Assembly: GCA_000146465.1 (NCBI GenBank)
Contig: CP001944.1
DNA: 64,000 bases
Direction: 5' to 3' (one strand)
Below the pieces are notes generated by a model. That model was given only the letters and a program-made list of their open reading frames with translations. It had not been told where the DNA came from and did not search any database. A program made the position numbers and the translations under genes. How positions within the stretch are numbered: position 1 is the stretch's first letter; each line of letters opens with the position of its first letter. This document shows, piece by piece, positions 1-64,000 of this stretch.

Positions 1-227
1 TAGTAGAGCTGGAGCTGAAGAACAACGATCATTTGAGAGGGCTCCTTTACAAATGCGATATGGCAATGAATCTCCATCTCAAAAGTGTTACCATCCAGAA
101 GGAAGACGGGAGTTCTATCTTCATTAATGAGTGCTATCTAAAAGGAACATCCATTAAGCTTGTGAAGCTGGAATCGAAGATTCTCTTGGAACAAAGAGAA
201 GAGAGTGTGTCTAGTAATAAAATATGA

Positions 228-1130
228 CTAATTTTTATCTGGTGAAGATCTCCACTGCCAAAACATTCCTATGAACGAGGTTATTATCCATACGCTTAAC
301 GGGGCAGGTAAAGATGAAACCTCTAGATACTTAGTATCTTCCAGGTCCAGAATCAAGTCATAGAACCCTAGGGCATAGTTTTCAGTGATAAGTTCGATTG
401 ATACCAACAATATAAGAGATCCGGTAACGGCAAACAAGAGAATAAGCAGGTACTTTACCATTCTTCTTGTTACATAATATAGAATTACAAAAGATCCCAG
501 AAATAGGGTATAGAAGATTTCCGGATCTGTCTCCTTGTATTTCTCAAAGCCTATATGAAAAAACATCCTGTATATAACATAAAGCCCGGCAACAAACAGT
601 AGGCCACTAGCTATTTCTAGAAACCACACAAGAGCAGATGCCAGAAAGAGGGAGACAACCCATAAGGAAACGGGATCGGTGCTACTCCCTCCAAGTAGAT
701 CTTTAGAACCTTGCAATATATCTGGAGGAATGTGGTATGTCTGCACTGTCTTTGGTGAGATAGAATTAATACCTTCCTTTATATCGCAGAAGTTGTAGTA
801 AACTATTGCAGCTATGTATGGTGCCAGGGATATTCTTGGAAAGCGGATGCCGTAGAAGGTCACGAAAAACGACCCTGCAAGTATGGCCCATGCCCCTATG
901 GAGCTTGGGAAGAACATGTCCTCATAATAGCCCACAAAGTCGTTGATAAGTTCAAATAAGAAGTAGCACGATACCTTTCTTATAAGGAGAAAGGAAAAGA
1001 TAATCTTCATCAATTTTCTGTAACCTAACAACGAAATTATTCCCATCAGTAAAAACTTTCTGTGTTTCAGATGGTGGGGTCTAAACAAATAGTCTTGAGT
1101 AGGAAACAATTTAATATGAGACTTTGTCAT
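228..1130 (-). CDS. polytopic membrane protein of unknown function (~8 hydrophobic segments)
   Basis: 300-aa ORF starting at a true ATG (CAT at 1128-1130 on + strand). Multiple long hydrophobic stretches. No recognisable catalytic motif. Its start overlaps the stop of the upstream SPC12 gene in an ATGA. Confidence 0.5.
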   Translation of the reverse strand: MTKSHIKLFPTQDYLFRPHHLKHRKFLLMGIISLLGYRKLMKIIFSFLLIRKVSCYFLFELINDFVGYYEDMFFPSSIGAWAILAGSFFVTFYGIRFPRISLAPYIAAIVYYNFCDIKEGINSISPKTVQTYHIPPDILQGSKDLLGGSSTDPVSLWVVSLFLASALVWFLEIASGLLFVAGLYVIYRMFFHIGFEKYKETDPEIFYTLFLGSFVILYYVTRRMVKYLLILLFAVTGSLILLVSIELITENYALGFYDLILDLEDTKYLEVSSLPAPLSVWIITSFIGMFWQWRSSPDKN

Positions 1131-1390
1131 TCTTTTTTGTCTTTAACAGGTGCCCGGAACTTCAGTGGATTTCGGCGGTAAAATCTCCAGGACGGAACCA
1201 CAACAATAATCGAGATGATTAGGGTTGCAATACTTATATACATCGTGTATGCAAGGTCATTGAGCACAACTCCAACTATAAGCCCCAAAGTGTATCCAAC
1301 TCCAAATATAAGATACATAAGGTCGGATGCCAGTTTTTGGCCTACGTAGTCCGCTGGCGGGTCTATCTTCGACAGAAAGGATTTATACAT
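1127..1390 (-). CDS. SPC1: signal peptidase complex subunit SPC12 (SPCS1 family)
   Basis: 87 aa with two TM helices. Motifs 'GQKLA', 'PxWxFYRRxPLKF' and overall layout match SPCS1/Spc1. True ATG; AAATTT plus CCC signal ('gaaattttttgcaaaccctgaaATG') immediately upstream on the minus strand. Confidence 0.7.
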   Translation of the reverse strand: MYKSFLSKIDPPADYVGQKLASDLMYLIFGVGYTLGLIVGVVLNDLAYTMYISIATLIISIIVVVPSWRFYRRNPLKFRAPVKDKKE

Positions 1391-1411
1391 TTCAGGGTTT
1401 GCAAAAAATTT

Positions 1412-1681
1412 CTATAAAGCCCTATCTGCTCCCAGAATCGAGTCTCCGGTAATGTTCTTGTCTCTCCTGTAGATATAGACAAATGGAACTGCCGTACAAA
1501 ATGCAAGATGTCCGATAGATAACAGCGAACATCCTCCTGCTATTATCTTTTTGATTCCGTTAGGGATTTGTCCAACAGATTTTTCGATGTGGTAGTAGAT
1601 AACTATTGGAATCTTCTTTATTACCGGAAATTCCTCATATTCCCTTGTGGCCTTGCTCTGAAGTTTGGTATCCTGTTCCAT
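1412..1681 (-). CDS. small hypothetical membrane protein (89 aa)
   Basis: The track ORF starts with GTG; the first ATG gives MEQDTKLQ... One to two hydrophobic segments. CCC signal upstream. No family recognised. Confidence 0.3.
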   Translation of the reverse strand: MEQDTKLQSKATREYEEFPVIKKIPIVIYYHIEKSVGQIPNGIKKIIAGGCSLLSIGHLAFCTAVPFVYIYRRDKNITGDSILGADRAL

Positions 1682-1731
1682 CACAAGGGTCTTGGAAGAT
1701 CCCCATTTTAGTTTTGTGATAGAAGGTATCT

Positions 1732-3507
1732 CTATACCTCCTCTTCATCACTTGTTACCACCTTCATATTATTTTCTGTACCGTAATGGAGCGCCAAAGC
1801 ACCACTCACAAGAAAGAAGAACGTCATTACTATCAGCATGAGTATACAGGCCTGTATCCCAGTTCCATCAAGCCCTCGAAGCTTAATCTGCTCCTCTCCA
1901 GTAGTACGTGCATAAGAGCTCTCAAAAACAACTCCATTTAGTTGGTTTTGGAACGATGCTTTGACTGCATAGTACATAGGCGAAAGCCAAACCATCCATC
2001 TAAGATATTCAGGTATTGTATTTGGATTGTTGAAAGATCCGCTATAGATCAGAAAAACAAGCAGACCCATCGGTCCAAATACCTGAGAGTTACTTTGCGA
2101 AGACGTCATTGCGCCAATGGCCAAGGAGTATGCTATGCTGAACAAGATCAGAGAATTTGTAATGGCCAGAAATGTTAGAAAAGTTTTTAGATCGGAATTG
2201 AGTCCCATCATCCAGTATATTATCACTACATAAGGCTCCTCTATTATAAAGTTCATGAGAATTTCCGAACAGTACTTAGCCATAAATGCCGTGACTCCTG
2301 AATACATTCCAGACCTCCTCTCTCTGAGTATCACTTTTCTCTCATATGGAAATATGCTGAATATAGGATTACATATTCCAAAAACAGTATTCGTTAGAAT
2401 AAATGTTATGCCTCCTAGTCTAGTATATATGCTTTCTACAGAATACCCTATGTTGAGGAAGGCAAATCCAAATACAACCATGAAAAATATCTTCTGGAAA
2501 GCCTTCACTTTCAGATAGTTGATATTCCTGATGTAGTTCTTCAAGTTCCTGTTCAAAAGAAGCAGAAAACCAAGGGACAACTTGTTCTCACTACTTTTCC
2601 CCCTAACCTCCTCATGAAGCTTCGCCTCCAGATTCTTCTTTTTCTTTCTCCACTCGTTAGTTATATGGGAGATCGTTCTCAGGCTTTTCTCTTCCTTATC
2701 TTTTGTTCTCGTGTCCAGACTTATTGTCTTCAGAAAAAAGTCCATTGGATTTGTAAGCTCGGGAAGCCGATATCCACATTCCTCAAAAAACGCAATACAG
2801 CTTTTGATATCTCCATCATAGACAATGTTACCCATCGTCATCAGAATAAACTTGTCGAAAAAATTCATCATCTCATAGGATGGCTGGTGGATGGTTACTA
2901 AAATAGTTTTTCCCATCTTAGACAAGTCCCTGAGCAGACTAAGGATATTCAAGGCATTAAATGAGTCCAGCCCACTAGTGGGTTCGTCACAAAACAATAT
3001 AGGGGGATTCCCCAGTAACTCAACACCTATTGAAACCCTCTTTCTCTCCCCTCCAGACAAGTTTGCTATATACTTGTTCTTGGAATTGCTCAATCCAAGA
3101 AGTGCTATTATTTCTTCTATTCTGTTCTTTACCTTTTGCTCCTCTCCCTCACTTTTTATCTTTATCTTCGACGAAAATAGAAGTGTCTCATAAACCGTCT
3201 GATACTCGTATGCGTGGAATTCCTGTTCAACATATCCAATAAAATTCCCCCAACTATTCTTGGACCTCTGGCACGAATTCAGGAAAATCTCTCCACTAAG
3301 ATCCATATCAGAAGAGATCCTTCCAGCCAGTGAGTTCATTAGAGATGACTTTCCTGCCCCACTAGTCCCCATCAAAGCCGTCATCGTTGAAGGCTCAATC
3401 ACCCCACTAACCCCCTTCAGAATGGTATTCCTTGCTCCACCTAGTCCCTTTGAAGCCAGCCTTAAGTTTTTCCAAAGAAGTTCTGCTTTCTCTGATTCTA
3501 CTTGCAT
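1732..3507 (-). CDS. ABC transporter, ABCG (White/half-transporter) family: NBD followed by 6-TM domain
   Basis: Walker A 'GTSGAGKSS', ABC signature 'LSGGERKRVSIG', Walker B 'ILFCDEPTSGLDS', then a hydrophobic C-terminal half typical of ABCG. True ATG start. Confidence 0.9.
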   Translation of the reverse strand: MQVESEKAELLWKNLRLASKGLGGARNTILKGVSGVIEPSTMTALMGTSGAGKSSLMNSLAGRISSDMDLSGEIFLNSCQRSKNSWGNFIGYVEQEFHAYEYQTVYETLLFSSKIKIKSEGEEQKVKNRIEEIIALLGLSNSKNKYIANLSGGERKRVSIGVELLGNPPILFCDEPTSGLDSFNALNILSLLRDLSKMGKTILVTIHQPSYEMMNFFDKFILMTMGNIVYDGDIKSCIAFFEECGYRLPELTNPMDFFLKTISLDTRTKDKEEKSLRTISHITNEWRKKKKNLEAKLHEEVRGKSSENKLSLGFLLLLNRNLKNYIRNINYLKVKAFQKIFFMVVFGFAFLNIGYSVESIYTRLGGITFILTNTVFGICNPIFSIFPYERKVILRERRSGMYSGVTAFMAKYCSEILMNFIIEEPYVVIIYWMMGLNSDLKTFLTFLAITNSLILFSIAYSLAIGAMTSSQSNSQVFGPMGLLVFLIYSGSFNNPNTIPEYLRWMVWLSPMYYAVKASFQNQLNGVVFESSYARTTGEEQIKLRGLDGTGIQACILMLIVMTFFFLVSGALALHYGTENNMKVVTSDEEEV

Positions 3508-3553
3508 GGGCTCAAATAAATTACAGAATTACAATCCATGGAACGTACCCCAG

Positions 3554-4621
3554 ATGCCTGAGGGTATAAAGTCCCTGTTTGAGGGCCAGGAAGTATTTGT
3601 GGTGGTAGACGACACAAAAGTAAGAGTTCGGAAGGAAGAAATATCTACCGAAGGCAATTGCAAAAGGGAGGGAATCATTAGAGACATCCCCTTGATTGAA
3701 ATACGTTCTCTACATGTGAAAAACGATGAGGGATTCTTCTTGAAGTTAAGGTTGCTTGAGGAGACTATCATATTCAAGTTTGATAGCCACCATTCTAGAG
3801 ATATTATCAAGTCAATGATCCTTTCGTTTATGAAGACTGATCAGGACGTGATAAGGAAAATCTTGGAGTCGGATCCTGCTGTAAAGACAATGTTTAACAA
3901 TCTAAAACAATGTATTTCCTCTTCCAAGTTCTGGACAATCAACAAGGACAGGATGAGACAGATGATGCCTATAGTTCGGCAGCAGCCGTCAAGAGAAATA
4001 GAGGTTGACGAAAAGACTTTTATCTCTTCGCTAGACCCTGTGCTTCTAAATATATTTGGACAAATGAATTGCTCCGTAAACCAATTTTATAATCTTCTTA
4101 GGCAATCATACTTTTGTAACACCAAGAATGAAAAGAACAGCCTTGACCGGATGATTAACTCGGCAGTAAGAGATTATGAGGTCCGGCAGGATTTTGCTTC
4201 AAGAATCAACACCCATTCTGTTCTGGCTCTAAAACCTATAGAAGATGTGGAAATTCGTCCAAGCACAAAAGAGGGAAGGAAGGTGGAGTTTCTCCCCATA
4301 TATCCATTTGAGGAGGAGAAGCCAGAAAAGCCAAGGAGAGAGTTCCGGTTTGATAGACACCCGCTAAAGTGTGAATTGGATCTTGAGATTGTACCTATGA
4401 CAGAGAAGAAGATGTTTGAAAAGAAAGATCTTGTCTGGATCAGAGACTTGTCGAAAGTTGTGTACAAATCAATGAAGGAGGAAGATGGAGCATTTCTGGA
4501 CGAAGTATCCGAAATCACCAAAAGATTTCTGGATAATATGGAAAGGAAGTATGGGAAAGGATGTGATGTTTACCTCAAAAGAATTCTTCCAACTTATTTT
4601 ATTGAGGGGAAGAACAAATGA
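3554..4621 (+). CDS. PH-like N-terminal domain protein with two BSD-like motifs (possible TFIIH p62/Tfb1-like)
   Basis: Track ORF 3260-4621; the upstream part is antisense to the ABC gene. Start set at the ATG preceded by 'ccccag' (3554); an alternative ATG lies at 3506. The N-terminus 'GQEVFVVVDDTKVRVRKEEI...FFLKLRL' looks like a PH fold. 'KFWTIN' and 'FYNLLRQSYF' resemble BSD motifs. The family assignment is tentative. Confidence 0.45.
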   Translation: MPEGIKSLFEGQEVFVVVDDTKVRVRKEEISTEGNCKREGIIRDIPLIEIRSLHVKNDEGFFLKLRLLEETIIFKFDSHHSRDIIKSMILSFMKTDQDVIRKILESDPAVKTMFNNLKQCISSSKFWTINKDRMRQMMPIVRQQPSREIEVDEKTFISSLDPVLLNIFGQMNCSVNQFYNLLRQSYFCNTKNEKNSLDRMINSAVRDYEVRQDFASRINTHSVLALKPIEDVEIRPSTKEGRKVEFLPIYPFEEEKPEKPRREFRFDRHPLKCELDLEIVPMTEKKMFEKKDLVWIRDLSKVVYKSMKEEDGAFLDEVSEITKRFLDNMERKYGKGCDVYLKRILPTYFIEGKNK

Positions 4622-4674
4622 CATGGCATCTTCTCAAGCATTATTAGGATTTTCCCCAGTCCTTGGTATTTGAA

Positions 4675-5361
4675 ATGGACCAGGAGGACAAGATAGTATT
4701 TTCAAGTAAGGAGGTCAAGGAGTTTCTGGGAATCAAATTCATCACTGAATCGTGTGTGCTTCTGAGACTCTCCTACCAGGTGAGATACAAAGCATTGGTG
4801 CTGTTTTATAACTTTTGCGAGGAAATAGATCTTGTAGACCTATGCACGGCTTCCATTCTTTTAGCCTCAAAATTAGAAGAGGAGGTTTGCACTCTGAAGA
4901 AGGTGATATATGTCTTCAATTATCTTTACACAAAATATGAATCAAAGGCTGCTCCACTAACAAACAGACAATCCATAAGGCTCAAAGAAGGATGTGTAAT
5001 TGCCGAGACACGGATTTTGAAGTCATTAGGGTTTGATGTGTCTTTTGAAGATGTGTATTGTGACTTTGTTGAATTCCTCCAGACAATGGATCTTCCGATA
5101 GATTTCATAGACAAGGCCATCCAGGTTTTTAACACAATGATACAATGGCCTGAGGTGAAGCTCCTAGACTCCAAATCCCTGGCCAAAGCTACAATAGAAT
5201 CGTTATTTGGGCAAAACAAGGAATTCAAAGACTTTGTCTCAAGATATAATATGTTCCAAAAGAAAAAGTTCGATTTACAGACATACAAAGAAATCCCTAC
5301 CATAAGAAACATAGACGAAGGACTGGTTGCAGACTTTGCTAAGAGACAGAAGCGAAGATAA
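4675..5361 (+). CDS. cyclin-box protein (cyclin C/H/L-like, transcription-type cyclin)
   Basis: Cyclin box 'YKALVLFYNFCEEIDLVDLCTASILLASKLEEE' (typical 'A..LASK.EE'). 228 aa from the first ATG (the track start is TTG). Confidence 0.7.
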   Translation: MDQEDKIVFSSKEVKEFLGIKFITESCVLLRLSYQVRYKALVLFYNFCEEIDLVDLCTASILLASKLEEEVCTLKKVIYVFNYLYTKYESKAAPLTNRQSIRLKEGCVIAETRILKSLGFDVSFEDVYCDFVEFLQTMDLPIDFIDKAIQVFNTMIQWPEVKLLDSKSLAKATIESLFGQNKEFKDFVSRYNMFQKKKFDLQTYKEIPTIRNIDEGLVADFAKRQKRR

Positions 5362-5399
5362 ACACCAGTAAGGGAATAAAATAAGGTGAAGGCGGCTGT

Positions 5400-7970
5400 T
5401 TAATTCTTTCTTCTTTTTCCAGGCTCTTGGTCATATTCCTCCTCGCTGTCATCTTCCTCATCTTCATCGTCCGAGCTGTCGTAATCGCTTTCATCTTCCG
5501 ATGGATCCTCGCTCGATATATCACTTACATCTTCATCATCGGTAGAAAGATCTTCTGTCTCCGAAGAGTTCGACTCCTCCGAAGTCTCGAGTTCCTCATC
5601 TTCAGAACTCTCTTCACTATCTCCAACCATGAGGCCAGACCATGCTCCATCTTCATAAAACGAAATTGGGTCCTTCATTATGCTTCCAATAACGTTATTC
5701 CACCGGATGCTTGCTGAGGTCTCCATAAATAAGATGTTATTTGAGTCAAGGTACTCTTTGAGCTTGTTAACGCTTTGCACATCTACGCTTAGTATGCTTA
5801 CAAGGAGACGAGACTTATTCTTCATAACCACATCCAGAGGATATTTGTTCTTCAAGATAAAAAGCACATCTACAGTCTTCACTGTCAAAACAACCCTTTC
5901 GAAATTCACCACTTCCACATCCTCGAGAGTCAGTACAAAATATGGCGCTTCGTCAAGACTAACAAGGCATTCGTGGGTTTGTTTGATCATGACATTCTCC
6001 CGGAATGGAACCCCATGGAATCCGGTCTTTGGAATTTGAACCTTGAAGTCTGTCTCAGACTCAATGATGTTTACAAAGGATCTAAACTGCTGGTTGATTG
6101 CTTCCTGTCTATCCTCCTCTTCCTTCTCGATAATGTACTCCATATGTTCGTCTCCCCTTTTCATGGTGTCATAAATCATCCCACTCCCTGCCTCTCGATA
6201 AAACTGTACGTTGGTAACCTTTCCTCCAAGAATAATAGGATTCAATAGATGCAAGTGGAGGATAGCATTTGTTTCCACATTCCCCTCGGAAAAAAATATA
6301 TGCCGGATATTCGAAAATAAAATCACAACATTTTCCTCCTTGAACCTAAATCCGTTGGCATGAAGCTCCAGACTACCAACCTTCCGGCGTCTAGATCCCG
6401 TCTTTATGTCTGTTCTCATATAGACATCTGTAAGGCTAAGAGGCCTCTGGCTAATCTTCAGCTCTTCGAAGCTCTCTGCTTCGCCAGCTGTTTTTCTTGT
6501 TGAATGAATCTTCTTCAGGTTATTTATCTCCTCGGCCAGCTCCCGCGAGTTGTTTCCACGAAGGCTTATCGATTTGATGGTGCTCTGGGTGCTTTCGCCG
6601 CCTTGCTCATGCTCCGTCTCCTCTGCTCCATCTCTTCCCTTGGGCTCTGCTTTGAAGTTGATTCGAAGAATCTTTTCATCCGTGACTGCAATGCTCTTAA
6701 TGCTTGAAACATGGAATGGCACAGCATAACTTCCAATCGGTACCACTATCGATTCTCGAGAAAAATCCACCACTAGCCTCCCTTGTCTAGGAACAAGGCT
6801 TTCTTTACCATATGGAACTATCTTATCTTCCTTTTTTTCCTCGTCCTTTCCAGAATCCGAAAGGTTTCTATAGAACTCAAGCCTCTCCTCAATGAGCTTG
6901 TCAAGTAGCTCCTTCTGATGCTCTTTCCTCCTCATGCTCAACTCATACTCCTTTGTCTTATCTCGGAACCGTGATCTTTTATCTAGAAAGTCGGGTGCCG
7001 CATCCTGCAACGTTAGATATTCCGGAACCTCTTCAAGGATAAATGTGTTCGACAAAGACATCGTCTCATTATTCAATCTTATTACAAAAACACATCCCTT
7101 CCTAAGGATAAACGAATTCTTAAAACTTCTTTCCTTGCTCATCAGTCCTATCGTGTATATAAAGTCCGGATCAAATACAAGTCCGTTTTCTGCAAAGTAT
7201 TTCTCTCCTTCCGAGTATACAGTCGAAGAATCCGTTCCCTCCCGTACTAGTCCTAGAATATACTCCTGGGCCATATAAGCTTCTTCCATGTTCGTTACAA
7301 TGGTCCTAGATGCTTCACTGCAATACCCATTGTATCTTACCCCAATTCTGACTCTGTCCCGAGTATATTCCACAGGAAATGAAAACTCGCACAAACTCAT
7401 GTCTACCCCATCCACATTCGAATTCATCATTTCTTCGAGCCTCGCCTTTTCAAAAGCTCCATCCCATAGCATCTCCATCCCCTTTTTCATCAGTGCAGAC
7501 ACCGCCATTCCCGAAGCCTTGGAGTTCTTAATCTCTTCATCATCTTTTGTCAGGAAGATTTCCCCCAACTTCTCAGTTGCATCAGACACACTGATCTTCT
7601 CGAGGATATTCCTGCAAAAGTCTCCCTGGATCTCCTCGGAATCCGCAACATAATATGAATTCCTGAGCATCCCGTAGATCTCATCCATGTTTGAGTTATC
7701 TTTGTTCCGCACAACAATGTTCAAGCACGAGATCTGTTTGAGAATCTCAGACTTCTTTTGGCTTGTTATCGCCGTGCATGTGTCATCAACTATTAAAATG
7801 GTCTCAGGAAACTCGTATCCAAGTAAATAGATAAAGAGAGCCGAGTTGATTCGAAACTCAAGAACATCTTGGCCCTTTCCCAGAAGAACAACCAAAGGCC
7901 CTCCAAGATGCTTTCTTATCTCCTTTGATCTCCTCTTAAATCTTTCTTCTTCAAGCTTGATCATCGACAT
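5400..7970 (-). CDS. SPT16: FACT complex subunit SPT16
   Basis: 856 aa. The N-terminal aminopeptidase-like domain ('LLGYEFPETILIVDDTCTAITSQKKSEILKQ') aligns with Spt16. The C-terminus is a long Ser/Asp/Glu acidic tail. True ATG with an AAATTT-like signal upstream. Confidence 0.9.
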   Translation of the reverse strand: MSMIKLEEERFKRRSKEIRKHLGGPLVVLLGKGQDVLEFRINSALFIYLLGYEFPETILIVDDTCTAITSQKKSEILKQISCLNIVVRNKDNSNMDEIYGMLRNSYYVADSEEIQGDFCRNILEKISVSDATEKLGEIFLTKDDEEIKNSKASGMAVSALMKKGMEMLWDGAFEKARLEEMMNSNVDGVDMSLCEFSFPVEYTRDRVRIGVRYNGYCSEASRTIVTNMEEAYMAQEYILGLVREGTDSSTVYSEGEKYFAENGLVFDPDFIYTIGLMSKERSFKNSFILRKGCVFVIRLNNETMSLSNTFILEEVPEYLTLQDAAPDFLDKRSRFRDKTKEYELSMRRKEHQKELLDKLIEERLEFYRNLSDSGKDEEKKEDKIVPYGKESLVPRQGRLVVDFSRESIVVPIGSYAVPFHVSSIKSIAVTDEKILRINFKAEPKGRDGAEETEHEQGGESTQSTIKSISLRGNNSRELAEEINNLKKIHSTRKTAGEAESFEELKISQRPLSLTDVYMRTDIKTGSRRRKVGSLELHANGFRFKEENVVILFSNIRHIFFSEGNVETNAILHLHLLNPIILGGKVTNVQFYREAGSGMIYDTMKRGDEHMEYIIEKEEEDRQEAINQQFRSFVNIIESETDFKVQIPKTGFHGVPFRENVMIKQTHECLVSLDEAPYFVLTLEDVEVVNFERVVLTVKTVDVLFILKNKYPLDVVMKNKSRLLVSILSVDVQSVNKLKEYLDSNNILFMETSASIRWNNVIGSIMKDPISFYEDGAWSGLMVGDSEESSEDEELETSEESNSSETEDLSTDDEDVSDISSEDPSEDESDYDSSDDEDEEDDSEEEYDQEPGKRRKN

Positions 7971-8027
7971 CTCAAGGATTAAAATTTTTATTCATCATCT
8001 AAAACTAAACTCCCTCTAGGACATCAC

Positions 8028-9251
8028 TCAATTAAAAAAGTATACTCTATTACTTTTTGTTCCACACACAAGCCCTCCTTCACTTCCCATGTCGAAGCAG
8101 TACACTTCATCATCACAGACTAAGTCGCTTACCACTTTTTTTTTGCTTACTCTAAACATCTTAACAGTCTTATCTTTGGAACATGAAACTATCAGGTCGT
8201 TCATCATCTTGACCTTGTAAACCAGATCTACATGCCGAAAGATTAGAAGCTGCTGGCCTGAATCTACGCTCCACAGTCTCACCGACTTATCAAACGATCC
8301 AGACGCTGCATAAAGACGGTTTTGAGATATGGAAACAGAGATAACCTCTGCATTATGCTTCATTCTTTTGTGAAGAACAAACCCCTTCCAAACAATAACA
8401 TCTCCTCCATCACATCCAGACACCATATAATTTCCATTACAGTCAATGGTATTAATTCCTGAAGAATGCCCCCTGAGTTCGTCTGAGAATCTGAGATTTT
8501 TGTAAACCTTGATTCTTCCATCTTTACTTCCCGAGGCTATGTAGTCCTCTCCAGAACAGATGCATGTAACAGGCATTGTGTGAGCATAGGAAAGAAGAAC
8601 TTCTCCGTTCAAATTCCATACCACAACAGAATTGTCTCTTGACCCCGTAACTAGACTCTCCTTGTAAAACTTCAATGCCACCACTCCTTTTCTATGTCCA
8701 AGGAAACTTCTAATGTATTCACCTTCTCTGGAATAGAGGTTAACACCTCCATCAAGCCCTCCACTAGCAACATATCTTCCATCGGGAGAAACATCAAGAG
8801 ACAAAACCCAATGGGTGTGTCTTTTGACTATTTTACTCTGCGTCTTTGTTCTTGCGTCCCAAAACCTAACTGTAGAGTCTCCTCCTCCAGTGACAATCAC
8901 TCCTCCATACCTCACGCAAAGGACAGGGCCTTCATGCCCACTGAACGACGAGGAGCAATGGAAGGCTGCTTGTGTTGCAGGTTCTTCGTCACTCATTCTA
9001 ATCTTTATAACCTCTTCTTCCGACGAGATTCCCAGCAACTCCAATGTCTCCTCAAGCGTCTCAAGGACTGGTTGGCCATTAATGTAAAGCGAGAGGGTTG
9101 TATTTGCAAGCAATTGCAGCTGTGATCTAAGTATCTTAACGGGTATTTGAAGCCGATCCGATACTTTACGGCCCTCCTGGTCCTCAAACTCAACAAGAAC
9201 CAAACCCGACATGGGGGAGTGGAAGTTAAACATTTTATTGGCCCGATACAT
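8028..9251 (-). CDS. RSA4: Notchless/Rsa4-like WD40 ribosome-biogenesis protein (N-terminal NLE/Ubl domain plus WD repeats)
   Basis: N-terminus 'LVLVEFEDQEGRKVSDRLQIPVKILRSQLQLLANTTL' matches the NLE domain. 'GDSTVRFWD...RHTHWVLSLDVSPDGRYVASGG' is very close to the first WD repeats of NLE1. Confidence 0.8.
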   Translation of the reverse strand: MYRANKMFNFHSPMSGLVLVEFEDQEGRKVSDRLQIPVKILRSQLQLLANTTLSLYINGQPVLETLEETLELLGISSEEEVIKIRMSDEEPATQAAFHCSSSFSGHEGPVLCVRYGGVIVTGGGDSTVRFWDARTKTQSKIVKRHTHWVLSLDVSPDGRYVASGGLDGGVNLYSREGEYIRSFLGHRKGVVALKFYKESLVTGSRDNSVVVWNLNGEVLLSYAHTMPVTCICSGEDYIASGSKDGRIKVYKNLRFSDELRGHSSGINTIDCNGNYMVSGCDGGDVIVWKGFVLHKRMKHNAEVISVSISQNRLYAASGSFDKSVRLWSVDSGQQLLIFRHVDLVYKVKMMNDLIVSCSKDKTVKMFRVSKKKVVSDLVCDDEVYCFDMGSEGGLVCGTKSNRVYFFN

Positions 9252-9345
9252 CTCGTTCTTGATCTTGTATACCTTCTGCCAAGAAATGCACAGAGTAGAG
9301 CCAATGCAAGTACATCATCATTAGTGAAAAATTTATCCCTAGAGA

Positions 9346-12300
9346 ATGAGGTTGAAAGATGCTGCAAAAGCCCACATAGAGGCTTATGATGCAATATTCG
9401 AGGAACACATACTTGACAACCTTGTGGCGAACATTCCGCCCCTAATTAGAGGGAAAACAAAGATAGTGGTTGAAGATATTCATATCTACCCACCATTCCT
9501 GAGCGACAAAGACCATATATCTGTAGATAGGAGGTTGTTTCCCTGGGAGTGCCGAGAGAGAGGACTGACATATAAAGGGAAGATTATTATTCGGATTTCA
9601 TTGTTCCATGACAACAAGCACATCATGACCGAGGACAAGTTAGCAGGATACTTTCCCATTATGGTCCGATCATCTCTATGCCACTTAAGGAATGCTAAGA
9701 ATATGAACAAGGTTGGAGAGGACGAAGACGAGGTTGGAGGATATTTTATAATCAACGGATTTGATAAATTCATTAGGTTTACCATTACACAAAAGAGAAA
9801 CCATATATTCGCATTCAAGACGCGGAAAAGAGAAAGTTTCTTTACAGGTTACGGAGTATCTATGAGATGTGTAGGAAAAGACGAAATTGGGCACATGAAT
9901 AATTTGTATTACTGCACAGATGGAAATGTGGTTCTCAAGATGTACTATAGAAGATCGGAATTTTTTTTCCCACTAGTTCTCATTTTAAGGGCTTTAGTTA
10001 ATACAACAGATGAAGAGCTGTACGAAGCCTTAGGACAAGGAGAAAGGGCCATCCACCTCCTCAAATGCTTTGCAGAGTACAATGTTTTTTCAAGAAAAGA
10101 GTGTTTAGATTACATTGGGTCTCGTTTTTCATCTATGGCCAACTTCGGATCGAAGATTGAGGTAGCTGAGGAGATTTTAAGTAAGTACATTGCTTCTCAT
10201 CTTTCATCACATCTTGACAAGTTCAACTTCCTAATACTTGCAGCTAAAAAGCTGTTTTCCTTTGTGAACAACGAAATAGCAGAAGAAGACTTTGATTCCT
10301 CTGGAAATCACGAGCTCCATACGACAACACAAATCTTATCTTCTCTTCTACGGGACAAGATAGAAGAGTTCATGCGGTCTCTTCCTATTGCATATAAGAA
10401 AGCATATTTAAAAAGCGAAGGGGAGAAAAGAAGATTGGAAGAAGACTCCGACTCGGAGGTTGTAGATGGAATCTACGAAGATAAACTGGATATATTAAAG
10501 ATCAAGGAGATATTCAAGAAAGCAGTCATGAACATTGGGCAGAAAGTAGAGCTTTTCCTATCTTCAGGGAACATATTTTTGTCCTGTTGTTCAGACATTC
10601 TTCAAACCACAGGGCTTTCGATCACCCTTGAAAGAACCAATTTCTACAGATACTTCGGTAACTTGCGTAGCATCAACAGAGGGACACATATTCCCTCATT
10701 GGTGACAAGAATCCGCAAACTTAGGCCTGAGTCTTGGGGATTTATTTGCCCAGTTCATACTCCTGACGGGGCATGCTGTGGGGTTCTTCTGCACATGGCC
10801 AAGGGGGCAGATATAGTCTCCAGGGCAAATGATTTTGACACAGAGATTCTCTTTGAGCTTGGTGTTGTTCCAACTATCCGAGGCGTTAGAATGGAAGTTC
10901 CTGTTCTTGTAGATGGAAAAGTGATTGGGTCAACTTCATCCCCACAGTTTCTTGTTCGGATGCTAAGAGAGTATAAGGTCAAGAACAGACTAAAAATAGA
11001 GATTGTATACAGCGAAGGGACCAAGGTATTTTCTTCTGTCTGTATTTTCAGCTCGATGGGCAGATTTATCAGAAAAGTCATGAACCAGAGGCTGGGGTCT
11101 GAGGAATGGGTTGGAATAATGGAGCAGGTTTCTTTAAACATAGATTTAGAAAGGGGAGAGGGGGATTACCATGAGATAGACAAGTCCAACATATTAGGAA
11201 TAATAGCAGGTTTGACTCCATATTCCGAACACAATCAAAGTCCTAGAAATATGTACCAGTGCCAAATGGCTAAGCAAGCAATGGGATTTTCGGCATACAA
11301 TATGAAGACAAGGATAGACCACACCATGTACAATATAAATTATCTCCAATCTCCCTTGGTCAGAACAAAGGGATATGACATGGTCAAGGATTATCCTCTG
11401 GGAATCAATTGCATGGTGGCGGTTCTCTCATATACAGCATACGACATGGAGGATGCACTTGTGATCAACAAGAGCAGCATCGAAAGAGGGTTGTTTACAG
11501 GATTGATTTATAAAACAGAAAGAATAGTGTTGAACAAAGGTTATTCCTTTTTGTATCTTCCGTCTGTCGGAGAAAAAATACAGAAGGATTCGATTCTATA
11601 CAAATATGTTGATTTGGAAGATAGAGAGTACCAGACAAGATACTTGGAGACCGAAGATGGGGTAATTGATTCTGTTCGAGTATTTGAAAGTGATGCAGGA
11701 GAAAGATGTGCTTTACTGACCATAAGAATGGTCCGAAACCCTACTATTGGAGATAAGTTCAGCTCAAGGCATGGGCAGAAGGGTGTTTGCTCGGTACATT
11801 GGCCAAGCATAGACATGCCGTTTACGGAGTCTGGATATGTCCCGGACATCATAATCAATCCCCATGCATTTCCAAGCCGAATGACTATTGGAATGCTGAT
11901 GGAATCTATTGCAGGGAAGGTTGGATGCCTAAGCGGGAATACCCAGGACGGAACGGCATTTGAAAAGAATCTCTCCCAAGGAGAAGATGAAGAAACGGTT
12001 GGAAGAAAGGAATATATATGCTCTGAGCTCCAGAAGTATGGTTTCAACTACTATGGAAATGAACCGATGTATAGCGGAGTATCTGGAAATGAGTTCCGCG
12101 TTGATGTATTTGTAGGAGTTGTTTATTACCAAAGGTTGAAGCACATGGTGGGAGACAAGTTCCAGGTACGTACAAAGGGGGCGATTGTTTCTACAACTCG
12201 ACAACCAGTTGGAGGGAGAAAGAGGCAAGGAGGAATCCGCTTTGGAGAGATGGAACGGGACACTTTGATTTCGCATGGGGCTTCGCATCTCTTACAAGAT

Positions 12301-12489
12301 AGGCTCCTCAAGTGCAGCGACGGAACAACTTTTGAGTACTGCGGGGCTTGCAAGAGTATACTCTTTACAAGCAGTGGGGATTGTATTTGCGGGAGTAGTG
12401 ATATTCGGATAGTTGAGATGCCATATGTCTTCAAGTACCTGTGTTACGAGTTACTTGCAATGAATATAAGAGTCAAGCTTGATCTATGA
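9346..12489 (+). CDS. RPA2: DNA-directed RNA polymerase I second-largest subunit (A135/RPA2)
   Basis: 1047 aa. 'DEVGGYFIINGFDKFIRFTITQKRNH' and 'GDKFSSRHGQKGVCS' match the Rpb2 family, with the best match to yeast A135 ('[26 protein letters not shown]'). C-terminal zinc ribbon 'CGACKS...CICG'. ATG preceded by 'atccctagagaATG'. Confidence 0.85.
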   Translation: MRLKDAAKAHIEAYDAIFEEHILDNLVANIPPLIRGKTKIVVEDIHIYPPFLSDKDHISVDRRLFPWECRERGLTYKGKIIIRISLFHDNKHIMTEDKLAGYFPIMVRSSLCHLRNAKNMNKVGEDEDEVGGYFIINGFDKFIRFTITQKRNHIFAFKTRKRESFFTGYGVSMRCVGKDEIGHMNNLYYCTDGNVVLKMYYRRSEFFFPLVLILRALVNTTDEELYEALGQGERAIHLLKCFAEYNVFSRKECLDYIGSRFSSMANFGSKIEVAEEILSKYIASHLSSHLDKFNFLILAAKKLFSFVNNEIAEEDFDSSGNHELHTTTQILSSLLRDKIEEFMRSLPIAYKKAYLKSEGEKRRLEEDSDSEVVDGIYEDKLDILKIKEIFKKAVMNIGQKVELFLSSGNIFLSCCSDILQTTGLSITLERTNFYRYFGNLRSINRGTHIPSLVTRIRKLRPESWGFICPVHTPDGACCGVLLHMAKGADIVSRANDFDTEILFELGVVPTIRGVRMEVPVLVDGKVIGSTSSPQFLVRMLREYKVKNRLKIEIVYSEGTKVFSSVCIFSSMGRFIRKVMNQRLGSEEWVGIMEQVSLNIDLERGEGDYHEIDKSNILGIIAGLTPYSEHNQSPRNMYQCQMAKQAMGFSAYNMKTRIDHTMYNINYLQSPLVRTKGYDMVKDYPLGINCMVAVLSYTAYDMEDALVINKSSIERGLFTGLIYKTERIVLNKGYSFLYLPSVGEKIQKDSILYKYVDLEDREYQTRYLETEDGVIDSVRVFESDAGERCALLTIRMVRNPTIGDKFSSRHGQKGVCSVHWPSIDMPFTESGYVPDIIINPHAFPSRMTIGMLMESIAGKVGCLSGNTQDGTAFEKNLSQGEDEETVGRKEYICSELQKYGFNYYGNEPMYSGVSGNEFRVDVFVGVVYYQRLKHMVGDKFQVRTKGAIVSTTRQPVGGRKRQGGIRFGEMERDTLISHGASHLLQDRLLKCSDGTTFEYCGACKSILFTSSGDCICGSSDIRIVEMPYVFKYLCYELLAMNIRVKLDL

Positions 12490-12540
12490 ATAATTAAATG
12501 GGATTTTGAGCTTAATATTCTGTAGTCTTTTCCCCAGTTG

Positions 12541-12849
12541 ATGAGAAGGACAAAAAAGAACAACGCAAGAGATGGAAACTCTCTTCAGGACAGGCCTAAG
12601 AAGAAAGAAGGCCAAGCCGGGCTTGAGGACGATATTGAAGCAATATTTTCCTCTGTTGGCTCTTCAGAAGCACACAAGTTGAAGGAAAGAAAAGAAGATT
12701 CGGAGTCCGATGAAGAGAAGTATTTTTCTGTTGGAAAGAATGGCAGAAGATACCATGAGGGTCTTCCGATCTATACGCCCGAGGAACTTCATCTTGGAAA
12801 TGGAGGGGACACGGAGGATTGCCCGATATATTGCGACTGCTGTATGTAA
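12541..12849 (+). CDS. small conserved eukaryotic protein, Lys-rich N-terminus and C-terminal 'GG(D/N)TxxCP(I/F)(Y/D)CDCC' motif (DUF1764-like)
   Basis: 102 aa from the first ATG (the track start is TTG). Charged, low-complexity N-terminus; 'DDIEAIF'; the C-terminus ends in 'CPIYCDCCM'. The family recall is from memory and not verified. Confidence 0.4.
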   Translation: MRRTKKNNARDGNSLQDRPKKKEGQAGLEDDIEAIFSSVGSSEAHKLKERKEDSESDEEKYFSVGKNGRRYHEGLPIYTPEELHLGNGGDTEDCPIYCDCCM

Positions 12850-12938
12850 GGCTTTGGGAGATTCTGAAGCTACACTCGGCAAGTCCTCTGGCTTCTACCC
12901 GGGAGTACTTTGACAAAAATATTCAATGTAGACACCCA

Positions 12939-13514
12939 ATGTACTTCAGTAGAATTGTCCGAAAGATAAAAAAAGAAAGAAGCCAACTCCGGGTGCTTGT
13001 GCTTGGCTTGGATAATGCAGGAAAGACCACTGTCCTACACAAACTCCTTGGAAAAGCGATAGAACATGTGCAACCAACCTTTGGGTATCAGATCTACGAT
13101 GTTACCTATAAGACGCTTAGCCTGATAATTCTTGATGTAGGTGGGCAGTCAATGTTTGTGGAGTATTGGTCGAGCTACTACGAAGACGTGGACGGAGTTG
13201 TGTTTGTGTTTGATTCAAGCGACCGGCGATCTTTTATCGAGCATGTAGGGCATATTAAGTCTACTCTTGTAGACACGCCTATGTTGATATTGGCCAATAA
13301 ATCGGATCTCAATCCTACATTTGATCCCAGGTCATTTGGAAACGACTTCTGTGAGTTTCTTGAAAAAAACGATGTTAAACTTTCGAAATGCTGTGGATTA
13401 TCTGGAGATGGACTAGAGGAGGGGTTTGACTGGATGATAGGCAGAGCAATGAAAGGGCTAATGGTGGACGAAGAAGAGGAAAAGAAAATGGAGCAGGAGA
13501 AGATATTTGGGTAG
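12939..13514 (+). CDS. ARL2: ARF-like small GTPase ARL2
   Basis: '[20 protein letters not shown]' (P-loop), 'DVGGQ', 'NKSDL'. Close alignment to ARL2 ('[20 protein letters not shown]'). Start at the internal ATG preceded by 'acacccaATG'; the track N-terminus overlaps the previous gene. Confidence 0.85.
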   Translation: [191 protein letters not shown]

Positions 13515-13527
13515 ATTGTAATGAAGA

Positions 13528-14100
13528 ATGTTTATCCCTCCGATGAAAAGGCGGAAGGGATCGAGCTTGGGAAGTATGCACACTGTGTCTGAGATAAGAA
13601 AACATAAGAGAGAAAGAAACAGAAAGCTTCTTCTGGAGATATATGGACTGGAGAAAGATCCAAATTTAACCAAGGATGCAAGGGGAAGGTATGTCTGTGC
13701 ACTTTGTAAGACTAAGCATCTGACAGAGATGAGTTATGTAAAGCATAGAGAAGGAAAGAAGCACAGAGAAGTACTTTCGAGAAAAGAAGAGACCACTCGC
13801 ATTATTCCTTCTTTTAGTATACGGAATCTAGTGAGGGAAGGGAAAAAAGGATACGGCATTGCTGTTGACTACAAGCTTGCTGAGGAAATGCCACAGCATC
13901 GCTTTGTAAGCAGTCTAGAACAAGGTGTGGAGGAGTATGACGAGTGTTTTGGATACCTCGTATTTGTGTGCCAGCCTTACGAGAACATCGGATTCAAATT
14001 CGAAAACAGGGAGATTGACAGAACCTCCATCTATGAAGACATTGATGAGGAGACGGGAGCATACATGTTTCACTTCTTCTTTCAAAAGACTCATGATTGA
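13528..14100 (+). CDS. SF3A2: splicing factor 3a subunit 2 (SF3A2/Prp11)
   Basis: Matrin-type C2H2 finger 'YVCALCKTKHLTEMSYVKHREGKKH'. 'MPQHRFVSSLEQ...CQPYENIGFKFENREID' aligns with SF3A2 ('MPRHRFMSAYEQ...EPYETIAFKVPSREIDK'). Only 13 nt separate it from the upstream ARL2 stop. Confidence 0.85.
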   Translation: MFIPPMKRRKGSSLGSMHTVSEIRKHKRERNRKLLLEIYGLEKDPNLTKDARGRYVCALCKTKHLTEMSYVKHREGKKHREVLSRKEETTRIIPSFSIRNLVREGKKGYGIAVDYKLAEEMPQHRFVSSLEQGVEEYDECFGYLVFVCQPYENIGFKFENREIDRTSIYEDIDEETGAYMFHFFFQKTHD

Positions 14101-14144
14101 TGAAGGCCTATGGATTTTTACGTTCTACTTTTTAATCCCAAGAG

Positions 14145-14459
14145 ATGTTATTTTGCCCTCTGTGTTCAAGCATGCTGGTTGTTAAAAGACAGCCTGCGGG
14201 GAATGAGCTGTCTTGCATCATGTGTGGGTATTTGTATGGCATATCCAAGGAAATGTCCAAGACTATCGCCATGACGCCAAAGAAAAGCGATGGGTTTGTT
14301 GACGAGGATGAGAACTTGAAGTTTGTGTCCAAGTGTGGGAAGAAATGCGAGTGTGGTTCTGAAGAGGTTTCTTTTGTAGAGCTTCAGACGCGTAGCGCAG
14401 ATGAGCCCATGACGATATTCTATAAGTGCATAAGATGTAAGAAGGTTTGGAAAGAATGA
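14145..14459 (+). CDS. RPC11: RNA polymerase small zinc-ribbon subunit, C11/A12.2 family (probably Pol III RPC11)
   Basis: N-terminal ribbon 'FCPLCSSML...CIMCGY'. C-terminal TFIIS-type ribbon with the acidic hairpin 'LQTRSADEPMTIFYKCIRC'. 104 aa. Confidence 0.75.
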   Translation: MLFCPLCSSMLVVKRQPAGNELSCIMCGYLYGISKEMSKTIAMTPKKSDGFVDEDENLKFVSKCGKKCECGSEEVSFVELQTRSADEPMTIFYKCIRCKKVWKE

Positions 14460-14563
14460 AAAACTATAGAGATAGCTCACCAACAGAATAAACCGTATTT
14501 ATCTAGTGTATTTTCTATTGGCAGGAATTTATCAGAAGTTGGCTTGGGATTCTTTGGCCTATA

Positions 14564-15628
14564 CTATTCTTCCTCTTCTCTATGCATTTCAATTTCTGAA
14601 AAGGCAAAGAAGATCTCTCCCTCTTCATTGTTATCTCCGTCCTCTTCATACACAATCCTATCTGAAGGCCAATTCTTGGCTATGGTTATCCACTGGCTTA
14701 GAATGTTTGACTTTTCTCCGCTTGTTACAAAGAACATGTATTCTGTGGGAAGTCCATATCTATAAACCGATTCCACGAAAAGCTTCAGGAGTTTGACATG
14801 GACCAGTATCTTGAGAACCTCTTTTAGATTGATTTGCAAAAACGTAGTCAGAAGTCTTTCAACAGCCGAAAACCTCTCTTCAGCCTTTCTTCTCTTTGTA
14901 ATCATCTCCTCGGAGGAAATCATATTGTCGTCGAGATCTTTTATCAGAAATCCCTCAGAGTGCATCATATTTCTTACTTCTTCCTCGCCCTGATGCAGGA
15001 TGTAAATCTTAAAGAGATTATGGTCTTCATCACTGTTTATCTTCTCCACAGCATCTCCCGATATGTGTGGCGAATCCTCCACAACTCTGTTGAACTCGGA
15101 GCTTTTACTCTTCTGAACAACCACATATAAAACTTTGAGGAATTCATACTTCTCTGCCTTTCCAACTATTATGTTAAGATTGATGTCGCATAAACTCCCT
15201 CTTGTAAGTTTTTGAAGCTTCTCACATTCCTTCCTTGCATCTCCAAACTCCTCAACCTTCTCTTCATATGCCTTGTAAACTCTTCCATACTCTCCATCCA
15301 GTAACAAAATTGCTTTGTCAATCGAGTTGGTTGGAAAGTTCTGATTGTCCCATCTGAGAAAATTCCCCGCATTCTCAATGCTATCGCATTCAACTTCCTT
15401 TGCAATCCTACATGTTCTGGAATATCCCATGAATGTTTTGAAAAGACCTTCGCACGACTTTTCTAGCAAATTTAATCTCTCTACCTGATTTACTATCCCT
15501 TCCAGGGACACTCCTGTGAAGGATGGAAGAGATATTCTACTGCAATTAACTCCGTAGTCCTCTTGGATTAGATCTTCTGTTGGTTGGGGTACATCCTCCT
15601 CCACCGGGAGTCCTACAAGAACAAACAT
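14564..15628 (-). CDS. VMA5: V-type H+-ATPase subunit C (Vma5-like)
   Basis: 'VLKILVHVKLLKLFVESVYRYGLPTEYMFFVTSGEKSN' aligns with Vma5 '[38 protein letters not shown]'. 354 aa. ATG preceded by 'caccccgATG'. Confidence 0.7.
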   Translation of the reverse strand: MFVLVGLPVEEDVPQPTEDLIQEDYGVNCSRISLPSFTGVSLEGIVNQVERLNLLEKSCEGLFKTFMGYSRTCRIAKEVECDSIENAGNFLRWDNQNFPTNSIDKAILLLDGEYGRVYKAYEEKVEEFGDARKECEKLQKLTRGSLCDINLNIIVGKAEKYEFLKVLYVVVQKSKSSEFNRVVEDSPHISGDAVEKINSDEDHNLFKIYILHQGEEEVRNMMHSEGFLIKDLDDNMISSEEMITKRRKAEERFSAVERLLTTFLQINLKEVLKILVHVKLLKLFVESVYRYGLPTEYMFFVTSGEKSNILSQWITIAKNWPSDRIVYEEDGDNNEEGEIFFAFSEIEMHREEEE

Positions 15629-15776
15629 CGGGGTGTTAGATTTTGTGGTTTAAGTGGGACTGCTTACATGTAAGATTTGTGATTTGAAGGATCTGGTAAA
15701 TGATTGCCATTTTGGATTGCATCATGGCGTTTCATTGACGCCAAATAAATAAAGCTGTGAAACCCTGTGTAAATAA

Positions 15777-18700
15777 ATGTATCTCCACAGATCAGAGTTG
15801 GAGGCTGGTATTGAAAAGCTCATGAAGACAATGGAGGACCACGAGGTTTTGGAGAGATGCAGGAAGTCACTGAGAGAGATGGATAAGATTGAAGAAGAAA
15901 ACATAAAAGACTTCATTAGAGAAACACGAGATATTGTCGATGCTTTTGTGAAGGGATTGAGAATCAAGAAGCAGGTTCCGATTTTTGTTATTGATTTCAT
16001 ATACACATTTCTTGTCAACGATCTTCTCATCTCAAGTGACATCAAGGAGATTATTAGTGTTATTTCTGAGGGGAATTGGTGCGAAGTATCGAAGATGAAG
16101 ATACTCCAGATGAGCTACTACATTATAAGATATGAAAGCTTCAAGGAGGACCTTGCACTGTCCTTGTTTAAAAGCATAGTGAGAATGATTGATGACAGAA
16201 GCAGACAGGTACAGACAACTGCTAAGCCCATAGCGATGCATTTAGTGGATGTTGTTTTCAGCAGGGCATGTCCAGTCTTCAAGGAAGAGGTTCAGAGCGA
16301 GGAAGGGGAACCTGAGTCTACGGCTGTTTGCCCTGACGTCCTTGAAGGGAACAGGCCTGGGTCTGAAAGACTGCTTGTGAGAGGTGGTTTCCAATTCTCT
16401 AATTCAATCAATGATGGAATTACATTCCTTAAGCATCTTCTGGAGAATGGGAATACCTCGAAGGAAATGAATCACTTTATGGTTGATGCAGTACTTCTAA
16501 TAACCCGTAAAAGCGATCTTTTTGAATATGAGGAGTTCAGGAAGATATATGATTCTGAAGTGATGGCTATGCTGATGGAGTTGATAAAAAGGAGATGCTC
16601 TTCCAGGGGGAATGTCTATAAGGTACTTGCAAGATTAGTTGAGAGACATAACTGTCTGTTCGAAAAGCAGATCCTTGCAGTGTTTGATGAAATGGAGAAA
16701 TCTTATAGTCTACTTGACGACTTGGAGACTGAGATGTTTTTGGACTTCTTCGGGAGTTTGGACATCTTGTTGTTTGAAGGCTACTCCTCAACTATAAGAA
16801 GAATGTTTTTCAACATTCTTGAAAATGCATCGTTTGATGATGAATTTGGAAATGAGTATGTAATCGATACCATTAGAAACTCATTAAATGGCCAACTGAA
16901 GGCTCAGGAGAAGACAAGTGGTAAGTTTCATTCCTCAACAAAGGCTTTCTTTGGTAAGTTTTCGGAAATCTTATATGCAAAACTGTCTGATATCGATAAC
17001 GTACATCCCAAGGTGGAGTGTCTGCTGGAGATTGTCCTTTGGTTCTATTCTGTTTCTGGTAACAAGGAGTTTCTGGACAGGTTTATGGTTCTGGGGTGCA
17101 AGCTAGGGTTTACAGATGTTGTATGTAGAAATGCCATTGAGAACAGAAAGCATATACAGGACTCCTGGTGGATTGTTCTTGAGAACGGTAAGGACCATCT
17201 TGGAAAGATCATAGAATCTATCTGTATCTTTGATGCCGAGGAGATCTTTTTTCTAATCAAAGGTATAGAGCAACCCGAGCCTTCTTGTACATGGACCTCG
17301 AAGGAGAGAGTGGACTTTCTCTTGTCTGTGTTTAATATTATCAAGCCTGTTGTAGTAGAGCCGCTGAACATAAAGATATTTGAGATGATTCTCGGAGGGA
17401 TACTAAGGGAGAGTGGAAGCGAAGAGGGGTATCCGACCAAGGTATTCTGTTCTATTCTCATGGATTATGTTGGGCATTTAGAGGCACTAACGCCTGATGT
17501 CGAAAGCGTTATTTTTGTCCTCCTGCAGAAGATGCTTGGAAAAGATCTGGAAAGGAACGGATTGGAAATTTTGGAAACCTTGTCTTTTGTCCTTCGAACC
17601 ATGACGCCTGAGAGCTGTTGGGACACAATTCTCCAATGCATCGAGTGTTCATGTATTCCCTGCCTGTATTCCTCCTTGTACCCCATTATTCGATGGATTA
17701 TAGAGGGATGCGGGCATCTCATAAGTAACGAGCATTTTGGAGTGCTTATAGATTGTCTGTATTCGATGTGCCTGTCGCCGAGCAGCGAAATAAGCTTAAA
17801 GGCAATATTTATCTTCCAGGATATTGGGGAGAGCCTAATGAGTAGGAGGGCTTTTGATCGATCTCCCAAGGGGAAGGAAGAGAAGAACAGAGACATGAAT
17901 CCAGCGTGGGCCAAATACATAAAGGTATTGGGGGAGATGACAAACGATGGAAGACATATGGTGTGTGAAACGGCCATTAAGTATCTGGTTATGTTCCTTG
18001 AGGCAGAGTGTGAGGTAATGAACTCCGAAGAGCTTGACTTTGCAGCAAATAATGGCCTTATTCCTGTTTTGGAGAAGGGAAGGGAGTTTGCCAAAGGCCG
18101 GGATTCAGAAGCCCATTGTACTTTGATGCTGATAATGGATGAATGTAGCAGAACGATTGGAAAGATGAATTACCATGAGGAGTTGTATGGAAAGTTTCTT
18201 GAGCTTGTTGCAGATAGCCTGTGCAACACAGACTCTTCGGAGATACAAAATATGTGTATTGAGAGTCTAAAGATGATGACAAACAGGATTTCAGGGACAA
18301 GGGATGAAGGAAAGAGTATATGCCAGGAAGGAAGCGAGCATAGCCCGGAAGATATGGGATTTAAGGCAGGGATTGGAGAAAGAAAGTCTCTCCAGCCCCT
18401 TCAAAGGCTAAGGGACCTGGTTTTGAACACATACAAGTTGATCTTTTCCAGTATTCCTGTAAACGAAGGATATTCTACTAGTGTGTGTCTTGACATGATA
18501 GACTCGGTCAAAGGATTTGGATTCAAAAGCTCTGAGCGTCGCTCTCTGATTCCTTTGCTTCGAAAGTTTGTCCACAGCGATTGCCAGACGCTTCAAGAGA
18601 AGATTCTGAATATGGTTGGGGAATGGCCAGCGGAAGATGGAGGACTTGACATGCAACTTGAAGCTTACAACGACTGGATCGAATTCAAGGATATCCGCCT

Positions 18701-19496
18701 GTCTAGGATGCTTATTGAAAGAATAGGAAGGATTCTATCCAAGGATTTGGAGGATACGCGGTACTCGGAAGCAGCAATGGATTTGGTTGAATACAGCAAG
18801 GAAAAGGCCTTCTGGGAAGACGTTGTTAGAGCGTTTATGAAGGGGTCTGAAAACATAAAAACCAGAGCCTCATTTATATCGTTTATAAATGGATGTAGGG
18901 TGATTCTAAAGGAGGCACCGAAAGTGAAAGCCCTCCAATGCTCACCGGAAACAGAGGGATGTAGCGGGCTAGGGGAAGAGGCGTCGGAGAGCATGGCAAA
19001 GGCTATAAAGAAAAGAGAGCGAATCATTCTTGAGTTCCTAGCCTTTTACCATGAGGTTCTGAGTAAGTTTGCTCCAAACACCAAAAGGTTGGATAGCCAT
19101 TCCATGCAGCCTTTTGACCAAACAACAGAATCGGATGTTAGAGAAGGATATAAGGTGATTTTTGAGATGAGCGAGCTCGGATCTGGACTTGGAAAAGAGA
19201 GTATTTCCTTCAAATGTTATGAAATACTATTCCATGACATTGAACTTATTTACAGCGATGTTGTTGAGAAGATCAGGAAGGTCCTAACGGAGTATAACGA
19301 GATGGAAATGATATACAATGGACTCTATTCCCGAGTAAAGCAGAGGGAAGTCTATACTCTGCTGGAGAAGATATGGAAGAGCGGAAATAAGAAGCTTGTA
19401 GATGATGTCAAGGATGTTCTTGTTGAGTCGCTCCGATCCAAGGACTACAGGGTTATCGATCATGTTCGAAAGTGTTTGGAAGTGATTCTTGTATGA
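15777..19496 (+). CDS. large (1239 aa) all-helical protein, likely HEAT/ARM-repeat scaffold; function not assigned
   Basis: Uninterrupted 3.7-kb ORF with a true ATG and an upstream CCC signal. Leucine-rich with amphipathic helical periodicity. No enzymatic motif found. Confidence 0.55.
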   Translation: MYLHRSELEAGIEKLMKTMEDHEVLERCRKSLREMDKIEEENIKDFIRETRDIVDAFVKGLRIKKQVPIFVIDFIYTFLVNDLLISSDIKEIISVISEGNWCEVSKMKILQMSYYIIRYESFKEDLALSLFKSIVRMIDDRSRQVQTTAKPIAMHLVDVVFSRACPVFKEEVQSEEGEPESTAVCPDVLEGNRPGSERLLVRGGFQFSNSINDGITFLKHLLENGNTSKEMNHFMVDAVLLITRKSDLFEYEEFRKIYDSEVMAMLMELIKRRCSSRGNVYKVLARLVERHNCLFEKQILAVFDEMEKSYSLLDDLETEMFLDFFGSLDILLFEGYSSTIRRMFFNILENASFDDEFGNEYVIDTIRNSLNGQLKAQEKTSGKFHSSTKAFFGKFSEILYAKLSDIDNVHPKVECLLEIVLWFYSVSGNKEFLDRFMVLGCKLGFTDVVCRNAIENRKHIQDSWWIVLENGKDHLGKIIESICIFDAEEIFFLIKGIEQPEPSCTWTSKERVDFLLSVFNIIKPVVVEPLNIKIFEMILGGILRESGSEEGYPTKVFCSILMDYVGHLEALTPDVESVIFVLLQKMLGKDLERNGLEILETLSFVLRTMTPESCWDTILQCIECSCIPCLYSSLYPIIRWIIEGCGHLISNEHFGVLIDCLYSMCLSPSSEISLKAIFIFQDIGESLMSRRAFDRSPKGKEEKNRDMNPAWAKYIKVLGEMTNDGRHMVCETAIKYLVMFLEAECEVMNSEELDFAANNGLIPVLEKGREFAKGRDSEAHCTLMLIMDECSRTIGKMNYHEELYGKFLELVADSLCNTDSSEIQNMCIESLKMMTNRISGTRDEGKSICQEGSEHSPEDMGFKAGIGERKSLQPLQRLRDLVLNTYKLIFSSIPVNEGYSTSVCLDMIDSVKGFGFKSSERRSLIPLLRKFVHSDCQTLQEKILNMVGEWPAEDGGLDMQLEAYNDWIEFKDIRLSRMLIERIGRILSKDLEDTRYSEAAMDLVEYSKEKAFWEDVVRAFMKGSENIKTRASFISFINGCRVILKEAPKVKALQCSPETEGCSGLGEEASESMAKAIKKRERIILEFLAFYHEVLSKFAPNTKRLDSHSMQPFDQTTESDVREGYKVIFEMSELGSGLGKESISFKCYEILFHDIELIYSDVVEKIRKVLTEYNEMEMIYNGLYSRVKQREVYTLLEKIWKSGNKKLVDDVKDVLVESLRSKDYRVIDHVRKCLEVILV

Positions 19497-19525
19497 GGAA
19501 TAAACATTAAAGATTACCACAGTCT

Positions 19526-19558
19526 TTTTCTAGAAAAAAACTGAGAAATCCGGAAAGA
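19526..19558 (+). promoter_or_regulatory. heat-shock-element-like inverted GAA/TTC repeats upstream of the Hsp70 gene
   Basis: 'tTTCtaGAAaaaaactgaGAAatccgGAAag' lies 35-65 nt upstream of the Hsp70 ATG (19593). Confidence 0.4.
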
Positions 19559-19592
19559 AAAAATAATAAAAACGGAAAATCCCTAAGACACA

Positions 19593-21638
19593 ATGTCAGA
19601 AGAAAAGCAAAAATCCAATACATCTAGAGCAATTGGAATTGATCTTGGAACTACATTTTCCTGTGTTGCAGGGTACATAGGAGGAAAGGTGGAGATCATT
19701 ACAAATTCGGATGGAGAAAGAACCACACCGTCTGTAGTGAGTTTTGACGAGAACGATTGCACTGTTGTTGGAACAGCAGCAAAGAACATGGCAGGGCTTG
19801 ATCCCACGTCAGTTCTGTTTGACTCTAAGCGAATGATTGGAAGAGATTTTGACGATCCGAAGATCCAGAACATGATGAGTGGATGGCCATTCAAGATTGT
19901 GAGATACAACGGGCGTGAGAAGAAGGAGATGCCTCACAAGGATCCTTCTTCAACCAATTCCTATGACAACATGGCATACAAGTTCACGAAGAATGGAAAG
20001 ACCAAGTATTACACACCTCCTGAGATCAGCTCGAAGATTCTGTCTAATCTGAAGAAGGCAGCTGAGGCAAGGCTTGGAGGGCCTGTGGATGCCATGGTGG
20101 TGACAGTTCCTGCATACTTTGAGGATCCTCAGAAGGCAGCAACCAAGGCAGCAGCAACCATTGCTGGGTTCAATGAGGACAGAGTTAGACTCCTTGCAGA
20201 GCCAACAGCAGCAGCACTGGCATATGCCCACATCCAGACACAGAAGAATGCCAATTTCTCTGCAAAGGAGGATGTCCTTGTGTTTGATCTTGGAGGAGGT
20301 ACATTCGATGTATCTGTGCTTGACTTTGAGTTCAATGCAACCACAGGAACCTTCGGAATTGTCAAGGCCATTGACGGAGATACATTCCTCGGAGGCCAAG
20401 ACTTTGACAATCTATTGATCAACTACTGCATTTCCGAGTTCCTTAAAAAGAATCCTTCGATCCAGAAGACTGATCTCAAGGAGAGTGCTCTTCTCAGACT
20501 CAGGGCAGAGTGTACCAGAGTCAAGGCAGTTCTTAGTTCGGCAACAAGCAGCACAATCTATGTGCCTTGCTTCCACATGACAGATGACTTGAACGTACAG
20601 ATTACCCGTGCTAGATTCGAACTTCTTTGCGACCATCTCTTCAAGAAGTGCATGGAAAGGACCAAGGGATGTCTCTTGCGCTCTACAGGAGTTCCCTCTG
20701 TTGAGTACTCTTCTGATGGAAACAAGCTCCTTTTGAATCCTTCTCTTGAAAAGACATTGAACGAAGCCAGAAACAACATTAGTAAGGTTCTACTTGTGGG
20801 AGGATCATCGAGAATCCCAAAGGTCAAGGCTCTGCTTGCAGAATACTTTGGAGCACACAAGGTCATTGAGCCTGTGAATGCAGACGAGGCCGTTGCATAT
20901 GGAGCAGCATACCAAGCAGCATCCATATACTCCGATGCTGTGGAAGCAGGATCAAGTCTTCTTCTCATTGATTGTGTTCCGCTGAACCTCTCGATTGAGA
21001 CTGCCGGAGGAGTTGCAACACCTCTAATCAACTGCGGAGACAATATCCCAATCAAGAAGACAGAGACCTTTACAACCTATGAAGACAACCAAACAGCCGT
21101 AACAATCAATGTGCATGAGGGAAACAGGCCGATGTGCAAGGACAACAAGAGAATTGGAACCTTCAACCTGGATGGAATCATCCCAGGACCCCGTGGAACA
21201 GCTAAGATTGAAGTTACTTTTGACGTTGATCACAACGGAATTCTTGTGGTTACTGCCGAGGACAAGCAGACCGGAAAGTCCAACAAGATCACCGTAACAA
21301 ACTCTCAGAACAGACTTAGTCAGGAGGAGATCGAGAGGATGGCCAAGGAGGCACGAGATAACGAACAGCGTGACAACGAGGTCAAGGAGAAGATGGGCAA
21401 GAGGATGTCGTTCGACCAAGCCATTTTCACATTCAAGGGTCTTCTTGAAAAGGCCAACATTTCTCAAGAGAAGAAGGACGAGTCTTTGAATTTCATCAAG
21501 GAGCATGAAGAATGGCTCTCAAAGGCACAAGGGCCTGATGACTTCGAGGTGGAAGAGCTTGAGAGAAGATCTAATGAGCTCCAGAGCTTCATGAACGATA
21601 TCATGAAGGAATCTGGGATGAGTGCACCAACAGCCTAA
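19593..21638 (+). CDS. Hsp70-family chaperone (divergent cytosolic-type paralog; no ER signal/HDEL, no EEVD)
   Basis: 'IGIDLGTTFSCVAGY', 'VEIITNSDGERTTPSVVSF', 'DLGGGTFDVSVL' and an intact ATPase core. Several insertions and substitutions relative to canonical SSA-type Hsp70. Confidence 0.85.
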   Translation: MSEEKQKSNTSRAIGIDLGTTFSCVAGYIGGKVEIITNSDGERTTPSVVSFDENDCTVVGTAAKNMAGLDPTSVLFDSKRMIGRDFDDPKIQNMMSGWPFKIVRYNGREKKEMPHKDPSSTNSYDNMAYKFTKNGKTKYYTPPEISSKILSNLKKAAEARLGGPVDAMVVTVPAYFEDPQKAATKAAATIAGFNEDRVRLLAEPTAAALAYAHIQTQKNANFSAKEDVLVFDLGGGTFDVSVLDFEFNATTGTFGIVKAIDGDTFLGGQDFDNLLINYCISEFLKKNPSIQKTDLKESALLRLRAECTRVKAVLSSATSSTIYVPCFHMTDDLNVQITRARFELLCDHLFKKCMERTKGCLLRSTGVPSVEYSSDGNKLLLNPSLEKTLNEARNNISKVLLVGGSSRIPKVKALLAEYFGAHKVIEPVNADEAVAYGAAYQAASIYSDAVEAGSSLLLIDCVPLNLSIETAGGVATPLINCGDNIPIKKTETFTTYEDNQTAVTINVHEGNRPMCKDNKRIGTFNLDGIIPGPRGTAKIEVTFDVDHNGILVVTAEDKQTGKSNKITVTNSQNRLSQEEIERMAKEARDNEQRDNEVKEKMGKRMSFDQAIFTFKGLLEKANISQEKKDESLNFIKEHEEWLSKAQGPDDFEVEELERRSNELQSFMNDIMKESGMSAPTA

Positions 21639-21719
21639 ATAATTAAATGGTTTGTCTCTATAATCAACCTACTTTCTTTTGTGGAGGCAGGTTTAAGACG
21701 CCTCCCTTGGAACCCCAGG

Positions 21720-22250
21720 ATGGCTATTATTTCTCTAGTAGTCATCAACGTACACACAAGAAAGATAAAAGCAAAGGCATTTAGTCTCAAGCAATTCTCA
21801 TTCTTCACTCGAGGAAAGGTAAAGGAGACATTGACATTTATTTCACAAGAGCTTGCAGAAAAGTTGGAGACATATGAGTTCCAGGAGTACACACACGAAT
21901 TCAATGATGAAAAGGCCTATAAGCTGTTTAGTATGGTACATAACGACTATGCTTACATAGCATGTGCAGACGATGACTATCCCGGGGTTGTGGCCTTGAG
22001 ACTTTTACAGGAGGCAAGGCACGGAAACATCGAGAAGCTCATCGAGGAGTACAAAGACCCTGCATCAAAACACACCCTCTTACAAATACAGAACGAGGTG
22101 GAAGAGACAAAGGGGGCTTTGTCCAAGACTCTGATGGCAGTTCTTGAACGGAATGACAAGCTGGAGGATCTGGTTGCCAAGTCCGAGCATCTCTGTTATG
22201 AGACGAAACTGCTGTTCAAGAGTGCAAAAAAGAAAAATAAGTGTTGCTGA
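21720..22250 (+). CDS. YKT6: longin-type R-SNARE Ykt6
   Basis: N-terminal longin domain ('LKQFSFFTRGKVKETLTFISQELA'). The SNARE motif and tail 'LERNDKLEDLVAKSEHLCYETKLLFKSAKKKNKCC' match Ykt6 '...LERGEKLDDLVDKSE...FYKQAKKSNSCC'. Start at the ATG preceded by 'ccccaggATG'. Confidence 0.8.
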   Translation: MAIISLVVINVHTRKIKAKAFSLKQFSFFTRGKVKETLTFISQELAEKLETYEFQEYTHEFNDEKAYKLFSMVHNDYAYIACADDDYPGVVALRLLQEARHGNIEKLIEEYKDPASKHTLLQIQNEVEETKGALSKTLMAVLERNDKLEDLVAKSEHLCYETKLLFKSAKKKNKCC

Positions 22251-22322
22251 GGGCCTTATAAAATAAAACTAGACAGTTCGATATTTCTTTGTTTTTTGAA
22301 ACTAGTTTCACAATCCCATCGA

Positions 22323-24467
22323 ATGGACCATGAGTTCAGGCAGTTCTACGAAACACTTGAGAAGGGGAAGTTCAAGTTCTTTGGAAAGGGAGAAGGATAC
22401 AGCGTGTTCAACTCCGATATCGAGATGATTCCTCAGTACAACGCCAGAGACGTGATCGAAAGAAAGGAAATGAAGGAGCTAAGGCTTTCTAAAGGAGAAA
22501 TTGAAGGAATAGTTCGAGCACTGTTAACTGAGATCAAGATTGGGGTACAGGAATACAACGGCCAAGTTCTTGTAAGAGAAGGATTCCCAGGAAACTGGAA
22601 GGACTTTACAGACTTGCTGCTTGATGCTAGAAGTATTCCATCAATTGCAGCCGTCAAACTAGGAGAGGTGGTTGAGATCAGCTTCCTTATCACATCGGAG
22701 TCAACGATCTACACATCTGTCTTTGAGGATGATGAAATATTCAGCAGCCTGTACTGGATCCTAAGTGAAGTAAATGTGGTTGAGGTTGTATACGATAACA
22801 AGAAGCTTGGAGGTTTCTTCAACAGATTAGGGGTTTCAAGCAGCTTGAGAAGATGTGAAGAAAACACTGTAAAACTCCTGTGTAGATATCTCAGGATATC
22901 TGAAGAGAATTATAAGTGTGAGGAATATACTAGGCCATTTATATGCAGGATAGATAGAAGCGTCCTGTCTGCATTGAATGTGTGCAGTGATGACGAACAT
23001 TGTGTAGCTAAGACCTTTTGTTGTTATACAAACCAGGGCTGGAGACTCCTGCACAGAATGTTTTTGCAACCTCTTCGTAACAAGGATGAGATTGAGAGAA
23101 GGTTGGAAACCGTTGACTCATTGAGAACACTTAACCTGAACATCTTGAAGAAATTTCCAGATCTTCTAAGGCTATCTAAGCGAATAGAAACAGGGAGAAT
23201 ATCCTTGAGGGAAATCCTCAGACTTATTCAGACCATCGACATCATTCCAGAGCTCTTGTCTTCCTTTTCATCCTCTTTGCCTCTCACCAGAGACTTTTCT
23301 AAGCCTCTTAAGAGTATCTTTTCGGCTTTTGGCCCGTTCAAAGAAGAGATTGTACGAGTAGTCGATTTAGAGGCAGCAGAAGAAAACGTGTATAGGATTA
23401 GACCTGATGTGTCTGCAAGGCTTCTTGAGCTTTCCGAGGCTCTGGGAGAAATCGAGAAGGAGATGAATGGGGAGTATGAGAGGGTGTCTGAGATTTATCC
23501 GAAGATCAAGATAGACAAAAATACTGGAGTCTTCAAGACTACAAAGGGTGAGTACCAAAAAGCTCAAGATCTTCTTAGGAAGGAAGGTTTTGTTGAGCTA
23601 AACTTTGTAAAGGGAGGAGTCACACTTACAACCAGAATCCTTTCCTCCTTAAATGGGAGACAGGTAGCGCTTAAAAAAGAAATCGATGACGAGGAGAAAG
23701 AGGTTATGGACCGAATCAAGAGAATGCTGAAAAGTTACATATCTCAAATCGAGTCCTTGAACTACCTGACTGCATTGATAGACGTGTTCAATGCATTTTC
23801 CATCAAAGCCTCTCTCAAGGGATATTCAAGACCCATGTTCAACAAAGGGATATTTGAAATAAGAAATGGTTTCCATCCGGTTCTTGAAGATCAGGACTAT
23901 ATTTCTAACTCGATAAGGATGGAGGAGAAGAAGATGTGCGTGGTGACTGGCCCGAACATGGGAGGGAAAAGCACCTTCCTTAAAACATGTGGCGTGGTCG
24001 CTCTTCTTGCACATATAGGATGTTATGTTCCTGCAGACTATGCCAGTATTCCGATTCTTGACGGGATATATGCCAGAGTCGGGGCTAACGACTGTTCATT
24101 CACAGGCTCATCCACATTCATGATGGAGATGGCAGACATAGCAAGGATATGCCGTCTGAGCTCGTCCGAGTCACTAATCATAATAGATGAGCTTGGAAGA
24201 GGGACTAGCGCAATCGATGGCTTGAGCATTGCACAGGCTGTCAAAGAACATATTGTTCAGAAGAAAGCCCTGTGTCTTTGTGCTACACATTTTCCCGAAC
24301 TCTGCGGAGACGACGTGTTGAATAAGAAAGTTAAGAACGAAGGAACACTTCTTATGTATGAGGTTGTTGATGGGGTATGTGACACAAGCTTTGGAATAAT
24401 GGTTGCAGAGAAAGTAGGGTTTCCTACAAAGGTGATTGAGACGGCTAAGGAGTATATGGAAAAATAG
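22323..24467 (+). CDS. MSH2: DNA mismatch repair protein MutS homolog (MSH2-like)
   Basis: Walker A 'VTGPNMGGKSTFLKTCG'. C-terminal 'DELGRGTS' and 'THF'. The N-terminus 'FRQFYE...FKFFGKGEGYSVFNSD' resembles the MSH2 N-terminus. The first ATG is used (the track start is TTG). Confidence 0.8.
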   Translation: MDHEFRQFYETLEKGKFKFFGKGEGYSVFNSDIEMIPQYNARDVIERKEMKELRLSKGEIEGIVRALLTEIKIGVQEYNGQVLVREGFPGNWKDFTDLLLDARSIPSIAAVKLGEVVEISFLITSESTIYTSVFEDDEIFSSLYWILSEVNVVEVVYDNKKLGGFFNRLGVSSSLRRCEENTVKLLCRYLRISEENYKCEEYTRPFICRIDRSVLSALNVCSDDEHCVAKTFCCYTNQGWRLLHRMFLQPLRNKDEIERRLETVDSLRTLNLNILKKFPDLLRLSKRIETGRISLREILRLIQTIDIIPELLSSFSSSLPLTRDFSKPLKSIFSAFGPFKEEIVRVVDLEAAEENVYRIRPDVSARLLELSEALGEIEKEMNGEYERVSEIYPKIKIDKNTGVFKTTKGEYQKAQDLLRKEGFVELNFVKGGVTLTTRILSSLNGRQVALKKEIDDEEKEVMDRIKRMLKSYISQIESLNYLTALIDVFNAFSIKASLKGYSRPMFNKGIFEIRNGFHPVLEDQDYISNSIRMEEKKMCVVTGPNMGGKSTFLKTCGVVALLAHIGCYVPADYASIPILDGIYARVGANDCSFTGSSTFMMEMADIARICRLSSSESLIIIDELGRGTSAIDGLSIAQAVKEHIVQKKALCLCATHFPELCGDDVLNKKVKNEGTLLMYEVVDGVCDTSFGIMVAEKVGFPTKVIETAKEYMEK

Positions 24468-24511
24468 TCTAATAAACTTTTTATTAACTATATCAGACCA
24501 GAGAGGATTGT

Positions 24512-26950
24512 TCATTGCTCCTTACTCCCTTCTTTTCGATCCTGATCCTTACTTTGTGAATCTGGTATATCTTCCTCTTCGCTATCCTCTCCAAATATTA
24601 TCTTATAGAACTTCCTCCCATCATGCACAAGTGGTTCAAGGCTTCCGGTCACAAACCGTAGTCCATCCTGGAATTTGCTAAAAACCAGAAGTCCAGTCTT
24701 GAGACAAAATATATTGATGACATTTGCCCCAATGCAAATAACGTAGTTCCTAATCACTTTAAACTCTATTGGGACACAATTCCACAGGAAGATAACATCT
24801 GTACGCTTTAGCTTTCCTATTTCATCAACTATAAACCCTATGGAATCAAAGCACAAGAGGAATTCATGTGGCGAGACCGGGAATATCGATCTTGCAGTTA
24901 TGCCTTGGAGCCCTTGGAAAAGCACAGGGATGAACGGATCATAGATCTGTAGGAGCTCTTCTGTCCGAAGTGTCTCCATGTCAATAATCTCGAAGTCTTT
25001 GGATGCTATCACAATCTTGTCTGAGCAGAAGAAAACATTATATACCTGAAGCCCAACATACAGCCTTCGAGAAAGCTCAATCACAATTGAACGGTTGGAC
25101 ACAATTGCCAGAAAAAGAAATATCGAGAAAGATTTACCGTCCCCGGAGTCTGTAGACGCAATGCATGGGCCCTGTTTTGTTATTCCATAGAAAAAGTCTT
25201 CGATATCATCCTTCAGAACATTTTCTTCCAGGCTTGTTGACTCAACGTTGAAATGGGACGCATAAAGAATGGATTCCGATTGATATAGCATTATCTCGTA
25301 TGTAGAATCATAAATTATCTTCTTGACCTTCCTTTCCAGGATCTTATCGATCCTATTATTGAAGAACCTGCAGACACCATCGCTTGTTGCTATAATGTAC
25401 ATATTCTTTTGAGCAAAGATATATTCTGCATCGTCTCTTCTATTCAAGGGAGGAGGGAGTTGGATGCTGCTCACAAAGAAGTCAGCTGTTGGAAATAGGA
25501 TTTTCCACAAGGACTGGCCCTTTTTTGGTTTAGTCTGGCTTCCAATCTGGTCTGTCTCTTCGCTCTGTCTTTTTTCTTCCTCAGAGTTCTTCTTCTTGAT
25601 CTCCAAAAACCTATTCACAATCTCTATTAATTCATTGTCTTCTACCTCCACCTCCTTTTCCTCACTATCTTCAGAAAAAGATTTCTCTTCTTCGGACGGA
25701 GTCGAAAAACTCTCCTCCTCCAGGCTACCTGAAGAAGATAGGCTTTCCCCATACCAATCGAAGTCGGTTGCCTTGCATACATACTTCACTGGCTCATCTA
25801 TATTGAAAGGAAGTTCCTCAATAGTTACATCGCTTCGAAGCTTCGATCTGGCTTGAAGTATCGCCTTTTGAATTATGTTGTAGTATACATCTCTTTCCCC
25901 CTTGTCTTGGAAATATAGTCCCTGGGCTTTGTCTCCTCCTATCTCAAACAACAGTAGAGGAGAGAGCTCTTCAAAGGACTCGTCTTGAGGAAAGAAGCCG
26001 GTGTCCTTTTTTAATACAACTAGCCTAGCCATGAATATAGGCTCTTCTCTAATGAAGATCTCTGCAAATTTATTTTTTGGGTAGTCGCATATTAGTATGA
26101 GGTGATCAAAAATAAACAATTTGCATGTTGGTGAGTCTTCCTTTGTTTCTCCTCTTACCAGTACTTTCCCCTCCTTCAATAGTCTTCGTTTTTTCTGAAA
26201 CAGTGCTAGACAGTGTTGGTTCCTAACTTCCTTCTTATAACTAAAGTTGATCCCGAGCCTGTAGATGGCAAATTGAGTTCCAAACCTGTTAAATTCTTTA
26301 TCTGCATTCTTTGCTATTTTCATAAACTTCTCAATCAAATTTTCATATGCACTCTTCAGTTCTCCCTCTGTGTTCTTGGCAACAGCTCTCAAAAGCATGG
26401 GATATCTTGCAAGTTTCTGAGACGGCCTATACAGAAAATGCTTCACACCTAGGAACTCTGCATTTTTTTCTTTCAGAAAGTTTTCAACTCCTTTTTCAAA
26501 TTCTGGAAGGCGGAATATAAGCTTCTCAAGCTCAAAATCGGCTTTGGGAAGCCGCCGTACATACTCCTTGTATAGCTCAAACTCCTCAATATACTTCTCG
26601 TATATGGAGACATACTCTAGCTTTTGTATCTTCGGGTTGTTGATGTCAACCTTGTCAATCATATATTCCTCCGTGTTTTTCAACTCATGGTTTCCCGTTA
26701 TCTCCGAGTAGATACTAAGGTTCATCTTCTTCATATCTTTATAGATGTTTTCGTGCAGCTTCTGGATGTTTTCCAGATTAATAAATATCCTATCACATAT
26801 TTCATACTTAATCTTTGGGGTGCTAAACAATGGGCAGTTGAGAATCCATATCCTGAAATCTCTTTCCCACATAAGGAGGTCTTGAATATAGTTTTGCTCA
26901 CTTTTGAATATTTCTCCAATAGCCTCAATGACCTTTCTAAGTTTGGCCAT
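24512..26950 (-). CDS. Rho guanine-nucleotide exchange factor with DH-PH-CNH architecture (Rom1/Rom2-like)
   Basis: The DH domain opens 'RKVIEAIGEIFKSEQNYIQDLLMWERDF' and closes 'FLYRPSQKLARYPMLLRAVAKNT'. A PH-like region follows, then an acidic linker and a ~300-aa C-terminal CNH-like beta-rich domain. Confidence 0.7.
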   Translation of the reverse strand: MAKLRKVIEAIGEIFKSEQNYIQDLLMWERDFRIWILNCPLFSTPKIKYEICDRIFINLENIQKLHENIYKDMKKMNLSIYSEITGNHELKNTEEYMIDKVDINNPKIQKLEYVSIYEKYIEEFELYKEYVRRLPKADFELEKLIFRLPEFEKGVENFLKEKNAEFLGVKHFLYRPSQKLARYPMLLRAVAKNTEGELKSAYENLIEKFMKIAKNADKEFNRFGTQFAIYRLGINFSYKKEVRNQHCLALFQKKRRLLKEGKVLVRGETKEDSPTCKLFIFDHLILICDYPKNKFAEIFIREEPIFMARLVVLKKDTGFFPQDESFEELSPLLLFEIGGDKAQGLYFQDKGERDVYYNIIQKAILQARSKLRSDVTIEELPFNIDEPVKYVCKATDFDWYGESLSSSGSLEEESFSTPSEEEKSFSEDSEEKEVEVEDNELIEIVNRFLEIKKKNSEEEKRQSEETDQIGSQTKPKKGQSLWKILFPTADFFVSSIQLPPPLNRRDDAEYIFAQKNMYIIATSDGVCRFFNNRIDKILERKVKKIIYDSTYEIMLYQSESILYASHFNVESTSLEENVLKDDIEDFFYGITKQGPCIASTDSGDGKSFSIFLFLAIVSNRSIVIELSRRLYVGLQVYNVFFCSDKIVIASKDFEIIDMETLRTEELLQIYDPFIPVLFQGLQGITARSIFPVSPHEFLLCFDSIGFIVDEIGKLKRTDVIFLWNCVPIEFKVIRNYVICIGANVINIFCLKTGLLVFSKFQDGLRFVTGSLEPLVHDGRKFYKIIFGEDSEEEDIPDSQSKDQDRKEGSKEQ

Positions 26951-27046
26951 CTAAAATAGAGTTCTTTGTTTTTCTGTATTTATCTCTTCTCAATGTTTCA
27001 GAGAGAAACATCAATAGCATTTGTCTCTGATCTCTTATAAAGCCAT

Positions 27047-28045
27047 TCATTGGTCATCCATCTGAAGTATCTCGTAATCTTTCCTCCTCAGATGATCTGC
27101 CACATTGAACATGGTTTCCACTCCCATGTCCAACGGCTTCTGAAAAATCTCCATACAGACATCGAAGTCCTCACGAAGAATCATATTTTTCATTAGGAGA
27201 ATGGCAGAAGCACAGCAATACAGCACAATTTCAAATCTACACACGTCACTAAGAAGCCGGTCCCAAAGCCATACGACGTCTTCAATTTCAAAACACGGCA
27301 TGAACATCAGTAATATCCACTTCATGTGGAATCCTCCTTCTGTTAGGCCTTTTTTTCTCATCACTTCATACAGCTCTCCGTCCGCATTTTTGACTATTTC
27401 CATGACCGTGGACATCCTATGAACTATCCCTCCGCTACACTGATCAAAGTCTCCAATGAAGTTGTCTCCTATCTCGGCCATCAATGAATTGAAACAGAAG
27501 AAGGTGTCTTCTTCGCAGTACTTTCTGTCCTCAGAGTCCTCACTGCGGCACAGGACATAGTATATCGCTATCAAGACAAGATTCATTCCCTGGACATATC
27601 TCACCGAAGAATTGGTCATTGCGTAGCACTTCAGTATTCTTTCGACAATGTTTCTATGGCTTTCTTGGGAATTTTCAGATACACTGTCCAAAAATTCACA
27701 GTATTTTCTTTTTTCTTCAAAGCTCCCATGATCTGTCCTAGGCCTAATGAACGTCCTGCAAACATCATTTTCAATCACCTTGTAGCATTCCTCTTTTCCT
27801 TTAAACTCCTCCTTCATTTTCTCTGCATAAAAGCCATAGGAACTTCTCATGTTCCTAAGAAACATCTCGGTTTTGAACTTATTCTTACTGTAATATCCAA
27901 GAAAGATCTTCCAGTACTTTGGCCTGAGAAATCCATCGGAAAAGCCGTAATAGCAGTATTTCCTGACTTTGTGAACATCCAACGGAGTCGAGTCTGCTGG
28001 ATTGACTTGCTTCTCTATAAGACTGTACAGCGTTGTTCTCTCCAT
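27047..28045 (-). CDS. TBC-domain Rab GTPase-activating protein
   Basis: Arg finger 'IENDVCRTF' (IxxDxxR) and Gln finger 'YVQGMN' (YxQ). 332 aa. Confidence 0.85.
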   Translation of the reverse strand: MERTTLYSLIEKQVNPADSTPLDVHKVRKYCYYGFSDGFLRPKYWKIFLGYYSKNKFKTEMFLRNMRSSYGFYAEKMKEEFKGKEECYKVIENDVCRTFIRPRTDHGSFEEKRKYCEFLDSVSENSQESHRNIVERILKCYAMTNSSVRYVQGMNLVLIAIYYVLCRSEDSEDRKYCEEDTFFCFNSLMAEIGDNFIGDFDQCSGGIVHRMSTVMEIVKNADGELYEVMRKKGLTEGGFHMKWILLMFMPCFEIEDVVWLWDRLLSDVCRFEIVLYCCASAILLMKNMILREDFDVCMEIFQKPLDMGVETMFNVADHLRRKDYEILQMDDQ

Positions 28046-28379
28046 TTTCTTGCAAATTCATTTACTCTGCGGTCTTATTTCTCCTCAATGAATTCTGTTG
28101 TTCTGTAGAGGCTTCGCCCAATGGATTTCTGTAGTCTTGCATTAGAACGGCTTGGATGATTGGACTTTCGCAATAACTTTCAACCAACCGGAGACTAGAT
28201 GAGCAGCCAAACACACATGGATGCAAGAAGCTCTTGTAGTGTGGTGGAAATGCTGTTTAAAGTCTTTCTCCTTGGAATTCTTAAATCCACGGTTTTAGGC
28301 CAGATGCTCCTATTCCCTCCCTTCCAGCACCCAATACTCGGGCACACAGAAAAGGAGTTCGCTATTAAAACGAAATCCA

Positions 28380-28949
28380 ATGGAAGCATCCATGTACTCA
28401 AGGGAAGCTCTAGCTCTCGAGGATGGTGCCAGATACAGAGGAGAGCAGCTTACTAACGGAGGGTCGTTTAAAATAGAAATGAATGTAGATGCCATCGACA
28501 TCGAGCAGGAATTCATCTGCGGAACATTCGAGATACATAACCTTACAGACAGATACGAGCTTCTCACAACGTACTTTGAAGGAGAAATAGTTGGGAACAT
28601 TTATCCATTTACAACTGAGGAGTACTCGATGGGGAATCCGGACATAATACATTGGAAGCTCTTTCCCGAATGGAAAGGAGAGTATGTCTATAGGGAAGGG
28701 TCTTATGATATAAAGAAGAGCAACTTCATGTATATCAAAATCAAAGAGCTGTTCTTGCTTCCCGATCCCCGGCTTAAAAGCATACCAGGAGCATCGATTG
28801 ATGGGCACTACTACTGCTGCTACTACAAGAACCTTGATTGCTTTGCCGGACACTATTACTACAAAAACACGTCGAACCTAATATCCCAGCAAGTGCTTTT
28901 GGACAGAGTATTTTCAAGGAAGTCTAGAAGTAAGTCATTTAGCAAATGA
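28380..28949 (+). CDS. GID4: GID4/Vid24 substrate-recognition subunit of the GID/CTLH E3 ubiquitin ligase
   Basis: 'LLTTYFEGEIVGN', 'IIHWKLFPEW', 'LFLLPDPRLKSIPGASIDGHYYCCY', 'GHYYYKN' align with human GID4 'LTTYFEGEIIS...HWGKF...FLVPD...ISGASFAGFYYICF...GYYYH'. Confidence 0.8.
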   Translation: MEASMYSREALALEDGARYRGEQLTNGGSFKIEMNVDAIDIEQEFICGTFEIHNLTDRYELLTTYFEGEIVGNIYPFTTEEYSMGNPDIIHWKLFPEWKGEYVYREGSYDIKKSNFMYIKIKELFLLPDPRLKSIPGASIDGHYYCCYYKNLDCFAGHYYYKNTSNLISQQVLLDRVFSRKSRSKSFSK

Positions 28950-29066
28950 CATGAATATATCATTAAATAATAATTTCAAATAAAAGCTCTGTGTTAAGCC
29001 TGACGAATGGGAGATGGATATCTCAAGATTTGACAGGACTTTAAATGTTTTTGTAGGAGACCCTCG

Positions 29067-37464: not shown

Positions 37465-39195
37465 ATGGAGTTACCAGACCTCTCTAAATTCAGAGAAAAG
37501 TGCTGCTACTGCTACGAAGACATCAAGACTGGGATATCTGTGTGTAGCTGTGGTCTTTCGTTCTGCAAAGAACACAAGGATCTTCACCTTGGGAAGGCCA
37601 AATGCCAAATTGTATTTGAGATTAAGGAGATTGGAAATGATCTAGGTATTGAAATTAAAAACACAATGCTCGGGGAAGCGGAGATTGAAGAACTAAGGAG
37701 GAGGATGGAGACATTGGTGAGGTCGGAGGATGAGGATGAGAGAGTCATCTTCAGGGACGAGGAAGTGGTATGTATGCATGAATGTCCTGAAGGTCCATGC
37801 TCTATAGATCTAGGAGATGCTGGGAATCTTAGCTGCAAGGTGTGCGATGTGAAAACAAGACTGTGGGTGTGTTTTATTTGCGGGTATGTTGGATGCGGGA
37901 GGATGCAGTATGGTGCAGAAGGGAATGGACATGCAAGGGCACATTATGAGGAAACACAACACAATGTTTTTGTTCTAGTTCCTAGCCTTATAAAAGAGAG
38001 TTGCGAGGTATTCTGCTATCTTTGTGACTCAAACATAAGATTTCACTACGAGATTCCCGGGAATATTACAATTGACTTTGGAGATGAGGGAAAGGCAGGG
38101 AGGAAAAGAGTGAAGAAGAGGATAATCTGCAATGGGATTGTTGAGCAGGAAGAAAAGAAATTGAAGGCGATGGAAAAGGGAAAGAATGAGTCGATTCCTA
38201 GTCCATATGTCGGGATTGTTAACTCCGGAAACACCTGTTATATTTCTTCTGTTCTCCAAATGATAGGATATGTAGTTTCGAAAGAGGACATTGATATGGA
38301 GCAACACTTCGAGATATGCTGTGATAAGAATCCTCTGGAGTGCTTTTTCTGCCAGCTGATGAGGGTTTTAAACAGAATGAAAAAGGCTAGGAAAGAAAAG
38401 AATATAGATAGTATATCGATACTAGATCTGATAATACTTATATGGAGAGATATGCCTATGTTTTCGAAGTTTATGCAGCAAGATTCCCACGAGTTTTTAC
38501 TTTTCCTCCTTGAGAAGATACGGGAAGGAGAAGGTTTATATCTGATTCCATCGATAACATCTTTCTTTGAGTTTGAGGTTGGAAGAAAGATCAGCTGTTC
38601 AGGATGCATGGATAAGTCTACCAGCTATGAATCTGCAATGATGATATGTACATGTCTGAAGGGCGACATAAGAAGGTCTGTGGAGATGTTTTTTTCTCCT
38701 GATGAGTGGAACTGCAAGTGTGGGGGAAAGAAGAATGTAAGTCGGTTTGTCACAATTCCTCCCAGGTATCTAATAATCCAAGTTGGAAGATACTCTTATA
38801 ATAATAACAAAGTGGAGAAGATCAAAAGCAAGATCGGGATAAAAAGTGTCAAGCTAAAAGACTTTATGAGCAAGGACGAAGCCGACGAATCCCTCGCCAA
38901 AAAGCTTTCAGATGATGGATATTCCTTGGAGGATGCAAAAAGGGCTTTAGGCATCTTCTGCAACGACGAAGGTAAGGCCCGCAGCTTCCTGGAAAGGCAA
39001 AGTTCTGTAGTCTCGCCAGAAGACTTAAAGTACAGAGTTGTCGGATGCATCAATCATTCTGGAGATAATATCAAGGCAGGACATTACACGTGGTGGGTGT
39101 ATGAAGATGAAAAGTGTTACAAAATAGATGATACAAACGTTCTTGGTAGCAATGTTGAAGTATTGGAAGATGGCTATATATTCTTGTTTAAATGA
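37465..39195 (+). CDS. UBP14: ubiquitin carboxyl-terminal hydrolase, UBP14/USP5 (isopeptidase T)-like (ZnF-UBP plus USP plus UBA)
   Basis: ZnF-UBP 'LWVCFICGYVGCGRMQYGAEGNGHARAHYEETQHNV'. Cys box 'GIVNSGNTCYISSVLQMI'. UBA-like 'GYSLEDAKRALGIFCNDEGKARSFLERQ'. His box 'GHYTWWVYEDEKCYKIDDTNV'. Confidence 0.85.
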   Translation: MELPDLSKFREKCCYCYEDIKTGISVCSCGLSFCKEHKDLHLGKAKCQIVFEIKEIGNDLGIEIKNTMLGEAEIEELRRRMETLVRSEDEDERVIFRDEEVVCMHECPEGPCSIDLGDAGNLSCKVCDVKTRLWVCFICGYVGCGRMQYGAEGNGHARAHYEETQHNVFVLVPSLIKESCEVFCYLCDSNIRFHYEIPGNITIDFGDEGKAGRKRVKKRIICNGIVEQEEKKLKAMEKGKNESIPSPYVGIVNSGNTCYISSVLQMIGYVVSKEDIDMEQHFEICCDKNPLECFFCQLMRVLNRMKKARKEKNIDSISILDLIILIWRDMPMFSKFMQQDSHEFLLFLLEKIREGEGLYLIPSITSFFEFEVGRKISCSGCMDKSTSYESAMMICTCLKGDIRRSVEMFFSPDEWNCKCGGKKNVSRFVTIPPRYLIIQVGRYSYNNNKVEKIKSKIGIKSVKLKDFMSKDEADESLAKKLSDDGYSLEDAKRALGIFCNDEGKARSFLERQSSVVSPEDLKYRVVGCINHSGDNIKAGHYTWWVYEDEKCYKIDDTNVLGSNVEVLEDGYIFLFK

Positions 39196-39248
39196 GAACT
39201 ATCCCAAGTCCCAGTAGAAAATAAACTTCTGTGTATTCCTGTTTCATC

Positions 39249-39968
39249 TCAAGTGTTGTTGAGATAGAAGCCCTCCAAATCACCCTTGAGTGGTTTTGAC
39301 CTTCTTTCTCCAAGAATTCTCTTAACCGTAGCCCATGAATACCTAACCCCGGGTGGAAATCCAAAGACTGCATTGGCGTTCCTTTTCAGCCACTTGATTG
39401 TATCTGGATCGCTGGGATATCCCGACCCAAGGTTGCTTCCAAATTGGGAAATTAGAATGTCTCTCTGGACCTTGGCAACTATACTAGCTCCAGAAACAAT
39501 CTGGAACTTTGAATCCGCTTTTTCTTCAATCACAAACTTATACGGATAGGCCTCTTCAAGTCTAGCCTTGTATTTTTCGCAGTCCCCAAGTGCGTCCACA
39601 TAGACTGTATCCACTTTCTTGCATTTGGCTTTTATTTCCTCCAGTATCTTGAGGACTGATATCAAAGATATTTCATTGAGGCTGGTGGACTTGACCTGCA
39701 TCATTTCTGTGATGTAGTCTGGATGAGTGCAATGGTAAACATATCCAAATCCCCTCTCTTTTATCATCTTAAAGAAGTCATGTCTTTGCCCAGATGTCAG
39801 GACCTTTGAATCCCGGAATCCTGTGTTTTCCAAGGTAGTCCTTGAAGAAATAAGAGCTCCGTACACCATGTATCCAATTACCGGCCCTCTCCCTGCTTCG
39901 TCAATTCCAACCACAACCTCTTCCGAAATTTCCTCAAGGCTCGAAAAAAAGATGTTCTTACCTTCCAT
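39249..39968 (-). CDS. RNH201: ribonuclease H2 catalytic subunit A (RNase HII family)
   Basis: 'VVGIDEAGRGPVIGYMVYG' (DEAG catalytic motif) and RNase HII fold signatures. 239 aa. True ATG. Confidence 0.85.
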   Translation of the reverse strand: MEGKNIFFSSLEEISEEVVVGIDEAGRGPVIGYMVYGALISSRTTLENTGFRDSKVLTSGQRHDFFKMIKERGFGYVYHCTHPDYITEMMQVKSTSLNEISLISVLKILEEIKAKCKKVDTVYVDALGDCEKYKARLEEAYPYKFVIEEKADSKFQIVSGASIVAKVQRDILISQFGSNLGSGYPSDPDTIKWLKRNANAVFGFPPGVRYSWATVKRILGERRSKPLKGDLEGFYLNNT

Positions 39969-40012
39969 TTAGAAAAAGGATTTCTAAAATATAAGATATA
40001 TTGCCAAGTCAT

Positions 40013-42739
40013 TTATTCAACCGATCTGCAAATGTTGGAGTACTTGAGCCAATAAGGATTCTTCACTCGGTCGAGGTCATGGTCAAAGTCTTTCAAAACT
40101 TCTGAGATCTCTGTGAATTCAATCTTATCCTTTGAGAATCCAACAACCCCAACTCCGCATTTGCGAAGACATAGGTCAACAGCTTCAATCCCCAGAATTG
40201 TGGCATTTATTCTGTCTATTGGTGATGGATTTAGTCCTTGCTGGACATCTCCGAGAATTGAGTAGTTTGTTTCAAATAGATCTCCACTGTCGGTCTTTAA
40301 GATCTCACATAAGCTGCTCGTAGGAATTGACCGGAAGGTTCTTTCATTTCGGAATATCACAATTCCTCTTCTTATCTTTTCCCTGAACTTCACACGGAGT
40401 CTCTGTGCCACTTCGGAGAGATGTCCTATGAGATACTTTCGCTCTGGGATAAAAGCTTCAAATGCACCTGCAGCTATTCCTCCCATTAGCGATAGATATC
40501 CGCAGTTCTCCCCTCCAATTTCCACCACAAAGACATTGTTCTTATATGCAAACGAGTTTAGCTTTGACACGTCCGACACCTTTATAATTGTGTTGAGGGC
40601 TGTGTCTGCTCCAATGCTTATGTCTATTTTAGGAATGTTGTTGTAAGATGATGCAGGCACGAGGACAATGTTCACCCCTTTGAGCTCCTTGATTGTATTC
40701 AAGGCTTTGCTCCCTCCTATAATAATCAGTGAGTCCAGTCCAGACTCAACTACCTTCCTTTGGATCAGCTTTATGTCCACCTCCAAGTCTCCACCAACTC
40801 CTATTGCAGATCCCCCGTTGTTGACATCTCCAAAGAATTCATAGGGCTTAGCCCTTATAAGTTGATTGTTCACAAGACCTTCAAACCCATTTGGTATGTA
40901 ATATGGCTCTGCTCCAGCCACCAGAGAATATTGAACTACAGCATTCAACACCGTGTTCATCCCACTTGCTCGCCGTCCAAACTGAAGCACTCCTATCCGA
41001 GGCTTTCTATCTTCATATTTCCCTCTGCAGTCTGGCCCACAACTGCATTCGGTTTCGATCTTCTCCCTGGAGCTACAGTCACAGCCCTTATCTCTTATGT
41101 TCCGAATTCCTGTCATCAAAGACTTTCTAAAGTATGAATAAGCCAGCCTGAAGAAGTTACACCTACTTTTCAGAACATCTTCAAACAATTTCTTTTCCTG
41201 GAAATCTCTGACCAGATTGTTTCTTTCTATAACCTCTTTTAATTCAATCTCAAAGATCTCGTCCCTAAAGATGCTGATCATCACCGGGTCCTTTGTAGGC
41301 CCCAACGATATCTCCACAGCCTTGACCCCGAGGAGAGTACCATATATCCTATCCTGTGCAGAAGTCGGCCCACCCCTCTGAATATGCCCTAGCTTGAGGA
41401 GCCGGACATCCATTCCAAACTTGGCAATTTCTTCCACAGCTTGGGATGCATGTATGGGCGTCCCATCCTTCTCAACAGCTCCCTCCGAAACTATAACAAA
41501 AGTCCCTGCCTTCCCGCACCTTCTTGCTGTTGTAAGTGCCTCAATCATTTCCTTTTTCCACTCGGTAGGTGCCTCAGGAAGCAAAACATAGTCTGCAGAA
41601 CTCGCCAATGCAGACATAAGAGCTATCCATCCACACTTCCTCCCCATAACCTCAATGACAAACGTCCGGGTATGCGATTTCATTGTAGACATTAGATGAT
41701 CGATTCCTTCAATAACTCTGTGGATGGCAGTATCTTCCCCTAACGAAATGGGAACCCCACAGATGTCGTTGTCTATGGTTGCCGGTATTCCCACAACCTT
41801 CAGGTCATAGACATACTTTTCTATTTCGTCCAGGTCCATTTCTTCACAAGAGCATTTGTCCATTTGCAAGTCCTCTAGCATATCATCGGACGAATTAAGA
41901 TCATGGTAAACCATAGGTGTCTCCTTATAACATTCAGGAGCTCCATAGAAATCCGAATATCCAACCCCGCTTGTTTCGGTGGTGACTTTCTCTTTTTCTT
42001 CGTCCTTCGATTCTGCCTTGCTGTTCAGTATCCTCTTCAGATCGCGGGGAGAAATCTTTCCTTCCCTTATGAGATCTCTTAGATGATCCTTAAACTCGTC
42101 TCGAAGAACCATGGCTCCCTTCATAGACCCATCTCCTCCTAGCACTATAACACAGTTAATCTTCTTCCGTACCATGTTCAGTACTGCCTCTTTCCTTCCC
42201 TCTTTTCCCATAAACTTCTGGGACCTTGCAGATAGGAGAACAGTCCCTCCCTGACTACTGCAATGTGTCTCTGTATCCCAGCTTAGCCTGCGGATGTTAT
42301 TGTTGATAAGTCCATCATATCCGTTATACACTCCATATACAGATGCTCCCCACTTGATCCCTGTCCTTGTTATGCTCTTGATCGCCGAATTCATTCCTGG
42401 CGCATCTCCCCCGCTTGTCACAATTGCAATCCTATTCGTCTTTCCTTGCCCAGAAAACGTAACCACAATCTTGTTTCCCATCATGTCCATCATCTCAAGT
42501 GGCATTCCACGGCCGTTCTCGTTGACAAGCCCTCGCGTGGTCAAGCGCCGTAGTGCTTTGTATGAGGTGTGAATGTGGATTCCAGGGCTTGTAGATGTTA
42601 TCTTGGCTTTCCTGGTGCTGTATATCTTCAATGTTCCTCGATCATATATCACATCAAGACCAAGTAGTTCATACACCTCTCCATGCCTCTGCAGTATCCC
42701 GTCTCCAGATAGTTGTAACTCCTCAATGACAGCTTCCAT
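40013..42739 (-). CDS. PFK: ATP-dependent 6-phosphofructokinase (eukaryotic duplicated-domain type)
   Basis: 'IAIVTSGGDAPGMNSAI', 'VIVLGGDGS', and a second PFK-like half with 'IIGGSKALNTIKE'. 908 aa. Confidence 0.9.
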   Translation of the reverse strand: MEAVIEELQLSGDGILQRHGEVYELLGLDVIYDRGTLKIYSTRKAKITSTSPGIHIHTSYKALRRLTTRGLVNENGRGMPLEMMDMMGNKIVVTFSGQGKTNRIAIVTSGGDAPGMNSAIKSITRTGIKWGASVYGVYNGYDGLINNNIRRLSWDTETHCSSQGGTVLLSARSQKFMGKEGRKEAVLNMVRKKINCVIVLGGDGSMKGAMVLRDEFKDHLRDLIREGKISPRDLKRILNSKAESKDEEKEKVTTETSGVGYSDFYGAPECYKETPMVYHDLNSSDDMLEDLQMDKCSCEEMDLDEIEKYVYDLKVVGIPATIDNDICGVPISLGEDTAIHRVIEGIDHLMSTMKSHTRTFVIEVMGRKCGWIALMSALASSADYVLLPEAPTEWKKEMIEALTTARRCGKAGTFVIVSEGAVEKDGTPIHASQAVEEIAKFGMDVRLLKLGHIQRGGPTSAQDRIYGTLLGVKAVEISLGPTKDPVMISIFRDEIFEIELKEVIERNNLVRDFQEKKLFEDVLKSRCNFFRLAYSYFRKSLMTGIRNIRDKGCDCSSREKIETECSCGPDCRGKYEDRKPRIGVLQFGRRASGMNTVLNAVVQYSLVAGAEPYYIPNGFEGLVNNQLIRAKPYEFFGDVNNGGSAIGVGGDLEVDIKLIQRKVVESGLDSLIIIGGSKALNTIKELKGVNIVLVPASSYNNIPKIDISIGADTALNTIIKVSDVSKLNSFAYKNNVFVVEIGGENCGYLSLMGGIAAGAFEAFIPERKYLIGHLSEVAQRLRVKFREKIRRGIVIFRNERTFRSIPTSSLCEILKTDSGDLFETNYSILGDVQQGLNPSPIDRINATILGIEAVDLCLRKCGVGVVGFSKDKIEFTEISEVLKDFDHDLDRVKNPYWLKYSNICRSVE

Positions 42740-42930
42740 ATCTCCCCTTTAGAGATCGCATTTATCTCTGCAATAACCAATCAAATCGCTACCCAGCCTT
42801 CAAACTAATTATCGAGACCATCTTCAATTTGTTTAAAAATAGAAACCTTTAATATCCAAGGCAATTTAAGCGTAATTGTCTAAATTTAGCAACCTAGATG
42901 AAATAAGAAAAGCGAAGGAGGGGATTCATT

Positions 42931-43278
42931 ATGCTCTCTGCAGATGGGAAAGAGAACGAGATCGGCAAGAGCTTGATAGAAGATGCATCTTTGTTTCTGT
43001 GGTTTGTAAATGCAGTGAATTCTGGTGGATGCTGTAGGGAAATTAAGAGTGAGGAGGATCTGTCCCTTGCTTCCAAGAAGAAGATTCACCAAAAAATAAA
43101 GTTTAAGGCATATAGCATGGGTGCCGAAAGTATTATGTATGAAAAGAGAAATGAGATGGCCTTCGAGGAGGATAGAAATGGATTCATATGTGCACACTGC
43201 GATGCAAGGTATGTGTATAAAAGATGCCTAGCAAATCACCTCATAAAATCTCACCACATAAATTCAAATACACTCTAG
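42931..43278 (+). CDS. small single C2H2 zinc-finger protein
   Basis: 'FICAHCDARYVYKRCLANHLIKSHH' is a C2H2 finger. 115 aa. GGG signal upstream ('ggaggggattcattATG'). Confidence 0.5.
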   Translation: MLSADGKENEIGKSLIEDASLFLWFVNAVNSGGCCREIKSEEDLSLASKKKIHQKIKFKAYSMGAESIMYEKRNEMAFEEDRNGFICAHCDARYVYKRCLANHLIKSHHINSNTL

Positions 43279-43393
43279 TAGGCAGCTATATCGAACTGTT
43301 CAACGAAATTTTAAAGTCCTTACCTAACGAGTATAGATGCCGAAAACATATACAATAGAAGAATGCTTCATTGGAGTGTTTGGGTCTGTTTAT

Positions 43394-45898
43394 TCATAAC
43401 TGGCTGTCGAGGTTGGAAATTTCAAATGTGAATCTTCTTCGAAGGAAGAATCTCTCGTCATCTCTCAAAATCTTGACTTGGACCTTCTGGAACATCTGGA
43501 AGTGGCCTTCTGAAACAACAACTTCTTCAAGGTTGTATTCAGGAACATACACCACAACCCCATTCGCCTTGATGTTTGTAATAAATCCCTCTACAAGAGA
43601 TTCCCTATCTTTGAGCATTGTGTAAATAATCACCTTGCCACACTCCCAAGATGCTTTTTTTGCCGATCGATATCTCGAGTTCATGTTCCGGCACATGTCC
43701 TCATCGGCAAACTTCTGACTTTGAGTCTCTTTCTCCGTGTTCTTTCTTGGCAGAAATGTTACTATCCCTAGCTTACTTGTATGTATCTCTTCAGGATGTG
43801 CTGTCTGGAGAATATGACCCAAGATCCTGTGGACTATGATGTCTGCATATCTCCTGATTGGAGAGGTAAAATGGGTATACATCGGTGTTGCAAGCCCATA
43901 ATGATGGAAGTTGGATGTCTCTCCAGACACAACATACACAGCCTGATTCATGGATCTTATAAGCATCCTTTTCATTAGGTCTTTCTTGAGGCCTTCAACC
44001 TTGTTCAGAAGATTCCCGACACTTTCGGAGGAGGCATCGATTCCAAGGTTGTCATCCAGTACAGATGGAGGGGGATGCTTTCTAAGCAACGAAGAGTCTG
44101 GATGGTGGTGATATATAAACGAGGCTACCGAAATATTTGCTAGAATCATAAACTCTTCAACAAGGAAGTTTGTTGGAAGGCATTCCTTAACTTCAAGCTT
44201 TCCTCCTCGAAATGTAAGCTGTCTTGTGCTTAGATCCAACGAGCCCTTCTCAAGCCTTCCATTCCGTAGGATCTTACTCATCCGAAGGAGTGTTGCCAGC
44301 GAGGAGAGTATCTCCTCTTCAGCAGCTGAAAATCCCCTGATAACATCATAGGCTTCCTGATAGCTGAACGACCTCCGAGATCTTATTAGGGATCGGGAGA
44401 AATGTGTTCTTACAATCTTTGCGTCGTTAGACATCTCCCATACCACAGAAAAGGCCGCTCTGTCCTTCCCAGCAACTAAGCTACACAAGTCTGTACTTAG
44501 AGAAGGAGGTAGCATATCGATACGCCGTTCAGGAAGATACACCGTTGTACTCCTATCCCTTGCAACCTTGTCCATCTTCGAGTCCTTTCTGACATAATAC
44601 GCCACATCTGCTATGTGAACACCGATCTCCCAGTTTCCATTGGGAAGAAGCCGGCAGTGAAGAGCATCATCAATGTCCTCACATCCTGGTGGATCAATAC
44701 TCACTGTAGCTAGATCTCGGAAGTCTTCTCTACTTCCCTCCTCAATCTCCCGGTATATTCTTTCTATTCCAAACCTCTCTTCCGATTCCCAAGAATCCCC
44801 AAGTATATCCTTCCAACTGCTATTGTAGTATGTTATTCCATTTGCAACAAGTATAGCTTCCACTTCTGCATCCTTGTCTCCAATGGTCCCCAGCCTTCTG
44901 TAGTAGTGGCCGCTAGGATAGTTACTTGTTTTCTCCCATCCATCAATCTCAACACAAAGTCTCTTGTTCATTAATTCCTCAGCTTGTCCTGTTCTTATTC
45001 TAACCGCCGGTATTCTCTTGTCAATTGGGATCACCAGCACATTTTGGGTTCCTATTCCATGCACCGTTCTTGGGGATATAGTCCCAACAATCGCCCTACA
45101 CTTCCTCCTGTAAATCCCAACAACCTTTCCAAACATTTCCTTGTCTTCCTTTCTTTTTCTTGTTTCCTTCAGACCTTCTTCATCGTCCACCAATATCCCA
45201 TCTTCATCACACTCGTCTATCTCCTCTACATATACCTCATCTCCATTTATCGCTCTGTTCATATTCTTCTTCCCAATCACAAGAATCTTGACGTCTCCAT
45301 CCACTACAAATCCACTATAGCAGTTGTACATGCTAACCTCAAGCATTCCTCTGTATAGTCCCTTCTTTCCATACTGGACATCTAGATTTTCCCTGTAGTC
45401 TTCGTACTCGGTTGCTTCCTTCTCATCCACAATAGACAAAAGATCTTGGATATCATCAGAGACATATTTCCCATACTCCCAAATATTATCCATCGTTAGG
45501 ATGATGAATTTGTATTGTGGCAGATGGTCTTTGTAGAACTCCAGAACTCCCTCAAGCCCCCTTCCACTGGTCGACTTACAAAAGTTGTTGCAGAATACAG
45601 CATATCCCTTTTCTCTTGCAACATCTCTTAAACCTTTCTCGTCATTCCTTGAGAGCTCTTCAAGAGCCGACTGGCATATTATTGCTGCAACATAATCACT
45701 CTTAAGCAATGCTCGGTATTTGGACATAACTGCTGCATCAGGAATCACAAACACAGAAGTTCTTTTATTCTCCTTGCACATACCTCCGCAACACTCAAAC
45801 CCACAGGGCACATCGTCCCTAACATAGTGCTCTCGGACCCTCTTGATCAGCTTTAATCTCTTAGATATCTTTCTTTCGGCCACAATTCCATACCACAT
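43394..45898 (-). CDS. DIS3: exosome catalytic subunit DIS3/RRP44 (CR3 plus PIN plus RNB plus S1)
   Basis: CR3 'HYVRDDVPCGFECCGGMC'. PIN 'VFVIPDAAVMSKYRALL'. RNB 'SIDPPGCEDIDDALHCRLLPNGNWEIGVHIADVAYYV' and 'YTHFTSPIRRYADIIVHR'. Start placed at the first ATG (the track start is TTG), preceded by 'gggaatccctttaATG' on the minus strand. Confidence 0.85.
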   Translation of the reverse strand: MWYGIVAERKISKRLKLIKRVREHYVRDDVPCGFECCGGMCKENKRTSVFVIPDAAVMSKYRALLKSDYVAAIICQSALEELSRNDEKGLRDVAREKGYAVFCNNFCKSTSGRGLEGVLEFYKDHLPQYKFIILTMDNIWEYGKYVSDDIQDLLSIVDEKEATEYEDYRENLDVQYGKKGLYRGMLEVSMYNCYSGFVVDGDVKILVIGKKNMNRAINGDEVYVEEIDECDEDGILVDDEEGLKETRKRKEDKEMFGKVVGIYRRKCRAIVGTISPRTVHGIGTQNVLVIPIDKRIPAVRIRTGQAEELMNKRLCVEIDGWEKTSNYPSGHYYRRLGTIGDKDAEVEAILVANGITYYNSSWKDILGDSWESEERFGIERIYREIEEGSREDFRDLATVSIDPPGCEDIDDALHCRLLPNGNWEIGVHIADVAYYVRKDSKMDKVARDRSTTVYLPERRIDMLPPSLSTDLCSLVAGKDRAAFSVVWEMSNDAKIVRTHFSRSLIRSRRSFSYQEAYDVIRGFSAAEEEILSSLATLLRMSKILRNGRLEKGSLDLSTRQLTFRGGKLEVKECLPTNFLVEEFMILANISVASFIYHHHPDSSLLRKHPPPSVLDDNLGIDASSESVGNLLNKVEGLKKDLMKRMLIRSMNQAVYVVSGETSNFHHYGLATPMYTHFTSPIRRYADIIVHRILGHILQTAHPEEIHTSKLGIVTFLPRKNTEKETQSQKFADEDMCRNMNSRYRSAKKASWECGKVIIYTMLKDRESLVEGFITNIKANGVVVYVPEYNLEEVVVSEGHFQMFQKVQVKILRDDERFFLRRRFTFEISNLDSQL

Positions 45899-45956
45899 TA
45901 AAGGGATTCCCAATAGAAGTTAAAAACTTATCGAAGATAAAATAAGGAACCGTTTA

Positions 45957-46289
45957 TTATCCACTAGACGCCAGTCCGGTCTTCTCCTTGACTATCCTTT
46001 CCTCGTCAGCAAGAAATGCGCCGGTGATCTTTTCCTTGACACATCTGCCACAGATCGTGGCTCCATAAGCCCTGTTAACACGCCTTGCAGAAACCTTTTG
46101 CCGAGAAAACTCTGCAGGCCTCATTCGGGCTATGCTTCCCAGGACAGTGTTGCATTCATGGCATCTGTGCTTCTTGGAATGTTTCTTCATTCTTCGGTTG
46201 ACAAGTTTCCCAGACGGTGTCCTTATCTTTATTCTCCTGTTGCTACGGGTCTTATATGTTGCTCCCTTATGAATAAGAACTTTCTTCAT
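45957..46289 (-). CDS. RPL34: 60S ribosomal protein L34e
   Basis: '[19 protein letters not shown]...[28 protein letters not shown]' aligns with RPL34. Start chosen at the ATG directly after 'aaaaatttcccccttgcaaagaaaATG' (AAATTT plus CCC). An in-frame ATG 54 nt further upstream (46343) is less likely. Confidence 0.85.
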
Positions 46290-46353
46290 TTTCTTTGCAA
46301 GGGGGAAATTTTTGTCTTCTTCTGTTTCGCATACTGTGCGCATGGTTGTAAGC

Positions 46354-46704
46354 TTATATATTTAGCAGCTTGAGTCTGGCGTATGCCTCATCGTCCTTGA
46401 AAAGGCTCACAATGTTAACATACTTCATTCCAAATATCGACGAAAGTTCTCTTTCTGCCCCGGCTGGAAGAGCATACAGGTCTATTCCAAAATGGCTGCA
46501 GAACAGTGGAAGGTGCAAAAACAAAACATCATCTGCAGGTGTTATGAGAACAGCACCTATGTCTTTTTGTCCTTCTTCGTAATGTTTCATCAGCTGGTTG
46601 TAGGTGACCAAGGCCTTTTTTGTTCCTCTAAGGATCTTGTAGACGCTTGAAGGGTCGTCTATTGTCTTTACAATGTGGATGTCTGTGTGAAAGATCTTCT
46701 TCAT
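46354..46704 (-). CDS. L7Ae/L30e-fold RNA-binding protein (candidate Nhp2/Pop3/Rpp38-like)
   Basis: '[53 protein letters not shown]' fits the L7Ae core 'LVIIA.D..P.E...HLP.LCE...IPY..V.SK.ELG...G'. The upstream part of the track ORF is antisense to the acidic region of the adjacent + gene. Confidence 0.45.
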
Positions 46705-46765
46705 GGCAAAGGACCGGGTTTCTGGTGTGCAGATATATCTGGATTCTAACGACCCCAAAAATTTT

Positions 46766-47590
46766 ATGAAAAAAACGATGGAGAAGGTGAGCAAAAGCGA
46801 CTCTGAGTCTGGAAGCGAATCCAGCTCTGAGGCGTCTGTAGAGTCTTCAGGGAGTTCCAGGGAGTCGATGGGCTCTGGAGAGGAATGCACAGAGACCGAG
46901 TCTGAGATCGAGGAGGAGACATCGAGCGGAAGCGCAGAGGAAAGCAAGAGAGAGAATCCATCTCTTACAGTGTTCATAAAGGGCATAAGCTATGACTTGA
47001 CGGAGTACGACTTGAAGAGTGAGATGGAGAAGATAGGAAAAGTAGCCCGGGTTGGGATTCCGATGACCAATGACTACAAGCGTAATAAGGGCTTTGGATA
47101 TGTGGAGTTCTGTAAGGAAGAAGATGTGAAGAAGGCGCTGAAGCTGGACGGTACTGTTTTTCTTGGTAGAGAGGTGATTGTGAACATGGCACATCCTCGA
47201 ACCAACAAAGAGAAACACACAATATACATTTCAAACCTCCCGTTCGAATGTGACAAGAAGAAGTTGAAGAAGTACTTTGAAGAGATGGGAGAAGTGGTTG
47301 GGATGTCTTTCCCATATGATAAAGAAAATGACCGATTGAAGGGATACGGATTTGTCGACTTTGGAAACAAGGAGGACTATGAAAAGGTTTTGAAGAAGAA
47401 ACTGGTTTTTGAAGACAGTTCTATATACCAGAGACCGGCTTATAAGAACGGTAGGGAGGATAGAAAGGATTTTGACAGAAGAGGACCTAAAAGAAACGAC
47501 TCCAGATGGAATGGAAAAAGACATGGAATGGACGGTCAGAACAGAAACAACAATAAGAAAGTTAAGTTTAACTCTGATAGCGAGGAATAA
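46766..47590 (+). CDS. nucleolar-type RNA-binding protein with acidic Ser/Glu N-terminus, two RRMs and basic C-terminus (nucleolin/NSR1-like)
   Basis: RRM1 'LTVFIKGISYDLTEYDL...KGFGYVEF'. RRM2 'TIYISNLPFECDKKKL...KGYGFVDF'. Start set at the ATG preceded by 'gaccccaaaaattttATG'; an alternative ATG lies at 46703. Confidence 0.75.
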   Translation: MKKTMEKVSKSDSESGSESSSEASVESSGSSRESMGSGEECTETESEIEEETSSGSAEESKRENPSLTVFIKGISYDLTEYDLKSEMEKIGKVARVGIPMTNDYKRNKGFGYVEFCKEEDVKKALKLDGTVFLGREVIVNMAHPRTNKEKHTIYISNLPFECDKKKLKKYFEEMGEVVGMSFPYDKENDRLKGYGFVDFGNKEDYEKVLKKKLVFEDSSIYQRPAYKNGREDRKDFDRRGPKRNDSRWNGKRHGMDGQNRNNNKKVKFNSDSEE

Positions 47591-47653
47591 AGAAATTCTT
47601 TATTATTTTTCCGGTTTTCCATTAGAACAAACAGTCGTTCCGATCCCCTTTGA

Positions 47654-48175
47654 ATGGCCGAAGCTTGTTCCAGAAGAACATTGTACATAAGAAACTTGAA
47701 CAGGCGGCTTCCCATAAGGGAGGTGAAGAGAAGGCTGGGCTTGTTTGTTTCGAGACTTTCCCGGGTGTCAAAGATAAAGATGAGCAACAAGCCTGGGCTC
47801 TTAGGACAGGCATTTGTTCATCTGGATGGAGAAATAACCAATGAGATTCTGGATAGTCTAAATGGAAGATTTTTCCTTGGCGATGTGATTCTGGCATGTC
47901 CTGCGCGTGAGGATATGTGCATTGGGAAGAGGAGAACCATTGTATCCACAAGGTCCTTGCTAGTCACTGGAATTCCCTCCGGCATGACCAGAGAAGAGCT
48001 TGTAGACATCTTCAAAGGCTTTGAAGGCCTAGAAGCCGTGAGACTCATCAAGGTAAAGAGTCTTGCCTTTGTAGACTTCTCCTCTCCTCAAGAAGCATCT
48101 ACTGCTTACTCATACTTTGAGGACGGACAAGTGAAACATATCCTCGGGGACATGAAGATAATGCCATCTGCATGA
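47654..48175 (+). CDS. U1 snRNP A / U2 snRNP B'' family protein (two RRMs)
   Basis: 'TLYIRNLNRRLPIREVKRRL...GQAFVHLDGEITNEILDSLNGRFFLG' aligns with U1A '[20 protein letters not shown]...GQAFVIFKEV...ALRSMQGFPF'. A second RRM sits at the C-terminus. Confidence 0.8.
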   Translation: MAEACSRRTLYIRNLNRRLPIREVKRRLGLFVSRLSRVSKIKMSNKPGLLGQAFVHLDGEITNEILDSLNGRFFLGDVILACPAREDMCIGKRRTIVSTRSLLVTGIPSGMTREELVDIFKGFEGLEAVRLIKVKSLAFVDFSSPQEASTAYSYFEDGQVKHILGDMKIMPSA

Positions 48176-48212
48176 TGGAAAGCCCAAAAGCACATAGAAA
48201 CTTCCATTAAAA

Positions 48213-48686
48213 TTACCGCAGGAATCTACCTTGTCTTCTTCTCTTAACACCATCCCTTTGATGTTTATCTTCAAGATACATCTTGTCTGCTTTGACCCGT
48301 CCTCCAAACACTCCTCTTCCATACTGTCTTCCCTCCACAAACCCATAGTCCTTGTCGATTGTCAATGGGACCTGGTCGATCCGGAACCCGTTTATGTATC
48401 GGACAGCCATATCTGCAGAACAGACCTCATAGAACTCGACAAAGCAGAATCCACAGAATCTAAGTGTGTTTCTATTCAACCCCATTATAACCCTTTTTAC
48501 AGCCCCACACAGCAAAAATAGCTCCCATATTCGTTCCTCCCGTACGTTCGTGGGGACATTGGATACAAAAATAGTAGACGAGTTTTTCTTTGCCTCCAGA
48601 TATTCTTCATCTGTCCCTACAAATGTCTTCTCTCTGTAGAAGTATCCTCCTGGCTCTCCTCCAAAGTACTTTTCCAGAGTCTCCAT
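48213..48686 (-). CDS. CBC2: nuclear cap-binding protein subunit 2 (CBP20/NCBP2)
   Basis: 'TIFVSNVPTNVREERIWELF...CGFCFVEFYEVCSADMAVRYINGFRID...DYGFVEGRQYGRG' is near-identical in pattern to CBP20. The first ATG is used (the track start is TTG). Confidence 0.85.
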   Translation of the reverse strand: METLEKYFGGEPGGYFYREKTFVGTDEEYLEAKKNSSTIFVSNVPTNVREERIWELFLLCGAVKRVIMGLNRNTLRFCGFCFVEFYEVCSADMAVRYINGFRIDQVPLTIDKDYGFVEGRQYGRGVFGGRVKADKMYLEDKHQRDGVKRRRQGRFLR

Positions 48687-48792
48687 GGGCTTCGGAACTT
48701 CCAAGGATTTGTCCTAAAAGAAAGCAAGAAATATCAAGAAATAGGTTTATAATTGTGTAAGCTTAACTTTACAAGGGATTCTGATCCAGAGA

Positions 48793-49479
48793 CTAAAATT
48801 TGGCATGATCTATGAGAAAAAGACTAACGAAGAACATGTAGAACGATCTGCAAAGATGGTCCATGCTCTTGAAGTGGTTGCGGTGTGTCAGAGAAAGCTT
48901 CCTGCTGAGGATCTCAAGAACAAACACACATCCAAGTACAAAGACAATCCCTCCATTCCCTGTGTACAGGAGTAGGAAGAAAACCATAAACTTGGCAAAG
49001 TCCTCTTTGGAAATCCGGATGTCTCCAAAAAGATCTACAATGCTCTTTAGGGTCAATATCTTTTTCCTATCCTTGACAAGATAGACGTTTCCGTTGAACA
49101 CCACAAGGTCTTCCGGATCAACCATCATCTTGGCTCCCGTCTCTTTAACAGACACGGCAACTTTAACAGATATGTCATTGGTTTCCACCTCTTCAAAGAA
49201 GAGCCTTTCGGCATCAGGGCTGTGCATCTTGCCCATCTTCAGAATAGAGACGTCATATACAAGTTGAAGTCTCTCCTTGCCCAGTGTGCGGAGCTGAACT
49301 GCATCGCTCACAATTTTCCCATTGAGAATTATCTTTATTCCATTCTCGATAGACTCTATGCAGTAGCCCTCCATCTGACTTTTCAAGTACTGTTTGACGT
49401 GGAGTATTGTATTATCAGACTCAAACTCCTTTGTGTATGTGTATTCTCCATCTTTCGATCTAAGGGTAACTATGGTCAT
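48793..49479 (-). CDS. ubiquitin-like-domain protein with C-terminal transmembrane segments
   Basis: N-terminal Ubl fold ('MTIVTLRSKDGEYTYTKEFESDNTILHVKQYL...LNGKIVSDAVQLRTLG'). C-terminal hydrophobic helices 'FMVFFLLLYTGNGGIVFVLGCVFVL'. Confidence 0.55.
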   Translation of the reverse strand: MTIVTLRSKDGEYTYTKEFESDNTILHVKQYLKSQMEGYCIESIENGIKIILNGKIVSDAVQLRTLGKERLQLVYDVSILKMGKMHSPDAERLFFEEVETNDISVKVAVSVKETGAKMMVDPEDLVVFNGNVYLVKDRKKILTLKSIVDLFGDIRISKEDFAKFMVFFLLLYTGNGGIVFVLGCVFVLEILSRKLSLTHRNHFKSMDHLCRSFYMFFVSLFLIDHAKF

Positions 49480-49683
49480 TTCCCTCCCTTCTAGCGGGGT
49501 TGTTTATATTTCTTTTGTGATCAATCAGATGGTCTGGGAGAAAAGGGGGAGAGACAATGAATAGGAATGCAGTATCACGAGTTTGGGCTGAGCCATAGGA
49601 AGTAGAGGCAAGGAGATGTAGAATAGCCTGAACTACGGGGAGTTTTGAGGCTCTTGATTTTTGAGAAAAATGGATCCCTACGA

Positions 49684-52600
49684 ATGGGGGTTGACTTGAA
49701 ACGCCTAAGCGAGCTGTTCACGGTGAGATTTGAGAAGGAATACCGGACATATGGGGAATACTTTGGAGATATTATACACCTTTCCAAGGATTCGGGGCTT
49801 GAAGAGATGTTTTGCAAGTATGAGAAGAACATTTTGAATGAGGAAGATATTCTGGGATATATCACAAGCAGTAGTCCCAGTAATCTGAAGCATTTTAGCA
49901 GGATTTATGAATATGAAAAGGGCTTTTGCAAGAGGACGGCGGTGTTGCTGCTGAAGAAGAGATATGAGGAGGAGGAATATGACAAGAACGCAATCTTCCA
50001 ATGCATTAGAAAGCTGTCCCACTACCTTGAGTTTAAGTTTGTGAAAGATATTTGTGACGATGAATGTCTGGCGTTTATTATCGGGGAGTACGCTCGGAAG
50101 CATGAGTTTGACGAGTCATTTCTAGACGAGATTGCAAATTTCTTGCCATCAGTGTTCCTGGGATACACACAGTTGAACGGTCTTTTGCTTGATTCCTTCG
50201 AGAGATCATTTGAGAAAGTAATAAGAAAAAGCTTGGAGATTCTTTGGGTTGTCGATTGTTCGAATAAGAGAGTGGCCCGGGCCATTTCAAGGAGCATGGA
50301 GAAGAAAAGGATCTTTGAATATCTTGCAAGTAACAACTTGGTTGGGGAGGACCGGCTAGGAGAGATGATGAGTGTTGTTGGGAGTGTTAATGCCCAGATG
50401 TTTCTTAGCGATGGGGTTTTTGGGAGGCTTGAAGAGGAGAGAGCAGTGAAGTATCTCGATGGTGTTTCTGTTGAGGATGTTATTGAGATTGGAATACTTG
50501 GATGTGAATGCCGAAGATTGTATAAGATTCTTCCACGGGTATTTGAGAAGAGGAAGGAGAGTTTTATGAAAGATGGAAGGATTGTCAATGTTCTGCTCCT
50601 TATGGTTTACTACAATTCCAAAATAAGATTTGGAGACACACTCGGACTTCTAGGGCCTTCTCTAGAGAGAGAGTTCCTAGAATACAGGGAGAAAGAAATA
50701 CGGAAGATTGTTGTGGATGTTGACAAAGACAGTGGAGAGATAAATGAGAAGGAGGAATGCTCTTCAGATTCTCTGGGATTCTTTTCTGAAGGAAATGAGT
50801 TCCGATTTGTCAGGGAAGGAAAGGCTGGGAAAAGAGATATCTTGGAATACTTGAAGGAAATATGGAAGGAGGAAGGAGACTTTATTAAGAATGTTAGGAG
50901 GAAGCTAGGATTTGGATGTTTTCTTGGCAACCCTTCAAAACCTACCTTTGACCAACTGTTGGAACTTCCAAACTACTACTTTGTGGAATCCCTCAAAAGA
51001 TATAGGAATGAGTTTCTGGACTTGCTATTGGAGTTCCATGAGATAGTGGTTCCAACCAGCCGAAGAAGGAGTTTGATTGGAAAGAAAATTATATCCAGTG
51101 GATACAAGGGGCTCTTTATCAGATATCTCATAAGAAGGAATAAGTACTTTAAGGTTGAGGTTGAGCTTAGCATGTGGTTGAAAGAGATGTCACCCGAGTA
51201 CAAAATCAAGTATTTTTGTGATTATCCGATGGCTCTGATTGGAAGGGAGAGCCAGGTGCTCGAGGGTCTAGGAAGCAACATCTATATGTTATATCCTGTT
51301 GTCTTAGAGTTGGAAAGAAGAAGCGTAGCACAGGAAGTGATTGATCAGATCAAAAAGCACATGATTGGGGCGGGCAGCTTTGGCAAAAAGAAATGCGAAG
51401 AAGCCAGTAGGTTAGAGGAAGTCAAGAAGATAAAGGAAGAAGAGTCTACCAAAGGTAGAGAAAGCAGAAAAGAAAGCGTTCTGGAAAAGAAAGCAAATGA
51501 ATGGGAAGAACAGACAAAGAGAACAAGAATGGAGGGCAAAGAGAAAGAAGAGAACATTTATGACGACAAGTATCCCATTGAGAAGATCGACCATGTTCTT
51601 TTCAAGAAGAGAATAGGATTTATATGCAACGAGATAAACAAGAGGATTTTGAATGGGAACGGGCTTCAGAGAGCAGGAAGGGTTACCTCGATACTGGTTC
51701 GGGACAGAGAAATGCTTGAAAGGATCCAGTCGATCCTGAATGGGGTGAATAGATTTGGAAAGGATCTTACAAACTTTGTAAGGTTCCTTGCATTTTTCCT
51801 CTCTTATTGCAGAATGGAAGTAGATATGTTGGACACAACTCTTAAGACTTTGAAGAGGTACATCTCTGAAGAAGAGGATGATTCTGTTTTGTATTTTGTG
51901 TTTATGAAGATACGATTGGAGCAAGTGGAAAAGTTGGTGGTGGAATTCAAGGAAAACAGCTTTGGAGTTATTCACAAGGCGATGTGCGATCGAATCCAGG
52001 GGGTCAAAGAAGGAGAGGCTAGAAACATGGTGGAAGGCTGTGTGACAGTTAGTACTAATGTTGTTCCTGGAGCAACCAAGAAAAAAAGAGGAGGAGGAAT
52101 AGGGCCCGACACAGTTGAAATCTGGGACTACAAAGGACAGACGGAGAGGATCCAGAAGATTGTTATGGCATTTCTATCTTCGGGAGACGAAAGCATGCAG
52201 TACTTGGGCCTGGAGGGCTTGAAGGCATTGGGACAAAGAGTGGATGTGGAAAAGTTTCTTGATTCGAAAAGCGATCGGGTTGTTGAAACTGCATTGAGTA
52301 TGGCAATAGAAAGAGGAATCACATGCGACGTTAATGAAAAACTTATGAAAATACTCTACAGAAGGGGGAGACTAGACAGTCTTGGGAAGATGTGTCTCAG
52401 AGCTGTGAATATAGACGCCTTGGAGAAAGAGGATGTTGACAGGATCTACGAGATGTTCTTCATCGATCCAAAAAGTTACCTAGAGATCTTGCCAAGAATT
52501 TTAGAGAGAGGCTACGAACTATCCGAAGATATAGCAGTGGAGCTGACAAGGTTATTGGGGAGTAGCCAATGCGATGAAGTTCTTGGGAATTCGATGAAGG

Positions 52601-53034
52601 CCCTGAAGAATGTTGAGTACACAGCAGAGATGGCTTTTGAAGGAATCCTTGCGCTTGAAAATGCCAAGTTTACTCCAAAAATGTTTCTGGTGGAGAAGAT
52701 ATGGAGGTCTCCGTCCAATCTTAGTACACGGGGGTTTCTCAGGCTATGTGTTTGTGTGTGCAATGAGGAAAACTATGCTGTACTAAAAGGACTCCTACAG
52801 ATACTAAAGAAAGGAGGTGTTCATGCAGACATTGTTGAAAAGTGGAAGAAAAACAAGTCGTTAGATAGATTAATGGCGAGAATATATCCTCTATGCTTGA
52901 AAGACAAGATATATTATCGAGATATCCTAGACAGTATGAAGAAAGATGCAGAGGAGTGGAAATTTATCAATGAATTCTATAGAGATGAGCTTGAGGCTGC
53001 AAGGCTTGTGGATAAGCATCTGTCAGAAAGCTAG
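49684..53034 (+). CDS. large (1116 aa) helical-repeat protein with central Lys/Glu-rich segment; function not assigned
   Basis: 3.3-kb ORF. First ATG preceded by 'ggatccctacgaATG' (the track start is TTG). No catalytic motifs. Its stop codon shares a CTAG with the convergent downstream gene. Confidence 0.55.
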   Translation: MGVDLKRLSELFTVRFEKEYRTYGEYFGDIIHLSKDSGLEEMFCKYEKNILNEEDILGYITSSSPSNLKHFSRIYEYEKGFCKRTAVLLLKKRYEEEEYDKNAIFQCIRKLSHYLEFKFVKDICDDECLAFIIGEYARKHEFDESFLDEIANFLPSVFLGYTQLNGLLLDSFERSFEKVIRKSLEILWVVDCSNKRVARAISRSMEKKRIFEYLASNNLVGEDRLGEMMSVVGSVNAQMFLSDGVFGRLEEERAVKYLDGVSVEDVIEIGILGCECRRLYKILPRVFEKRKESFMKDGRIVNVLLLMVYYNSKIRFGDTLGLLGPSLEREFLEYREKEIRKIVVDVDKDSGEINEKEECSSDSLGFFSEGNEFRFVREGKAGKRDILEYLKEIWKEEGDFIKNVRRKLGFGCFLGNPSKPTFDQLLELPNYYFVESLKRYRNEFLDLLLEFHEIVVPTSRRRSLIGKKIISSGYKGLFIRYLIRRNKYFKVEVELSMWLKEMSPEYKIKYFCDYPMALIGRESQVLEGLGSNIYMLYPVVLELERRSVAQEVIDQIKKHMIGAGSFGKKKCEEASRLEEVKKIKEEESTKGRESRKESVLEKKANEWEEQTKRTRMEGKEKEENIYDDKYPIEKIDHVLFKKRIGFICNEINKRILNGNGLQRAGRVTSILVRDREMLERIQSILNGVNRFGKDLTNFVRFLAFFLSYCRMEVDMLDTTLKTLKRYISEEEDDSVLYFVFMKIRLEQVEKLVVEFKENSFGVIHKAMCDRIQGVKEGEARNMVEGCVTVSTNVVPGATKKKRGGGIGPDTVEIWDYKGQTERIQKIVMAFLSSGDESMQYLGLEGLKALGQRVDVEKFLDSKSDRVVETALSMAIERGITCDVNEKLMKILYRRGRLDSLGKMCLRAVNIDALEKEDVDRIYEMFFIDPKSYLEILPRILERGYELSEDIAVELTRLLGSSQCDEVLGNSMKALKNVEYTAEMAFEGILALENAKFTPKMFLVEKIWRSPSNLSTRGFLRLCVCVCNEENYAVLKGLLQILKKGGVHADIVEKWKKNKSLDRLMARIYPLCLKDKIYYRDILDSMKKDAEEWKFINEFYRDELEAARLVDKHLSES

Positions 53035-53546
53035 AAAGTGCATCTTTTTCTGTGCTTGTCTAAGGATGCATTGTAGGCATATTCCTTGCCGCATGAGCAC
53101 TTAAAGGGCTTTATCAAAAGATGGGAAGATCTTATATGGGCTAGAAGGTTCCCCTTCTTACTAAACTCAAACTTACAATATTCACATATATGTTTCTTCC
53201 TCCTACCATTAAACACTTTAACATGATGACTCTCTGTATGGACATCGAACCAAGATTTCTTTTTGTACTCTTTTCCGCAGATGGTGCATCTATACTTCAG
53301 ACATGTCTTCTGGTGCCTCTGCAACCTGTCTTTCGTGTGGCACATGTACCCGCATCTTTCGCATTTGAGCTCTGGAGGGAAGTGCTTTTTCTTGTGCACA
53401 GAGAGGTGGCCGTTCTTCATGTAGGATTTCTCACACATGTCGCATTTGTAGGGTCTGTTCTTTGTGTGTGAGTTGAAGTGGTCGTTGAGCTTGGATTTTC
53501 TTGAAAACGACTTTCCACAGCCTTCAAAACAGCAGTGGAAGATCAT
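53031..53546 (-). CDS. multi-C2H2 zinc-finger protein (about 6 fingers; TFIIIA-like transcription factor candidate)
   Basis: Tandem 'C..C...H...H' units: 'FHCCFEGCGKSFSRKSKLNDHFNSH', 'YKCDMCEKSYMKNGHLSVHKKKH', 'LKCERCGY...RHQKTC', 'YRCTICGKEY...HTESHH', 'HICEYCKFEF...HIRSSH', 'FKCSCGKEY...KHRKRC'. AAATTT plus CCC signals upstream. Confidence 0.75.
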   Translation of the reverse strand: MIFHCCFEGCGKSFSRKSKLNDHFNSHTKNRPYKCDMCEKSYMKNGHLSVHKKKHFPPELKCERCGYMCHTKDRLQRHQKTCLKYRCTICGKEYKKKSWFDVHTESHHVKVFNGRRKKHICEYCKFEFSKKGNLLAHIRSSHLLIKPFKCSCGKEYAYNASLDKHRKRCTF

Positions 53547-53586
53547 GGCTGTCAAGGGTCATACGAACCAAAAAATTTAATGACTA

Positions 53587-53877
53587 CTAGCCTCCGTGGA
53601 TGGTAGAGATAAGAACGATGTGATCTCCATACTTGACCGGGCTTTTCTCTCTTCCTGTTATCTCCCAGTCCATCTTGTTTATGATGCAGATTGTTCCATT
53701 CACAAGCTCTCCACAATTGTCGAAGTAGCTGTCTCTGGTTTCTCCATATCGGCTAAACAAATACTTCAGAGCATCTCCAACTGTCGATATCGATGAATTC
53801 TCTATTTCTTCCTTACTCAGCTCTATCTCCTTGTTGTTCAGTTCTACAACACTTGCCCCATTGAATCCAATTCTCAT
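53587..53877 (-). CDS. URM1: ubiquitin-related modifier URM1
   Basis: 96 aa ending in 'HGG'. 'CIINKMDWEITGREKSPVKYGDHIVLISTIHGG' aligns with URM1 '[32 protein letters not shown]'. Confidence 0.8.
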   Translation of the reverse strand: MRIGFNGASVVELNNKEIELSKEEIENSSISTVGDALKYLFSRYGETRDSYFDNCGELVNGTICIINKMDWEITGREKSPVKYGDHIVLISTIHGG

Positions 53878-53919
53878 TTCTTGGGTCTCAGGGATCGGGT
53901 GTTTTCATTTGGTGAGAGG

Positions 53920-54303
53920 CTAGAAGCAGGCTTTGTGGATCTCATCAAATTTGTCGTCCAGAGATTGGCTTTTGAAGACTCCCTCCTCCAGTGAGGATGA
54001 TATAAGGGCTGCAGCAAACACACAGTGGATTCTTTCCAGAAATGGACGAGGATTTCTTTTGGAATGGATAAACAGTGATTTGTATCCAGAAGGCATCATA
54101 TACACACTTATCCTCAGGTTGCCGTGTCTTTCCAGGCAGTCGAAGTAATTGGAGTTTGTGGATAGTGTTTTCCAGCCCAGTGTGTCTATTGATCCGTAGA
54201 TCAGAATGATGAGTCTGTAGTATTCCTCATTGCTTGTTCTACCATACATTCTTTGGTAAACAATGTCATTCTTCTCTGAGATTATGACCAAAAGCTCTCC
54301 CAT
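53920..54303 (-). CDS. small longin-fold TRAPP-subunit-like protein (sedlin/Trs20 or Bet5 family)
   Basis: Start 'MGELLVIISEKNDIVYQ'. 'NYFDCLERHGNLRISVYMMPSGYKSLFIH' resembles sedlin '...[23 protein letters not shown]'. The upstream part of the track ORF overlaps the tubulin 5' region and is discarded. Confidence 0.45.
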   Translation of the reverse strand: MGELLVIISEKNDIVYQRMYGRTSNEEYYRLIILIYGSIDTLGWKTLSTNSNYFDCLERHGNLRISVYMMPSGYKSLFIHSKRNPRPFLERIHCVFAAALISSSLEEGVFKSQSLDDKFDEIHKACF

Positions 54304-54448
54304 GGGTTTCCAGGTTCTGTTTAGTTTCTCACAGGAGCATCCTTGGTTTGTTGGAAGAAGAAGGTAACAGGAAAAAGAAGCCACAGACATGTGGAAAGCT
54401 AGAAGTATTGCTGTGTGTGGAGAAGACTGGCCAGGTTTTATTTGAAGG

Positions 54449-54465
54449 AAAAATTTGCCCTTCAA
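54449..54465 (+). promoter_or_regulatory. AAATTT plus CCC upstream element of beta-tubulin ('tttgaaggaaaaatttgcccttcaaATG')
   Basis: Matches the RPS14 upstream element at 23 of 25 positions. Confidence 0.55.
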
Positions 54466-55785
54466 ATGAGAGAAATCATACACTTGCAGACAGGACAGTG
54501 TGGAAACCAGGTAGGATGCAAGTTTTGGGAGACAATCAGCGGGGAGCATGGGATTGACCAGAGCGGGAGGTATGTTGGGACATCTGACAACCAGCTTGAG
54601 AGGGTGAATGTCTACTATAATGAGGCATCCTCGAAGAAATACGTTCCACGAGCAGTTCTGATTGATCTTGAACCTGGAACCATGGATGCAGTTAGGCAGG
54701 GGCCATTTGGAGAATTATTCAGGCCAGACAACTTTGTGTTTGGGCAGAGCGGAGCAGGAAACAACTGGGCAAAGGGACACTATACGGAGGGAGCCGAGCT
54801 TATTGATTCTGTGATGGATGTGGTTCGAAAGGAAGCAGAGTCGAGTGACTGCTTGCAGGGGTTCCAAATCACACACTCTCTCGGAGGAGGAACGGGAGCA
54901 GGGATGGGAACTCTCCTTCTGTCGAAGATAAGAGAGGACTTTCCAGACAGGATGATATGTACATTTTCTGTTGTTCCTTCTCCAAAGGTAAGTGACACGG
55001 TTGTAGAGCCGTATAATGCAACACTTTCAATCCATCAGCTGGTTGAAAATGCAGATGAGACCTTTTGCATTGACAACGAGGCACTGTACGACATATGCTT
55101 CCGAACCCTAAAGTTGAACAACCCTGGGTATGGGGATCTGAACCATCTTGTGTCCTTGGTGATGAGCGGAGTGACAACGTGCCTGAGGTTTCCTGGGCAG
55201 TTGAATGCAGATCTTAGGAAGCTTGCAGTCAACATGATTCCATTCCCTCGGCTGCACTTCTTTGTTGTTGGATTTGCTCCTCTGACTGCTGTAGGCACAC
55301 AGAAATTCAAGACCTACTCTGTCTCCGAACTCACACAACAGATGTTTGACTCGAAGAATATGATGACGGCATGCGACCCAAAGAAGGGAAGATATCTCAC
55401 TGTTGCAGCAATGTTCCGAGGAAAGATCTCGATGAAGGATGTGGATGAGCAGATGTCGATGGTACAGTCAAAGAACAGTTCTCTATTTGTGGAATGGATT
55501 CCAAGTAATGTGAAGACGGCAGTCTGTGACATTGCACCGACAGGCCTCGAAATGTCTGCAACATTTGTTGGGAACACAACATCCATCCAGGAACTCTTCA
55601 AGAGGATTTCGGATCAGTTTACAGTGATGTTCCGAAGAAAGGCCTTCCTGCATTGGTACACAGGAGAAGGAATGGATGAGATGGAGTTCTCGGAGGCCGA
55701 GTCGAACATGAACGACTTGCTTTCTGAATATCAACAATACCAGGATGCAACAGTCGAGGATGCCGAGGAGTTTCTAGTTAATTAA
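54466..55785 (+). CDS. TUB2: beta-tubulin
   Basis: '[17 protein letters not shown]', '[12 protein letters not shown]' and full-length colinearity with beta-tubulins. 440 aa. Confidence 0.95.
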
Positions 55786-55931
55786 AAGGTTAGTCGTATG
55801 TCTCTCTAGTTACAGATGTGTGGGAGTTCTTGATTTTTTGTCTTATTATCGGTATCATGACTGATAGGTGTGGCAAATGAAACAAGTTTTGGACTGTTGG
55901 ATTTATTGTCCAGGCCAGACGAAACACAGTG

Positions 55932-56558
55932 ATGGCATATCTGCTGGAGAAGGCAAATGGATCTCGCTGTGTGCTCGAAGCCATCAAGGTCGAGCCATTT
56001 ACGCAGAAGCAGTTTGCAGACATGATAAAAGAAGCTCATGTAAGATCTCAGGACTATTACCTTGCAAGAGTGCAGTGTAAGAACATCTCCGAGGACGGGA
56101 AGAATGTATACTATTGCTACGATGCCAAACAACTCTGTAAATACATATTCGAAATGGTAATTTCCACAGAAGGAAGAAAGATAAGGATAAAGAACTTCAA
56201 GGATCCGATAAATCAAGAGCAGATCCATGAGATCAGCTTCTTCAAGCTGAGATACGACTCAGACACTCCTCTGAAGGCAGAATATGTTGGAAACCAAGCG
56301 AACTTTCTTGAAAACAACTGCTTCCGCAGCAAGATATTTTACCAGGAAAATGCTCTGGATGCCCTGTCTGTGAACTTCCAGTTTGGCCCACAGAAGAAGA
56401 AAATACCAATCATCAACAAGAAAAAGATATTTACAGTGCTCATGATGGTTGTCGTGATCCTGGCAATAGGAACGTTGGTTTCCATGGTGGCAGAGAAGGG
56501 GTCTCAAAAGGCCTCCCGCCCTCTCAAGCTCTCGATAAACAAAGGAAAAAGTATTTAA
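55932..56558 (+). CDS. tail-anchored membrane protein of unknown function
   Basis: Single C-terminal TM 'IFTVLMMVVVILAIGTLVSMV' followed by a short basic tail. The first ATG is used (the track start is GTG). No clear SNARE heptads. Confidence 0.45.
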   Translation: MAYLLEKANGSRCVLEAIKVEPFTQKQFADMIKEAHVRSQDYYLARVQCKNISEDGKNVYYCYDAKQLCKYIFEMVISTEGRKIRIKNFKDPINQEQIHEISFFKLRYDSDTPLKAEYVGNQANFLENNCFRSKIFYQENALDALSVNFQFGPQKKKIPIINKKKIFTVLMMVVVILAIGTLVSMVAEKGSQKASRPLKLSINKGKSI

Positions 56559-56576
56559 TAAACGCCTCTTCCACAC

Positions 56577-56837
56577 TTAAGTCTTTCTTCCAAAGAACGG
56601 AGCAAACTTCAGTGCAGGCGGCAAGACAAAGAATCGAATGCTTGATCCACGAATCACAACCTCTTTCCTCGGTATGCAAGAGCTGTTGGAAGTGACAACA
56701 GCATCAGTCAGGATAATGTTCATATAGTCGTCGACTTCTTTCATCTGTCCCCTATACATATCTCCGCTGTTGGTTTCTACAGTAACAACAAATCCCTGTG
56801 CCTCATGAAGTAGCTTCAAAGGAATCGTTACCCCCAT
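56577..56837 (-). CDS. SMD3: small nuclear ribonucleoprotein SmD3
   Basis: 'GVTIPLKLLHEAQGFVVTVETNSGDMYRGQMKEVDDYMNIIL...IRGSSIRFFVLPPALKFAP' aligns with SmD3 '[38 protein letters not shown]...IRGSKIRFLILPDMLKNAP'. Start at the ATG after 'tttgccccagtctATG'. Confidence 0.8.
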   Translation of the reverse strand: MGVTIPLKLLHEAQGFVVTVETNSGDMYRGQMKEVDDYMNIILTDAVVTSNSSCIPRKEVVIRGSSIRFFVLPPALKFAPFFGRKT

Positions 56838-56878
56838 AGACTGGGGCAAACAATTCATTGGAGGATGATCCTAGACTT

Positions 56879-58498
56879 TTAATTGTTTTTTTTTTCTTGT
56901 TCCTTCTCCTTGTTGTCGACGTACCAGGAGCTGTTACGCAGATTCCTATTCCTCCTGAATGGATTTGAATCGCTCTTCCCCCCAGGATTTTCCGATGGAA
57001 TATGTCTAAACGCATCCAATGGAGGAACATATGCCTTTTGGGTTCCCGAAGAGTGGGGATTTGGAGGCCTATACACCTTGGCTTCCTCTCCTTCGCTTCT
57101 CCAATGTGCAGATCTGGTAGGCTTGGGCATGGGGACTTCAATCTTTCTACCAAGCTCTTCAATCCTCTGAGACAGGCCCTTTCTTGCCTCTTCAACAAGG
57201 TCCAAATATGCTCTGAGCTCCTCTCTCTTAGTTTTAAGTTTGTTTTCTTTCTTCTCAAAAGCCTCCTTTGCTTCCTTGTTCCTCTTCTCGTACCAAGCAT
57301 CTTCTATTCCCTTTGCATTTTTCATGTAGTATCGAGAGTACATCTTCACCTTCTTATAGGCCGAAGAAAACCTATCGCGGAACTTGACTGTCTTTTTTGG
57401 ACGGCTTGGCTCTTCTTTCTTCACAATCTTCTTTTCCTCGGAAATCCTCTTCCTTTCTATCACAGGCTTGGAAGCTGTCCTTGTTCTTTCTTTGTATTCC
57501 TCTATGATTTCAAACACTTTCCTCTCAACCGTCTTGTACTCATATTGCTCTATTAAAATGTATGTCCCATCAATACTAAACCTAAAATCATTCTTCTTCA
57601 TAAATGCAATCAGATCCATGTTCTCCTCTACCAGAACCCTTTTTCCAACACATTCCGAGTATTTTCCCCACATCTCGAAATCAAACTTCCTTCGTATAAG
57701 AGTGTTTCCAGACACATCTATTCCAGAACATCTTTTCTCTACATTACTAAGAATCTCAGGCAGATTCAAAAGCCTGGATTTGCAGAACAATTTCTTCTGC
57801 TTGTCCCCTTCGTTCTTGAGAAGTGCGTACGAACATAATGTGCGAAAGTCTTCAATGCTGCATTGCTTCTGTATACACCTGGGCTCCAATGATGTAAGAA
57901 TATTGATCACATTGACATATGAAAATAGCATACCCGACTCAAGGAAAAAGCTGCCAAGAAGCTCCATATACAATATTGCTGTATTGCTTGATGAAAACTT
58001 TCCCATCGACGTTACGATCTCACATACCTTCTCACATACAGCATAGGATTCATACAATGCCCCTCCTTTGCTTAGAGTCCATCCAAGACCCAGGAGAACC
58101 TCAAGAAATGTCCCATACATCCCTTCCTTTGTAGACGCAGGCATCTCATCATACATCTTGTTGAAATACTCAAAAACCCCCTTGCACTCTTCAACACTGT
58201 ATCTTTTCTTGACCGACTCGACCCATGGCATAAGCACCCCAGCCATACCTCCATACAGTCTGTTCCGAAGAAAGTGGTTACCAAACACCTCATAAACATC
58301 CGACTCCCAGTCGTTTCCTCTGCTGGAAAATGCATTGTAAAACTTTTCCACATATCCAGGATTATATTTATGCTCAATCAGAAGCTTTTCCAGACTGTCT
58401 GTAGATCCCGATTCTTTAATCTTCTGAGAAACACGCATCACATCATCGCTTACTACTCCATCCTCAGAATCCATCCTGGGGCTAAAAGATTCATGCAT
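56879..58498 (-). CDS. helical protein with C-terminal Lys/Glu-rich coiled-coil tail (possible PCI/eIF3-like; unassigned)
   Basis: 539 aa from the first ATG (the track start is TTG). The ~330-aa N-terminus is all helical. The C-terminus reads 'EKRNKEAKEAFEKKENKLKTKREELRAYLDLVEEARKG'. Confidence 0.5.
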   Translation of the reverse strand: MHESFSPRMDSEDGVVSDDVMRVSQKIKESGSTDSLEKLLIEHKYNPGYVEKFYNAFSSRGNDWESDVYEVFGNHFLRNRLYGGMAGVLMPWVESVKKRYSVEECKGVFEYFNKMYDEMPASTKEGMYGTFLEVLLGLGWTLSKGGALYESYAVCEKVCEIVTSMGKFSSSNTAILYMELLGSFFLESGMLFSYVNVINILTSLEPRCIQKQCSIEDFRTLCSYALLKNEGDKQKKLFCKSRLLNLPEILSNVEKRCSGIDVSGNTLIRRKFDFEMWGKYSECVGKRVLVEENMDLIAFMKKNDFRFSIDGTYILIEQYEYKTVERKVFEIIEEYKERTRTASKPVIERKRISEEKKIVKKEEPSRPKKTVKFRDRFSSAYKKVKMYSRYYMKNAKGIEDAWYEKRNKEAKEAFEKKENKLKTKREELRAYLDLVEEARKGLSQRIEELGRKIEVPMPKPTRSAHWRSEGEEAKVYRPPNPHSSGTQKAYVPPLDAFRHIPSENPGGKSDSNPFRRNRNLRNSSWYVDNKEKEQEKKNN

Positions 58499-58532
58499 AT
58501 TCAACTCCAGGATATCCCTTCCAAGGGAACAT

Positions 58533-58889
58533 CTAACTCCACTTCATCTTATTAACAACTTCCTGCATAAGAGAACTTGCCACCCCGTTTAAGCCACTTC
58601 TGACCCCAAAGCCCCGTCCGTTCCTTATGCCACAAGTGAAAGACGCAATAAATGGTGGGGCCAGATGTCTAATCCATCCAGTGGCCCTAATTGCCCTTAG
58701 TCCATAGTACAGAGACGAATATATCATGGCGTGCTTTGCCAACTCCCCTCCTCTCCTTAGGGAGAGTCTAGAATGGGGCTGCTCCTCCCTCTGCTTAAAC
58801 ATGCTACTGGCAAATGCCATCGAGCATCCAATTGCAAAAGAGTTCCCAGTTGTCTCGAAGATAACTAGAGCATAGTCTCCAATGCTCAT
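58533..58889 (-). CDS. Tim17/Tim22/Tim23-family inner-membrane translocase-like protein (mitosomal import candidate)
   Basis: 118 aa with Gly-zipper-type segments 'GNSFAIGCSMAFASSMF', 'GLRAIRATG' and 'IRNGRGFGVRSGLNGVASSL', reminiscent of the Tim17 core. The first ATG is used (the track start is TTG). Confidence 0.4.
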   Translation of the reverse strand: MSIGDYALVIFETTGNSFAIGCSMAFASSMFKQREEQPHSRLSLRRGGELAKHAMIYSSLYYGLRAIRATGWIRHLAPPFIASFTCGIRNGRGFGVRSGLNGVASSLMQEVVNKMKWS

Positions 58890-58931
58890 ATGTGGGGTTC
58901 TGCCAAAGCCCTTATCTCTCAAACCACACCC

Positions 58932-59624
58932 ATGAACAGAACAACAGAATACCTGAAGCACATAGACAAGAAGACACAAGCTCCTCCAACTTCAAAGAGC
59001 GAGAGCTTCTACGACACCATCAATATAAAAATAAAGAGGATAGAAAAGAAGCTGGAGAAATCCCTTTCCTACAGAGAGATACTCAAGGTGGAAGAGGAGT
59101 TCAATACTCTTTCTCTTGAGGTTCAGCAAACATTGGATACAATTTCTGTAGAAGGCTCAAGTGACCTTATCCTTCACTTTGAAGGAGTCAAGAAGATTAT
59201 TTTGATGAGGTTGCAAAGGGTCGAGAAAAAACTCAGAAACCTCAAGGACTCGAAGATAGGAATGAGCATTGATCTCGAGCCAGAAAGGCCGCATACATTT
59301 AAGAATGTAGAAGAGGTCCAGATGATGGAGGAGGAAAACAAGAGGCTGGTTGAAGGATACAACATTGAGGGATACAGGCTAACAAGAAAAAGACTTCTTG
59401 AGGTCGAGGCACTCCAGGACACAATTTTCCAGCATCTGACTCTTCAAGACGAGAGAATTGACAGCATAGTAGACCTTACCTCAAGGGCAGGGAAGTTTGT
59501 TTCTTCAAGCAACGAGGCACTGGGGAAAACAAAGAATTCTGGAAAGTTTGCTCGGAGATTTCTGTTTATTCTATTGCTTTGTTTATCCTTCGTTCTGTTG
59601 TTCCTCCACTACTATTACAAGTAA
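58932..59624 (+). CDS. syntaxin-like Qa-SNARE with C-terminal TM anchor
   Basis: SNARE motif 'LEVEALQDTIFQHLTLQDERIDSIVDLTSRAGKFVSSSNEAL' with the central Gln, followed by TM 'FLFILLLCLSFVLLFL'. Start set at the ATG preceded by 'cacacccATG'; the track's upstream ATG at 58890 is possible. Confidence 0.7.
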   Translation: MNRTTEYLKHIDKKTQAPPTSKSESFYDTINIKIKRIEKKLEKSLSYREILKVEEEFNTLSLEVQQTLDTISVEGSSDLILHFEGVKKIILMRLQRVEKKLRNLKDSKIGMSIDLEPERPHTFKNVEEVQMMEEENKRLVEGYNIEGYRLTRKRLLEVEALQDTIFQHLTLQDERIDSIVDLTSRAGKFVSSSNEALGKTKNSGKFARRFLFILLLCLSFVLLFLHYYYK

Positions 59625-59654
59625 ATTCAGCCTATCAAAGTTCCTTTGGAATAT

Positions 59655-60443
59655 CTACTCCTCCTTTCCAAGAAGGATATCCACAACACTTGGATCTTCC
59701 AGAATTTCATGGATCCTTGCCATGTTACTGAATCTATCCTCGACTATTTTGCGAAAGTCGAAGTTAGGCATTTTGTTTTTTGCAAAGTTTATTACAGGGA
59801 CCGTTATTGTTTCGTTGTCTTCTCCCACATCTGTGCACTGCGTGGGAGAAAACCTTCTGTGCTCTTCTGTGTTGCTCATTCTTATCGAATTGGCCTCTCT
59901 CCTTTCCTGTTCCAGGCGTCCTGGTGACTTAATCTCACTGTATCCATGATCAAGCTTCTCAGGAATGATCCACTTGAAGGTATTTCTTTCCAAGCCACTT
60001 CCTCCATTTCTGGAACTCGAAGTCGGGTAACTCCCATCTGTCTCCATCACCGTCTTTTCTATTTCCTTGATCTGAACCAGATTTGCTCCCCACGAGACTT
60101 TCTTTCTTCTCTTTGGCTTCAAGTCCTCTCCCAGCTCCGATTGATTCTTATCATCCTTCAGACTCTCGGCACAGGCCACGCTAAACAACCTCTTGAGGCC
60201 TGTTTTTTCAAGTTGGTCTTGAGTAAATCCCGATCTTCTTAGTAGCTCAGAAGGCTCTTGAGCCCCAGGATAGAGAACATCAAAGCTAAGGTTTATGAAG
60301 TCTACATAGAAGGGATGCTCCACAGGAAACACTCCTCCCTCCAGGATTTCTTTGATTACACTCTTCACTCGCTCTGGAAGAATGGCTGGATCCTCAATTC
60401 CAAAAACCCCCTCGATCTTCCCAATCACCTCAGACTCTTTCAT
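59655..60443 (-). CDS. hypothetical nuclear protein with PNUTS-like PP1-docking motif ('PKRRKKVSWGANLVQIKE')
   Basis: 262 aa from the first ATG (the track start is GTG; CCC signal upstream). The basic stretch plus KVSW resembles the PNUTS 'RKRKTVTWPEE' RVxF-type motif. The helical N-terminus could be TFIIS-N-like. Confidence 0.4.
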   Translation of the reverse strand: MKESEVIGKIEGVFGIEDPAILPERVKSVIKEILEGGVFPVEHPFYVDFINLSFDVLYPGAQEPSELLRRSGFTQDQLEKTGLKRLFSVACAESLKDDKNQSELGEDLKPKRRKKVSWGANLVQIKEIEKTVMETDGSYPTSSSRNGGSGLERNTFKWIIPEKLDHGYSEIKSPGRLEQERREANSIRMSNTEEHRRFSPTQCTDVGEDNETITVPVINFAKNKMPNFDFRKIVEDRFSNMARIHEILEDPSVVDILLGKEE

Positions 60444-60504
60444 GGAAGGGCCATTCCGGACTCGCTTTAGAGATTGCCTGGAAAATAAACAGCCCTGCAG
60501 CCAT

Positions 60505-61842
60505 ATGAAGAAGTTTGGGAGGAAAAGAAGGTCGATCTGTAACACCACCTACGAAGACGTCCGAAAAACATTTGACGATCTAAAAAGAAAGATTGCTGAT
60601 TCGGGCCGCCTTTCTTCCAGTGGATTTTCCCCGGCTACATCACCAAGGAGTGTGAGCTGGAGAAAGGACTATCCATGTGACCTTATCTCAAGCTCCGGCG
60701 ATGATCTGGAGGACTGGAGCAGCTTTATTAGCTCGCACAACTCTGAACTTGGAGATAGAAGTGGACCCAGAACTCCAAGCCCTGGAAGCGAGGCACAAGA
60801 AAGTATTGCAGTAAACCATGGAATCCTTAGCTCTAGCGAAACATACGACGAAAGTCTGGGATTCAGTAGCTTTCTTGAGGAGGAATCTAAGAAAGCATCT
60901 CGAATACAGAACATAACATTTAGAAGAAAGAAGGGGGAGAACGGGAATCTTTTGGAACTGGAGAAGTGCAACATCGATGCTCTTCAGGAAGAAAATCTCG
61001 AGGTGGCAGCACTGAAAAAAATCTCATTTGACAGAATGCCAAAGAATGTCAGGAAGATTGGGGAGGCAACATTCAGCGAGGTGTTTAGCGACGGCCTTAA
61101 GGTCTACAAGATTGTTCCATTAGGGGACACAGATGATGAAACGTCTCTCGAGTCGTTTCTGAAGGAATCGGCCATATTCAAAACCATTTCCTCGGAAGAC
61201 GGGGTGTGCAGGCTTAAAGATGTGTTTTTGGTTGAAGGAAAATATCCAGAGGAATATTTGAAGGCATGGGACGATTACGGAGAGGAAGAAAACGAAAGAC
61301 CCTCGAAATACTCGGACTCTCAGAAGTACGGTGTGATAGTGATGGAGGACGGGGGAGAAAGCCTGGAAAGCACTAAGTTTCAAGGGGCAGAGGAGATGGA
61401 CCGATTTATTAGGAGGGTTATAGAGATACTGGCCAACCTGGAGGAGAAGTACGAGTTCGAACATAGAGACCTTCATTGGGGAAATATCTTGATAAAGGAG
61501 GACCGAATAAGCTTGATTGATTTTTCTCTCAGTAGGCTGAAGGATGGAGATTCTGTGATATTTAGCAACCTCAACGACAAGCAATGGTTGTTCGAGGGAG
61601 ACGAGGCTTTTGATATCCAATTCAAGGTTTATAAGGACATGCTCAAGCTGTGTTCTGGATGCTGGTCTCGCTTTACTCCCCAAAGCAATGCCCTGTGGAT
61701 CCGATACCTTGTTGAAAAGACATTTGGAAAAGGAAGGTTCAAGGGGAAGAAAGACCTAGTCTCACAGTACTTGTCGATTATAGATAGCAGCACATCAGCA
61801 AGGGATATAGATGCAAAACTCAAGAGGAAGGAAGTACAATAA
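60505..61842 (+). CDS. haspin-family Ser/Thr kinase (histone H3-Thr3 kinase)
   Basis: 'IGEATFSEVFSDGLKVYKIVPL', 'FEHRDLHWGNILIKED', 'LIDFSLSRLKDGDSVIF' and 'FEGDEAFDIQFKVYKDM' match haspin hallmarks, including HRDLHWGN and DYTLSR-like. Start placed at the ATG with upstream 'aaaataaacagccctgcagccatATG'. Earlier in-frame ATGs at 60382 and 60442 would overlap the upstream gene. Confidence 0.8.
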   Translation: MKKFGRKRRSICNTTYEDVRKTFDDLKRKIADSGRLSSSGFSPATSPRSVSWRKDYPCDLISSSGDDLEDWSSFISSHNSELGDRSGPRTPSPGSEAQESIAVNHGILSSSETYDESLGFSSFLEEESKKASRIQNITFRRKKGENGNLLELEKCNIDALQEENLEVAALKKISFDRMPKNVRKIGEATFSEVFSDGLKVYKIVPLGDTDDETSLESFLKESAIFKTISSEDGVCRLKDVFLVEGKYPEEYLKAWDDYGEEENERPSKYSDSQKYGVIVMEDGGESLESTKFQGAEEMDRFIRRVIEILANLEEKYEFEHRDLHWGNILIKEDRISLIDFSLSRLKDGDSVIFSNLNDKQWLFEGDEAFDIQFKVYKDMLKLCSGCWSRFTPQSNALWIRYLVEKTFGKGRFKGKKDLVSQYLSIIDSSTSARDIDAKLKRKEVQ

Positions 61843-61852
61843 AAAAGACCTT

Positions 61853-63421
61853 TTATTGGTCTAGGCTCATTCTGCTCTTTACTTGCCTAAGAAACTCACC
61901 TGCATTCAAGATTTCTGTCGATCCATACATGATTGGAACTCCTATCCTCTCCTCAAGAAGTTTCAGGGTTTTCAACTCTGTGTATGTTCCCCCTCCTATG
62001 CTAAATACAACAATCCTTGAGATCTCGCTTGCATATATATTTTTGGACCCGGTGGAATCAATCAACTTGAAGCCCGAGTATATCTGAGACTTGATATCCG
62101 AATAAATAGACTCCACAAGAGATGATATGGGGGTCTGCTCCTTCACCGGGAGAAGCTTTTTGACATTTCCCATAAGACTAGTGACCATCTGCGAGTAAAA
62201 GGCCCCTGTCTTTTCCGGCCGGGCGCTTTTATGCTTCCTGAAGAATTCAATCACCTTCGACTTTACCTTCCTCTTCTGAAGCAAGGGATCTATTAGATCG
62301 AAGTCCTTGGTGTTAAGAAGAAGAATGGCCAGCCTCAGTATGTCCTCGTCGTCGCCCTTCTCGGATAATTCCATCAACTCCTGATCTGTGTATCTTCCCT
62401 TCTCGACCTTGTAGAAGTCGTCGATCGCTCTCTTTTTTATTATCTCAACCATCTCAGAGCATATGGATATGTGAGCATTTACAGATTCATTTCTCTTTGC
62501 CAGCTCCGGTGCTTTATCCAGGGCCTCTTGGATCACCTTCTTGTCGGTCTTCTCGTCAATACTCCGAAGGGCCATTTCCTTTCTGTACTCTAGAAGCTCT
62601 TTCTCAACCCTTTCAACAACAACAGGGAAGTATTCGTTACTATTCCCCCTCCAGAGTTCGTCCTCTGGATCCAGATCAAATACCTTCCCACTTTTCAATG
62701 TTATCTTATTCGACTCAAACTTGAAGAGGTCATTCATTAGTGCACTATAGCTCCATACATGTTGCACAGGAGTGCTTACATCGTAGTTTCGATTCATAAG
62801 AATCAGAAGAGGCCTTTTCCCTGTCTTCTTGATGACACCAGTGTTTTTTATCTTTGCCTCAAGCATCTTTGCTATTTGGATGCATGTTTCGTCATCCAGA
62901 GTTGCCATAAACGGAACTTCTCCAAGAGTCACAAAGACACTCATAAGAGACATCACCATTCCTCTCCACATGTCTGTGTTCTCAATTCCTGCAAAGCTGT
63001 CCTTCATCTCAAGAGTAAACAGATCGTCTTGCAAAGCAGTGAAGTCCAGAAACTGGTCGAAGACAGATCTTACTCGAAGCCCAAGACCTCTCTCCGACAA
63101 CCTGAGTCCTAGGTCTTCGAGCTCTCCCCGGCCAACAGATGTGGTGAAGTTAAGGTAGTATTCAGAGTAAAGCTCCTTAAGGATATCCTCAGCGATTCCA
63201 TCTGCCTTCTCAACAAAATACACAGCAGGGGTGTTGGAGATGGGATGTCTCCCCTGAGACACCAGGAAATGGGTTGTTACACCGCACTCCCTGAGCTCGT
63301 TGACCTTCATCAAAGGCCCAATAATATGCTGTGCTCGAGCGTCAAGAACCAAGACCTTCCAGGGACTGTTTGGCATTCCCAGAAATGCCTTTATCTTCTG
63401 TTTCTGGAGCTCCCTTAACAT
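61853..63421 (-). CDS. SLY1: Sec1/Munc18-family protein, SLY1-like
   Basis: N-terminus 'LRELQKQKIKAFL...WKVLVLDARAQHIIGPLMKVNELRECGVTTHFLVSQGRHPISNTPAVYFV' aligns with Sly1 'LRDMQISAILKML...WKVLILD...LRVNDLLKAGITVHSLIKQDRSPLPDVPAIYFV'. 522 aa. Confidence 0.8.
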   Translation of the reverse strand: MLRELQKQKIKAFLGMPNSPWKVLVLDARAQHIIGPLMKVNELRECGVTTHFLVSQGRHPISNTPAVYFVEKADGIAEDILKELYSEYYLNFTTSVGRGELEDLGLRLSERGLGLRVRSVFDQFLDFTALQDDLFTLEMKDSFAGIENTDMWRGMVMSLMSVFVTLGEVPFMATLDDETCIQIAKMLEAKIKNTGVIKKTGKRPLLILMNRNYDVSTPVQHVWSYSALMNDLFKFESNKITLKSGKVFDLDPEDELWRGNSNEYFPVVVERVEKELLEYRKEMALRSIDEKTDKKVIQEALDKAPELAKRNESVNAHISICSEMVEIIKKRAIDDFYKVEKGRYTDQELMELSEKGDDEDILRLAILLLNTKDFDLIDPLLQKRKVKSKVIEFFRKHKSARPEKTGAFYSQMVTSLMGNVKKLLPVKEQTPISSLVESIYSDIKSQIYSGFKLIDSTGSKNIYASEISRIVVFSIGGGTYTELKTLKLLEERIGVPIMYGSTEILNAGEFLRQVKSRMSLDQ

Positions 63422-63582
63422 TCGGGGTATTGTGGCAGCCTATTTTCTAGAAAGGTTGCAAGATTTCTTTTTGAAGGCTGTGGTCCTTGCTGTTGAAGAA
63501 GTCCTAGGTATGTGAATGGTTTGATCCTGTCTGCCCGAGAAATAAATCTTTTTGTTATCCCTAGAACTACTCCAATAGGACA

Positions 63583-64000
63583 ATGACAACAGAGATTAGA
63601 AATATAAAGCTGGTTCAGAAGATAGCGTCTGGGGCTTTTGGAGAGATATTTATTGGCCAAAACACAGTGACAAACCAGACAGTGGCAGTGAAGCTGGAGA
63701 AGAAGGCTCACTATGGCCAGCTGAAGCATGAATATGGAGTATACAAGGCGCTTGGGAGCATCCGTACCCCAAAGATTTACGAGTATGGAAAGATCTTGTA
63801 TGAAAATGTATACGTCAATGGAATGGTAATGGAACTGATGGGCAAGTCTTTGGAGCAGCTGTTTGTTGCATGCAACAGGCATTTTTCCCTTAAGACGGTA
63901 CTGATGATAGGAGAGAAGATGATTGACGATGTAGAATATCTGCATCACAAGAACTATGTACACAGAGACATTAAACCCGATAACTTTGTGTTTGACGTCC
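63583..64000 (+). CDS. casein kinase 1 (partial; runs off the window end)
   Basis: 'LVQKIASGAFGEIFIGQNTVTNQTVAVKLE...PKIYEYGK...VMELMGKSLEQLFVACNRHFSLKTVLMIGEKMIDDVEYLHHKNYVHRDIKPDNF' is canonical CK1. It is absent from the ORF track because there is no stop within the window. A track ORF on the opposite strand (63415-63963) is its antisense. Confidence 0.85.
   Translation, partial: MTTEIRNIKLVQKIASGAFGEIFIGQNTVTNQTVAVKLEKKAHYGQLKHEYGVYKALGSIRTPKIYEYGKILYENVYVNGMVMELMGKSLEQLFVACNRHFSLKTVLMIGEKMIDDVEYLHHKNYVHRDIKPDNFVFDV

Follow-up and report, generated by a model that had tools for sequence, protein, structure and literature searches.

Why do the genes for beta-tubulin and for the ribosomal protein RPS14 (uS11) begin with almost the same stretch of DNA in Encephalitozoon intestinalis? 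The window, that is, the whole stretch analysed here, comprises 64,000 nucleotides of chromosome III of this organism, and the two genes lie within it 17.5 kb apart. The original prediction was that a near-identical 25-nt element precedes both start codons and acts as a core promoter or a 5'UTR module. The analysis described here makes it very probable that both sites are examples of the start-proximal core promoter of microsporidian ribosomal-protein genes, in which an A/T box is combined with a CCC that would position initiation, nearly leaderless mRNAs being the likely product. The two sites and the genes that follow them are:

Positions 54449-54465, plus strand: start-proximal composite of beta-tubulin, directly abutting the ATG at 54466.
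Positions 54466-55785, plus strand: beta-tubulin coding sequence, 439 aa, with Pfam domains Tubulin and Tubulin_C.
Positions 36937-36955, plus strand: start-proximal composite of RPS14 (uS11), followed by the ATG at 36956.
Positions 36956-37366, plus strand: RPS14/uS11 coding sequence, 136 aa, with Pfam domain Ribosomal_S11.

Upstream of beta-tubulin the order is TTTGAAGG (54441-54448), the A/T box AAAAATTT (54449-54456), G, CCC (54458-54460), TTCAA and the ATG. The corresponding order at RPS14 is TTTGAG (36931-36936), the A/T box AAAAAATTT (36937-36945), G, CCC (36947-36949), TTCGAG and the ATG. Box and CCC are thus separated by a single nucleotide at both genes (AAAAATTT-G-CCC and AAAAAATTT-G-CCC), and from the end of the CCC to the ATG there are 5 nt at beta-tubulin and 6 nt at RPS14. 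Both strings lie exactly where they had been predicted. The description of them as near-identical over 25 nt is fair for a gapped alignment of the two 28-mers, in which 25 of 29 columns match (with two mismatches and two one-base indels), but it is slightly generous in that the exact core common to the two upstream regions, AAAAATTTGCCCTTC, is 15 nt long.

The beta-tubulin protein has an exact copy in NCBI assembly GCA_051312795.1, and the gene for Dis3/Rrp44 (834 aa), which sits between RPS14 and beta-tubulin on the one chromosome, encodes a protein 100% identical to that of E. intestinalis ATCC 50506. The gene order is that of E. cuniculi chromosome III, from ECU03_06xx to ECU03_09xx. Furthermore, the gene names given in the original prediction are borne out by Pfam (Tubulin/Tubulin_C, Ribosomal_S11, Ribosomal_L34e, SPC12, LSM and zf-C2H2).

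The placement of the sequences within the window is informative. Gene models were built from a codon-score model together with starts guided by orthologues, and the placement statistics compare 49 codon-scored genes with a background of 2,441 other ATGs in the window. Statistics for naive first ATGs are also given because some curated starts derive from annotation that already took the motif into account. The 40-nt upstream regions of the window were compared in 1,175 pairs; the longest match, of 15 nt, is that between beta-tubulin and RPS14, and the next reaches 12 nt. A strict form of the composite was defined as a run of at least three A, a run of at least three T, any 0-4 nucleotides and CCC, and was sought on both strands of the 64-kb window. 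It occurs at four sites in total, each of them 5-13 nt before the ATG of a real gene, namely an Rpb2-family gene, RPS14, RPL34 and beta-tubulin, so that two of the four genes encode ribosomal proteins. All four sites fall within the approximately 1% of positions that lie just 5' of start codons. In number, the pattern AAATTT N0-4 CCC shows no excess over shuffled sequence (6 overlapping matches, 5.1 expected), and the signal is therefore positional and not compositional.

The separate parts of the composite behave in the same way. A CCC lies within positions -1 to -15 of 26 of the 49 first-ATG starts, compared with 8.8% of the 2,441 other ATGs (p = 8e-15), and its placement in the window peaks 3-6 nt before the ATG. 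AAATTT is found within positions -1 to -40 at 7 of 49 starts against a background of 1.4% (p = 1e-5), and a start codon follows within 45 nt at 10 of its 24 sites in the window; for the loose composite the figures are 6 of 49 starts and 0.3% of the background. In contrast, GGG shows no enrichment near starts in this window (5/49, against 11.6% of the background). It had been suggested that simple CCC or GGG triplets precede most other starts, and since CCC is enriched and GGG is not, this statement holds here through CCC alone.

Two further features of the window were considered as possible signs of function and then set aside. AAATTT is depleted in the window as a whole (24 sites compared with 46.9 expected) and inside coding sequences (14 compared with 31, z = -3.1 by codon-order permutation). 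However, control words were depleted comparably or more strongly in the same test (TTTAAA, z = -2.9; TAATTA, z = -3.1; the bare AATT core, z = -7.0). Avoidance is therefore not specific to AAATTT, and it was dropped as an argument. A second common upstream element, GGYTTTRT or AGGYTTT, located about 10 nt 5' of the A-run, was not generally supported; there are 12 such sites in the window against 7.8 expected, and only two of them are near starts.

Related signals precede several other genes in the window:

Positions 46290-46313, minus strand: RPL34 composite, AAAAATTTCCCCCTTGCAAAGAAA, with the ATG at 46289; Pfam Ribosomal_L34e; kept in 8 taxa.
Positions 9327-9345, plus strand: composite AAAAATTTATCCCTAGAGA, read from the sequence, before the gene for an RNA-polymerase second-largest subunit (Rpb2 family).
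Positions 1391-1411, minus strand: looser composite AAATTTTTTGCAAACCCTGAA before SPC12, with the ATG at 1390; Pfam SPC12.
Positions 53547-53578, minus strand: looser composite AAATTTTTTGGTTCGTATGACCCTTGACAGCC before a C2H2 zinc-finger gene, with the ATG at 53546; Pfam zf-C2H2.
Positions 56838-56850, minus strand: CCC-only signal TTTGCCCCAGTCT before an LSM/Sm-protein gene, with the ATG at 56837; Pfam LSM.

The Rpb2-family gene encodes 1047 aa from the ATG at 9346 and contains Pfam RNA_pol_Rpb2 domains 1-7. Four additional examples had been put forward, at RPL34, SPC12, SmD3 and the C2H2 gene, and all were found in the sequence. Composites stand before RPL34, SPC12 and the C2H2 gene; the sequence upstream of the LSM/Sm gene (56838-56850) carries CCC alone, with no AAATTT box. 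At the C2H2 gene, the A/T box and CCC are retained in E. cuniculi, E. hellem and a relative designated unkA. As to the products of these genes, RPS14 and RPL34 are presumed to be abundant; the other bearers in the window (the RNA-polymerase subunit, SPC12 and the C2H2 protein) are not obviously highly expressed.

Comparison with relatives separates the conserved element from its surroundings. Syntenic loci carrying both genes were retrieved with Dis3 orthologues as anchors (the Dis3 proteins of the relatives being 53-77% identical) from E. cuniculi, E. hellem, E. romaleae, Ordospora colligata and four further relatives in public assemblies; the contig of unkA stops before RPS14. Ungapped column conservation under-scores beta-tubulin and RPS14 owing to 1-nt indels, and MAFFT alignments were used in its place. 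In nine Encephalitozoon and Ordospora taxa, the beta-tubulin block AAAA[A/T]TTTGCCCTTC(A)A followed by ATG is invariant except for the A/T boundary and one single-base deletion, and the sequence 5' of the block diverges freely. By the ungapped measure, the mean frequency of the major base at beta-tubulin is 0.94 at positions -1 to -10 and 0.84 at positions -11 to -20, compared with about 0.5 for typical neighbours. RPS14 keeps the architecture with more drift, reading ...TTTGCCCTTCGAG(A) in Encephalitozoon and TTTTACCCTTCGAAG, TTTTGCCCTTGAAA or AAATTGCCCTTGT elsewhere, and RPL34 orthologues retain the A/T box, CCCC and TTGCAA. At ordinary neighbours, such as a Sedlin-like gene, Dis3 and UCH, conservation is limited to the CCC beside the ATG, which keeps its position across species at genes of this window.

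The signal can be followed beyond these genera. The beta-tubulin locus of Vairimorpha necatrix, a species with 29% GC and a Dis3 protein 44% identical, was reached by synteny, and there the gene again carries a T-run followed by GCCCTT. This signal has an exact match of 17 nt with that of RPL34, and not with that of RPS14. The ribosomal-protein-type signal of beta-tubulin is thus unusually strictly conserved in Encephalitozoon and Ordospora and recognisable in Vairimorpha. The similarity between beta-tubulin and RPS14 in the outer TTTGA, on the other hand, is confined to E. intestinalis, and this flank lies outside what is conserved. The composite at both genes is under strong selection.

A signal of this kind has been described before. 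Every ribosomal-protein gene, together with some genes of high expression, was reported to have an AAATTT-like box directly 5' of a CCC-like motif (Peyretaillade et al. 2009, BMC Genomics 10:607, PMC2803860), and the AAATTT-like box is conserved in Antonospora, Enterocytozoon, Anncaliia and Nosema (PMC2803860). In the supplementary tables of that study, the E. cuniculi site of RPS14 (ECU03_0650) is given as 'AAAAAAATTTGCCCTTCGAGA' (also as 'aaaaaaatttgcccttcgaga') and that of ECU03_0820, at the position of beta-tubulin, as 'aaaaatttgcccttcaa' (PMC2803860); both agree with the E. cuniculi locus sequence as read here. According to the same paper, the CCC motif was first noted in Nosema ceranae by Cornman et al. 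(2009). A general CCC/GGG-like initiation signal for start-codon annotation is also attributed, by papers that cite it, to Peyretaillade et al. (2012, Nat Commun), and CCC/GGG signals are now treated as established and used for annotation (PMC5499648; MicroAnnot, PMC10815200). The suggestion that the element fits start-proximal signals reported for Encephalitozoon is therefore well founded, as PMC2803860 both defines the signal and tabulates orthologous E. cuniculi sites of the same sequence. The features of the published class are also seen at the present loci: a CCC within about 15 nt of the start, an adjoining A/T box, non-random placement ahead of coding sequences, and conservation among orthologues. 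The beta-tubulin/RPS14 element is already known, with its E. cuniculi orthologous sites in print, and is ordinary for the organism.

The length of the match is ordinary as well. When the E. cuniculi ribosomal-protein set and tubulin are compared, at least 15 nt are common to 11 of 2,628 pairs: the match measures 17 nt for S8/S4, 16 nt for S14/S26 and 15 nt for nine pairs, S14/tubulin among them. Of the 73 E. cuniculi entries in the tables, 38 have an A-run/T-run box with a 1-nt spacer and then CCC. Because 11 E. cuniculi pairs match over such lengths, the beta-tubulin/RPS14 match is typical of its class; it had been considered unusually long, and this does not hold for genes near the class consensus A(n)T(n)-R-CCCT. 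The two sites are alike because both lie near that consensus, and not through a recent common origin.

Other origins for the similarity can be weighed against this evidence. That two A/T-rich, low-complexity intergenic stretches merely resemble each other by chance, with no function, would be in keeping with the lack of any excess of AAATTT N0-4 CCC over shuffled sequence. It is nevertheless refuted by the position and conservation data and has a negligible probability: all four strict sites stand just 5' of start codons, conserved blocks adjoin diverged flanks, and in 300 trials with 49 random 40-mers drawn from the window, a match of 15 nt was reached only twice. Scarcely more credible is the proposal that the two sites are recently duplicated or gene-converted copies of one promoter module. 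It could draw on the 13-mer aaatttgcccttc, which is unique to these two genes in the published E. cuniculi table of approximately 2,000 genes, and on the slightly further 5' reach of the similarity (TTTGA) in E. intestinalis. However, since E. cuniculi has 11 AAATTTGCCC genes, chance alone should yield one pair that also matches over the next three bases, and both elements have long been present at their respective loci. The longest exact match between the two genes varies by species (15, 15, 10, 12, 10, 17, 8 and 8 nt), the A/T boundary shifts independently (AAAATTTT at E. hellem tubulin and AAAAAAAATTT at its RPS14), and in seven of eight taxa only 2-4 of the 12 flanking positions agree between the two genes (7 of 12 in the remaining one). 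Moreover, the near-twin of V. necatrix beta-tubulin is RPL34 and not RPS14. Since the flanks diverge, the boundary drifts independently and the match length varies, recent duplication or gene conversion is largely refuted; the similarity neither extends into the flanks nor changes co-ordinately. Two readings assign a different function to the sequence, and one of them is based on a fold at beta-tubulin:

Positions 54436-54448 (5' arm, TTTTATTTGAAGG) and 54459-54471 (3' arm, CCTTCAAATGAGA), plus strand: inverted repeat at beta-tubulin, identified by folding.

If the element were an RNA or DNA hairpin regulating translation or mRNA stability, the arms TTTTATTTGAAGG and CCTTCAAATGAGA would enclose the A/T box and sequester the AUG. 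The E. intestinalis fold has a stability of -13.2 kcal/mol (z = -4.2), which none of 200 shuffles equalled, and its 5' arm is mostly retained within the genus Encephalitozoon. Yet in E. cuniculi and E. hellem the arms contain a mismatch that is not compensated (z about -2.3), Ordospora lacks the hairpin (z = +0.7) despite an intact AAATTT-CCC block, and it is also absent at RPS14 (z = -0.7). If the 5'UTR is shorter than 7 nt here, as mapped in E. cuniculi, the 5' arm would lie outside the mRNA. The inverted repeat is thus confined to certain lineages and does not belong to what the two genes have in common, and a conserved hairpin or structured leader is rejected as highly improbable, with pairing neither maintained across species nor present at RPS14. 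Somewhat less remote, though still unlikely, is a role for CCCTTC as the functional core, in the manner of the metazoan TCT or 5'-TOP initiator, with transcription starting at a C within it, an oligopyrimidine 5' end on the mRNA that would bring about translational co-regulation, and the A/T box of secondary importance. The TCT motif has the consensus pattern Y-Y-C(+1)-T-T-Y, which GCCCTTC resembles. In 51 of 69 E. cuniculi upstream sequences of ribosomal-protein type the C-run is followed by T, and were transcription to begin at the last C, the leader would measure 6 nt, inside the published limit of <7 nt. A link between the metazoan TCT motif of ribosomal-protein genes and TRF2 is summarised in PMC8047918. 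Several observations speak against this role. Past CCCT the sequence is not generally pyrimidine-rich, CCCTGAA and CCCTCGAA being common in E. cuniculi; CCCTTC fits the pyrimidine-tract pattern at beta-tubulin and RPS14 but only CCCT is general among the ribosomal-protein genes of that species. CCC also precedes most genes, and not ribosomal-protein genes alone, both in the window and in the published work (PMC2803860). Finally, the mapped 5' end of E. cuniculi L27A, at 2 nt from the AUG, comes after CCCTG and hence falls outside the C-run.

The compact core promoter, which we regard as by far the best account of both sites, is made up of an A-run followed by a T-run (AAAAATTT), a single purine as spacer, and CCC(T), placed 5-6 nt before the ATG. 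RNA polymerase II would probably initiate in the few bases between CCC and ATG and so generate nearly leaderless mRNAs. At most genes the CCC would act as the general signal by which the start site is positioned, and the adjoining AAATTT box as an extra element marking ribosomal-protein genes and a few others, including beta-tubulin, presumably so that their expression is high or co-ordinated. Mapping by 5'-RACE in E. cuniculi located the 5' ends of mRNAs 1-7 nt ahead of the AUG (PMC2803860). For L27A, a gene with the AAATTT box (AAAATTTTTATCCCTGAA followed by ATG), the 5'UTR is 2 nt long and starts past the whole composite (PMC2803860). By analogy, the start sites at E. intestinalis beta-tubulin and RPS14 probably lie downstream of the whole composite too, and since the L27A 5' end does so, the element would be promoter DNA and not a 5'UTR module. 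The original prediction allowed for either; the core promoter is favoured by this analogy, and the 5'UTR module is not, given an L27A leader of 2 nt. The 2009 paper and earlier work report long transcripts, both read-through and multigene, with starts far upstream (PMC2803860), and thus not every RNA covering beta-tubulin or RPS14 need start at the element.

A more specific proposal can be added, which we hold only tentatively and think doubtful as it stands. Although not ribosomal, beta-tubulin may belong, with deep conservation, to the promoter class of the ribosomal-protein genes, with an A/T box that is read outside a canonically spaced TBP-TFIIB complex and that couples the production of tubulin to that of ribosomes in these reduced eukaryotes. 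The distance from the box to the start site would be about 7-15 bp, and the box has no TpA, which is why a reader other than canonically spaced TBP-TFIIB would be needed; it might be a dedicated factor or a compressed pre-initiation geometry. The observations cited for this proposal are the 17-nt beta-tubulin block, constant from Encephalitozoon to Ordospora, and the T-run with GCCCTT that survives in Vairimorpha.

In practical terms, the finding at beta-tubulin and RPS14 is a rediscovery of a published signal that underpins the annotation of microsporidian start codons (MicroAnnot), and it can be used as a check on gene starts in the window. For example, it favours the ATGs at 46289 (RPL34), 56837 (the LSM gene) and 58932 (the orthologue of ECU03_0870). 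What is added here is modest, namely the strict conservation of the signal at beta-tubulin and the finding that GGG is not enriched in the window. The former provides a clean natural test case for how a promoter works when its A/T box is within about 15 bp of a near-leaderless start.

With respect to known systems, the closest is the signal of PMC2803860, which has the same arrangement of an A-run/T-run, a spacer of 0-2 nt, CCC, 3-8 nt and ATG, and is alike in gene class and position. Nothing essential distinguishes the two; the paper makes no comment on beta-tubulin as a non-ribosomal bearer, and the footprint across Encephalitozoon, Ordospora and Vairimorpha assembled here is not part of it. 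The general CCC/GGG signal is similar in that CCC stands 3-6 nt before the ATG at most genes of the window, but GGG is not above background there, and the subclass to which beta-tubulin and RPS14 belong has the extra AAATTT box. The TCT or 5'-TOP initiator (PMC8047918) is likewise promoter-proximal and specific to ribosomal-protein genes, with C then pyrimidines at or near the start site; it differs in the position of the start relative to the C-run in the one mapped E. cuniculi case, and homology is not implied. A 'TATA-like' role for the AAATTT box was proposed by the authors in 2009 (PMC2803860). Like a canonical TATA box, it is an A/T-rich element 5' of the start site, but canonical boxes have TpA steps and lie 25-30 bp upstream of the start, and AAAAATTT has neither property. 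There is no TpA step within it, so the TATAWAWR consensus is not matched, and only 17 nt separate its 5' edge from the ATG at beta-tubulin (19 nt for the box at RPS14), which leaves no room for 25-30 bp to any start site ahead of the ATG; on sequence grounds, therefore, it is not a canonical TATA box at the usual 25-30 bp spacing. Other genes in the same loci have conserved ATAAAT or ATATAAA boxes at about -21 to -41.

Start-proximal signals are useful in practice for the annotation of gene starts. Several genes of the window probably start not at their first in-frame ATG but at a later one, which stands behind a CCC triplet or behind the composite of an A/T box followed by CCC; the later ATGs marked in this way match either the length of orthologues or the upstream sequences tabulated for E. 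cuniculi (Peyretaillade et al. 2009, PMC2803860). Starts of RPS14 were also mis-called in two further compared loci (L011 and L009). The better-supported ATGs, each downstream of the first in-frame ATG, are as follows.

36589 (+)
46289 (-)
56837 (-)
58474 (-)
58932 (+)
60505 (+)

Within genes, words that contain AATT are strongly under-represented. With expected counts derived from codon-order permutation of all coding sequences in the window, AATT occurred 190 times compared with 302 expected (z = -7), and AAATTT, TTTAAA, and TAATTA were about 2- to 6-fold less frequent than expected. The depletion of AATT words is a general bias and is not specific to the promoter box.

At the beta-tubulin start, the A/T box and AUG lie within a potential secondary structure.

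54436-54471 (+), 13-bp inverted repeat across the A/T box and AUG

Only E. intestinalis has the repeat in strong form (-13.2 kcal/mol, z = -4.2); E. cuniculi and E. hellem have a weaker version, and Ordospora has none. A T-rich patch kept within the genus Encephalitozoon, CAGGTTTTATT, overlaps the 5' arm of the repeat. In the Vairimorpha necatrix locus (L012), a mobile element lies upstream of the beta-tubulin gene at a distance of about 1 kb; no LTR-retrotransposon-type element was present at the corresponding position in the Encephalitozoon loci.

L012 3597-7021, full-length LTR-retrotransposon-type polyprotein with RVT_1, RNase H, and integrase

Cross-taxon comparison highlighted conserved blocks of another type, about 20-45 nt upstream of the ATG.

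About 49495-49525 (-), upstream of the 228-aa gene (ATG 49479): TGATTGAT...AGAAATATAAACAACCCC, in 9/9 taxa
About 42760-42785 (-), upstream of PFK (ATG 42739): TGATTGGT...GATAAATG, in most taxa

These promoter blocks consist of CCAAT-like (ATTGG) and TATA-like boxes.

Gene decay is suggested elsewhere in the window, where two kinase-like stretches adjoin.

33996-35216 (+), protein-kinase gene region, aligned to an E. cuniculi kinase
35345-36517, adjacent kinase of 390 aa

The first probably represents a pseudogene paralogous to the second. Its alignment with the E. cuniculi kinase, a protein of 458 aa, stays in one frame and spans 433 aa at 43% identity (E = 2e-87), but is interrupted by 10 in-frame stops. 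NCBI annotates a gene of just 76 aa at this place, and the E. romaleae counterpart is in two pieces (201 and 224 aa).

A final element lies immediately before the ATG (46766) of a gene for an RRM protein.

46751-46765 (+), reversed composite, GACCCCAAAAATTTT

Its A/T box is palindromic and could therefore serve the divergent neighbouring gene. Whereas the usual microsporidian composite has an A/T box and then CCC, here CCCC precedes the A/T box, which adjoins the ATG without a gap, and this reversed order is kept in 7 of the 8 taxa compared.
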